Shown here in pieces: positions 1-47,860 of a stretch of 47,860 bases of DNA. Each line of letters begins with the position of its first letter. The stretch's first letter is position 1. The DNA is from Usitatibacteraceae bacterium (GTDB taxonomy: Bacteria; Pseudomonadota; Gammaproteobacteria; Burkholderiales; Usitatibacteraceae), in NCBI GenBank assembly GCA_046596005.1, contig JBKJMK010000286.1, positions 1 through 47,860 of the forward strand, given 5' to 3'. The notes under the pieces are model-generated. The model saw only the letters and a program-made list of their open reading frames with translations. It did no database searches and was not told the DNA's origin. The translations under genes were made by a program, and so were the position numbers.

Positions 1-1004
1 TCGCCATAGCTAAAAAATCGATAACGTTCAGCAACAGCATGCGCATACACGCGCTGGATATTTTCCGTGCCCGCGAACGCCGACACCAGCATCATCAACG
101 TCGACTTGGGCAAATGAAAATTGGTGATGAGCCGATCAACCGTGCGGAATGCGTAACCTGGCGTAATCATGATTCGCGTCTCCGCAGTTTCGGCTGTCAG
201 TGTGCCGCTGCGCGATGCCGCCTCCAGCGTGCGCATGCTGGTTGTCCCGACCGCGACCACGCGTCCATCGACCTCTTTTGCGCGAGCAATCGCTGCAACC
301 GTTTCCGGCGGTACGTGATACCACTCACTGTGCATGACATGTTTAGAAATGTCGTTGTCCCGAACCGGCTGGAACGTGCCCGCGCCGACGTGCAGCGTGA
401 CGTAGGCAAGCGCGACACCCTTTGTTCGCAAGATTCCCAGCATCGCTTCGTCAAAATGCAAGCCCGCCGTCGGTGCGGCGACCGATCCGGCGTGTCTGGC
501 ATAGACGGTCTGATAACGCTGTTCGTCTTCATTGTCTGCGGGGTGGGTGATGTACGGCGGTAGCGGGACGTCGCCGAAGCGATGCAGGATTTCATGCACG
601 CCGAGATCACCTTCGAAGTGCAACTCAAACAAATCGTCCACGCGTGTCCTCATCGTCGCCACAATGTCTTCAGCAAACATGAGCCGACTGCCGGGCTTAG
701 GCGATTTCGACGCGCGCACATGCGCGAGCGCACTTTTGCCGTCGGCGAGCACGCGCTCAACCAGGACTTCGACACGACCTCCACTTTCCTTGTGTCCGTG
801 CAGCCGCGCCTTGATGACTTTGGTGTCATTGAAAACAAGGATATCGTTTGGTGCAATGAGCGCGGCTAAATCAACGAACTGGCGATCCGTGATTAAGCCA
901 GTATTGCCATCGGCATGCAGCAGGCGACTTCCAGCTCTTTCTTTGGCAGGATGTTGCGCGATCAATTCTTCGGGGAGGTGGTAATCGAAATCAGTCAGCT
1001 TCAT
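1..1004 (-). CDS. queA: S-adenosylmethionine:tRNA ribosyltransferase-isomerase (QueA), C-terminus cut by window edge
   Basis: Absent from the ORF track because it has no stop inside the window. The reverse complement from ATG (1004..1002) reads without stops: MKLTDFDYHLPEELIAQHPAKERAGSRLL...VGTTSMRTLE...TNFHLPKSTLMMLVSAFAG...RYRFFSYG. This is the typical QueA sequence. Confidence 0.9.
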   Translation of the reverse strand, partial: MKLTDFDYHLPEELIAQHPAKERAGSRLLHADGNTGLITDRQFVDLAALIAPNDILVFNDTKVIKARLHGHKESGGRVEVLVERVLADGKSALAHVRASKSPKPGSRLMFAEDIVATMRTRVDDLFELHFEGDLGVHEILHRFGDVPLPPYITHPADNEDEQRYQTVYARHAGSVAAPTAGLHFDEAMLGILRTKGVALAYVTLHVGAGTFQPVRDNDISKHVMHSEWYHVPPETVAAIARAKEVDGRVVAVGTTSMRTLEAASRSGTLTAETAETRIMITPGYAFRTVDRLITNFHLPKSTLMMLVSAFAGTENIQRVYAHAVAERYRFFSYG

Positions 1005-1162
1005 ATGCACGGTAAATTTCCACTCGCCGTCTCTGCTTGGCGAAGTATTGCCTCTTTGGAAGCAAATTCCTGGCACACTGTCGCGTCGATCGCCATTTGG
1101 AGAGGCTTTCATGGCATTTTATGCCTGCGATCCGCGCCAGTGCCAGAGCTTGGTGCAGAAAG

Positions 1163-3274
1163 TTAAAACGAATACGCTGCATTCAACCCGACCAGAACGT
1201 TGCGCCCCGGTGCCGGTTCAAAGTAGCGTCCTCGTGCCTCAGCCACAATCACCGAACCGATATAGCGATGGTCGGTGACGTTTTCAACCCGCACAAATTC
1301 GCTGATGCGCAAATTGCCGCGAACACCTATCGCGAATTGTTGCTGAAAGCCGGCGCGCACGTTGGCAACGCCAAATCCCGCCGCCGCGTCGGTGTTGGCT
1401 TCATTCACATAAATTTTTTCCGACGCGCGGTATTCAATGCCGGCGTGGAAACCCGAGAGCTGATGTCGCCATAGCAGTTCGACGAATAGCACCGAGCGCG
1501 CCACCCCCGGCAGCAGATTACCGGACGGCACCAGCACCGGCGGTGTACCTGCGCGATAGGCGTCCTTGAAGCGTGCATTCAGCCAGGTGTATGCAGCGTA
1601 GGTTTCAAGGCCAAACGGCAGGACACTTTCGAATGACAGTTCAAGGCCGTCGCGCTGCGTGCGCGAGGCATTGCGGAAATCACTGCGGCCCGCGGTCGAA
1701 GAATTGGTGACGATTTCATTGCGCGTGTCGATACGAAACAGCGCGGCATTGATGCGCGTACTGCCGCTGACCATTGTCTTGACGCCGAACTCGGCATGGC
1801 GACTGCTGGCCGGTTGCAGGGCGAAGTTAAAACCGGTGGTGCCACCCGGCCGATAAGCAAGTTCAGCAAAGGTCGGCGTTTCAAATCCTTCGCCGTAGTT
1901 CGCGTACACGTTCCACTGCGGTGCCAGCTTGAACAACACACCCAGCACCGGCGTGGCGCGTGCGTAACTGACCTTGCCGCTGTCGTCGGGATTAACGCCG
2001 ACGATATAGTGATCCGAGGAATCGAATTTCACCCGGCTGTGGCGCGCACCGCCGCTGAGGCTCAACGCATCTGCGACCTGCCATTCGGCCTGTGCATAGA
2101 AATCAGTATTGCCAACCCGATCATCCTCATCGCGTTTCAGAACGCCCTGTGTACCAGCGTTGTTGACGAAGCCACGGCGCCGTTCGTTGAGGCGATCAGC
2201 GTCGACGCCGGCAGAGAAGGTCAGCGCCCGATTGGCAACCAATGTGCGCCGCGTCCAGCGCAACCCCATGCCGCCGTAGGTTCTGTCGAGGTCAACCACA
2301 CCGCCTGCACCCAGTGGTGTATTGCCGTCCTGGCTGAGGAACTGCTTCACAGTACGGCCACCGCCGTAGAGTCTGGCTTGCAACGCGCCGCCCGCGGTGT
2401 CTGCATCGCCAAGGTCATAGATCGCGCCAAGCTGATTCTGGCGAATACTCTTTCGCGTGTTGAACGTCAGCGCCGAGATATCGACCTGACGCCAATCGGT
2501 TTGCACTTGCGCGCGCGTCAGGCCCAGTGGATCCTGTGTGTCCGGCTGATTCAGGGCATTCGCGACCAGCGTAAGTTTTCCTGTGTAGACCGGAACGCTG
2601 AATTTGGCGTTGAGCTGGTCGCGCGTTGCGGCGCTGTGGACCCGATAGCCATCGGTACTGAAGCGTGAAATATCGACAACGTAGTTCAGACTATCTTCCT
2701 GCCCCCCAAACTGCATGCCAACTTTTTTCGCACCGTAACTTCCTGCAAAAAAGGAACCGCTGACGGTCGGCACTGCCGGGCCGTCCGCTGTGAAAATCTG
2801 CACCACGCCACCGGAAGAATTGCCATACAAACTCGCAAACGGGCCGCGCAAGACTTCAATGCGTTCCGCCGAGGATAGATTGAACGTCGCCGCCTGCCCC
2901 TGTCCGTCGGGCATGGTGGCGGGAATACCGTCGGCGATGAGCCTGACGCCGCGCACCCCGAAAGTGGCTCGCGCGCCGAAGCCGCGTGAGGATATCTGCA
3001 AATCCTGCGCGTAATTCTGGCGATTCTGCACCACGATGCCTGGCACACGATTGAGCACTTCGGAAAGATTGACTTGCGGCTTGGCCTCAGAGATCACCCC
3101 TGCATCGATGCGATCAATCGCCATTGGCAGGTTGAAGCCGTCCTGCTGCACGCGTGTGGCGCTGATGACAAGTTGCGGAATGCTGGGCACCACGGCAGCC
3201 GACGTTTGCGCAGCGGCGGTAACAGTGGCACAAAGCAGAAACACGCCGCAACTCAGATACCGGCTTCGGATCAT
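1163..3274 (-). CDS. TonB-dependent outer-membrane receptor (substrate unknown)
   Basis: ORF 1163..3349. The likely start is the internal ATG at 3274 (MIRSRYLSCGVFLLCATVTAAAQ signal peptide). It has a plug-domain region (ISSRGFGARATFGVRGVRLIADGIP...IEVLRGPFASLYGNSSGGVV), a long beta-barrel-type sequence and a C-terminal aromatic residue (..AAYSF). Confidence 0.85.
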   Translation of the reverse strand: MIRSRYLSCGVFLLCATVTAAAQTSAAVVPSIPQLVISATRVQQDGFNLPMAIDRIDAGVISEAKPQVNLSEVLNRVPGIVVQNRQNYAQDLQISSRGFGARATFGVRGVRLIADGIPATMPDGQGQAATFNLSSAERIEVLRGPFASLYGNSSGGVVQIFTADGPAVPTVSGSFFAGSYGAKKVGMQFGGQEDSLNYVVDISRFSTDGYRVHSAATRDQLNAKFSVPVYTGKLTLVANALNQPDTQDPLGLTRAQVQTDWRQVDISALTFNTRKSIRQNQLGAIYDLGDADTAGGALQARLYGGGRTVKQFLSQDGNTPLGAGGVVDLDRTYGGMGLRWTRRTLVANRALTFSAGVDADRLNERRRGFVNNAGTQGVLKRDEDDRVGNTDFYAQAEWQVADALSLSGGARHSRVKFDSSDHYIVGVNPDDSGKVSYARATPVLGVLFKLAPQWNVYANYGEGFETPTFAELAYRPGGTTGFNFALQPASSRHAEFGVKTMVSGSTRINAALFRIDTRNEIVTNSSTAGRSDFRNASRTQRDGLELSFESVLPFGLETYAAYTWLNARFKDAYRAGTPPVLVPSGNLLPGVARSVLFVELLWRHQLSGFHAGIEYRASEKIYVNEANTDAAAGFGVANVRAGFQQQFAIGVRGNLRISEFVRVENVTDHRYIGSVIVAEARGRYFEPAPGRNVLVGLNAAYSF

Positions 3275-3410
3275 TGCTTCAATCTCGCCATGGTGCCGTC
3301 GATGTCCTGGCGCGCAACGGTTTTGAAGCCCACGCAACTGGGCGCTCAAAAACAGCCGTCAGCGCCGCAATCACCCACTGAGCGAGAAGGAAAACTTTCA
3401 TATCGACTCC

Positions 3411-3450
3411 AAAATTAAAAATCCCCGCTACGCATGAACGCGCGGCAGGG
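3411..3450 (-). terminator. Putative intrinsic terminator after the DUF3460 gene
   Basis: The minus-strand RNA reads CCCUGC..(inner GCG/CGC stem)..GCGGGG followed by AUUUUUAAUUUU. The hairpin pairs better on the minus strand (a G-U wobble instead of a C-A mismatch). Confidence 0.45.
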
Positions 3451-3502
3451 ACTGTCATCTACATACTTACTTCTTTTTGTAGCTAATGCTTGAGTTTGAT
3501 GA

Positions 3503-3700
3503 TTATTTCGTCGCTTTGATCGGCAACGGAAAATACGCGTAAGCCTGCTTCGGTGCCGCCGACTCTTCCTGTCGCTTCAATTCCTCAAGATTCTGCTTTT
3601 TGTCCCACCACGTTGCGCGGTTGGTTTTCTGCAGTTCTTTGAGTTCAGGATTTTTTTCCATCAAGTCACGAACAAATTTGGTGATATCGGATTCGTACAT
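3503..3700 (-). CDS. Small conserved protein, DUF3460-like
   Basis: 65-aa ORF MYESDITKFVRDLMEKNPELKELQKTNRATWWDKKQ... It is charged and non-membrane, resembles small DUF3460 proteins of Burkholderiales (family assignment from memory), and is divergent from glrK. Confidence 0.7.
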   Translation of the reverse strand: MYESDITKFVRDLMEKNPELKELQKTNRATWWDKKQNLEELKRQEESAAPKQAYAYFPLPIKATK

Positions 3701-3785
3701 GGCAGTTTTCGCAGCAGAGAATTGGCCTTCATCTTATCATTGCACCGGCCCGGATCATTCACCCAGACTGATAAATTAGTGAACC

Positions 3786-3800
3786 TGGCACGGCCTTTGC
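3786..3800 (+). promoter_or_regulatory. Sigma54 (-24/-12) promoter upstream of glrK
   Basis: cTGGCACGGCCTTTGCT matches the extended consensus YTGGCACGR-N3-TTGCW at every fixed position. It lies 20 nt upstream of ATG 3820. Confidence 0.6.
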
Positions 3801-3819
3801 TGAAACTTGTTACTTTCAA

Positions 3820-5304
3820 ATGAATAAATCCAGTTCATCAAACGACAAACCGCTCATGGAACTGCGTTACCCGAAGTCCTTTTTGGGCCTGCTGCTGGTC
3901 GGCTTTGCGATCGTTGCGTTGCCGCTGATCGCAGGTCTGGTGTCGAATGCTTTTTCGATTGAGCGGCTATCCGAGCAGAGTCAGAAAGCGGTATTCAATG
4001 CAACCATTGCGACACAGAATGCCCGGCAACTTTCTTCCGTCGCGCTCGCGATGGAACGTTCGGCGCGTTTTTATGCGGTCTCTGGTGACCGTGATCTGAT
4101 CGAAGTTTACAAACAATCCCGCGATAGTTTTCGAAAACTGCTTGGCGAGTTTGTCGCGTTGCCATCAGCACATGATATGCAGGCGGCAGTAGACGCGGTG
4201 CAGCAACGGGAGACAGGCATTTTTGCATTGTTGACCGAAAAGGCACCTTCGTCCGAATTTGCCAGACAGCTCGAGCGTGATTTCGCCGATCTTGCATTGC
4301 GCACGCAAGCACTGAACACGCTTGCCAATCAGTTAATCGAGCAGGAAGTCGCCGCATTGAAAACATCGGCAGCGAAGTCGCGCAATCAGGTCATCTGGCA
4401 ACTGCTGGCGATGATTCCATCGGCACTGCTGATGATTGCCGGTTTTACGTACCTGCTGGCGAGGCCTATTCGCGATCTGGATGAGGCCATCCATCGTCTG
4501 GGTGAAGGCAAATTGGCCAAACGCATTCGCGTCAGTGGCCCGCGTGACATTGAAATGCTGGGGGAACAACTGGATTGGCTGCGTCAGCGCCTGATTTCGC
4601 TCGAAGATCAGAAGACGCGTTTTTTTCAGCATGTTTCGCATGAACTAAAAACACCGCTCACTGCGCTGCGCGAGGGCTCTGATCTGCTGAGTGATGAAGT
4701 GATTGGCAAGCTCAACGATGAGCAGCGCGAAGTTGCCGCCATACTTAAGCAGAATTCGCTCACGCTTGAAAAGCTGATTCAGGATTTGTTGACCTATTCG
4801 CAAGCACAGTCCTCCGACCGTCTTGGTCGCAAGACCGCACTCGACATCAAGGCGTTGCAATTGCGTGATCTCATCGATGATGTGATCAATGCGCAGCGGC
4901 TCGCGATCATCGCCAAATCAATCACCGTCAAACGCGAATGCGAAAAGACAACCTTTCAAGGCGATGCCGAAAAGCTGCGTGTCGTTATCGATAACCTGCT
5001 ATCAAACGCCATCAAATATTCACCGCCGGGCGGCACCATCGTGCTGCGCCTGGGCAAACACAATGACCACGCGGTGATTGAAGTGATCGACAGCGGCCCA
5101 GGCATTCCAGTGGAAGACCGTGATCGGATTTTTGATCCGTTTTATCGCGGCAAGAGCGCAGCAGCATCGGGTACCAAAGGTTCAGGGCTGGGCCTCGCGA
5201 TCGTGCGCGACTATGTTGAGTTGCACCAGGGAACGGTAAAGGCGATTGCGGCCACAGGTGCGCATTTTCGCGTTAGCCTCCCCAAGACCACAACCGCCAT
5301 TTGA
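3820..5304 (+). CDS. glrK: Sensor histidine kinase GlrK (QseE)-like
   Basis: 494-aa ORF with two TM segments flanking a periplasmic domain, a HAMP region (RPIRDLDEAIHRLGEG), an H-box FFQHVSHELKTPLTALREGSDLL and an HATPase domain (SNAIKYSPPGG..GSGLGLAIV). It aligns along its length with E. coli GlrK as I recall it. Alternative start at ATG 3856 (MELRYPKSF). Confidence 0.88.
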   Translation: MNKSSSSNDKPLMELRYPKSFLGLLLVGFAIVALPLIAGLVSNAFSIERLSEQSQKAVFNATIATQNARQLSSVALAMERSARFYAVSGDRDLIEVYKQSRDSFRKLLGEFVALPSAHDMQAAVDAVQQRETGIFALLTEKAPSSEFARQLERDFADLALRTQALNTLANQLIEQEVAALKTSAAKSRNQVIWQLLAMIPSALLMIAGFTYLLARPIRDLDEAIHRLGEGKLAKRIRVSGPRDIEMLGEQLDWLRQRLISLEDQKTRFFQHVSHELKTPLTALREGSDLLSDEVIGKLNDEQREVAAILKQNSLTLEKLIQDLLTYSQAQSSDRLGRKTALDIKALQLRDLIDDVINAQRLAIIAKSITVKRECEKTTFQGDAEKLRVVIDNLLSNAIKYSPPGGTIVLRLGKHNDHAVIEVIDSGPGIPVEDRDRIFDPFYRGKSAAASGTKGSGLGLAIVRDYVELHQGTVKAIAATGAHFRVSLPKTTTAI

Positions 5305-5314
5305 TGGAATTCCC

Positions 5315-5959
5315 TTGAAACTGAAATTGATTTTTTTGCTCGCTTACATTTGTCTGTTCGGTGCCTGCGCACTCGAACCCAAACGGGTGGAGCCTCTGGT
5401 GGCGCGGACAATTGAACAAGTTGCTGCGCCGTCGGAAGTCGACCAGCTGCTGGCGTACATGATGCAATCGCGCAAGCTTGACGCGCGCGAGCTAGCAGCC
5501 GAGCGTGAACAGATGCGCAATACATTTCACTCGGAAAAATCCGAGTTCAATCGCGTCAAGCTGGCGATGTTATTGACGTCATCTACCGCAACATCGGCAG
5601 CTTCTGCGAACGATGATGGCGAGCTTGCAGCGTTGCTCGAGCCCTTGGTCCGCGGCGCAAACGCGTCAACTACGGACGCTGCAATGGACGCGCAAAAGAC
5701 GGAAGTTCGCGCGCTGGCAATATTGCTCGCCGGTATGGCCCAAGAACGTAAAAAACTGCGCGATTTGTTGCGCGAAACGCAAACTCGCCTAAACACATTG
5801 CGGCGCGATGACACGAAGGAAATGGAAGTTCGCGCATTGCGCTCGCGCGTGGCAGAACTTGAGCGTAATCTTGCGGCACTGAAATCCATTGATCGTAGTG
5901 TCAATCGCAGGTCTGAAACGCAGCGCACCGAAACGCTGCGTGTGGATCCCCCTAAGTGA
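5315..5959 (+). CDS. qseG: QseG/YfhG-like lipoprotein, middle gene of the GlrK-GlrR system
   Basis: In-frame TTG at 5315, 10 nt after the glrK stop, gives MKLKLIFLLAYICLFGAC (lipobox LFGAC). The C-terminal half is coiled-coil-like (RALRSRVAELERNLAALKSIDRSV), resembling the E. coli QseG C-terminus (..LENLTDIERQLS..). It occupies the same position between kinase and regulator. Confidence 0.6.
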   Translation: MKLKLIFLLAYICLFGACALEPKRVEPLVARTIEQVAAPSEVDQLLAYMMQSRKLDARELAAEREQMRNTFHSEKSEFNRVKLAMLLTSSTATSAASANDDGELAALLEPLVRGANASTTDAAMDAQKTEVRALAILLAGMAQERKKLRDLLRETQTRLNTLRRDDTKEMEVRALRSRVAELERNLAALKSIDRSVNRRSETQRTETLRVDPPK

Positions 5960-7341
5960 GCAGTCCGCAAATGCAAAACCTGTTACTGGTTGATGATGAC
6001 CCCGATCTCCTGAAGTTGCTGTCTATTCGCCTGAAGGCGAGCGGATTTCGGGCCACCACTGCCGTCAGTGGCGAGCAAGCATTATCGATGATTGCCGCCG
6101 AGCGACCCGATTTGGTGATCACTGACCTGCGCATGGCAGGCCTCGATGGCCTGGCGTTATTTCACGAAATCGAGCGCCGCCACACGGGCTTGCCGGTCAT
6201 CATACTGACGGCGCACGGCACGATACCGGATGCAGTCGCCGCGACAAGACAGGGCGTGTTTGGCTATCTCACCAAACCCTACGACGCGAATGAATTGCTG
6301 GCACAGGTACGACGCGCATTGTCGCTACATGGCAGCGGCGGTTCCTCTGTTTCAGGGGCGGGGTTAACGTCGAGCAAGACCGATGCAGCATGGCGCAGTG
6401 AAATTGTTACCAGAAGCCCGGCGATGGAAGACTTGTTATTGCGCGCAGAGCGGATTGCGCAAGGCGATGCGAGCGTACTCATTCAGGGCGAGAGCGGTAC
6501 CGGCAAGGAGTTGCTTGCGCGTGCCTTGCATCGCGCCAGTCGGCGTGCTGAGCGTCCTTTCGTGGCCATCAACTGTGGGGCGATCCCGGAAGCATTGTTG
6601 GAGTCGGAATTATTTGGCCACAAGAAAGGCGCCTTTACCGGAGCCACTACTGACCACCCGGGACTGTTCGTGGAAGCGCATACAGGCACCTTGCTGCTCG
6701 ATGAGATCGGCGATATGCCGCTGGCGTTGCAGGTAAAACTCTTACGGGTTCTCGAAGCGCGCGAAATCCGTGCTGTCGGCTCGACCAAAACGATACCGGT
6801 CGATGTTCGCGTCATCTCGGCCAGTCATCGGGATTTAAACCAGGCCAAAAAAGAGGGTGCTTTTCGCGAGGATTTATTCTATCGATTGAACGTCGTTACG
6901 CTTAAGTTGCCTGCGCTTCGGGAACGTCGCGAAGACATCCCGTTGCTGCTTTCGCATTTCCTGAAGGAGCTTTCCAGGCGATACGAGAAGAACGTAAATG
7001 CGCTTTCACATGATGCGCTGGAGATCATGTGTGCCGCTGCATGGCCGGGAAACATCCGCCAGTTATACAACGTCGTCGAACAAGTGGTAGCGCTCTCCTC
7101 GGGAGAAATTGTCTCGACGAAAATTGTCGAACAAGCGATGCAGATGGAAATGCAAGGGCTCGATTCCTTCGAAGAGGCGCGCCGCCGCTTTGAGTATGAC
7201 TATCTAACCCGCCTGCTGAAACTCACCCAAGGTAGCGTGACGCAAGCGGCAAAACTGGCTAAACGCAATCGCACTGAGTTTTACAAGCTGCTCCAGCGAC
7301 ATGGAATCGAAGCCACCCACTTCAAGCCAACAACCAATTGA
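5956..7341 (+). CDS. glrR: Sigma54-dependent response regulator GlrR (QseF)-like
   Basis: The receiver domain (LLLVDDDPDLLKLL...DLVITDLRMAGLDG...VIILTAHGTIPDAVAATRQGVFGYLTKP) is nearly colinear with E. coli GlrR. It has an AAA+ domain with GESGTGKE, the GAFTGA sigma54-contact motif (HKKGAFTGA) and a C-terminal HTH. The GTG start overlaps the upstream stop (GTGA); ATG 5971 is an alternative. Confidence 0.9.
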   Translation: MSSPQMQNLLLVDDDPDLLKLLSIRLKASGFRATTAVSGEQALSMIAAERPDLVITDLRMAGLDGLALFHEIERRHTGLPVIILTAHGTIPDAVAATRQGVFGYLTKPYDANELLAQVRRALSLHGSGGSSVSGAGLTSSKTDAAWRSEIVTRSPAMEDLLLRAERIAQGDASVLIQGESGTGKELLARALHRASRRAERPFVAINCGAIPEALLESELFGHKKGAFTGATTDHPGLFVEAHTGTLLLDEIGDMPLALQVKLLRVLEAREIRAVGSTKTIPVDVRVISASHRDLNQAKKEGAFREDLFYRLNVVTLKLPALRERREDIPLLLSHFLKELSRRYEKNVNALSHDALEIMCAAAWPGNIRQLYNVVEQVVALSSGEIVSTKIVEQAMQMEMQGLDSFEEARRRFEYDYLTRLLKLTQGSVTQAAKLAKRNRTEFYKLLQRHGIEATHFKPTTN

Positions 7342-7377
7342 GTGCCTATCTCAAGTTGAATGTTGCGATGCGGAAAG

Positions 7378-7479
7378 CGTCGCATTTGATCGCCAACCGT
7401 CGCTATTTAGAGACAAATATTCACCTGCGTAATCAGCGACTTAGAATTTAGTATTGAATTTTGTCGCTATTTGACGACA
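7378..7479 (+). promoter_or_regulatory. Upstream activating region with three GlrR-type sites
   Basis: Site 1 is 7378-7395 CGTCGCATTTGATCGCCA (degenerate right half). Site 2 is 7398-7415 CGTC-GCTATTTAGA-GACA. Site 3 is 7462-7479 TGTC-GCTATTTGAC-GACA, an exact TGTC-N10-GACA. All three share the core GTCGC(T)ATTT. Confidence 0.65.
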
Positions 7480-7554
7480 AACACGTTCGATTGTTAGCCT
7501 CATCAATCGAGCGAAAATACGTTAACAAATTGTTTTTTAACAATTTAATTATTC

Positions 7555-7570
7555 TGGCACAAGGGTTGCT
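7555..7570 (+). promoter_or_regulatory. Sigma54 (-24/-12) promoter of a non-coding transcript
   Basis: TGGCAC-AAGGG-TTGCT is an exact TGGCAC-N5-TTGC. It is preceded by an AT-rich, IHF-like spacer (7517-7552) and lies about 86 bp downstream of site 3. Predicted TSS is about 7581. Confidence 0.75.
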
Positions 7571-7580
7571 GATATAGCTT

Positions 7581-7714
7581 GAATGCTTTTGGATCACCCT
7601 CCCTCCCTGGGTGCTTCGGTGGTTTGGCTAGGTCCCCAAATCCCGCAGGTTCTCCTCTAAAAGCATTCGAGAGTGCGCCTTCAGGGGCGGTCGAAAGACT
7701 GCCCCTACTTTTTT
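7581..7714 (+). ncRNA. Candidate sigma54/GlrR-dependent small RNA (~135 nt), family not recognised
   Basis: It runs from the predicted TSS to the terminator U-tract with no ORF. A perfect 10-bp closing helix pairs GAAUGCUUUU (7581-7590) with AAAAGCAUUC (7659-7668). Internal hairpins are CACCC/GGGUG (loop UCCCUCCCU) and GGUUUGG/CCAAAUC. No + strand gene lies downstream; the next genes are convergent. Confidence 0.6.
7683..7714 (+). terminator. Intrinsic terminator of the candidate sRNA
   Basis: AGGGGCGGUC-GAAA-GACUGCCCCU forms a 10-bp stem with one G-U pair and a GNRA loop, followed by ACUUUUUU. Confidence 0.8.
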
Positions 7715-7730
7715 GTGCCACTAACTTTAC

Positions 7731-7931
7731 CTAATCGCACTCCTCGATCCAAGCCATCTGGATCGCCTCCAGTATTTTTTCTCCTGATTTGTTTGGGTCG
7801 TCATCAAACTCCACCAACTCGCATACCCACTGATGTAAATCGGTGAAGCGGATGATTTTCGGATCAACGTCGGGAAACTTGTCGCTCAGTTGAATCGCAA
7901 TTTCAAGGCTATCGGTCCATTTGAGCGGCAT
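7731..7931 (-). CDS. iscX: Fe-S assembly protein IscX
   Basis: The internal ATG at 7931 (ATGA overlap with the fdx stop) gives 66 aa: [64 protein letters not shown]. This is close to E. coli IscX. Confidence 0.9.
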
Positions 7932-8269
7932 CAGTGGTTCTCCCGCGCGTGATTGATGGTGTACTTCGGGATCTCGATCACAAGTGGTGTATCTCGCACC
8001 TTTGCCTGACAGGATAATCGCGACAATGGCGTCAGGCCCCATGCCATATCGAGCATGTCTTCTTCCTTTTCTTCCTGCTCGTCGAGCGAATTCAATCCTT
8101 CACGCACGATCACGTGGCAGGTCGTACAGGCACAGGATTTTTCGCAAGCGTGTTCGATCGCGATGTGATTGCGCAGCAGAGCGTCACACACCGTTTCGCC
8201 ATTGGGTGCATCGAATTCAAGACCGCTTGGGCAAAGTCTTTCATGCGGCAGTACGTGGATTTTTGTCAT
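7931..8269 (-). CDS. fdx: ISC-system [2Fe-2S] ferredoxin
   Basis: 112 aa with the Cys pattern [11 protein letters not shown]...LSCQ, in the position after hscA. Confidence 0.92.
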
Positions 8270-10185
8270 GGTGCGCTGTTACTTTCGGCTGTGGACAATG
8301 CAGGTTTGTGCATATTGCCGCCAAGCGCTGCATCAACTGTTTTACCCTTAAGCGCTGCGGCCACGCCTGCGTCCATCCTGCGCGCAGCGAAATTCTCGGT
8401 CGCTTTCGAAACCGCCGCAATCGCCTCTTTGATGACGCGATGATTTTCGCTGGCGGTACTCGTTTGAAGGATACCGAGGCTCGCTTCAATTTCAGCACGC
8501 TCGATGTTGTCGAGTAGTTTATCGCCGTCCTTTGCCACTGCCGCGTTTACCGCTTCGATCAATCGCGCAGCATCCACACGTTCCTCGGCGAGTGAACGCG
8601 CATCGGCGTCCTGTCTCGCATACTTAAAACTGGCCTGCAACATGTCGGCAATTTCGGCATCCGTCAAACCGTAAGAAGGTTTAACGTCGACGCTGGCTTC
8701 TACACCGCTTGTCATCTCGCGCGCCGCAACAGAAACCAGGCCATCGGCATCCACCTGAAAGCTCACGCGAATGCGCGCGGCACCCGCAACCATTGGCGGA
8801 AATCCGCGCAGCGTGAATTGCGCGAGCGAGCGACAGTCCTTCACCAGTTCTCGCTCGCCTTGCACCACGTGAATCGACATCGCTGTCTGGCCGTCCTTGA
8901 ATGTCGTGAACTCCTGCGCGCGCGCGACGGGGATCGTCGAATTGCGCGGGATCACTTTTTCCGTTAACCCGCCCATTGTTTCCAGGCCGAGCGACAGTGG
9001 GATCACATCGAGCAACAACATATCGTCGCCAGACTTGTTACCCGCGAGTACGTTTGCCTGAATCGCAGCGCCAATGGCGACCACTTTGTCGGGATCCAGA
9101 TTGTTGAGCGGCGTTTTGCCAAAGAAATCTGCGACCGCGCGTTGAACGTGCAGCATGCGCGTGGCTCCGCCGACCATTACCACGCCATCAATATTTTCAT
9201 TCGTGAGTTTTGCGTCGCGCATCGCTTTCTTGACTGGCAGCAGAGAACGCTCGACAAGTCCTGCCGTCATGGCATGAAATTCGGCACGTGACAATTTCAC
9301 GTTGAGTGTTTGCCCGTATGAGAGCGACACTTCAGCATGTGCGTGGACGCCGACGGTGAGTTGTTCTTTCACTAATCGGGCGGTCATGAGCAATTTGCGC
9401 AAATCCTTGTGGTCTGCACTCACCAAACCGTGCATTTTTCGCCAGTGCGCGGCGACAGCTTGGTCGAAATCGTCGCCACCGAGTGCTGAGTCACCATTGG
9501 TCGCCAACACCTCAAACACGCCGCGGGTCAATTTCAGTATCGAAATATCGAAGGTGCCACCGCCTAAATCAAACACCGCAAAGGTGCCTTCACTCGCGTT
9601 ATCGAGCCCGTACGCAATCGCCGCCGCAGTCGGCTCATTCAACAGTCTTAAAACGTTAATCCCCGCGAGTTTCGCGGCGTCTTTGGTGGCTTGGCGCTGC
9701 GCATCGTCAAAGTACGCTGGCACCGTGATTACCGCGCCTACCAAATCGCCACCCAGTGAGTCTTCCGCTTGCACACGAAGCACTTTCAAAATTTCCGCTG
9801 AAACGTCTACGGGCGACTTCACACCAGCGACAGTCTGGATTTTGACCATACCCGGCGCATCGATAAACCGGTAGGGAAGTGCCCCATATTTAGCGACATC
9901 CGCCAGTCCGCGGCCCATAAAACGCTTGACTGAAACGATTGTGTTGGCGGGATCTTCCGCCTGCTCGGCCTTTGGTTTTGCGCCGACTTCAAATTTTCCA
10001 TTGGCGAAGTAGCGCACCACCGATGGCGTTAGCTTGTCGCCACCATGATTCAGCAGAACCTCGGCCGTACCGCTCTTCACGGTCGCGACCAGTGAATTGG
10101 TGGTTCCTAGATCAATGCCGACCGCGAGCCGATGCTGATGCGGCGCGGTGGATTCGCCGGGTTCGGCAATTTGTAAAAGCGCCAT
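8266..10185 (-). CDS. hscA: Fe-S cluster assembly Hsp70 chaperone HscA
   Basis: 639 aa with the Hsp70 signatures [20 protein letters not shown] and VGGATRM. It has a short extra C-terminal tail relative to E. coli. Confidence 0.93.
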
Positions 10186-10187
10186 CG

Positions 10188-10598
10188 TTAGTGAATTCCT
10201 TTGATCGGCTGGCCGTACGTAAACTCGACGATATGACCGTCAGGGTCGCGCAGCATGGTGTAATAACCGACACTGCCACCGACGTCGCGTGGTTCACAGT
10301 GCAGGGCGTTCAGCGCCTTACCAAGATTCGCTTTCACTTCGATCTCATCACGCGTATCGCATTGAAATGCAAGATGATCGAGCCGATCCCTGACCTCGCC
10401 TTCCTCGATCACAAACACAAACGGCGGGTTGGCTTTATCAGCACCGCGGGGACCGAGCCAAACGGTGGAACCACCCTCTTCGCGCCGATCACGCACGACC
10501 ACCATCTCGCAAATATCGCGATAGAACGCGATGGAACGTTCGAAGTTGGAAACGGTAAACGTCAGATGTGTAAAGTGCGCAGCCATTGGCATCTCCAT
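10188..10598 (-). CDS. VOC (glyoxalase/bleomycin-resistance/dioxygenase) family protein
   Basis: 136 aa: [28 protein letters not shown]...[15 protein letters not shown]...[16 protein letters not shown], typical paired beta-alpha-beta-beta-beta VOC modules. Its ATG overlaps the hscB stop (ATGA) and its stop lies 2 nt before the hscA ATG. Confidence 0.75.
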
Positions 10599-11131
10599 CA
10601 GTTTTCAAGCTCGACCATTGCGTCGTCAATTTCCTCACCGAGTTTTTCGAGAAAACGAAGTTTGCGCACGGTGTCTTTAGCGAGGGACATTTCATCAGCG
10701 TCTGCCAACTGCGCGCGCAAATGCGAGAAAAGTTTTTCTTCTTCTACATGCTTCGTGAGTTTCAGCTTTTTAAGAACCACTTCATCTTTGGCCTCTTTTG
10801 CCGCCAATACTGACTCACGCCATTCCATCTGCTGCATTAAAAACGCCAACGGCATCGCGGTATTGCGTTCTTCTTCCGTATCGATTCCGTTGAGCGCTAA
10901 AAAATATCGCCCGCGGTTCAGTGGCGACTTTAACGTGCGGTACGCTTCATTCGTCTGCGTTGCCCACTGTGCGGCGAGACGTTTTTCTGCATCGCTCGCG
11001 GTTACGAAACGATCAGGATGTACTTCCCGCTGCACTTCGCGATACGCGCGTTCAAGCGACGGCGTATCGAGCGCGTAGCCGAACGGTAAATCAAAAAATT
11101 CAAAGTGGTTTTTGGAAAAATCCAGATTCAT
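10598..11131 (-). CDS. hscB: Fe-S co-chaperone HscB
   Basis: 177 aa with a J-domain carrying the HPD motif (REVHPDRF) and a helical C-terminal domain, positioned between iscA and hscA. Confidence 0.9.
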   Translation of the reverse strand: MNLDFSKNHFEFFDLPFGYALDTPSLERAYREVQREVHPDRFVTASDAEKRLAAQWATQTNEAYRTLKSPLNRGRYFLALNGIDTEEERNTAMPLAFLMQQMEWRESVLAAKEAKDEVVLKKLKLTKHVEEEKLFSHLRAQLADADEMSLAKDTVRKLRFLEKLGEEIDDAMVELEN

Positions 11132-11137
11132 ATACGT

Positions 11138-11165
11138 AAAAAAGGGGCGCGCATTGTGCCGCCCC
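11138..11165 (-). terminator. Intra-operon hairpin plus U-tract (attenuator/terminator) between iscA and hscB
   Basis: The minus-strand RNA reads GGGGCG-(GCACAAUGCG)-CGCCCC followed by UUUUUU. A second hairpin UCUCCC-UGGC-GGGAGA (11184-11199) lies directly after the iscA stop. Confidence 0.5.
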
Positions 11166-11209
11166 CAATCCTTGCGCCAACACTCTCCCGCCAGGGAGAC
11201 CGGAGTTAA

Positions 11210-11533
11210 TCAGACGTTGAACGACTCACCGCACCCGCATTTATCCTTTTCTTGCGGATTATTGAACTTGAAACCCTCGTTCAATCCTTCGCGGACAAAA
11301 TCGAGCTCAGTTCCGTCAATGTAGACCAGGCTTTTCGGGTCAACGAATACTTTTACGCCGTGACTTTCAAACGTTTGATCCCCGTCGTTTACCGCATCGA
11401 CGAATTCCAGCTTGTATGCCATGCCCGAACAACCGGTGGTACGCACGCCAAAGCGCACCCCAACCCCCCGCCCACGTTTGGCGAGATAGTTTTGCACGTG
11501 GTTTGCGGCACGATCAGTAAGTGTGATTGCCAT
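11210..11533 (-). CDS. iscA: Fe-S carrier protein IscA
   Basis: The internal ATG gives 107 aa, [17 protein letters not shown]...[11 protein letters not shown]...[11 protein letters not shown], with the three conserved Cys. Confidence 0.92.
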
Positions 11534-11552
11534 TGTGTCGTTTCCGGTCGCG

Positions 11553-11966
11553 TCAGGCAGCTTGTTGTTCTGCAACTGCCGCAGCGGCAGGGTGTTTTGC
11601 TTTGTAATCCGCAATTGCCGCCTTGATCGCGTCCTCAGCAAGAATCGAGCAGTGAATTTTCACGGGCGGGAGTGCGAGTTCTTCCGCGATCTGGGTATTT
11701 TTTATCTGTCCAGCCTCGTCAATCGATTTTCCTTTTACCCACTCGGTCACGAGTGAGCTTGATGCGATCGCAGACCCACAGCCGTAGGTTTTGAATTTGG
11801 CATCCTGAATAATTCCATCCGGGCCGACTTTGATCTGTAGTTTCATCACGTCGCCGCAGGCAGGTGCCCCAACCATGCCGGTTGCGACACCGTCTTCGTC
11901 TTTGCCGAATGAACCGACGTTGCGGGGGTTTTCGTAGTGATCGATTACTTTTTCTGAATATGCCAT
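11553..11966 (-). CDS. iscU: Fe-S scaffold IscU
   Basis: ATG at 11966 gives 137 aa, [51 protein letters not shown]. It has an Ala-rich C-terminal tail. Confidence 0.93.
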
Positions 11967-11988
11967 GTTCGTTACTCCAGTTATACCG

Positions 11989-13206
11989 TTAGTGTGCAGC
12001 CCACTGCACCTTGCTGATATCCACGCCATCCTTGTGCATTTCCCAAAGTGGCGACATGTCGCGCAACTTCTCAATGCGCTCATTCAACAGCTTGATCGCG
12101 AAGTCGATATCGGCTTCCGTCGTGAAGCGACCGATTGAAAAGCGAATCGAGCTATGTGCAAGCTCGTCGTTACGCCCCAGAGCACGCAACACGTACGATG
12201 GCTCCAGCGACGCTGATGTGCAAGCTGAGCCTGAAGACACCGCGAGCTCTTTGATCCCCATGATGAGCGATTCGCCCTCGACAAAGTTAAAACTCACGTT
12301 AAGGTTATGCGGCACCCGATTTTCCATATCGCCATTGACATATACCTCTTCCATTCCTTTGACGCCGGCAAACAATTTATCTCGCAGCATGCGGATACGT
12401 TCATTCTCGGTCGCCATTTCGAGCCGTGCGATACGAAACGCTTCGCCCATGCCGACAATTTGGTGCGTCGCCAAAGTGCCGGAACGAAATCCCCGCTCGT
12501 GCCCGCCGCCGTGCATTTGCGCCTCTAAGCGGATACGCGGTTTGCGTCGCACATAAAGCGCGCCCATCCCTTTCGGGCCATAGGTTTTATGCGCAGAAAA
12601 ACTCATCAAATCCACTTTGAGCGTTTGTAGATCAATCGGTACTTTGCCTGTTGCCTGCGCACTATCGACATGGAAAATGATGCCCCGCTCGCGGCAGATT
12701 TCGCCGATTTCAGCAATTGGCTGAATCACGCCGATTTCGTTATTGACCATCATTACCGAGACCAAAATGGTATCCGCGCGCAACGCGGTTGTGAACGCCT
12801 GTATATCGATAAGACCATCGGTCTTCACGTCAAGATACGTCGCCTCAAACCCCTGACGCTCAAGCTCGCGCACTGTGTCCAGTGTGGCTTTGTGCTCGGT
12901 TTTGATCGTAATGACGTGCTTGCCTTTGGTCTGGTAAAAATTGGCTGCACCTTTCAACGCCAGATTAATTGACTCGGTCGCGCCGGAAGTCCAGACAATT
13001 TCCTTGGCATCGCAGTTGACCAATTTCGCGACTTCCTCACGCGCATTTTCGACCGCTGCTTCAGACGTCCAGCCATAACTGTGGCTACGCGAAGCGGCAT
13101 TGCCGAAATTCTCTGTCAAGAATGGAATCATTTTCGACGCCACGCGCGGATCGACCGGTGTGGTGGCAGAGTAGTCGAGATAGATTGGTTGTTTCATGGC
13201 GTTCAT
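11989..13206 (-). CDS. iscS: Cysteine desulfurase IscS
   Basis: Start is at 13206 ([19 protein letters not shown]) or 13197. It has the PLP-lysine motif [12 protein letters not shown] and the active-site loop SSGSACTS. Confidence 0.93.
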
Positions 13207-13216
13207 TTGAGTTGGA

Positions 13217-13717
13217 CTAGATAGCGACGACAGGAGTTGCAATTCGATTACGATTTTTTGAAAGCGTGTCTGGATGCATCTTGAGTAGCGACACCTGTCC
13301 CGACACGGGTTCTGCACGCTGCCTCTCAACGAGCTGAGCGAGCGTCACTCCGGCGAGATAAGTAACCACCGTGGTGTTCAGACTTTCCCAAAGATCGTGC
13401 GTCATGCAACGGCGATCGCCGAGACAGTTGTCACGGCCTTCGCACTGCCGCGAATCGATCGGCTCCTCCACCGCTTTGATGATATCGGCAACCGTTAACT
13501 GATCGAGCGGCCTACCGAGATTGTAACCACCCCCAGGACCACGCACACTCTCAACCAAGCTACCGCGACGCAATTTGCTAAACAATTGCTCAAGGTAGGA
13601 GAGCGAGATCTTTTGCCGCGCGCTGATGTTCGCAAGCGTTACTGGGCCATTCTGCGCGTGCAGGGCTAAGTCCAGCATGGCGGTAACGGCGAAACGGCCT
13701 TTGGTGGTGAGTCTCAT
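13217..13717 (-). CDS. iscR: Rrf2-family Fe-S regulator IscR
   Basis: 166 aa, [19 protein letters not shown]..., with a wHTH and the cluster ligands C..C..C..H in [16 protein letters not shown]. It is the first gene of the isc operon. Confidence 0.92.
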
Positions 13718-13757
13718 GGCGCTGTCCTGATAAACGCTACGGATGCAATTCTTCGTA

Positions 13758-13810
13758 TTGTCCTACTAAACAACTCAAGTATATAAAAACCCAGTAATCT
13801 AGTCAACTAT
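13758..13810 (-). promoter_or_regulatory. Two IscR type-1-like binding sites overlapping the iscR promoter
   Basis: On the minus strand, site A ATAGTTGACTAGATTACTGGGTTTT (13786-13810) and site B ATACTTGAGTTGTTTAGTAGGACAA (13758-13782) resemble the E. coli iscR-promoter sites (ATAGTTGAC..TTACT..GGG and ATACTTGAC..TTTAGT) as I recall them. Confidence 0.6.
13778..13806 (-). promoter_or_regulatory. Sigma70-type promoter of iscR
   Basis: On the minus strand, TTGACT - 17 nt - TATACT, about 60 nt upstream of the iscR ATG. Confidence 0.55.
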
Positions 13811-13927
13811 AGATGGAGTAACAAGTGTTCGCTTTCAAGTGCTGCGGCGGAGAACAAAACCCCAGTATAGGCGCGGGTTTCCAGCCATTTAGGCCCTGAA
13901 ATGCCCACCAATGGCTGAGTTTGAATA

Positions 13928-14644
13928 TTATCTACCCTGTCCGCTACCGGTCTTCTTCTGCGGTGTCACCTGTGCTTCCAACTCGGCAAGACGTGCAATC
14001 AGCATGGCGAGCTGCGCTTCCGATTGATCAGAGCGCCCGGCGAGGGTTTTCAAAATAGCGTTTAGTGGATCGTTTTCGTTCGTGGTAACCGCATAGGCAG
14101 AAAACGCGTGGCCCGCTTCGCCTGCTGCGACGCCCTCGACGATACGCGCCGGGATGCCAACGACGGTAGCACCAGGTGGCACTTCCCTGACGACCACTGA
14201 GTTGGAGCCGACTCTTGCACCCGCCCCGACGATGAATGGACCAAGAATTTTTGCGCCCGCACCGACCGTCACACCATTGCCCAAGGTGGGGTGGCGTTTA
14301 CCCTTATCCCACGAAACGCCGCCCAGCGTCACACCGTGATAAAGCGTGCAATCGTCGCCGATTTCGGCAGTTTCGCCAATCACAATGCCCATACCGTGGT
14401 CGATGAAGAATCGCCTGCCGATGGTTGCACCGGGATGTATCTCCACGCCGGTAAAAAAACGCGCTGTGTGCGAAGCCACACGGCCCAGCCATTTCAGGCC
14501 CATGCGCCACAATGGGCCGGATAGCCACCGATGCAACCAGATGGCGTGCATGCCCGGATAACACGTCACAACCTCCCACCAATTGCGGGCGGCGGGATCG
14601 CGTGCGTACACGCAGTTGATGTCTTCAGAGAGTCTGGTGAACAT
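13928..14644 (-). CDS. cysE: Serine O-acetyltransferase
   Basis: 238 aa, [68 protein letters not shown], with hexapeptide repeats. It carries a C-terminal helical extension of about 40 aa. Confidence 0.88.
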
Positions 14645-14694
14645 GGCTGGAATTGTCGTCTATTTTCAATATTTTGGGGCCGCTCGGCCAGTAT

Positions 14695-15480
14695 TCAATC
14701 GCGGTGCGTTTTTTTATCCGCGGAGGATTGCTGGCAGGCTGCGAGCCATCCGCGCAGTAGTGATACTTCTTCTGGCTCCATGCGTGCGCGCGTGAACAAT
14801 CGACGCATACGTGTCATAAACCGTTTCGGCACTTCTGGGTTTAGAAATCCGGTCGCAACGGCAATTGCTTCGAAGTGTTTCAAAAAGCCTTCAACCTCGC
14901 CAACACTGGCCAGTGGACGTTGGGTGTCGTTCGCAATACTGAATGCCGACGCTGCCATCATCACTTCGTACGCAGCGACCTGCACCGCTTGTGAGACATT
15001 GAGCGACGAATATTCATCATTTGCAGGTATTGCTGACACTAACTGACAGCGATCAACCTCTTCGTTTGACAAACACATCGCCTCGTTGCCGAATACCAGC
15101 GCGACATCCCCAAACGCGGCCTCCGATACGACAATTTCGGCCGCCTCGCGCAATGGTTTGAACGGGTGTGAGAGCTCGCGCTTTCTCGCCGTAAAGGCAA
15201 TCGCAAAACGTACATCCGCGATCGCTTCATCGAATGTCGCCACAATTCTTGCACGCGCCAATACGTCGGTCGCCCCCGAAGCGAGTGCAATGGCGTCGCG
15301 ATGTGTGGTCGCATTCGGCAGCTTTGGTGCGACCAGAACAAGGTTTGTGATTCCCATTGTTTTCATCGCGCGGGCGGCACTGCCGATGTTGCCCGGATGC
15401 GATGTTTCAACCATCACCACGCGCATACGCGCAAGCGGACTGATGGTTCTGACGGGAGGAGACGACAAAGAATCATTCAT
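14695..15480 (-). CDS. trmJ: SpoU/TrmH-family tRNA 2'-O-methyltransferase TrmJ
   Basis: 261 aa, [34 protein letters not shown]...[18 protein letters not shown]. It is divergent from suhB and upstream of isc, as in E. coli. Confidence 0.85.
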
Positions 15481-15521
15481 ATAAAATAGCGGCTCAATCT
15501 TGCTCTTTACTGAAAATTAAA

Positions 15522-16304
15522 ATGCATCCGATGTTAAATATCGCCGTCAAGGCGGCACGCCGTGCCGGTGCGATTATCAGTCGCGCCTCCAACGATCTTG
15601 ACAAGCTCACCGTCGAGTTGAAAGCGCCGAATGATTTCGTCTCAGAGGTGGATCGCGCAGCTGAAGCCGCCATCATCGAGGTGCTCAAACAAGCTTATCC
15701 CCAGCATAGCATTCTTGCTGAAGAGTCCGGTGAGTCAAAAACAGAGTCTGATTATCAGTGGATCATCGATCCGCTCGATGGCACAACAAATTTTCTGCAC
15801 GGCTTCCCGCAGTATTGCGTATCGATTGCGCTTGCCGTAAAGGGCGCGGTGAGTCAGGGCGTTATTTATGATCCGACCCGCAATGAGCTTTTCACCGCCT
15901 CTAAAGGTGGTGGTGCGTTTTTAAATGACCGCCGTATCCGTGTTTCCAAAAAAATTCAATTGCAGGAATGTCTGATCGGCACCGGATTTCCATCGCGTGA
16001 AATGCATAACTTTGATCGCTATCTCGCCACGTTCAAGGATCTCACACCGAAGTGCGCAGGCATTCGCCGCCCAGGTGCGGCAGCTCTTGACCTGGCGTAT
16101 GTCGCTTGCGGACGCTACGACGGATTCTGGGAAATGGGCTTGAGCGCGTGGGATATGGCGGCAGGCGCATTGATGATCAAGGAAGCCGGCGGCTTGGTAA
16201 CCGACTTTGCAGGGGAAGACGGGTATCTGAAGTCAGGCACCATCGTCGCAGCCACCCCGAAACCGTTTCCCGCATTGCTGCAAATCATTCAGTCGCACAA
16301 ATAG
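15522..16304 (+). CDS. suhB: Inositol monophosphatase family protein SuhB
   Basis: 260 aa with the IMPase motifs [12 protein letters not shown] and [20 protein letters not shown]. Confidence 0.9.
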
Positions 16305-16318
16305 CCTCGCCTGCAACC

Positions 16319-17620
16319 ATGCATCGGATTGTGATTGTCGGTGGCGGTGCTGGCGGTCTCGAATTGGCGACGCGCCTGGGCGACAGACTCGGAAAACGCC
16401 GGGCCGCACAAATTACCCTGATTGATCGAAGCCGCACCCATTTATGGAAGCCACTGCTACACGAAGTCGCAGCGGGCAGCATGGATATCCACGCCCACCA
16501 ACTCGACTACTTGGCGCAGGCGCGATGGCATCATTTCACTTTTGTACTCGGTGCGCTGGAAGGGTTAAACCGGTCGCGACACACAGTCGACGTCGGCGCA
16601 GTGTGCGACGACAATGACGACGAAGTCCTGCCTGCCAGACAAATAAAATATGACACCCTGATCATCGCGGTCGGATCGCAATCGAATGACTTCGGCATAC
16701 CCGGTGTGCGTGAACACACATTTACGATCGACAGTTCCTGGGACGCACATTTATTTCACCGTCGCCTCGTCAATGCCTGCTTCAAAGCCAATTTTGGCAA
16801 CGATGGCCGTATCATCAAGATTGTCATCGTCGGCGCAGGGGCAACGGGCGTCGAGCTAGCCGCAGAACTGCACAACACGACGCGCGTGCTGGCTGCATAC
16901 GGCCTTGACCAATTCGACCCTGAAAAACAAATTCACCTCTCCATCATCGAGGCGGGGCCGCGCATTCTCGCCGGACTACCCGACTATCTTGCCGACGCCA
17001 CGCATGACATTCTCAACAGTCTGAATGTCGACGTACTGTGCGGCGAACAGGTGACGGGTGCGAGCGACGATGCACTGTTCACCGCGTCGGGCAGGACGTT
17101 ACCGGCCGATTTCGTCGTCTGGGCGGCTGGCGTGCGCGCCCCGGATGTGCTCAGGGAGCTCGATGACCTTGAGACGAATCATCTGAATCAACTTGTCGTA
17201 CTGCCGACCTTGCAAACGACGCGGGACGAAAATATTTTCGCGTTAGGCGATTGCGCCGCGTGCCCGTGGGAAGATGGCCGAAACGTGCCGCCCCGCGCCC
17301 AGTCGGCACACCAGCAGGCCAGTCACATGGCGGGCACGATCAGGCGGCGCCTTGAAGGGGGCACAGGAAGTGCGCTTGCTGCATTTCACTACCGCGATTT
17401 CGGTTCACTGGTGTCGCTGGGTAACTACAGCTCGGTGGGCACGCTGATGGGATTTGTCTCGCGTGGTAGCGTGCGGGTGGAAGGCCTGCTCGCCAAAATG
17501 TTTTATATCTCTCTGTACAAGATGCACCTGATGGCGCTGCACGGCTTCTGGCGCATGGCGCTTGATACGCTGGCGCGCATCATCAAGCGCCAGACTGAAC
17601 CCCGCGTGAAATTGCATTGA
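16319..17620 (+). CDS. ndh: Type II NADH dehydrogenase (NDH-2)
   Basis: The internal ATG at 16319 gives MHRIVIVGGGAGGLELATRLG. A second dinucleotide fold is IVIVGAGATGVELAAEL. The upstream extension of the ORF overlaps suhB and is rejected. Confidence 0.88.
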   Translation: MHRIVIVGGGAGGLELATRLGDRLGKRRAAQITLIDRSRTHLWKPLLHEVAAGSMDIHAHQLDYLAQARWHHFTFVLGALEGLNRSRHTVDVGAVCDDNDDEVLPARQIKYDTLIIAVGSQSNDFGIPGVREHTFTIDSSWDAHLFHRRLVNACFKANFGNDGRIIKIVIVGAGATGVELAAELHNTTRVLAAYGLDQFDPEKQIHLSIIEAGPRILAGLPDYLADATHDILNSLNVDVLCGEQVTGASDDALFTASGRTLPADFVVWAAGVRAPDVLRELDDLETNHLNQLVVLPTLQTTRDENIFALGDCAACPWEDGRNVPPRAQSAHQQASHMAGTIRRRLEGGTGSALAAFHYRDFGSLVSLGNYSSVGTLMGFVSRGSVRVEGLLAKMFYISLYKMHLMALHGFWRMALDTLARIIKRQTEPRVKLH

Positions 17621-17635
17621 CGATTTGATGATGCA

Positions 17636-20182
17636 ATGAACGATAAAGCCTTCAGTCAACACACGCCAATGATGCAGCAGTATTTACGCATTAAGGCCTT
17701 ACACGCCGATACGCTGGTGTTCTACCGCATGGGCGACTTCTACGAGTTATTTTTTAATGATGCCGTAAAGGCTTCAAAGTTACTTGGCATTACCCTCACC
17801 ACGCGCGGCCAGTCTGCTGGCACACCGATCAAGATGGCGGGTGTGCCATTCCACGCGCTTGAACCCTACCTTGCCAAGCTGGTAAAACTGGGCGAATCGG
17901 TGGTCATCTGTGAGCAGATCGGCGAGGTAACCGGCAAGGGGCCGGTGGAACGCGCAGTAACGCGCATCATCACACCCGGCACACTGACGGACAGCGCGCT
18001 GTTACCTGAGGCCCGCGACGTATTGGTCGCGTCCATCCTGGTTCGGGATCATGTGCTGGGTATCGCGGCGTTGTCATTGGCGAGTGGACGGTTTCGTGTA
18101 ATGGAAACATCATTCAGCCAACTCAATGCCGAACTTGAGCGTTTGCAGCCTTCCGAACTCGTTGTTGCCGAAAGCGCTGACGTCAACACAACTGGCGCGA
18201 CCACCCGGCGAATGCCTGATTGGCAGTTCGACCTTGATTCAGCGCAGCGCTTACTCGCAAAGCAATTTGGGACAACTGATCTCAAAGGTTTTGGCTGCGT
18301 GGACATGCCGGTGGCCGTCGCGGCGGCAGGTGCGTTGCTTCAATATGTGCAACAAACGCAGCGGGGAGTATTGCCGCACATCGTTGGGCTCAGCGTCGAA
18401 CGCCATGATGATTTCATCCGCATGGATGCGGCGACGCGCCGGAATCTGGAAATTTCCGAAACCATTACCCGCGAATCTGCGCCGACGCTTTTTTCGTTTC
18501 TGAATAACACCGCAACCAACATGGGCGCGCGGCAGTTGCGCGAGTGGCTGCACCATCCATTGCGCAATCGTGCCGCGGTCGTCGAGAGACTCGAAGCCAG
18601 CGTGGCAATAGCACCGTATACGGAAGCCATCCGCGCCGTCATTGGCGACTGGTCCGACGTTGAGCGTATCGTTACGCGCATCGCGCTCAAGACAGCACGG
18701 CCACGGGACCTGTCCGCGTTGCGCGATGCGCTTGCCACCCTTCCACAAGTGCATGCGCAAGTAGTGTTACTCAAAACTCCAGCATTGGTGCGGCTTTCAG
18801 AGGCATTATCTCTGGAAACCCGCATCCACGCTTGGCTTCAGGCCACGCTTAAAGATGAGCCTGCAACCAGCCTGCGCGATGGTGGCGTGATGCGTGATGG
18901 CTTCGATGCAGAGCTCGATGAATTGCGCGGCATGCAGTCCAACGCCAGCGGATTCCTGCTCGAACTCGAACGTCGCGAACGTGATCGCACTGGTATCTCC
19001 AACCTGCGCGTGGAATTCAATCGAGTGCATGGCTACTTCATCGAAGTCACGCAAGGGCAGCTAGACAAAGTGCCGGATGATTACCGCCGCCGACAGACGC
19101 TGAAAAACGCTGAGCGCTTCATCACGCCGGAATTGAAGGCGTTCGAAGATAAGGCACTGTCTGCCGGGGAGCGCGCATTAGCGAGAGAAAAATTTCTGTA
19201 CGAGGCGCTGCTCTATCAACTATTGCCCTTTGTGCCGTCGCTTCATGCAATGGCGCGGGCCGTTGCGGAACTTGATGTGCTCTGCACCAACGCACGCAAT
19301 GCAGCGCGCTTTAACCTGATACCACCAACATTCATTGACGATGACCGCATCACAATCCAGGGTGGCCGGCATCTGGTGGTAGAAAGCCAGGTGGAGAGTT
19401 TCATCGCCAACGATTGCGATTTATCGCGCTCTCGACAATTACTGCTCATCACCGGTCCCAATATGGGCGGCAAATCGACCTACATGCGGCAGGTCGCGCA
19501 GATTGTTCTGCTCGCGCACACCGGTTCCTTCGTACCGGCAATCCGCGCCGATATCGGGCGCATCGACCAGATCATGACGCGCATCGGTGCATCGGATGAC
19601 CTTGCCGGGGGGCGTTCGACGTTCATGGTGGAAATGACCGAAGCTGCGGCAATTTTGAACAATGCGACCAGCAGCAGTTTGGTCCTCATCGACGAAATCG
19701 GACGCGGTACATCTACCTTCGATGGACTCGCGCTGGCATATTCCATTGCGCGCCACCTGGCAGAAAGCATTCGTTGCTACTGTTTGTTTGCGACGCATTA
19801 CTTCGAACTCACGCACTTGAATGCAGAGCTGTCCAACCTGGCAAATGTTCATCTGGATGCCGTTGAATTGAAGGACAAGATTGTCTTCTTGCACAAGCTT
19901 GAATCCGGGCCAGCGAATCAGAGCTATGGCTTGCAGGTTGCGCAATTGGCTGGCGTACCGAAGTCGATCGTTCGCGGCGCGCGCAAGTACTTGAATAAAC
20001 TCGAAGCTGCTGATGCAATGCCTGCATCACAAGGTAGCTTGTTCGTGCCGCCCGCCAAGCCAGTTGAGGCCGCGCCGCATGCGGTACTGGATGCATTGGC
20101 TGATCTGAGGCCAGATGAACTCTCGCCGCGGGAGGCCCTTGAAAACCTCTACAAGTTAAAGGCGCTGGGTGAAAAAACATGA
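17636..20182 (+). CDS. mutS: DNA mismatch repair protein MutS
   Basis: 848 aa with the N-terminus [32 protein letters not shown], Walker [14 protein letters not shown] and the motif [12 protein letters not shown]. Confidence 0.95.
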
Positions 20183-20216
20183 TTTTTATCGCTGGAATTT
20201 CAGGAAAGACCCGAAC

Positions 20217-21191
20217 ATGTTTGCGATTCGACAGTTATTTTTAACGAGCCTGCTGGTACTACTCGCCGGCTGCGCTACGCGCCCACCTGTCCCGTCCGCA
20301 TTTTCGTTCGCGCTCATGGGTGATCAACAATACAACGCCAGGGAAGAAGCACTATTTCCACAAATGCTGGATGCCGTCAGCAAGGAGCAGCTTGAATTCG
20401 TTGTTCATGTCGGTGATTTCAAGGCCGGCGGCAATGCGCCATGCACCGACGCCTTGTTCATGCAGCGCAAAACTGAATTCAATCGTTCGCGCCACGCATT
20501 TATCTATACACCTGGTGACAATGACTGGGTGGATTGCAGGCGAACTTCCAACGGTGCGAGTGATCCGCTGGAGCGCCTGGCCAAGCTTCGCGAAGTGTTC
20601 TTTAGTGAATCACGTTCGCTTGGACAAAATACGATTGAATTGACTCAGCAAAGCGAAATTTTTCATGGCGATCCTGTCATTGCCCGCTATCGCGAAAACG
20701 CAATGTGGTTACAGGGCGGCATCGTTTTTGCAACTTTCAACATCCAGGGTAGCAACGACAATTTTGGGTTTGATGATGCAAACGACCGCGAACACGAAGC
20801 ACGCACCCGCGCCAACATTGAATGGCTCAACGTGGCCATCAAGCGGGCACAGGAGCCAGACATTGCCGGTGTTGCGATTTTTTTACAAGCCAATCCCGGT
20901 TTCGAAGAGCAACCTGCAGATGTCGCCAAGAGCGGTTTTCGGCTGTTTCTCGAAGCATTCGAGGCGCGCGCAACATCACTTGGAAAACCAATCCTGTTCG
21001 CGCATGGCGATACGCATCAGTATCGCGTTGACCGTCCGTACTTAAGTCCGTTGGACAAGCGTCCGATTCCGAACGTTACGCGTGTAGAGACTTTTGGAAG
21101 CCCGGTCGTCAATTGGGTGAAGATTACCGTGGACCCTAACCTAAAGAACGGTCTGTTTTTTATCCAACCCGGCGGTTTTGCGCCGCCCTGA
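20217..21191 (+). CDS. Metallophosphoesterase-like lipoprotein
   Basis: ATG at 20217 gives MFAIRQLFLTSLLVLLAGC (lipobox). It has calcineurin-like motifs MGDQQY, HVGDF and PGDNDW..AHGDTH. Confidence 0.7.
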   Translation: MFAIRQLFLTSLLVLLAGCATRPPVPSAFSFALMGDQQYNAREEALFPQMLDAVSKEQLEFVVHVGDFKAGGNAPCTDALFMQRKTEFNRSRHAFIYTPGDNDWVDCRRTSNGASDPLERLAKLREVFFSESRSLGQNTIELTQQSEIFHGDPVIARYRENAMWLQGGIVFATFNIQGSNDNFGFDDANDREHEARTRANIEWLNVAIKRAQEPDIAGVAIFLQANPGFEEQPADVAKSGFRLFLEAFEARATSLGKPILFAHGDTHQYRVDRPYLSPLDKRPIPNVTRVETFGSPVVNWVKITVDPNLKNGLFFIQPGGFAPP

Positions 21192-21203
21192 AATAACTAA
21201 CGA

Positions 21204-21689
21204 CTAGTGATGCGCGCCATGCGCGCCGTGCACATGGCCATGCGCAAGCTCTTCTTCGTTTGCCGCCCGCACATCTTTCACCACGCATGAAAACAACAGG
21301 CGTTCGCCGGCCAGAGGATGATTGCCATCGATGACGACTTGACCATCGGCAATATCAGTGACCGTATATACAATCCAGCGATCATCCTCTTCACCCTGTG
21401 GCACGCCCTCAAACTGCATCCCTACCGCCACATTCGCGGGTAAAGCGCTCTGCGGTTCAACCCGAATCAGATTTTCGTCATATTCGCCAAACGCGTCTTC
21501 CGGCTCCAACGAGATAAAGAACTCCTCACCCACCACCTTGCCATTCAGGCCCTGTTCAACGAGTGGAAATATGCCGCCATGACCGCCGTGCAGATACACC
21601 ATCGTTTCTGTGGCACTGCCGAGGGCATTGCCGTCACTGTCTTTCAATTGTGCTTCAAGTGTAACAACCGAATTCTGCTCAATGACCAT
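21204..21689 (-). CDS. slyD: FKBP-type peptidyl-prolyl isomerase SlyD
   Basis: MVIEQNSVVTLEAQLKD...GNHPLAGERLLFSCVVKDVRAANEEELAHGHVHGAHGAHH. It has FKBP plus IF-domain architecture and a short His-rich tail. Start is at 21689, or 21704 per the track. Confidence 0.85.
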   Translation of the reverse strand: MVIEQNSVVTLEAQLKDSDGNALGSATETMVYLHGGHGGIFPLVEQGLNGKVVGEEFFISLEPEDAFGEYDENLIRVEPQSALPANVAVGMQFEGVPQGEEDDRWIVYTVTDIADGQVVIDGNHPLAGERLLFSCVVKDVRAANEEELAHGHVHGAHGAHH

Positions 21690-22167
21690 GTATCTGCCTG
21701 ACAAGTTTTAGAACGGATGCGACGTGTTCACGAGGATTCAAGTCACGAAGGATGTGTCGCACCATGCCTTTTTTATCAATAACAAACGTCGCCCGATGCA
21801 CGCACACATGCGAAACACCATTGGTGCCGTCATCTGTGAGTACTTCATATTTTTTCATTACTTCGCACTCGGCGTCCGATAACAACTGGAGCGAAAGTCC
21901 GTGTTTATCGCGAAACTCCTCGTGTACAAGGCAATCATCACGTGAGACCCCGAAAACGACGGTGTCGCACTCTTCGAACGATTCTTCGTGATCAGAAAAA
22001 TTGATCGCCTCCATCGTGCAGACAGGCGTTCCATCGCGCGGATAAAAATACAGGACAACGTTCTTCTTGCCGCGGAAGCTGGAAAGCTGGATCATTTCCA
22101 TACTCGCGTCAGGTAGTTCAAATGCGGGGGCTCTCGAACCAACGTGTAACATTGTCGTCCAGTTCAA
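21679..22167 (-). CDS. bcp: Bcp-type thiol peroxidase (peroxiredoxin)
   Basis: 162 aa, FELPD...KKNVVLYFYPRDGTPVCTMEA, with the peroxidatic Cys context. Confidence 0.82.
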   Translation of the reverse strand: MNWTTMLHVGSRAPAFELPDASMEMIQLSSFRGKKNVVLYFYPRDGTPVCTMEAINFSDHEESFEECDTVVFGVSRDDCLVHEEFRDKHGLSLQLLSDAECEVMKKYEVLTDDGTNGVSHVCVHRATFVIDKKGMVRHILRDLNPREHVASVLKLVRQIHGH

Positions 22168-22236
22168 ATGTTGAATTACGTAACCTCTAAATTATTCTAA
22201 CGCATTTTCTTTCCAGCTCTGCAACACCCTTTTTGA

Positions 22237-23424
22237 ATGAAGCCAACTACGCAAAAAGAAATCAGCCGCAAGTCATTATTGCGAGCACTACCACTTCTCG
22301 GTGGAATCACTGCGGAAGTTTTTTTGCGCGATTACTGGCAGAAGAAACCACTCCTGATCCGCAATGCAATTGCCGACTTTGCCGCCCCCCTCAGCAAAAG
22401 GGAAGTGCTGACCCTGGCACGCCGCGAAGATGCCGAAAGTCGTTTGATCACACGCAACGGTGGCAACTGGCAGTTTGAACATGGTCCGTTTTCAGCAAGT
22501 GATTTTCGCCTGCCGAAAAATATTTTATGGACGGTGCTGGTACAGGACGTCCAGCATTTTTCGCATGAAGCTCATGAACTGCTAGCGAGATTCAACTTTA
22601 TTGCGCAGGCGAGGGTCGACAACTTGATGGTGAGCTATGCGATACCGGGTGCCGGTGTCGGTGCACATTTCGACAGTTACGACGTTTTCCTTCTACAAGG
22701 TGCGGGCAGACGCCGCTGGCAGATTTCCAGCCAGCAGGATCTGCGCTTGAAACCTGATTTGCCGCTGAAAATTCTTTCGCACTTCAAACCAACGGAAGAA
22801 TTTGTTTTGGAAACGGGTGACATGCTCTACTTGCCGCCGAGCGTTGCACACAATGGCATCGCCGAAACCGAATGCCTGACATGGTCTATCGGCTTCCGCG
22901 GCCCGTCGAAACAAGAGTTAAGCGTGGCCTTCCTTGACTACCTGCGAGATTCGCTACAATTGACAGGACAGTATGTTGATCCTGAGCTGAAATCAGCGCT
23001 GCATTCAGCGGAAATCAACCACGCAATGGGCCAACGTTTTGCGCATCTGCTACGCGAAGTCCAAATGGCATCAGGAGATGAGGCTACCATCCGCCGATTT
23101 ACCGGATGCTACCTCACCGAACCAAAATCGCATGTCGTTTTCGATGCGCCTGATACGCCACTGACAACTGGCGCATTTCGCAAACTGGCAATGCGTCATG
23201 GACTCAGGCTGGATTTGAAGACGCGCGTCTTGTATGACGACGAAAATGTTTACATCAATGGCGAAGCGCACACCCTTACGCGGGTCGCCAGGACAATTCT
23301 TCGCGAGTTGGCGGATGAGCGCTCACTTGACGCGTCAGCACTTTGCAAAGTGGAATCCAAACAAGCACTGGCGTTTCTGTACGAATGCTATTGCGATGGC
23401 ACTCTATTGATTGCACGCCATTGA
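22237..23424 (+). CDS. roxA: JmjC/cupin ribosomal protein oxygenase (RoxA/YcfD-like)
   Basis: 395 aa, FLRDYWQKKPLL...GAGVGAHFDSYDVFLLQGAGRRRWQI...LYLPPSVAHNG, containing the HxD...H facial triad. Confidence 0.75.
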   Translation: MKPTTQKEISRKSLLRALPLLGGITAEVFLRDYWQKKPLLIRNAIADFAAPLSKREVLTLARREDAESRLITRNGGNWQFEHGPFSASDFRLPKNILWTVLVQDVQHFSHEAHELLARFNFIAQARVDNLMVSYAIPGAGVGAHFDSYDVFLLQGAGRRRWQISSQQDLRLKPDLPLKILSHFKPTEEFVLETGDMLYLPPSVAHNGIAETECLTWSIGFRGPSKQELSVAFLDYLRDSLQLTGQYVDPELKSALHSAEINHAMGQRFAHLLREVQMASGDEATIRRFTGCYLTEPKSHVVFDAPDTPLTTGAFRKLAMRHGLRLDLKTRVLYDDENVYINGEAHTLTRVARTILRELADERSLDASALCKVESKQALAFLYECYCDGTLLIARH

Positions 23425-23467
23425 ACCACGGTGTAGGGTTCAGCAGTTGAACAGCCGAGGAGACGAA

Positions 23468-23989
23468 ATGCACGAGACCAATTCCCCACCGCCCCTGTCT
23501 GAGAAAGTCTATCGCCTGATGGAAACCCGGCGCGATGCACATACCGCAATTGATGAAGTGTTGGGCCAGGCCCGACGAGAAATTCGTATCTTTGATGCCA
23601 GCCCAAAGCTGCTTAAAGATCGAGAGTTTGGCCATGCGGCGCGCATTGATTTGATCCGCAACCTCTTGCTGGCAAACCGCGACCACCGGTTGCGTATCGC
23701 GCTTCACGACACCAGAGGCATTGAAAGCGATCTGCCGCGCCTGATCGCCCTGCTTACCCAGTTTTCCGGACAAATCCAAATCCACCGCACTATCGGGCAA
23801 GCGACCGAGGCGCGAGACCCGATGGTCATTGCCGACAACGCGCATTTCTGGCGCAAACTGCATGTTGACCACCCACGTTCGGTAGTGACTCTTCATTGCG
23901 CCGCCGATACGCGACCATTCATTGAGCGATTTGAGGAGATTTGGGAGCAAAGCGAATTGGCGGTCGCGGGCAGTAATCTTGGGCTGTGA
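23468..23989 (+). CDS. Hypothetical cytoplasmic protein
   Basis: ATG at 23468 gives MHETNSPPPLSEKVYRLMETRRDAHTAIDEVLGQARREIRIFDAS... (173 aa). Its composition is protein-like, unlike the long antisense ORF 23276..23950. I recognise no family. Confidence 0.6.
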   Translation: MHETNSPPPLSEKVYRLMETRRDAHTAIDEVLGQARREIRIFDASPKLLKDREFGHAARIDLIRNLLLANRDHRLRIALHDTRGIESDLPRLIALLTQFSGQIQIHRTIGQATEARDPMVIADNAHFWRKLHVDHPRSVVTLHCAADTRPFIERFEEIWEQSELAVAGSNLGL

Positions 23990-24162
23990 AGATAGACTCT
24001 ATTGTGCACCGCACCACGAAGCTGCTATACTGATAGGTCGGTTGAAACGGGCACTTCAGCATTCCAAAAAGGCTTAAAGGGGTTTTTAAGTTTTGAAAGA
24101 GTAGCTGAGCGGTCACGTCGGCCGATAAAAATTTTGATCAAATTTTTCTCCAAGGGAAACAA

Positions 24163-24477
24163 ATGAATAAGTCAATCCTCATCGTCGCAATCGCTGCACT
24201 CGGCCTGGCCGCTTGCGGTAAAGAAGAACCCAAAGTTGCTCCGGCTCCTAAAGTCGAAATAGTTGTTCCAGCTGCTCCCGCCGCGCCTGTCGTCGTACCG
24301 GCAGTTGACGCTGCCAAGGCTGCTGCCGACGTCTCCAAAGACGCTGCTGGCAAGTCTGTCGACGCCGCGAAAGACGCCAAAGACGCTGCTGGTAAGTCTG
24401 TCGAGGCTGCAAAAGACGCCAAAGACGCTGCTGGCAAAGCAGTTGAAGCCGCGAAAGACGCTGCACCGAAGAAGTAA
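24163..24477 (+). CDS. Small Ala/Lys/Asp-rich tandem-repeat lipoprotein
   Basis: MNKSILIVAIAALGLAACGK (lipobox), a Pro/Ala/Val linker, then DAAGKSV(D/E)AAKDAK repeated. An RBS-like AAGGGAAAC lies upstream and a strong terminator lies downstream. Confidence 0.8.
   Translation: MNKSILIVAIAALGLAACGKEEPKVAPAPKVEIVVPAAPAAPVVVPAVDAAKAAADVSKDAAGKSVDAAKDAKDAAGKSVEAAKDAKDAAGKAVEAAKDAAPKK
24340..24462 (+). repeat. Tandem 42-bp (14-codon) repeat, about 2.9 copies
   Basis: The units are 24340-24381, 24382-24423 and 24424-24462. All begin GACGCTGCTGG(C/T)AA and differ at a few positions. Confidence 0.9.
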
Positions 24478-24497
24478 TTTCCTCGCTGCTATCGCGC

Positions 24498-24526
24498 AAA
24501 AAAGCCGACTGAACGTCGGCTTTTTT
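24498..24526. terminator. Bidirectional intrinsic terminator
   Basis: AAAAAA-GCCGAC-TGAAC-GTCGGC-TTTTTT lies between the convergent lipoprotein gene and the MBL hydrolase gene. Confidence 0.85.
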
Positions 24527-24569
24527 GTTTGCTGGTTCCTGAAAATACACGCAAAATATAAGCGTTCCT

Positions 24570-25343
24570 TTAGATTTCACGCCAATTGAAACCGTTTTCC
24601 TGTTCGGCAATGCCAATCCAGTCTGTGCCACACCCGAGTACGCCTGCCAGCGCTGCGGTCGCCAAGGTCGGCAGGTTGTTTCGTTGGGATAAGTGCGCTG
24701 CAAAAATGTGCTTTAACCGCGAACAATCAATTCCAGCCAAAAGAGAAGCGGCAGTGAAGTTGTCCAGATGACCGAACTTGCCTGATACGCGTTTCTTCAG
24801 GCTGGCTGGGTAAGGGCCATTCATTAACATGGCCAGGTCGTGATTGCATTCGAGCACCAACGCGTCACAACCTGACAGCGTATTTTTGATGTGCTCAGTA
24901 ATTGAGCCGGTATCGGTCAACACACCAAGCCGCGCGTTGCCATCCGAGAAAACATACTGAACTGGCTCAAAAGCGTCGTGGGGAACAAAATACGGCGTGA
25001 CTTCTACATCGCCCACGGAAAACACTTCATGCGGATCGACAAAATTGAGTAATACACTTGGCAACGAACCCGGGCTGAAAACTTTGGCAGTCCCATGGGT
25101 CAGCCAGACCGGTGTATTGTATTTGCGCGCAAATCGCGCTACACCACCGATATGATCCGAGTGTTCGTGCGTGACGAGTATTGCATCAATATCTTCTGGC
25201 ACCAACCCGGCGCGCGCCAACCTGATTCCAGTTGCGGCAAGACCAAAACCACAATCCATCATCACGACACTCTCACCAACCTGAACAATGAGCGCGTTGC
25301 CCTCGCTGCCACTGCCAAGGGAGGTAAAGCGCATGCTCAACAC
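24570..25343 (-). CDS. MBL-fold metallo-hydrolase
   Basis: 257 aa, RFTSLGSGSEGNALIV...ILVTHEHSDHIGG, with the HxHxDH motif. Confidence 0.85.
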   Translation of the reverse strand: MLSMRFTSLGSGSEGNALIVQVGESVVMMDCGFGLAATGIRLARAGLVPEDIDAILVTHEHSDHIGGVARFARKYNTPVWLTHGTAKVFSPGSLPSVLLNFVDPHEVFSVGDVEVTPYFVPHDAFEPVQYVFSDGNARLGVLTDTGSITEHIKNTLSGCDALVLECNHDLAMLMNGPYPASLKKRVSGKFGHLDNFTAASLLAGIDCSRLKHIFAAHLSQRNNLPTLATAALAGVLGCGTDWIGIAEQENGFNWREI

Positions 25344-25435
25344 AATCCCCTGAAAATAAAAACGGGCCCGACATGGAACATGACGAGCCCGCGTGGCAGC
25401 AAGTACATCAAATGTACTCTAGGCACTCGCCAAAC

Positions 25436-26575
25436 CTATTTTAGCTGCTCCAGCAGCAAGCTCAGGATGCGCTTGGAGGTACTTGACGTGTCCGGTTTGC
25501 CATCTGCGCCTTGCACGACGACATCTGAGATACCCGCAGTCTCGGCGACAAAAATGCGGTACTGTGGCTTCGATGCGGGGTCGTCTTTTCGCCAAAAGGC
25601 TAGCTTGCCGAGGAACCCTTTGTCGCCGCTGCTGCCCTTGGCCTCGGCATCGGGATCGATATAGCGAACAAAGAAAAGCCCTTTGGAGCGGTCGCGATCT
25701 TCAACGGTAAAGCCAATGCGATCCAACGCCAGCCCAACGCGTCGCCATGCGCGGTCAAACGGCTCGTTAACTTTGAGCGATCCGCTTTTGTCCGGCGCGT
25801 AAAACGCGCGCACGACACTCGCCGGTCCTGTTGTCGCGCCCGCAATGGCAGTTGCTTTGTCCGAAGTGCCGGTATTTCCGAATTTTGCCATCAGGCGTGC
25901 CAACATCTCGGCCTCGAGTTCCTTATCAGTCGCACGTGGTTGCCATCCGGTGCTGCTTTTGTCCGCGTTGGTATAAATTTCTTCAAGGCCACGGTGACTA
26001 ATATAGACATCGGTGGTACCGGCTTCCAGACCAGGCTCCAGTCTCGTGCGGAATTTATCGCGGTTACCTGAATCGTACAGACCATCCAATACCCGGCCCA
26101 CGGCACGACGCACCATATCCAACGGGATTTTTGCGCGGTTTTCCGCCCAATCCGTTTCCATAATGCCGACTTCAGGACTTTCACGTTTCAAGACGAAACC
26201 TGTCTCAGTCCAGAATTCTTTAACTACCGGCCACACTTTGTCCGGAGATGTTTTTACCACCAACCAACGCTGCTCACCGGCGCGTTCAATCCGCGCGCTA
26301 TCGACCTTCGGTAGCACTACATTGCCGACCGCCGGTGCGGCACCACGTTCACGGTTGTAGGCAGAGAATGTGGTTGCTTTAGGATCGGGAATAACGAACC
26401 GATCATCAACAATCGGAGACGTAAGATCAGGTGGCACTTCGAGAGAGGGAATTTTCCCGCCCTGCGAGCGGTAGTCAGTGTTCTTCCCGGAGGTACCGAA
26501 CGAACCGCACGCGGTGAGAAAAATACTTGCCAATGCCGCTACAAGAGCAGTATACAAATTACGCTTCGGACTCAT
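25436..26575 (-). CDS. bamC: Outer membrane protein assembly factor BamC (NlpB)-like lipoprotein
   Basis: 379 aa with the lipobox FLTACGS. It lies immediately downstream of dapA with no intergenic gap (dapA stop 26576-26578, bamC ATG ending 26575), the conserved dapA-bamC arrangement. Confidence 0.75.
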   Translation of the reverse strand: MSPKRNLYTALVAALASIFLTACGSFGTSGKNTDYRSQGGKIPSLEVPPDLTSPIVDDRFVIPDPKATTFSAYNRERGAAPAVGNVVLPKVDSARIERAGEQRWLVVKTSPDKVWPVVKEFWTETGFVLKRESPEVGIMETDWAENRAKIPLDMVRRAVGRVLDGLYDSGNRDKFRTRLEPGLEAGTTDVYISHRGLEEIYTNADKSSTGWQPRATDKELEAEMLARLMAKFGNTGTSDKATAIAGATTGPASVVRAFYAPDKSGSLKVNEPFDRAWRRVGLALDRIGFTVEDRDRSKGLFFVRYIDPDAEAKGSSGDKGFLGKLAFWRKDDPASKPQYRIFVAETAGISDVVVQGADGKPDTSSTSKRILSLLLEQLK

Positions 26576-27472
26576 CTATGCGACTTCCTTTAATTTTTCA
26601 TGAATACCAGCCGCATGCATGGCTTCCAGCAAAAGGCCATGAAAGCTCGCGTCAAACGGCGTGAGGGGGAGGCGAATACCGGCATCGATCAAACCCATTT
26701 GGTGGAGCGCCCACTTTACCGGTATAGGATTGGATTCAAGGAACAACTGATTGTGCAACCCAAGCAGACGATTGTTGATCTCAATCGCCTTCTCACGTTC
26801 GCCCTTCCACGCCGCAACACACATTTCGTGCATCAGTCGTGGTGCAATATTTGCGGTGACTGAGATTGTGCCGTGTGCGCCTAAAAGCATGAGCGCCAAC
26901 GTGGAAACATCCTCGCCGGAATAAATTCCGAAATCCTTCGGTGCCCTTTTCAGCAGGTCAGCGCCACGCGCCATGCTCGCGGTTGCATCCTTGATACCGA
27001 CGACATTCGGGATTTCCGCCAACCGCAGTGTGGTGTCGTTGGCGAGATCCGCAACCGTTCGGCCCGGAACGTTGTACAAAATAATGGGAAGGTCGGTCGC
27101 CTCTGCGATCGCCCGGAAATGGCGGTACTGGCCCTCCTGGGTAGGCTTGTTGTAGTACGGCACTACCGAGAGTGCGTAATCGGCACCAGCGCGCTTGGCG
27201 AATTCGGTAAGGTGAATCGCTTCCTTGGTTGAATTGCCGCCTGTACCGGCAATCAATGGCACGCGTTTCGCGGTGTACTCCACCGCAGCTTTGATGAGCG
27301 ATTGATGCTCATTAAAATCAACGGTTGGTGATTCACCCGTTGTGCCGACGATGACAATGCCATCGGTACCCTCTGCAACATGCCAGTCGATGAGCGATTT
27401 CAGGCGCGCAAAATCGAGCGCGCCATCGGGCGACATTGGCGTAACAATCGCTACAAGGCTTCCAATCAGCAT
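26576..27472 (-). CDS. dapA: 4-hydroxy-tetrahydrodipicolinate synthase
   Basis: The internal ATG at 27472 gives [21 protein letters not shown]...[11 protein letters not shown]..., with the catalytic Lys region GIKDATAS. Confidence 0.92.
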
Positions 27473-27553
27473 AGGGACATGAGGCAAATTCGGGCAATTG
27501 AGTATTTTAGCGTATCTAAGGTCTAAAAGCCGCATCACACGAGCAATCCTTAC

Positions 27554-28063
27554 TTAGCTCGTTGGGTGCACCGCCGCGATACGCTGCACTTTTGCGGGTT
27601 TTGGGGAATCTATAAAAATATCTTCAAAGGCAACTACTTGCAAGTGACCGCGAACAGCCTCGAGCAGTTCCCCAGGTTGGAGTAGAAAATCTGGGCGGGA
27701 TGGGCGACCGTACCTTTCGTTACCAGCAGAAAAAGTTTCATAGATGAATGCGCCGCCGGGTGCAACGCAGGCAATCAGTGTCGCCATCAGCGGGCGGTGA
27801 AGGTAATTCGTGACGATCACCCCCGAAAATTTTTTGCCCGGGTACGGCCATAATCCGGCTTCAATATCCGCTTCCCGCAAGCATACCGAAGGTGGCACTT
27901 CAACGAAGCCGTTAAGATCGCGGTCCACTGCGTCCACCCGGTGCCCGATCGAGGCAAAAAAACGTGCGTGCCGCCCCGCTCCGCAGGCGACATCCAATAC
28001 CCGACCGCCTTTGGGAATCAGGGAGGCGAAACGCATCACCCAAGGCGACAGGACGAGTTCCAT
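27554..28063 (-). CDS. Class I SAM-dependent methyltransferase
   Basis: 169 aa with the motif I sequence VLDVACGAGRHARFFAS. The substrate is unknown. Confidence 0.75.
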   Translation of the reverse strand: MELVLSPWVMRFASLIPKGGRVLDVACGAGRHARFFASIGHRVDAVDRDLNGFVEVPPSVCLREADIEAGLWPYPGKKFSGVIVTNYLHRPLMATLIACVAPGGAFIYETFSAGNERYGRPSRPDFLLQPGELLEAVRGHLQVVAFEDIFIDSPKPAKVQRIAAVHPTS

Positions 28064-28127
28064 ATGGTTCTAGCTGGCGCGAATAGTCATGTGCCAATCA
28101 TAAGCGAGGCTCTGCGATAATGCGCAT

Positions 28128-29390
28128 ATGAGCGAAAACAGTAAAAACACCATCAATCGCGAGCACTGCGCGTCGCTTGACGCCAACGATTTGCTACGCG
28201 AACGCCGCGAGCATTTCGACCTGCCTGAGCGAACAATCTATCTGGATGGAAATTCTCTCGGCGCGTTGCCGAAGCAGACAGCGGCGAGGATAGATGACTT
28301 GGTACGCAACGAATGGGGCCGCGACTTGATTCGTTCATGGAACAAACATGCCTGGCTCACGCTGCCGCAGCGCGTTGGCGGAAAGCTTGCACGGTTATTG
28401 GGTGCAGGTGACGATGAGATCATCATTGCCGACTCCACGTCGGTAAACATTTTCAAGCTGCTGGCAGGCGCGCTTGCGATGCAAGACGTCAAGCATCGAC
28501 GAGTGATTCTTTCCGAGCGCGGAAATTTTCCGTCCGACCTCTATATCGCTGAAGGCTTAAACGCCATGCTGGACGGAAAATATATACTGAAGCTGGTTGA
28601 CCATGGCGAGATTGAGGACGCGCTTGATGCAGATGTAGCGCTTGCACTGATTACGCAGGTTGACTATTGCTCCGGCAGTTTGCATGACATGGCGCGGTTG
28701 AACAAATGCGCAAAAATGGCCGGTACCCACATCGTGTGGGACCTGAGTCACAGCGCTGGTGCCATTGACCTGAAACTGAACCAACACGGTGCTGAACTCG
28801 CTGTCGGTTGCGGCTACAAATATCTCAACGGCGGGCCAGGCGCACCTGCTTTTGTCTATGTCGCAAAAGAGTTGCAGGCAAATTTTATGACACCCTTGTC
28901 AGGCTGGTTCGGCCATATGACGCCGTTCGCCTTCACAAATACCTACACACCTGCGCAGGGGATAAAACGCCTGCTATGTGGTACGCCCTCGGTAATCGCG
29001 ACGGTTGCTCTTGAATGCGGAATAGATACTTTTGACAGCATCACAATGAATTCCATCCGCAAGAAATCCCTGGCGCTATCCGCGCTTTTTCGCACCCTTG
29101 TCGATCAGGAGTGTGGGGGCTTCGGAATTAATTGCGTGACGCCGCACGAACCCTTGCAACGCGGCAGCCATCTTTCGTTTTCACATGAACACGCATATCC
29201 AATCATGCAAGCCATCATCGACCGCGGCGTTATCGGCGACTTTCGGCAACCGAACCTGATGCGCTTCGGATTCGCGCCTTTGTATATACGCTTTGTCGAC
29301 TGTTGGGATGCCGCCGCTGTATTGCGTGAAGTGCTGTTAAGCGGTGCGTGGAACTCAGAAAAATATCACCTGCAAAATGCCGTAACCTGA
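28128..29390 (+). CDS. kynU: Kynureninase
   Basis: 420 aa, YLDGNSLGALPKQTAARIDDLVRNEWGRDLIRSWN...CGYKYLNGGPGAPAF, a PLP fold-type I kynureninase pattern. Confidence 0.85.
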   Translation: MSENSKNTINREHCASLDANDLLRERREHFDLPERTIYLDGNSLGALPKQTAARIDDLVRNEWGRDLIRSWNKHAWLTLPQRVGGKLARLLGAGDDEIIIADSTSVNIFKLLAGALAMQDVKHRRVILSERGNFPSDLYIAEGLNAMLDGKYILKLVDHGEIEDALDADVALALITQVDYCSGSLHDMARLNKCAKMAGTHIVWDLSHSAGAIDLKLNQHGAELAVGCGYKYLNGGPGAPAFVYVAKELQANFMTPLSGWFGHMTPFAFTNTYTPAQGIKRLLCGTPSVIATVALECGIDTFDSITMNSIRKKSLALSALFRTLVDQECGGFGINCVTPHEPLQRGSHLSFSHEHAYPIMQAIIDRGVIGDFRQPNLMRFGFAPLYIRFVDCWDAAAVLREVLLSGAWNSEKYHLQNAVT

Positions 29391-29408
29391 TAACAATTGA
29401 ACGAAATC

Positions 29409-30545
29409 ATGACCACACTCGCCCCAATCAAAATTGACTTTGACCTGCCGGTGCAGTTCCCCAGGCGCATGCAAATCACGCCGGGCGCGGCATGGGCCAA
29501 AGTGATGTCTGAACCGTCGCCGGTTGAACGAATTGAACTCAAGAACCGCATCAAACGCTTGCTAAAGGAGCTGAATGCGGTCCTGGTTGCCCACTATTAT
29601 GTGCATCCGGATTTGCAGGACCTGGCCGAGGAAACAGGTGGGTGTGTATCGGACTCGTTGGAAATGGCGCGCTTTGGCCGCGACCATCCAGCGCAGACGG
29701 TGGTGGTATGCGGCGTTCGTTTCATGGGCGAAACGGCGAAGATCCTCAACCCTGAGAAACGCGTGCTAATGCCAGAACTGGAAGCCGAATGCTCGCTCGA
29801 TCTTGGTTGTCCACCGGAGGAGTTCACGAAATTCTGTGATGAGTATCCGGACCGGACCGTTGTGGTTTACGCCAATACCAGCGCCGCTGTGAAGGCACGT
29901 GCCGACTGGATGGTTACCTCCAGTATCGGATTGAAAATCGTCGAGTATCTGCACGCCAAAGGCGAAAAAATTATCTGGGCCCCCGACCGGCATCTGGGCG
30001 CATACATTCAACGTGAAACGGGTGCTGACATGTTGATATGGCAAGCATCATGCATAGTCCACGATGAGTTCAAAGCGTTTGAGTTGGAAGAACTTAAAAA
30101 GCAACATCCTGACGCAATGGTGCTGGTTCATCCCGAGTCGCCTAAGGCTGTGATTGAACTGGCCGATGTGGTCGGTTCGACAACACAGATTATCCGCGCC
30201 GCGCAGTCGCTAACCGCCAATAAGTTCATCGTGGCGACCGACAAAGGTATCTTCCATAAAATGAAAGCCGCAGCACCCGGCAAAGTCTTCATCGAAGCGC
30301 CCACCGCAGGAAATTCCGCCACCTGCAAAAGCTGCGCGCATTGCCCATGGATGGCGATGAATGGCCTCGCCAATTTGGCGGAAGTACTGACCACCGGGAA
30401 GAATGAAGTCTACGTCGACGCCGACATTGGTCGTCGAGCCAAGCTTTCCATCGAACGCATGCTGGAATTCGCCAAGGGATTGGATCTGGCGAAAACTCCC
30501 GTCAAGAATGCTCCCGGGGGCAACAGCGGCATCGGACCCGCATAG
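29409..30545 (+). CDS. nadA: Quinolinate synthase NadA
   Basis: MTTLAPIK...[32 protein letters not shown]...[13 protein letters not shown]. The ORF track start 29397 is a TTG; ATG 29409 is preferred. Confidence 0.88.
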
Positions 30546-30721
30546 CAGCATTTTCTTGCGAATGCAGATACAGCGTCACAATTGTTGATGATTGCCGCTG
30601 GCAGGAATGTGCCGATGCTCTATGAGCAAAGCTAAGGCTGGGTTAGACTTAGGGAACAAATCATGGATACTTACAGCGCACCCAACATCAGATCAATTGG
30701 TCATCATAAACAACGCTTAAG

Positions 30722-31252
30722 ATGAGTAAAGACGTATTGAACACCAATGATGCCCCTGGCGCCCGCTCAGACGCTAGCGAAATTGACCCTGCTATTCTTG
30801 CTGAACTTACGCGCGCCATATTGCCTTATCTTGGCCCCTATTCCATCACGACTGTCAAACGCGCAAGCCGAACAACAACCGATGCCCACGAATTGATGCG
30901 CATGGTCGCACAGCACATTGATGATCTTGGCAAACGCGAGCTTTTCACACATAGCGCGAAGCGAATCCTCAGCGACATTCGCCCGGGCCCTCAACGTCCT
31001 CCGCCGACTTCGCGTGCCCAGCAGGTTAACACCGGCGGCAGGCCGGCAACTCCAATCACGCCAGAGCTGGCACGGCGCGGCGAAGCCGCACTCGCGCCTA
31101 TTATCGGTCCGCTTGCCAACGTGCTGGTGCACCGCTATGCAAAGGTCTCCGAGAATTCACGGGATTTTTTTGAACGCCTGGCAGGGCATTTGCGCTCAAC
31201 GGAGGAACGGAATACGTTTTTCGCCAATATCCGCGATGAAGGCGACGCGTGA
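30722..31252 (+). CDS. Hypothetical protein with an internally duplicated helical module
   Basis: 176 aa. Module 1 (ILAELTRAILPYLGPYSITTVKRA...ELMRMVAQHIDDLGKRELF) and module 2 (ELARRGEAALAPIIGPLANVLVHRY...DFFERLAGHLRSTEERNTFF) are separated by a Pro-rich linker (RPGPQRPPPTSR). Confidence 0.6.
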   Translation: MSKDVLNTNDAPGARSDASEIDPAILAELTRAILPYLGPYSITTVKRASRTTTDAHELMRMVAQHIDDLGKRELFTHSAKRILSDIRPGPQRPPPTSRAQQVNTGGRPATPITPELARRGEAALAPIIGPLANVLVHRYAKVSENSRDFFERLAGHLRSTEERNTFFANIRDEGDA

Positions 31253-31335
31253 ACACGCAAATAATCAGCTTCCCGTCGGTCGCTAAACAGACTTTCGCAG
31301 CAAACAAGTTTGTAAATTAAAAAGGAGAGCCCACC

Positions 31336-32028
31336 ATGGGCCTGAGACTCAAATTCAACCTGATGTTGCTCATCATATTCCTGGCAGGCTTCGCCACGGT
31401 TGGCGTCGTTGCAAAACGCTATCTTGAACATCAAGCCATTGATGATGCGAAGCGAGCGGCAATGGTCGTGCTTGATGCTGCAACTTTTGGCAAACTCGAT
31501 CCGCGTATCGCCTCCGGACTTGGATCGCAACTCGTCGACATGAAAATTCGTGAGTTTTTTCCCGACGAAAATCTGAGTGGCATTGAAGCACAGGTCGCGC
31601 AACGCTTGAAATCCAACAGTAGCGGCCAGATTGCGGAGGTGATCACCGCGCCGTCAGGCGCCCGGCGGCTTGCTGTGGCACGTATATTTCGTGCTGCTGA
31701 GACTGGTGTTGCTACGGTTCGATTAGCCAACATCGATCTCGCGCCGATCCTTACAAATGTAAACCTTGCCTTGACGACACTCATGAGCTCGATCGGTGCA
31801 GTGTTTTTTGCTGTGTTTTTTGTACTCAATTTGATGTTGGACCGGATGATCGTGAGACCGGTGGCGGAAATGGCGCTACAGGCAGACGCGGTGTCTATTG
31901 GCAATTTCGAGATTCCTGAATTCACGCCGAAATCAAAGGATGAGATCGGCGTGCTCGGTGTCGCGTTTAACCGTATGCGTCGTAGCACGGAAGAGGCGAT
32001 CAAATTATTGAAAGGTGCAAATTTTTAA
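31336..32028 (+). CDS. Membrane protein with periplasmic domain and HAMP domain, no output domain
   Basis: 230 aa preceded by the good RBS AAAGGAGAG. It has TM1 LMLLIIFLAGFATVGVVA, a loop of about 125 aa and TM2 SIGAVFFAVFFVLNLML. The HAMP region is IVRPVAEMALQADAVSIGNFE..SKDEIGVLGVAFNRM, after which the protein ends. Confidence 0.7.
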   Translation: MGLRLKFNLMLLIIFLAGFATVGVVAKRYLEHQAIDDAKRAAMVVLDAATFGKLDPRIASGLGSQLVDMKIREFFPDENLSGIEAQVAQRLKSNSSGQIAEVITAPSGARRLAVARIFRAAETGVATVRLANIDLAPILTNVNLALTTLMSSIGAVFFAVFFVLNLMLDRMIVRPVAEMALQADAVSIGNFEIPEFTPKSKDEIGVLGVAFNRMRRSTEEAIKLLKGANF

Positions 32029-32038
32029 CGGCTACTAT

Positions 32039-33175
32039 TTAACCGTGGTACAAATTGCTCTGGCGGTAACGCGCCTGCAAATGCCGTAGTCCGACCAGTA
32101 TTGCCGCGCTAGCCGGCAATGCGAGCAGCACGCCAAAAAATCCAAACACCTGCCCGAACGCCAGCAGCGCGAATAACACCGCGACGGGATGCAGCCCAAT
32201 ACGATCTCCGACCAGCCACGGCGTGACCGCAAAGCCTTCGATAAGCTGCCCGACGCCGAAAACCACCCATACCAGAGGCACCAGCGACGGAGCCTGCATC
32301 ACTGCTGCGATCGTTCCTAGCACCAGACCCGTTCCACTGCCGAGATAGGGCACGAATACGAGTAGGCCTGTGATTAACCCGACGGGCAACGCAAAGTTGA
32401 GGCCGACCAGCCACAGGCCTGTCACGTAGAAGACCGACATGATCAGCATCACGGAAATCTGGCCGCGCAAAAATTCTGACAGCACTGCGTCGATCTCGCG
32501 CGCGATAGTTGTGACGGTGGGATGGTATCGACGCGGGATGGAAGCATCAATATTTGCAACCAGAATGTCCCAATCGCGCAGCACGTAAAACAGCACGACA
32601 GGTATCAACAACAAATTAATCAGGAATCCAACCACCATCAGTCCGCCGCCGCCAACGGAGGCGAATACTTTCTTCGCGATTCCCGATGCATCGGACATGT
32701 TGTCGGTGATGAATTGACGAAACGATGACGAGTCGAGCGTGATAGAAACGCCTGCCTTATCATTGATCCACGGGATGACGCTGGTTTTGAGTTTTTCGAC
32801 GAACCCGGGAAATTCCGCTGTCAATTGCAGGATCTCTTTGTAGAACAACGGCACGACAATCAATAGCAGCAACACTATCGCAAGAAGTAACAGCAATACC
32901 GCGATCACCGTACCGATGGCACGCGACACACCGCGCGTTTCCAGTTTGTCAACAAGTGGATCAAAGATATAGGCAAGTATTACAGCGGCGAGGAACGGTG
33001 CCAAAATTGGCGAGAGCACCCACAGCATTGCACCAAAGGCCAGAAAAAATACGCCGAGCAGTGCAGCATTCCAATCGAGCCCGCCCTTCATTGCCGGTGT
33101 GCGCCGCGCACGTATCCGGCCGAGGAAGGCCGGCGTTGTGCCGGATCGTGCGTCATAGGGGCGGCGAGAGAACAT
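32039..33175 (-). CDS. AI-2E family transporter (PerM/YdiK-like permease)
   Basis: 378 aa, polytopic and hydrophobic throughout, with the typical C-terminal region GLHPVAVLFALLAFGQVFGFFGVLLALP. Alternative start at 33091 (MKGGLDWN). Confidence 0.8.
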   Translation of the reverse strand: MFSRRPYDARSGTTPAFLGRIRARRTPAMKGGLDWNAALLGVFFLAFGAMLWVLSPILAPFLAAVILAYIFDPLVDKLETRGVSRAIGTVIAVLLLLLAIVLLLLIVVPLFYKEILQLTAEFPGFVEKLKTSVIPWINDKAGVSITLDSSSFRQFITDNMSDASGIAKKVFASVGGGGLMVVGFLINLLLIPVVLFYVLRDWDILVANIDASIPRRYHPTVTTIAREIDAVLSEFLRGQISVMLIMSVFYVTGLWLVGLNFALPVGLITGLLVFVPYLGSGTGLVLGTIAAVMQAPSLVPLVWVVFGVGQLIEGFAVTPWLVGDRIGLHPVAVLFALLAFGQVFGFFGVLLALPASAAILVGLRHLQARYRQSNLYHG

Positions 33176-33259
33176 TTCCAGTAAAATCCTTATAACTGTG
33201 ACTCCGCATCGTAACTCATAACTGCGTCAGCCCGAAGTGGTGGCTTGCGCGCATTGGCC

Positions 33260-34303
33260 ATGACAAACTCTCCCGCTCCGCTGACCTACAAAGAGGCTGG
33301 CGTCGATATCGACGCTGGTGACCAGCTCGTCGAAAACATCAAGCCATTTGCCAAACGCACCATGCGCCCCGAAGTATTGGGCGGTATCGGCGGTTTCGGT
33401 GCGCTGGTGGAAGTATCAAAAAAATTCAAAAACCCGGTCATGGTGTCTGGTACTGACGGCGTAGGTACCAAACTCAAGCTTGCGTTTCACTTGAACAAGC
33501 ACGACACCGTCGGCCAGGATCTGGTCGCGATGAGCGTGAATGATATTTTGGTGCAAGGTGCTGAGCCAATTTTCTTTCTGGATTATTTCGCCTGCGGCAA
33601 ACTAGACGTCGCGATTGCAACCGATGTTGTCAAAGGTATTGCCTATGGGTGCGAACTAGCGGGTTGCGCGTTAATCGGTGGCGAAACGGCAGAGATGCCC
33701 TCGATGTACCCGGAAGGCGAATACGACCTTGCTGGATTCGCGGTAGGCCTGATCGACAAGGAAAATATCATCACTGGACGCAGCATCGAGCCAGGAGATG
33801 TCGTGCTGGGCCTGGCTTCAAGCGGCGCGCATTCAAACGGTTATTCGCTGATACGCAAAATCATCGAGCGATCCGGCGTTGATTTGCATGCCGCAAATAA
33901 CCAGCAACTGGCGCGCGATTTGTTGGCCCCCACGCGAATCTACGTAAAGCCGTTGCTCGCCTTGATAAATGCGCATCCGGGAATGGTAAAAGGCATGGCG
34001 CACATTACGGGTGGCGGCCTGACCGAGAATATTCCGCGCGTACTTCCCGCTGCCGTCACTGCTGTAGTCGACACAAAATCATGGATCGCACCGCCCGTGT
34101 TTGCGTGGCTTCAGCAACACGGCAAGGTAGATGCAGCCGAGATGGCGCGCACATTCAATTGCGGCATCGGCATGGTCGTGATCGTTGCCAAAACGCATGC
34201 AGCAGCAGCCAAGGCGCACTTGCAGGCTTCCGGCGAAAACGTCTTTATGATCGGCGAAATACGTGCGCGTGCGACGGGTGAAGCGCAGACTATCGTTGCG
34301 TGA
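33260..34303 (+). CDS. purM: Phosphoribosylformylglycinamidine cyclo-ligase (AIR synthetase)
   Basis: [28 protein letters not shown]...GGFGALV...[11 protein letters not shown]. Confidence 0.93.
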
Positions 34304-34405
34304 TCAAATGCAAACTCTAGTACAGGCAAGGGTCACAAAGCATAAGTGGCCTGCAAATCGCGCCAGCATTGGATCTATCTTTATAGTTTCGGTGACATGT
34401 TTGCA

Positions 34406-35053
34406 ATGAAATCCATCGTGCTCCTGATTTCTGGTCGCGGCTCGAACATGGAAGCAATCTTCAATGCAGCGTTACCATTAAACATCAAGGCCGTCATCAG
34501 CAACCGTCCCGACGCGGGCGGTCTCGCGACGGCATCGCAACGCGGCGTAGCAACTCGCGTCGTGGATCACAAGGCGCACCCGACACGTCAGGCCTTCGAT
34601 AGCGCACTCGCGGAGTTGATCGACCAATTCGCACCCGACTACATCGTGCTTGCGGGCTTCATGCGCGTGCTGACAGAAGCATTTGTCGAACGCTACCCTA
34701 AACGCATCGTCAACATCCACCCTTCGCTACTGCCTGCATTCCCCGGCCTGCACACACACCAACGGGCGTTGGCCGGCGGCGTGAAAATTCACGGCACCAC
34801 CGTACACTTTGTCACATCGCAACTTGATCACGGTCCGATCATTATTCAAGCTGCGGTACCCGTCTTGCCCAGCGACGATGAAGACACGCTCGCCCGCCGC
34901 GTGCTGGTGCAGGAACACCGCATCTATCCACAAGCGCTGCGTTGGCTGGCCGAAAACAGGGTTGTGTTCACGGTTAACGATGTCGTCGAAATTCGTGGGC
35001 TGGACGTTCCTTCGAACATTGGGGATCACTACCTCCTCGTACCGAAAGAATAG
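34406..35053 (+). CDS. purN: Phosphoribosylglycinamide formyltransferase
   Basis: The internal ATG at 34406 gives MKSIVLLISGRGSNMEAI...NIHPSLLPAFPGLHTH...GTTVHFVTSQLDHGPII. Confidence 0.92.
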   Translation: MKSIVLLISGRGSNMEAIFNAALPLNIKAVISNRPDAGGLATASQRGVATRVVDHKAHPTRQAFDSALAELIDQFAPDYIVLAGFMRVLTEAFVERYPKRIVNIHPSLLPAFPGLHTHQRALAGGVKIHGTTVHFVTSQLDHGPIIIQAAVPVLPSDDEDTLARRVLVQEHRIYPQALRWLAENRVVFTVNDVVEIRGLDVPSNIGDHYLLVPKE

Positions 35054-35057
35054 ATTC

Positions 35058-35801
35058 ATGTTGCACCTTTTTGCAAAATCTCTTGCCGTCATCAGTCCGC
35101 TGCGCGCGCTGTTCGTCGCCATCGCCGTATGCGCGAGCATGGCGCATGCGGCCGGGTCCACCCCGACGCAGGTGAAGGCAACCTACAAGATTTACAAAGC
35201 CGGCATCTGGATCGGCACCATTGAAGAGCAGTTTGCGCGTGACGGCGAAAATTACAAGCTCGTTTCCGAAACTGAAACCGCCGGGCCGCTGCGCCTGTTC
35301 CTGCGTGACCACTTGACAGTAACGTCTGAAGGCACGGTAACGGCCGATGGCCTCAAGCCAACGAGCTACCAGTTCATGCGTCGCAACGACCAAAAGAAAA
35401 ATATTTCGGCGGTGTTTGACTGGGACAAGCGTCGGATCGTGTCCTATCACACAGGCGATAGTGAAATATTTGATTTGCCCTCAGGCACGCAGGATCGGCT
35501 CTCGGCGATGTATCAATTCATGTTTAGCATCCCGCGCACACCCGAAGTGAGCATGTGGATGAGTCAAGGCAAGAAAGCCGAGCTTTACCGCTATCGTAAG
35601 CGCGGCGAGCCAACACTGACAGTGAACAAGGAGAGCATCCCGACGGTGTACTACGCTCGCGAGGCGAAGGATGGCGAAGCCAGGGTACATCTTTGGCTGG
35701 GGACGGCAAAAGGGAAATATTCTTTGCCCGTGAAGATCGTCTTTGAAGACGAGAACGGTGCGTCCCTTGAGCAGATGCTGGTGTCACTGCATACTGAATA
35801 A
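35058..35801 (+). CDS. Secreted DUF3108-like protein
   Basis: ATG at 35058 gives a signal peptide (..AVCASMAHAAGS). The body KATYKIYKAGIWIGTIEEQFARDGENYKLVSETE...LPVKIVFEDENG resembles DUF3108. The long upstream ORF extension overlaps purN and is rejected. Confidence 0.7.
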   Translation: MLHLFAKSLAVISPLRALFVAIAVCASMAHAAGSTPTQVKATYKIYKAGIWIGTIEEQFARDGENYKLVSETETAGPLRLFLRDHLTVTSEGTVTADGLKPTSYQFMRRNDQKKNISAVFDWDKRRIVSYHTGDSEIFDLPSGTQDRLSAMYQFMFSIPRTPEVSMWMSQGKKAELYRYRKRGEPTLTVNKESIPTVYYAREAKDGEARVHLWLGTAKGKYSLPVKIVFEDENGASLEQMLVSLHTE

Positions 35802-35847
35802 TGCAACATTGGTCTGACACCAAGCTGACGAAGTCGCGCGGCGCGAT

Positions 35848-37020
35848 ATGACGCGATATCTGCACAATGAAACACAATCACTTTACTTGGCGAATTGGTT
35901 ACGCACCCATCGGGCGCTGCTGATCGCGCTTGGTTCATCGATAGCCGTGCATCTGATTACAACCTTGGGCACGCCCATCTGGTTAGGTGTGCGGCAACCG
36001 GCGACAGGTCAATTTAATGCCGTGTTGAGCCCTTTACCAGTGCTGGAATCAACCACGACAGCCGTCAACGTGCCGGTGCCTACTCGGGTCGAGCGAAAAG
36101 CTGCGCGTAAGCGTTCACCGCCGCCATTACCGACGCCAAAATCGGAAGCATCATTCGAGGCACCGGAAAACGCCATTGCGGCTTACCGTACCGCCCCCGG
36201 AGACGGAGCGGTGCCAAGCGTTGCCGGTGGAGATGCCGATGGCAAGGCCGCAGCTCAGCAAGCAACCCCGGTCGCGACTGCCATCGCGCCTGCAGGACCG
36301 GATGTAGCGCAGGCTGTCGCGGAGAAACCCGCGCCGTCAGTTGTGTCCTCCGCAGGGACGGAAGTGGCCCCAGCGCTGGATTTACCCAGCCGGGTCTCGA
36401 TTGCCTACAACGCCACCACCAGCGTCGCTGATGGCGTTGCTCATTACAAATGGAAGCGCGATGGCGACAAGTATGAATTTGTGAGCACCATTCAGGCAGA
36501 GGGGTTTTTTGTAAGTATGTTTGCCGGGACAATTACGCAACAAAGTAGCGGCAGCATAACAGCCACCGGCCTTGAACCTGCACTGTTTACGATTCGTCGC
36601 GGTGATCGGGCGGTCGAAACTGCGGAATTTCAACGTGCCACCAAAGAAGTCAAGCTCTCTCGCGGTGCCGAGTCCCGTCAAATCCCCATGCCACCGAACT
36701 TGCAGGACACCCAGAGTTTTCTATTTCAACTGGCAATTGAGGCGCCAAAATTGAAAACAGCCGAGGATCGGCTAACAATTTTGGTGACCAACGCTCGCGG
36801 ACTCAATCGGTATACCTTCAAAAAAGTGGGTGAATCAGCCTTGGAAACCCGTCTTGGCCCCGTTGAAACAATGCATTTAGTCCGCGAAACCAGTGAGACC
36901 CGCGACAGTTATGAGGTGTGGCTATCGCCCAAACATCACTACCTGCCGGTGAAGCTAAAGTTCTTCGTAGACCGCTTCCCAGCGGAATTGATTGCGACAA
37001 CCATCACCTCTACGCCATAA
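35848..37020 (+). CDS. Membrane-anchored DUF3108-like protein with Pro/Ala-rich linker
   Basis: 390 aa with an N-terminal TM (LLIALGSSIAVHLITTLG), a low-complexity linker of about 130 aa, and a C-terminal domain paralogous to the preceding gene (VAHYKWKRDGDKYEFVSTIQ...YLPVKLKFF). Confidence 0.7.
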   Translation: MTRYLHNETQSLYLANWLRTHRALLIALGSSIAVHLITTLGTPIWLGVRQPATGQFNAVLSPLPVLESTTTAVNVPVPTRVERKAARKRSPPPLPTPKSEASFEAPENAIAAYRTAPGDGAVPSVAGGDADGKAAAQQATPVATAIAPAGPDVAQAVAEKPAPSVVSSAGTEVAPALDLPSRVSIAYNATTSVADGVAHYKWKRDGDKYEFVSTIQAEGFFVSMFAGTITQQSSGSITATGLEPALFTIRRGDRAVETAEFQRATKEVKLSRGAESRQIPMPPNLQDTQSFLFQLAIEAPKLKTAEDRLTILVTNARGLNRYTFKKVGESALETRLGPVETMHLVRETSETRDSYEVWLSPKHHYLPVKLKFFVDRFPAELIATTITSTP

Positions 37021-37038
37021 TGTCGGGTTGAAGCTTTC

Positions 37039-38331
37039 TTGAAGCGCTCCTTTAAGCGCCTAACTCTCCCGATGTCATTTACTCCTGCCCAATTCAATAC
37101 GCTGGTCGAAGCGCTGACAATCGTATTGCCCCTCACGTCGCCGGCCGATATTCAGCTGAAGCGATTTTTCAAAGAGCACGCCAAGCTTGGGGTGCGCGAC
37201 CGCGCGATCATCGCCGAAACGGTCTACGCGGTGTTACGACATCGCCGCGCCATCGAAGCTATCGCCACAGACGGGGTGCCGCGCAAAATGGCCTTGCTTG
37301 CACTCACCCGTTATCAGGGGATGAGTTCGCGCGAATTGACGAACGTATTGAAAAAAGCCGAAGTTACCTGGCTTTCCGATAGCAAGTCTTTTGTTCCCAA
37401 GAAGACATCCCTGGGAATTGAAGCCGAACTGCCCGACTGGGTAATAGCGCATCTCAAAACCAGCATGAGCGACAAAGATATTCTGGCGCTTGGTCGCAGC
37501 ATGATGAATCCTGCTCCGCTGGATCTGCGCGTGAATACCGCAAAAGCGAAACGTGACGCTGTCATGAAGCTCCTGCAGCGCGATGGCATCGTTTGTGCCG
37601 CCACGCCATGGTCACCGATAGGTATCCGCCTGGAGACCAAGGTAGCACTGGCGAAGCATCCCGCATTTCTTGAGGGATTCATCGAAGTACAGGACGAAGG
37701 TAGTCAACTGCTCGGCATGCTGATGGAGCCAAAGCGCAGCGAAATGGTTGTCGATTTTTGTGCGGGCGCGGGCGGCAAATCATTGCTACTCGCCGCAATG
37801 ATGGGCTCCACCGGCAGGGTTTACGCGATGGACGTCTCCGAAAAACGGCTCACCAACCTGAGCCCGCGCCTGAAACGCTCAGGCCTGTCTAACGTGATGC
37901 CGCAGAAGCTTGATTCCGAAAACGACGCCAAGATTAAACGCCTGGCAGGCAAGATTGACCGGGTATTGGTCGATGCGCCGTGTACCGGTTTGGGTACGTT
38001 GCGTCGCAACCCCGATCTGAAATATCGGCAATCCGAACAATCCCTCGCTGAACTGAATGTGAAGCAGGCGGCCATCCTGCAGTCAGCAGCGCGGCTGGTG
38101 AAACCGGGTGGCAGACTTGTGTACGCTACTTGCAGTTTTCTCACCGAGGAAAACGAAACTATCGTTGAGGCATTCCTGGCCAAGCACCCCCAATTCAAGC
38201 TCGTTGATGTCAACAAAATTTTCGAGCGCCTGAAAATCCCGATCAAAGACCAGGGCACCTATTTTCGTTTGAGCCCGCAGCAACACGCAACTGACGGTTT
38301 TTTCGCAGCGGTCATGGAACGGACGAAGTAA
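37039..38331 (+). CDS. rsmB: 16S rRNA (cytosine-C5)-methyltransferase RsmB-like
   Basis: 430 aa with an NusB-like N-terminal region, the SAM motif DFCAGAGGKS and the catalytic motifs DAPCTGLGTLRRNPD and YATCSF. The track start is a TTG; ATG 37072 is an alternative. Confidence 0.85.
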   Translation: MKRSFKRLTLPMSFTPAQFNTLVEALTIVLPLTSPADIQLKRFFKEHAKLGVRDRAIIAETVYAVLRHRRAIEAIATDGVPRKMALLALTRYQGMSSRELTNVLKKAEVTWLSDSKSFVPKKTSLGIEAELPDWVIAHLKTSMSDKDILALGRSMMNPAPLDLRVNTAKAKRDAVMKLLQRDGIVCAATPWSPIGIRLETKVALAKHPAFLEGFIEVQDEGSQLLGMLMEPKRSEMVVDFCAGAGGKSLLLAAMMGSTGRVYAMDVSEKRLTNLSPRLKRSGLSNVMPQKLDSENDAKIKRLAGKIDRVLVDAPCTGLGTLRRNPDLKYRQSEQSLAELNVKQAAILQSAARLVKPGGRLVYATCSFLTEENETIVEAFLAKHPQFKLVDVNKIFERLKIPIKDQGTYFRLSPQQHATDGFFAAVMERTK

Positions 38332-38347
38332 TCCTCGACGGGGTTCG

Positions 38348-39667
38348 TTGTCAGTAGTTGTCATTGTGCAAAATTTTTCCCAAAACTTCGATTCGCTAAT
38401 GAGCCAGCTCGGCACACGGCCCGGTTGGATTCAGCTTGGCATCATGTCCGCAGGGTTCTTGTTGGCATGGATACTGGCCCGCCTTGTTCGCGACAAAATC
38501 CCGGACCATCTTGAACCCGGCGCGCTGAAAATTGGTGCGGGTAGCATACAACGCGTAATGTTGCCTCTCCTGGCTCTGGTTTTTATTTGGCTGGGGAAAG
38601 TTGTCTATGCCAAATGGCAGCCCGCGCCGATCCTGAGCGTGGCGGTCCTGCTGTTCGCTTCGTTTGCAGTGATCCGGCTATCACTTTACCTGTCGCGCCA
38701 TCTCTTTCCCGTGAGCCCGCTGTTAAAAGCGTGGGAGCGCGCGATCGCCTATGTCGTTTGGGGCGTCGCAGCCCTGTATCTCACCGGCTTGCTGCCCGAA
38801 ATAGCCGGTGCACTTGATGATGTGAGCTTCCCTGCTGGCAATAGAAAAATCACCATGCTTACGGTGGTGCAGGCGTTGATGTCGTTGCTGCTGACCCTGT
38901 TCATCGCGCTGGCCTTGTCCGTCGCAATTGAAAACCGCGTAATGAAAGCGCAAAGCCTCGACACAAGCATGCGCGTATTCGCGGGAAAGCTGATTCGCGC
39001 GCTTGCCTTTGTGATTGCCATTTTGATTGCGTTGCCGCTCATGGGTATCGATATTACCGTGCTCTCGGTTTTCGGCGGCGCGCTAGGTGTGGGCTTGGGG
39101 CTGGGACTGCAAAAAATCGCAAGCAATTATGTGAGTGGATTCGTCATATTGCTTGACCGTTCAATTCGTCCCGGTGATTTGGTGACGATCGCCGAGCGTC
39201 ACGGTGTGGTTTCAGATATTCGGGCGCGTTATACGGTTGTGCGCGGGCTCGACGGAACTGAGGCGATCATCCCCAACGACAGCATCATCAGTAACATGGT
39301 GCTGAATCACTCGTATTCTGATCGCGTGGTGTCGGTCAAAACGCTCGTGAATATTTCCTATCAGAGTGATGCCGAGCATGCGATGTTGCTGCTGCGCGAA
39401 GCAGGCAAAGCCCAACCGCGAGTGCTGACGACGCCAGAACCGACGGTGTGGATCAAGAGCCTGGGCGAAAATGGCATCGAGCTTGAATTGACCACCTGGA
39501 TACACGATGCAGAGCAGGGGCAAGGATCACTGCGCTCCGATCTATTCGTCGACGTACTACGCGCTTTTCACAAGGCCGGTATCGACATTCCCTGTCCTCA
39601 GCGCGAAATCCGGATCCTGGGCCGGAGTACGCAAGCTGATTTGCAAACGGGCGTTGCCGACGGATAG
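38348..39667 (+). CDS. MscS-family mechanosensitive channel
   Basis: 439 aa, multi-TM, with the pore and beta-domain signature GVGLGLGLQKIASNYVSGFVILLDRSIRPGDLV. Alternative start at ATG 38399. Confidence 0.85.
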   Translation: MSVVVIVQNFSQNFDSLMSQLGTRPGWIQLGIMSAGFLLAWILARLVRDKIPDHLEPGALKIGAGSIQRVMLPLLALVFIWLGKVVYAKWQPAPILSVAVLLFASFAVIRLSLYLSRHLFPVSPLLKAWERAIAYVVWGVAALYLTGLLPEIAGALDDVSFPAGNRKITMLTVVQALMSLLLTLFIALALSVAIENRVMKAQSLDTSMRVFAGKLIRALAFVIAILIALPLMGIDITVLSVFGGALGVGLGLGLQKIASNYVSGFVILLDRSIRPGDLVTIAERHGVVSDIRARYTVVRGLDGTEAIIPNDSIISNMVLNHSYSDRVVSVKTLVNISYQSDAEHAMLLLREAGKAQPRVLTTPEPTVWIKSLGENGIELELTTWIHDAEQGQGSLRSDLFVDVLRAFHKAGIDIPCPQREIRILGRSTQADLQTGVADG

Positions 39668-39780
39668 CTAAAAAAATAATACATTAACGTAATCAATATG
39701 TTAAGTGATTATACTGACGTCAAACTCGATTCAGCGTAAACTGCCCCAATAATAGTTAAATCTTTCTCGCTGGAGCACTC

Positions 39781-40992
39781 TTGTTTAATATTCCCGATTT
39801 TTTCGCGACTGGCCTGATTGCCTTGCCGTGGTGGGGTTACGTCGTCGTGACGCTTGTGGTCACCCACATCACGATTGCGGCCGTTACCATCTTTTTGCAT
39901 CGCGCACAGGCGCATCGTGGCTTGGATCTGCACGCCATCCCTAGTCACTTCTTTCGTTTCTGGCTATGGCTCACCACGGGGCAAGTGACCAAGGAATGGG
40001 TATCCATTCATCGCAAGCATCACGCCAAATGCGAGACCGCCGAAGACCCGCACAGTCCGCAGATTTATGGGATCAAAAAAGTAGTTACGCAGGGCGCGGA
40101 GCTTTATCGTATCGAGTCCAGGAAGTCGGAGACGATGGAAAAATACGGCCACGGCACGCCGGACGACTGGATCGAGCGCAACGTTTATGCCGCGTTTAGC
40201 TGGCAGGGTGTTGGACTGATGCTTGTCACCAACCTCATTTTGTTTGGGCCAATCGGCGCAACAATTTGGGCGTTCCAGATGACCTGGATCCCCTTTCATG
40301 CGGCAGGCATCATCAACGGTGTAGGCCACTATTGGGGTTATCGCCATTACACTGTCAACGACACCAGCACCAATATTACGCCCATCGCATTCTGGATCGG
40401 CGGCGAAGAATTGCATAATAATCATCATGCGTTCCCAACATCCGCGCGCTTTTCAATGCGTTGGTACGAATTTGATCTGGGTTGGCTCTATATCAACATC
40501 CTGTCGTTGCTGGGTCTGGCAAAGGTCAAGAAGGTTGCCCCCCGCCCGCGTTTTGACATGAACAAAATGGTTTGCGACGCGGAAACACTGCACGCTGTCA
40601 TCGCACATCGCTACGAGATTGTCACCAAGTACACTCGTACGCTGAAATCAACCTGTGCGGCCGAAATCAGTCGCCTGCGCGCAGATGGTGTGGCCTCTTC
40701 GCTCACGAGTTTGCGCGAAGGCAAAGCTGTGAAGCGTTTCAGGCAGTGGCTCAAAATTGAGGCTGATCAGCTAACAGCCGAACAACGTGCGACATTGAGT
40801 GAAACTTTTCAGCACAGTTCGGTATTGGAAACCGTTTACTCGTTCCGGCAGGATCTTGCCAAGCTCTGGGAGCGTTCTACGCTTTCAAAGGAAGAGCTGG
40901 TCGCAAAGTTAGAAGACTGGTGCAAGCGGGCAGAGGCCACGGGTATTGCGCAGTTGCAGCAGTTTTCGCGGCAGTTGCGAAGCTACGCATAG
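39781..40992 (+). CDS. Membrane fatty-acid (acyl-CoA/acyl-lipid delta-9 type) desaturase
   Basis: 403 aa with a TTG start. It has His boxes HRAQAH, HRKHHAKCE and HNNHHAFP and a long helical C-terminal extension. Confidence 0.82.
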   Translation: MFNIPDFFATGLIALPWWGYVVVTLVVTHITIAAVTIFLHRAQAHRGLDLHAIPSHFFRFWLWLTTGQVTKEWVSIHRKHHAKCETAEDPHSPQIYGIKKVVTQGAELYRIESRKSETMEKYGHGTPDDWIERNVYAAFSWQGVGLMLVTNLILFGPIGATIWAFQMTWIPFHAAGIINGVGHYWGYRHYTVNDTSTNITPIAFWIGGEELHNNHHAFPTSARFSMRWYEFDLGWLYINILSLLGLAKVKKVAPRPRFDMNKMVCDAETLHAVIAHRYEIVTKYTRTLKSTCAAEISRLRADGVASSLTSLREGKAVKRFRQWLKIEADQLTAEQRATLSETFQHSSVLETVYSFRQDLAKLWERSTLSKEELVAKLEDWCKRAEATGIAQLQQFSRQLRSYA

Positions 40993-41013
40993 CGTTACGC
41001 CAACATACGAAAT

Positions 41014-41041
41014 AAAAACGCCCGCGATTGCGGGCGTTTTT
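41014..41041. terminator. Bidirectional intrinsic terminator (desaturase / rpmG)
   Basis: AAAAA-CGCCCGC-GATT-GCGGGCG-TTTTT lies between convergent genes. Confidence 0.85.
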
Positions 41042-41078
41042 ATTTGCTAGTTTTTTTTCTTACTTATTCATTCAAAAC

Positions 41079-41234
41079 TTATTTTAACTTCGTCTCTTTG
41101 TATGCGACATGTTTGCGAGCCTTGGGATCAAATTTCATGATCTCCATTTTTTCCGGCATGGTTTTCTTGTTTTTGGTGGTCGTGTAAAAGTGACCGGTAC
41201 CGGCGGTCGATTCGAGTTTGATTTTTTCTCTCAT
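41079..41234 (-). CDS. rpmG: 50S ribosomal protein L33
   Basis: Below the ORF-track size cut-off. The reverse complement from ATG 41234 reads [51 protein letters not shown], then a stop. Confidence 0.92.
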
Positions 41235-41247
41235 GATTCCGCGCTCC

Positions 41248-41484
41248 TTAGATGGCTACGCCACTGGCGCGCAAATCTTTTAGAACAGCATCAATGCCAT
41301 TCTTGTCGATCGTGCGAAGGCCAGCGTTGGTCAGACGCAAACGTATCCAACGGTTTTCAGATTCGACCCAAAAACGACGGTACTGCAGATTCGGCAGAAA
41401 TCGACGCTTGGTTTTATTATTTGCGTGGGAAACATTGTTGCCCACCATTGGAGCTTTCCCCGTTACTTGGCAAACGCGTGCCAT
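41248..41484 (-). CDS. rpmB: 50S ribosomal protein L28
   Basis: The internal ATG at 41484 gives [51 protein letters not shown]... (78 aa). Confidence 0.93.
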
Positions 41485-41593
41485 AGTGCACCTCATTAAA
41501 CTGTTAAAAACGCGGACCGAAAATACCGGTTCCATTAATTGTTGGTTCCTGCCAACGGCATGAAATCCAGATACTCACCAAGGACAGCCAAAA

Positions 41594-41622
41594 ATTATAC
41601 CAAAACCAGGTACTTGCCGCAA
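41594..41622 (-). promoter_or_regulatory. Sigma70-type promoter of rpmB-rpmG
   Basis: On the minus strand, TTGCGG - 17 nt - TATAAT with an extended TG (TGGTATAAT), about 110 nt upstream of the rpmB ATG. Confidence 0.55.
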
Positions 41623-41658
41623 CCACACCGTTGTCTTACCCGCTGTTTCGTCGCCAGA

Positions 41659-42336
41659 TCAATTAAGCATGCCCTGCTCTGCAAACGACAGCGAAGCGCC
41701 GGGCGCGACGATGAAATGATCCAGCACCCGTACATCAACCAGTGCGAGCGCTTCAGCGAGCGCTTTTGTCAGTGAGCGATCCGCTGCGCTGGGATTGGCT
41801 TCTCCAGATGGATGGTTATGCGCCAAAATCACCGAGCCTGCATTGTGAGCAAGTGCTCGCTTAACGATCTCGCGCGGATATACGCTGGTTTGTGTCAGGG
41901 TTCCTCGAAACAACTCATCGATGGCAATGACGCGGTTTTGTGCAGTCAGGAACACGGCAACAAAGACTTCGTGCGGCAGGCGCGACAACGTCATCCGTAA
42001 ATAATCGCGGACGGCTTGAGGAGAATTGAGCGCGTCGGATTTCAAGACCTCCTCCTCGAGCGCCCGGCGACCCATTTCAAGTACCGCCTGGAGTTGCACG
42101 TACTTGGCAGGCCCCACGCCATTGACTGCGCACAATTGGGCCTCACTTGCCGAGAAGAGGCCAGCGAGATTGCCAAATTTAAGGACTAACTCGCGGGCCA
42201 GGTCAACCGCACTTTTTCCCTTAACACCGACCCTCAGGAATATTGCGAGCAATTCTGCGTCGGATAGCGCTTTCGCGCCCTGTTTCAACAAGCGCTCGCG
42301 GGGGCGCTCGTCTTCAGGCCATTCTGTGATTGCCAT
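41659..42336 (-). CDS. radC: RadC-like JAB-domain protein (UPF0758/YicR)
   Basis: 225 aa with an HhH region ([10 protein letters not shown]) and the JAMM motif ILAHNHPSG. It shows the conserved rpmBG-radC / coaBC-dut synteny. Confidence 0.88.
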
Positions 42337-42367
42337 GTTTTTGAATGATCCTGTGTAAAATAATCAG

Positions 42368-43612
42368 ATGGTGACGAAAACAGCAAAAAAAATTGATCGG
42401 ATAGTGCTCGGCATTACAGGCGGCATTGCTGCCTATAAGTCCGCTGAATTAACCCGCCTGCTTAAGAACGCGAACATCGACGTGCAGGTCGTGATGACTA
42501 ATGCGGGTGCCAAATTTATCACGCCGATCACGATGCAAGCCTTGTCCGGCAATCCTGTATTCATGGATGCGTGGGATAACCGGATCGACAATAACATGGC
42601 GCATATCGAATTATCCCGCACTGCAGACGCCATTCTGGTCGCCCCGGCCAGCGCGGATTTTCTCGCCAAACTCGCCAACGGCCTCGCTGACGACTTGCTT
42701 TCAACGTTGGCCCTTGCCCGCCAGCCGACATGCACGTTACTGGTGGCACCCGCGATGAACCGGGAAATGTGGGAAAACCCCGCTACCCAGCGCAATATCG
42801 CGCAGCTTGTTGCCGATGGCGTCAAAGTGTTGGGTCCAAGCGAAGGCGACCAGGCGTGCGGTGAAACGGGGCTGGGCCGCATGCTCGAGCCGGGCACTTT
42901 GCTAGCCGCCATACTGGGCCTGTATACGCCAAAATCACTTGCGGGAAGACATGCGCTGGTGACCGCCGGACCCACCTTTGAATGCATCGATCCCGTTCGC
43001 GGCATTACCAATGCCAGTTCCGGCAAGATGGGTTACGCGATTGCACAGGCGCTCATCGACGCGGGCGCAGACGTGACACTGGTGAGCGGGCCCACCTCAC
43101 TAACACCTCCCCCTGTGGCTAGTTTTGTTGCAGTGAGCTCAGCTTCGGAGATGTTAGACGCTGTAATGCAACATTTGACCGAAGTTGACATGTTTTTTAG
43201 CGTAGCGGCGGTATCGGATTACACCCCGGCCACACCAAAACCCCATAAAATCAAGAAATCCACTGAAAAATTAACGCTTGACCTTGTACCAACGGTGGAC
43301 ATCCTGTCTTGGGTCGCGGCCCAACCGCATACGCCGTTTTGTGTCGGCTTTGCGGCAGAAACCGAGAACGTCGTCGAATATGCGCGTAAAAAACGTGAAA
43401 AAAAGAAAATTCCCATGATTGTCGCCAATCTTGCCACCGCAGCAATCGGCGCTGACGACAATGAGGTGACGATTGTGGACGAAAGCGGGGATTACCCGAT
43501 CTCCAAGGGTAGCAAAATGGACGTTGCGCGCATCATTGTTGATCACGCCACCAAACTCCTGATAGCGCAGGGTCCCAAACGAGCGAATTTAAAGCCTGTC
43601 AAAAATGCATAA
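42368..43612 (+). CDS. coaBC: Bifunctional phosphopantothenoylcysteine decarboxylase / phosphopantothenate-cysteine ligase
   Basis: 414 aa with the flavoprotein N-domain [11 protein letters not shown]...PAMN and the CoaB domain [10 protein letters not shown]. Confidence 0.92.
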
Positions 43613-44054
43613 GCTTGACGTACGCATCCTCGACGCCAGGCTTCTCGAACAGCTTCCGCATTACGCGACGCCGGGCTCGGCTGGCCTGGATCTGCGCGCC
43701 TGCCTCGATGTGCCCGTCACGCTCAAGCCCGGTGAAACGACTTTGATCCCGTCCGGGATTGCGATTCATCTGGGGAGCCCTAAATACGCGGCGATGGTAT
43801 TGCCTCGCTCGGGTTTGGGACACAAGCACGGCATCGTACTGGGAAATCTTGTCGGCCTGATCGACTCCGATTACCAGGGGCAAATCTTTGTCTCGGTCTG
43901 GAATCGGGGGCAGTCGGAATTCACGATCCAGCCGATGGAACGTATTGCCCAGATGATTGTAGTGCCCGTGTTGCAAGTTGAATTTAACGTCGTTCCCGAT
44001 TTCGTTGCGTCTGCGCGCGGCGAAGGCGGGTTCGGCAGTACCGGCAAAAAGTAG
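43605..44054 (+). CDS. dut: dUTP diphosphatase
   Basis: 149 aa with the motifs [18 protein letters not shown] and [10 protein letters not shown]. It overlaps the coaBC end by 8 nt. Confidence 0.95.
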
Positions 44055-44132
44055 GCGTGGTGCGCGCGACAAACGTTACGGTTAGACATTGCGCTTCCAA
44101 CTCCACGTTACTATTTTTATAAGCCCTGCCTT

Positions 44133-44627
44133 ATGATGATCACAAGTTATCGTCGCCACCTTGCCATGGTACTCGCGGCCTTCGTTTTGTTGGTTTCAAC
44201 AAACGTGCCTGCTACCACGCCTACTTTCCCGGAAGGCAAACCCCAGAGCGGTCTTGCAATCATCGTCCTCAAGGTCGGTAGCCAAAGCGTGCGCGCCGCT
44301 GTTGCCAATACGGAAGCCACCCGGCAAGTCGGGCTGATGTTTCGGCAAAAAATGGGAAAACAGGAAGGAATGCTGTTCGTCTTTCCGGAAATTGGCTATC
44401 ACGCGATGTGGATGCGAAACACACTAATTCCGTTATCCGTTGCATACATGAACGAGCGCGGCATGATTCTCTCCGTTCATGAAATGCAGGCACTCACGGA
44501 AACGTCGCACCAATCTGCCGGGCCGGCGCGCTACGCCCTGGAAATGAATGCAGGCTGGTTCACATCGAACAAAATCAGCGTAGGCGATACGATCAAAGGC
44601 CTGGAAAAAGCGCCCAAGCCTCAATGA
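44133..44627 (+). CDS. DUF192 domain protein (secreted)
   Basis: 164 aa with an N-terminal signal-like segment and the core GLMFRQKMGKQEGMLFVFPE...MWMRNTLIPLSVAYM, typical of DUF192. Confidence 0.75.
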   Translation: MMITSYRRHLAMVLAAFVLLVSTNVPATTPTFPEGKPQSGLAIIVLKVGSQSVRAAVANTEATRQVGLMFRQKMGKQEGMLFVFPEIGYHAMWMRNTLIPLSVAYMNERGMILSVHEMQALTETSHQSAGPARYALEMNAGWFTSNKISVGDTIKGLEKAPKPQ

Positions 44628-44644
44628 GGTTCGCGCCTTTTCCG

Positions 44645-47600
44645 CTACCGTTTGTGTTTCCACGCCCACTCCCGCCAGCCTTTGAGCATCGGGAAATATA
44701 AGCCCAGCCGGATCGATTTCGATGGCGATGAACCTGACATCGCGCTCAGTATCGTCGCGTAAGTTTCCAGCTGTGCGGCATAGCGTTTTTGTTCATTGTC
44801 CAGAAACGTGTCGGGATCGCCGCCCTCGTGACTTCCGGTTTTGAAGTCGACGATCCAGCGTACGTTCTGGTCATCGATAAACGTGCGGTCGATGGCAATG
44901 TCCATCAACGCGCCATGCTGCATACCTGTCAGTCGCCATTCCGCGCGAGCGTGTTCGTGCGGCTGCAGTGTCCAACGCCCCCGGCCATCAGCGAGGGTAT
45001 TATTCAGTGCGTCAGCCACTTTCGATGTTGCGAAAGTCAACTCCTCGGCAGCAACCCCGCGTCGAGCAAGCTCTCGCTCAAGGGTCGGCATCATGGCCGC
45101 GATACGCTCATCGTTCCAGGCTGCGACGCCCTCTTCCGCGATCCTCTGCAAACAGGCGTGCACGACACTGCCAATATGGCGCGCCGCTTCGCTCGCCCAC
45201 TCAAAATCAATAGCGATTTCGTCATTCGACTGGCGTTGACTGTCGCTTAGTGCTTGAACAGAAATTGCATCCGGCATGGCGGGTAGCGGCTGCGTTCGGG
45301 TAAGTCGCATCGGCCCATGCGGCGGACGCGCCACAGGTACCAAGGCGTCCGGTAGTGTTGGCGCATGGGATTCGGCAGGCGCGGCGTGCCAGTCATCCCA
45401 AAGTGCTGCTGCGACGGCAGGCCACAAGGCCGCGAGCAGTGTATCTGCGCGCGGTGGGGAAAACATCTCCATGCCATCGCCAACGACGTCATCAGCCTTC
45501 ACATGGACGGCGCCGAGCAAATGCAATCGTCGCTCAGCCCGGGTGGCAGCAACGTATAGCAACCTGACGTACTCGTGTTGCTGCTTCTCGCGCTCCTGGG
45601 TGAGTACGTAGCGATAAATGGCGTCCGACTCGACATCCTCTTCAGCACCCGTCTCGCGGATTGGCGCCAGCAATAATTCACGCGCGCCGGTCTCCGGGTT
45701 TGGATGCTCGGTCCAGACAATTAACTTACTGTCATCACGACGCGCCGCGCGATGCAATCCAGGCACGATCACGGTATCGAATTCGAGGCCCTTGGCCTTG
45801 TGAATGGTCATGATCTGCACGGGTGGAACGACTTCATCAATATCAGCTTCACTCGTACCCGCAAACAGTTTATCCACGCGGCGCTCAAGCGCATTCAGGT
45901 CAATCAACTGTCCGCCGCTCGCCTGCGCCTGTGTTTCCGCTTTCAGCAACGCGAGCAGCAGCGCGACATCGGTCAAGTCACTTTCGTCCCGCAGACAAGC
46001 CGGGCCGCGTAATCGGAGCCAGGTACCTTCAACCGCGTCACTCAACGGCATGCGGCCACGCAGTTCGAGTGCTGGGGTGAGCGCATCGCAAACTTGCTTT
46101 ACCCGAACCTGACCGTCGTCAGACATCGCCGCCAGGCAAGTGTCGTCATTGAGCAATTCCCAAACCGTCCGCGTTTCCAGCGTGAGCACGCCATCAACCG
46201 GTACGGCACCCTTCATGAGAAGCGCAAGATCGCGCAGGGTTAGACCGCACCAGGGCGCACGCAACAGCGCCAACCAGGCGATACGATCGCCCGGATGCAA
46301 CAACGCCCGCGTGAGCGAAAGCAAATCCTGCACAACCGGCCGCGTATTGAGCGGATCAATATCCACGGCGCGAAACGTAATATTTGCAGCTTTAAGCGCG
46401 GGCACTATCTCGCGCAGATGTCCGCGGTTACGCACCAGAACAGCGATGACCGCGTCCGGTTTCTCGCGGCGCGTGGACACAATAATATTGACGACTCGAC
46501 CGGCTTCCTCAATATCGGCCAGCCGTGCCTCCTCCATTGCGCTGCGCGCCGCTATGGTCGCCGTCTTTCTCAGCCAGCATGGATACAGCGTCACCCCTGG
46601 CTGACTTGACCCGCCATCACCAGGTTCCTCTTCCGCTGCGAACGCCACGCTGGACGCGTAGGGAACCGCGCCGGTGGTCGAATCCTCGTTGGCAGGCATC
46701 AGTTTCGTGAATGTACTGTTCACCCACTTGACCACCCCTGCGCAGGACCGGAAATTTACGCTCAATGCCAACGGGTTCAATTGCACACCGCCAAGACCAT
46801 CCCGCCACGCCCGCGAAAACAAACTAACTTCTGCTTCGCGAAAACGATAGATCGATTGCATCGGATCGCCCACCAGAAACAGGGTCCTGCCATCGCCATC
46901 ACTCCAGCCACGTGTCAATTTTTCGAGCAACTCAAATTGCGCGAATGACGTGTCCTGAAATTCATCGACCAGCAAATGACTGAGCCGATAGTCCAGCGCA
47001 AGCGCAAGGTCGGTTGGGGCATCATCGTAGCCGAGGGCACGCGAAGCTGCCTCGGCGATTTCGGTAAAGTCGCATTGCCCCAGTCGGCTAAACACGTTCC
47101 ACAATGAGGCAATGGCGTGCGGCAACAAACGTACGATGGCACCCAAAATTTGCCACTGACTCTCGCTGTAACCAGCCGACGGCAGCGAACGCAATTGATG
47201 AAGTGCGGCAGCCGTCGCGGTGGCCGTTGGTGCTGATTCTGTGAGCGACGCGAGCAAACTGGTCATGCGATTTTTTTGTGCGCTAAGCCGTGCTTTTTCA
47301 TCTTTGCCGACACCGACCGGGAAACCCTGATTCTTGGTGACGATTTTTCGCCACGATCCTGCCTTGGTCAGCAACAGTTCGACGAGCGCAAGCCAGGCCG
47401 GCAACGAGGCGACATCCCCATCCGGAAATGTCGTCAGACCACTCAAATGGGAAAGTTGTTTATCCACGGGCATCGCAGACAAGTTTTGCCCGGAGATCCG
47501 CGCCAGTGCTAGAGTTTCACTTTTGTGTTCCGCTGGAAATACGGCGGCGACGCGCGCCGTCCCTTGCGCACGTACCCTCACCAGCGTCGCCTCCAGCATC

Positions 47601-47860
47601 TCGCGCTCATGCATCGCCGAAAGATTGCGCAACCAATGGTCGCGCGAGCGGAGCACATCGGCGACAAGACTTTCGGCGACGGTTATGTTGTTATCCAGGT
47701 GCGCCAATAGCGTGGCGATATCATCGGCAACCGCGACTGCGTTCGCGTCCGACTCGTTGACCTGTGCGAGCAGATGGCGCGCCGCTTCGGTGTAAAGCGC
47801 ACCCGCATCGTCCACGCTTTCGGGCTGCGCACCAAAGCGCGCGAGCAACGGCATTTGCCG
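44645..47860 (-). CDS. UvrD-family helicase / PD-(D/E)XK nuclease (AddA-like), N-terminus outside window
   Basis: The reading frame stays open to the window edge. It has the helicase motifs LLVDEFQDTS, FLVGDPMQSIYRFR, TIHKAKGLEFD and LLYVAATRA, plus a C-terminal nuclease-like IVDFKTG. Confidence 0.8.
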   Translation of the reverse strand, partial: RQMPLLARFGAQPESVDDAGALYTEAARHLLAQVNESDANAVAVADDIATLLAHLDNNITVAESLVADVLRSRDHWLRNLSAMHEREMLEATLVRVRAQGTARVAAVFPAEHKSETLALARISGQNLSAMPVDKQLSHLSGLTTFPDGDVASLPAWLALVELLLTKAGSWRKIVTKNQGFPVGVGKDEKARLSAQKNRMTSLLASLTESAPTATATAAALHQLRSLPSAGYSESQWQILGAIVRLLPHAIASLWNVFSRLGQCDFTEIAEAASRALGYDDAPTDLALALDYRLSHLLVDEFQDTSFAQFELLEKLTRGWSDGDGRTLFLVGDPMQSIYRFREAEVSLFSRAWRDGLGGVQLNPLALSVNFRSCAGVVKWVNSTFTKLMPANEDSTTGAVPYASSVAFAAEEEPGDGGSSQPGVTLYPCWLRKTATIAARSAMEEARLADIEEAGRVVNIIVSTRREKPDAVIAVLVRNRGHLREIVPALKAANITFRAVDIDPLNTRPVVQDLLSLTRALLHPGDRIAWLALLRAPWCGLTLRDLALLMKGAVPVDGVLTLETRTVWELLNDDTCLAAMSDDGQVRVKQVCDALTPALELRGRMPLSDAVEGTWLRLRGPACLRDESDLTDVALLLALLKAETQAQASGGQLIDLNALERRVDKLFAGTSEADIDEVVPPVQIMTIHKAKGLEFDTVIVPGLHRAARRDDSKLIVWTEHPNPETGARELLLAPIRETGAEEDVESDAIYRYVLTQEREKQQHEYVRLLYVAATRAERRLHLLGAVHVKADDVVGDGMEMFSPPRADTLLAALWPAVAAALWDDWHAAPAESHAPTLPDALVPVARPPHGPMRLTRTQPLPAMPDAISVQALSDSQRQSNDEIAIDFEWASEAARHIGSVVHACLQRIAEEGVAAWNDERIAAMMPTLERELARRGVAAEELTFATSKVADALNNTLADGRGRWTLQPHEHARAEWRLTGMQHGALMDIAIDRTFIDDQNVRWIVDFKTGSHEGGDPDTFLDNEQKRYAAQLETYATILSAMSGSSPSKSIRLGLYFPMLKGWREWAWKHKR

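Follow-up and report, generated by a model that had tools for sequence, protein, structure and literature searches.

CrcZ of Pseudomonas, a small RNA (sRNA) of about 400 nt that is controlled by CbrA/CbrB, sigma-54 and IHF and acts as an Hfq/Crc sponge via repeated A-rich motifs, is encoded directly 3' of the gene whose product, an enhancer-binding response regulator, controls it. The Qrr RNAs of Vibrio, which are controlled by LuxO and sigma-54, are short, belong to the Hfq-type base-pairing RNAs, and are represented next to luxO by qrr1 (PMC3730234 and general background). In E. coli, glmY is located 5' of glrK-qseG-glrR, and its control region includes ABS3, which is flanked by two IHF sites, and ABS1, which is dispensable and poorly conserved; BLAST searches in the same study retrieved GlmY and GlmZ from Enterobacteriaceae only (PMC3045617).

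In the window, by which we mean the whole stretch of 47,860 nucleotides that was analysed, the gap between glrR and the convergent iscX gene is highly likely to encode a stand-alone regulatory sRNA of about 134 nt, which would be the GlrR output of a betaproteobacterial clade and probably acts in trans. The part of GlmY/GlmZ in Enterobacteriaceae would be played here by a different RNA family. Both the predicted sRNA and CrcZ are sigma-54 sRNAs encoded directly 3' of their own enhancer-binding regulator gene, with upstream activator sites and IHF, but they belong to different two-component systems, and the 134-nt RNA with single C/U-rich motifs differs from the RNA of about 400 nt with repeated A-rich motifs. 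A response-regulator enhancer-binding protein and a -24/-12 promoter are shared with Qrr, whereas the regulator, signal, sequence and fold are unrelated and the Qrr genes are usually multi-copy. The motifs listed in the initial annotation were all confirmed at their coordinates, and most of its interpretation is supported by the computational tests that it proposed, with the corrections given below. The genes and the first promoter element of the locus are as follows.

3786..3800, forward strand: second sigma-54 -24/-12 element TGGCACGGCCTTTGC, exact match, 20 nt 5' of the glrK start
3820..5304, forward strand: GlrK-like sensor histidine kinase (Pfam HAMP, HisKA, HATPase and weak CHASE3)
5246..5959, forward strand: lipoprotein-like ORF in the QseG position, between the kinase and regulator genes, true start uncertain
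5956..7341, forward strand: glrR, sigma-54 enhancer-binding response regulator (Pfam REC, AAA+ with GAFTGA, HTH)
7731..8042, reverse strand: iscX (NCBIfam and Pfam IscX), convergent neighbour 3' of the sRNA, outside the unit

The initial annotation had seen a GlrK/QseG/GlrR orthologue set in these genes. For the regulator, GlrR is the closest NCBIfam model (623 bits, with AtoC as runner-up at 433 bits), at a score that falls short of the curated equivalog cutoff of 763 bits. Over its full length, the protein shares 56% identity with E. coli GlrR; it retains the phospho-acceptor D56 in a conserved context, and has an identical recognition helix, RNRTEFYKLL; the corresponding regulator of close relatives is labelled GlrR by JGI. 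We would describe the product of 5956..7341 as a candidate GlrR-type orthologue. Since the recognition helix is identical, existing glrR, rpoN and ihf strains of E. coli allow a direct test of the promoter described below. The kinase shares 34% identity with E. coli GlrK over 456 aa, sensor region included (E 7e-74). The middle ORF is not detectably QseG: it has no match in Pfam and NCBIfam searches and matches E. coli QseG only at E 0.11. It encodes a signal peptide with a lipobox-like ...LFGAC and is absent from some close relatives.

The fixed sigma-54 pattern had been reported to occur twice in the window, more often than expected by chance, and this was borne out: copies are found at 3786 and 7555, against a mean of 0.21 in shuffled sequences, of which 3 of 100 have at least two. 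The element 5' of glrK is part of the locus, being kept in 10 of 11 related loci (9 with at most one mismatch, L108 with two), although no TGTC-N10-GACA site (at least 7/8) was found in the 420 nt upstream of it. A sigma-54 element 11-54 nt before the start codon is all that is found 5' of glrK, and this short distance leaves no space there for an RNA gene. The RNA gene adjoins the glrK-glrR operon in both systems, but on opposite sides: 5' of glrK for GlmY and 3' of glrR in the window. The control region of the sRNA contains the following predicted sites.

7378..7395, no strand assigned: weak third site CGTC-N10-GCCA, ABS1-like, 6/8 match
7398..7415, no strand assigned: distal GlrR-type site CGTC-N10-GACA, 7/8 match, starting at -183 from +1 with its centre at about -174
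7431..7443, forward strand: IHF site 1 AATCAGCGACTTA, exact to the consensus WATCARNNNNTTR, between the two GlrR sites
7462..7479, no strand assigned: proximal GlrR-type site TGTC-N10-GACA, 8/8 match, starting at -119 with its centre at about -110
7523..7535, reverse strand: IHF-like site 2 AAACAATTTGTTA, one mismatch, at -58
7555..7569, forward strand: sigma-54 promoter TGGCAC-N5-TTGC, TGGCACAAGGGTTGC, with the -24 GG at 7556-7557 and the -12 GC at 7568-7569

The exact TGGCAC-N5-TTGC element at 7555-7569, noted in the initial annotation, is present as described and conserved in all complete homologues; its GG and GC dinucleotides are 10 bp apart, consistent with the sequence criteria for sigma-54 promoters. 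In addition, three GlrR-type sites had been proposed. All three are found, and those at 7398 and 7462 are conserved, whereas the site at 7378-7395 is not: no conserved counterpart was found in the homologues, and it is missing where the glrR stop abuts the distal site. The TGTC-N10-GACA pattern by itself is not beyond chance in a single sequence (2 in the window against 0.73 expected, not significant), and the real test of these motifs is comparative conservation. In a footprint over 23 related loci, upstream conservation is confined to five islands, one at each of the two GlrR sites, one at each of the two IHF-like sites and one at the -24/-12 element, and it picks up again at the predicted +1, 7581; the expectation that the promoter is conserved in related genomes is thus supported. 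Wherever a locus extends far enough upstream, its distal site keeps a fixed distance to the promoter; the starts of the distal and proximal sites are 64 bp apart, and the proximal site starts 93 nt before TGGCAC. The IHF-like near-match proposed for the AT-rich spacer corresponds to the reverse-strand site at 7523..7535, which falls within the conserved block ...ATTGTTTTT... and has exact minus-strand matches in L130. A better IHF site, at 7431-7443, had been overlooked; it matches exactly the consensus taken from PMC3045617, and its core ATCA...TT is a conserved island in the 23 loci.

This arrangement closely follows that of E. coli glmY. The two main GlrR sites are 63 bp apart there and 64 bp apart in the window, one IHF site is located between the GlrR sites in each, the start of a second IHF site falls at -58 in each, and each has a -24/-12 promoter. 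A weak, dispensable-looking third site is likewise common to the GlmY/GlmZ promoters and the window sRNA. An overlapping sigma-70 promoter of the E. coli glmY kind was sought at the sRNA promoter and none was detected. These sites make it very probable that GlrR, IHF and sigma-54 activate the sRNA, as they do GlmY and GlmZ in enterics. The predicted transcript consists of the following elements.

7581..7714, forward strand: sRNA of about 134 nt, predicted start 7581
7581-7593 with 7656-7668, forward strand: helix P1 of the consensus structure
7595-7599 with 7609-7613, forward strand: hairpin P2, loop UCCCUCCCU at 7600-7608
7614-7627 with 7636-7649, forward strand: hairpin P3, apical UAGGUCCCC at 7629-7637
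7650-7655, forward strand: junction UUCUCC, predicted unpaired
7666-7681, forward strand: invariant 16-mer linker UUCGAGAGUGCGCCUU, conserved across homologues
7683..7714, forward strand: intrinsic terminator, its 10-bp stem and GAAA loop at 7683-7706 and its T6/U6 tract running to 7714

Covariation shows a fold in which a long closing helix P1 surrounds two hairpins and is followed by the single-stranded 16-mer and the terminator. The minimum free energy is -57.7 kcal/mol (z -4.82), 97.2% of alignment cells pair against at most 49% in slid controls, and all five structure measures exceed those of 500 out of 500 shuffles. Compensatory changes occur in 17 of the 32 pairs of the consensus structure, a value reached by none of the 500 shuffles, so that the conservation and covariation of helices anticipated for related genomes are found. 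The terminator hairpin with its GAAA loop and U6 tract, another feature of the initial annotation, is confirmed with compensatory changes in 6 of 9 pairs. The C/U-rich loops of the RNA are predicted to be unpaired.

The gap had been described as free of ORFs, which is not the case: three mechanical ORFs exist there (7579-7734 and 7673-7846 on the forward strand, 7545-7721 on the reverse strand), none of them frame-conserved in the homologues. The presence of these ORFs raises the question of a small protein, encoded by 7579-7734 (51 aa, TTG start) or by 7545-7721 (58 aa). We find this hardly credible, since nearly all homologues carry, within the conserved block, frame-shifting indels of lengths that are not multiples of three, the TTG start has not been retained, substitutions in the helices are compensatory, and a Shine-Dalgarno sequence is absent.

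A total of 26 sRNA homologues were found in MAGs and metagenomes from related Burkholderiales/Betaproteobacteria. One close relative carries the label Usitatibacteraceae, and the taxonomic placement is based on such labels of related MAGs. The covariance model matches the window sRNA with 145.8 bits. In all loci that were selected by pattern and include upstream sequence, glrR is directly 5' of the sRNA. Among the loci selected by GlrR that reach far enough downstream, the sRNA is present in all four distinct ones (L125, L127, L128 with its duplicate L129, and L130) at 94-138 bits. The most divergent homologue is that of L125, in which the junction motif UUCUCCUCC is lost; in L130, glrR and the sRNA are separated by an inserted gene, and the promoter module remains with the sRNA. 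The covariance model, R1, found nothing in more distant loci with GlrR at 52-61% identity (Nitrococcus, Methylococcales, Acidithiobacillus, Pseudoalteromonas and others), and the family is confined to the clade whose GlrR proteins are about 70% or more identical. It is found only in uncultured Betaproteobacteria, the hosts being uncultured or rarely cultured. About half of 43 metagenome matches were one repeated gut-metagenome sequence, which lacks a sigma-54 promoter and was rejected as chance.

The same comparison bears on the relation of the sRNA to the isc genes. Its 3' end is 16 nt from the iscX stop codon, and in most loci iscX is the next gene downstream, as could be explained by an element of the convergent isc operon (an antisense RNA, a 3'-end element or a shared iscX terminator) instead of a GlrR output. 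This explanation is very improbable. The sRNA does not have iscX beside it in L002, L003, L102, L108, L111 and L125, and the L130 sRNA is away from isc genes, while the constant linkage is to glrR or to the sRNA's own GlrR/sigma-54 promoter module; furthermore, the minus-strand hairpin is not followed by a T tract.

GlmY, GlmZ and the sRNA are all structured RNAs, about 130-200 nt long, in which a single-stranded linker precedes the terminator. The overall design of the sRNA, with a structured 5' domain, a conserved single-stranded linker and a terminator, resembles that of GlmZ, in which the pairing nucleotides are located in the linker. Together with the shared regulator, promoter architecture and operon neighbourhood (PMC3045617), this design would agree with a functional counterpart or far-diverged homologue of GlmY/GlmZ that controls glmS and amino-sugar synthesis, possibly via a RapZ-like adaptor. 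We consider such a role rather improbable. No Rfam family was matched at the gathering threshold over the whole window, nor at E values up to 10 over 7340-7760, including the GlmY and GlmZ covariance models (RF00128 and RF00083, clan CL00011), whereas the GlmY model as a positive control recovers E. coli glmY with 146 bits; the earlier impression that the gap has no sequence resemblance to GlmY/GlmZ was therefore correct. In addition, the P1-closed three-way junction differs from three successive stem-loops, and the sRNA is 3' of glrR, not 5' of glrK. The C/U-rich loops are missing from GlmY/GlmZ, and, in a further difference, the window sRNA is present in one copy in the sequence examined. 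Searches for motifs of the GlmS N-terminus and of the RapZ P-loop gave no match in the window or in the sRNA-carrying loci. A literature search on GlrR/QseF or GlmY/GlmZ in Betaproteobacteria, or on the invariant strings, found nothing relevant. We rate the sRNA as a new RNA family, unrelated to GlmY/GlmZ, whose regulatory logic is a known one.

We infer transcription of the sRNA, its start site, its dependence on GlrR and RpoN, and IHF binding from the arrangement of conserved elements. In the proposed mechanism, a GlrK-like kinase would phosphorylate GlrR, which would occupy both TGTC-N10-GACA sites, whose starts are at -119 and -183. DNA bending by IHF would take place at the site between the GlrR sites and at the second site near -58. 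The GlrR ATPase would open the closed complex of sigma-54 at the -24/-12 element. Transcription would stop at the intrinsic terminator, 16 nt short of the convergent iscX stop codon. The resulting sRNA would pair in trans with purine-rich ribosome-binding regions, most likely repressing translation.

Action in trans by base pairing is probable, and is the least certain part of this explanation. Pairing with ribosome-binding sites is suggested by the C/U-rich loops, which are exposed and invariant. The candidate pairing segments in the modelled fold are the P2 loop CCUCCCU, which copies the anti-Shine-Dalgarno core, the accessible junction UUCUCCUCC, though lost in L125, and the accessible and invariant linker UUCGAGAGUGCGCCUU. 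The targets are probably envelope-related, given the control exerted by GlrKR in enterics. A duplex-folding target scan of both strands of the 47.8-kb window with four exposed segments gave nothing notable near start codons, and its sole strong matches were to the sRNA's own antisense strand. The invariant 16-mer could equally serve as a protein-binding site.

Sigma-54-dependent decoy RNAs, such as GlmY and CrcZ, are known, and the RNA might accordingly bind or sequester a protein, as a GlmY-like decoy or a CrcZ-like sponge, with the 16-mer and the P3 apical loop as protein recognition sites. The absolute invariance of UUCGAGAGUGCGCCUU and UAGGUCCCC across loci with GlrR proteins up to about 30% different would be more usual for a fixed partner than for co-evolving mRNA targets. 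Even so, we regard a protein-binding RNA as quite unlikely, since the motifs occur in single copies and not as sponge-type repeats, two accessible anti-Shine-Dalgarno-like segments suit base pairing, and a candidate protein was not identified.

The probably GlrR-driven and trans-acting sRNA adds to the RNA repertoire a new family with 26 sequences, a covariation-backed structure and a covariance model, whose hosts are little-studied environmental Betaproteobacteria. It would also extend the GlrKR circuit to a different bacterial class, where a near-superimposable promoter is combined with an unrelated RNA. The regulator-promoter module appears as the conserved unit and the RNA as replaceable cargo, which makes a clear case for RNA turnover. 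A more far-reaching scenario is that the pairing of GlrKR with a dedicated sigma-54 sRNA is older than the divergence of Beta- and Gammaproteobacteria, the promoter module being kept and the RNA replaced, so that the sRNA would be the betaproteobacterial GlmY/GlmZ equivalent and control the synthesis of envelope precursors (at glmS or a related step), perhaps via RapZ homologues. We regard this scenario as doubtful. To our knowledge, RapZ homologues are widespread and their role outside enterics is unexplained.

In neighbouring lineages, an equivalent GlrR/sigma-54 module drives small envelope proteins. L005, L007, L009 and possibly the Nitrococcus mobilis locus L004 have one or more GlrR-type sites followed by a same-strand -24/-12 element just after glrR, and the covariance model of the window sRNA finds no homologue in these four loci. 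The cargo is a protein gene, for a membrane protein of 108 aa in L007 and L009 and for a lipoprotein in L005, and L004 may carry an unrelated non-coding transcript. Two GlrR-type sites are 65 bp apart in L009, and in L004 and L005 the start of the proximal site precedes the -24 element by exactly 93 nt, the same distance as in the window.

The gap downstream of glrR, bounded on its other side by the convergent genes iscX, fdx and hscA, carries the following elements, each of which was found at the position proposed in the initial annotation when the sequence of 7200-7900 was read.

7378-7395, third GlrR-type site, CGTC-N10-GCCA (weak, 6/8 match)
7398-7415, distal GlrR-type site, CGTC-N10-GACA
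7462-7479, proximal GlrR-type site, exact TGTC-N10-GACA
7555-7569, sigma-54 promoter, TGGCACAAGGGTTGC
7683-7714, terminator with a 10-bp GC-rich hairpin, a GAAA loop and six T's (sequence reading and terminator scan)

The window indeed holds two copies of the fixed sigma-54 pattern, one at 3786 and one at 7555 (mean of 0.21 in shuffles, with two occurrences reached in 3 of 100), and TGTC-N10-GACA alone is unremarkable (2 observed vs. 0.73 expected in the window). The argument is therefore a comparative one, built on related sequences instead of single-sequence statistics.

Scanning genomes with GlrR identified three Burkholderiales MAG loci (L001-L003, GlrR 73-83% identical), in which the region downstream of glrR can be aligned to the window. 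Two invariant blocks, used to scan metagenomes, gave 43 loci, of which about half were discarded and the rest were true homologues, giving 20 distinct full-length homologue sequences. The discarded loci (L081, L087, L089, L093, L094 and ~16 more) represent a repeated gut-metagenome sequence that matches the 23-base pattern by chance, lacks a sigma-54 promoter and resembles the RNA only in the two search blocks; in very large collections, even long degenerate patterns produce false matches. In every pattern-found homologue locus with upstream sequence, glrR lies immediately upstream of the RNA, and iscX lies downstream in most, not all, homologue loci. Independently of the RNA pattern, six loci were taken via four GlrR proteins (73-76% identity), including one duplicate (L129, of L128) and one locus ending before the RNA position (L126); the RNA was detected in all four distinct loci reaching far enough downstream (94-138 bits with its covariance model). 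In the related locus L130 (3964-5598), glrR and the RNA are separated by an inserted beta-lactamase-family gene; the RNA there still has its promoter with the two GlrR and two IHF sites. The related proteins and contigs are labeled as Burkholderiales or Betaproteobacteria MAGs, one of them as Usitatibacteraceae. The covariance model has a single match in the window and none in more distant GlrR loci (52-61% identity).

The 134-nt transcript has a predicted folding energy of -57.7 kcal/mol (z-score of -4.82 vs. shuffles). The consensus structure of 20 sequences obtained by RNAalifold comprises:

P1, long closing helix
P2, hairpin with the invariant loop CCUCCCU
P3, hairpin whose stem varies and whose apical UAGGUCCCC is invariant
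Junction, C/U-rich
Linker, invariant single-stranded UUCGAGAGUGCGCCUU
Terminator, 3' end after the linker

In the MAFFT alignment of these sequences, 96.2% of cells pair (at most 51% in slid controls) and 13 pairs show compensatory change. When 26 sequences were aligned to the model, which biases the alignment towards the structure, 97.2% pair, 17 of 32 pairs are compensatory, and all five measures exceed all 500 shuffles; the independent MAFFT alignment agrees, and the covariation suggested as a check is present in the helices. In partition-function folding, the loops of both P2 and P3 are predicted to be unpaired, as are the junction and part of the linker. A protein gene was rejected, since almost every homologue has indels of a length not divisible by three that shift the frame within the conserved block; the gap, initially described as free of ORFs, does hold mechanical ORFs, none of them conserved in homologues.

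A search of the whole window against Rfam 15 at the gathering threshold gave no match, and nothing meaningful appeared for 7340-7760 at E up to 10, while the GlmY model scores E. coli glmY at 146 bits as a positive control. This combination rules out membership in GlmY/GlmZ, in line with the lack of resemblance noticed initially, and places the predicted small RNA outside every curated family. Literature searches found no description of this RNA, which on comparative grounds is a putative new family of RNA, while the logic of its regulation is a known one.

Alignment of 23 upstream regions revealed that conservation is confined to five islands:

Island 1, GTC...GACA, distal GlrR site
Island 2, ATCA...TT, IHF site 1
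Island 3, TGTC...CGAC, proximal GlrR site
Island 4, ATTGTTTT block, IHF-like site 2, minus strand
Island 5, TGGCA...TTGC

Conservation restarts at GAAT, exactly at the predicted +1 (7581). Of the three sites proposed initially, those at 7398 and 7462 are conserved, whereas the one at 7378-7395 shows no conservation among the 23 regions, its counterpart being missing from loci in which the distal site directly adjoins the stop codon of glrR. The IHF-like minus-strand match noted earlier coincides with a conserved island; it starts at -58 and has one mismatch. According to Göpel et al. (PMC3045617), GlrR sites follow the consensus TGTCN10GACA, ABS1 is dispensable and poorly conserved, ABS3 is flanked by two IHF sites (WATCARNNNNTTR), and IHF is an essential factor at the sigma-54 promoter. 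The window promoter reproduces this enteric architecture.

Element starts relative to +1 for the promoter sequence of E. coli glmY and for the window
ABS1: glmY -230; window -203 (weak, 6/8)
ABS2 (distal): glmY -197; window -183
IHF between ABS2 and ABS3: glmY -177; window -150 (exact consensus)
ABS3 (proximal): glmY -134; window -119
Promoter-proximal IHF: glmY -58; window -58 (one mismatch)
Sigma-54 element: glmY -27; window -26
ABS2-ABS3 spacing: glmY 63 bp; window 64 bp

No overlapping sigma-70 promoter was detected at the small RNA promoter.

The ORF at 5956-7341 encodes REC, sigma-54 AAA+ (with a GAFTGA loop) and lid domains. GlrR is its top curated family at 623 bits, below the NCBIfam cutoff of 763, followed by AtoC and NtrC (433). 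Along its whole length the protein shares 56% identity with E. coli GlrR; it retains the phospho-acceptor Asp and has the same HTH recognition helix (RNRTEFYKLL). The matching promoter architecture and the identical recognition helix provide strong indirect evidence for control by GlrR and IHF. In the initially assigned GlrK/QseG/GlrR set, the regulator is a candidate GlrR orthologue, the upstream kinase has 34% identity to E. coli GlrK, and the middle ORF (5246-5959) is lipoprotein-like (lipobox-like ...LFGAC) with no detectable QseG similarity. This middle gene is absent from some close relatives, including ones with ~90% identical GlrR, where the kinase-regulator gap is ~15-100 nt (compare L092, L095, L106, L128, L130).

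At the sequence level, these comparisons demonstrate a conserved, structured, terminated and non-coding unit physically linked to glrR, whose promoter has the anatomy of a GlrR/IHF/sigma-54 promoter, and they support the originally proposed GlrR/sigma-54-type small RNA. GlrK signaling would lead to phosphorylation of GlrR, which would occupy the two sites while IHF bends the DNA, allowing sigma-54 polymerase to make the RNA from ~7581. More speculatively, the RNA could act in trans by base pairing via its exposed invariant segments. CCUCCCU and UUCUCCUCC are copies of the anti-Shine-Dalgarno core and should therefore pair with ribosome-binding sites, most likely repressing translation; no pairing target was found within the window, and motif searches of the window and the related loci gave no glmS or rapZ. 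Alternatively, the invariant 16-mer linker may act as a decoy or bind a protein.

Arrangements in other lineages suggest a conserved GlrR output slot beside glrR with lineage-specific cargo, where one or two GlrR-type sites and a -24/-12 element just after glrR appear to drive protein genes. In two Burkholderiales-type MAGs (L007 1497-2030 and L009 4314-4846; GlrR 57-58% identical), a conserved membrane protein of 108 aa that belongs to no Pfam family serves as the cargo, and L009 has two GlrR-type sites 65 bp apart. The L009 3' UTR also holds CCCGCAGATTCTCCTC, resembling 7641-7657 of the window RNA. L005 (4762-5700) shares with the window the distance of exactly 93 nt from the start of its CGTC-N10-GACA site to an exact sigma-54 promoter, with a ~145-nt leader and a lipoprotein-like ORF as the cargo. 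In Nitrococcus mobilis Nb-231 (L004 4745-5078), a degenerate -24/-12-like element (TGGTATGACTTTTGT) is preceded at 93 nt by an exact GlrR site, TGTCGCTATTCAGCGACA; the ~210 nt after this element contain + strand ORFs of at most 26 aa, a hairpin with a C-rich loop and a C/U-rich CUUUCUCCUUCC stretch, and end in an intrinsic terminator. This stretch, with a fold z-score of only -1.69, possibly represents another, unrelated GlrR-dependent RNA, this one from a gammaproteobacterium in culture. The findings are of interest for how the GlrKR circuit evolved; the hosts of the window-type RNA are uncultured, and its promoter is testable in E. coli.

The second exact sigma-54 -24/-12 element (3786-3800) lies upstream of glrK, at 11-54 nt before the glrK start in the window and related loci. 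It is found in 10 of 11 related loci, with at most one mismatch in nine and two in L108 (positions include L001 835, L002 684, L085 1926, L088 336, L092 330, L095 1627, L106 5298 and L111 2780). No GlrR-type site (7/8 or better) was found within 420 nt upstream of this element. Its place corresponds to that of the glmY promoter in enterics, but no space is left for an RNA gene. A DUF3460 gene (3503-3700, minus strand) is divergent from glrK, an arrangement kept in relatives (L128, L130), and a conserved TTATCATTGC block between this gene and the sigma-54 element may be the promoter of the DUF3460 gene itself. Upstream of the latter lies a TonB-dependent receptor gene (1163-3349, minus strand), for which the best match is PqqU at 613 bits, under the curated cutoff.
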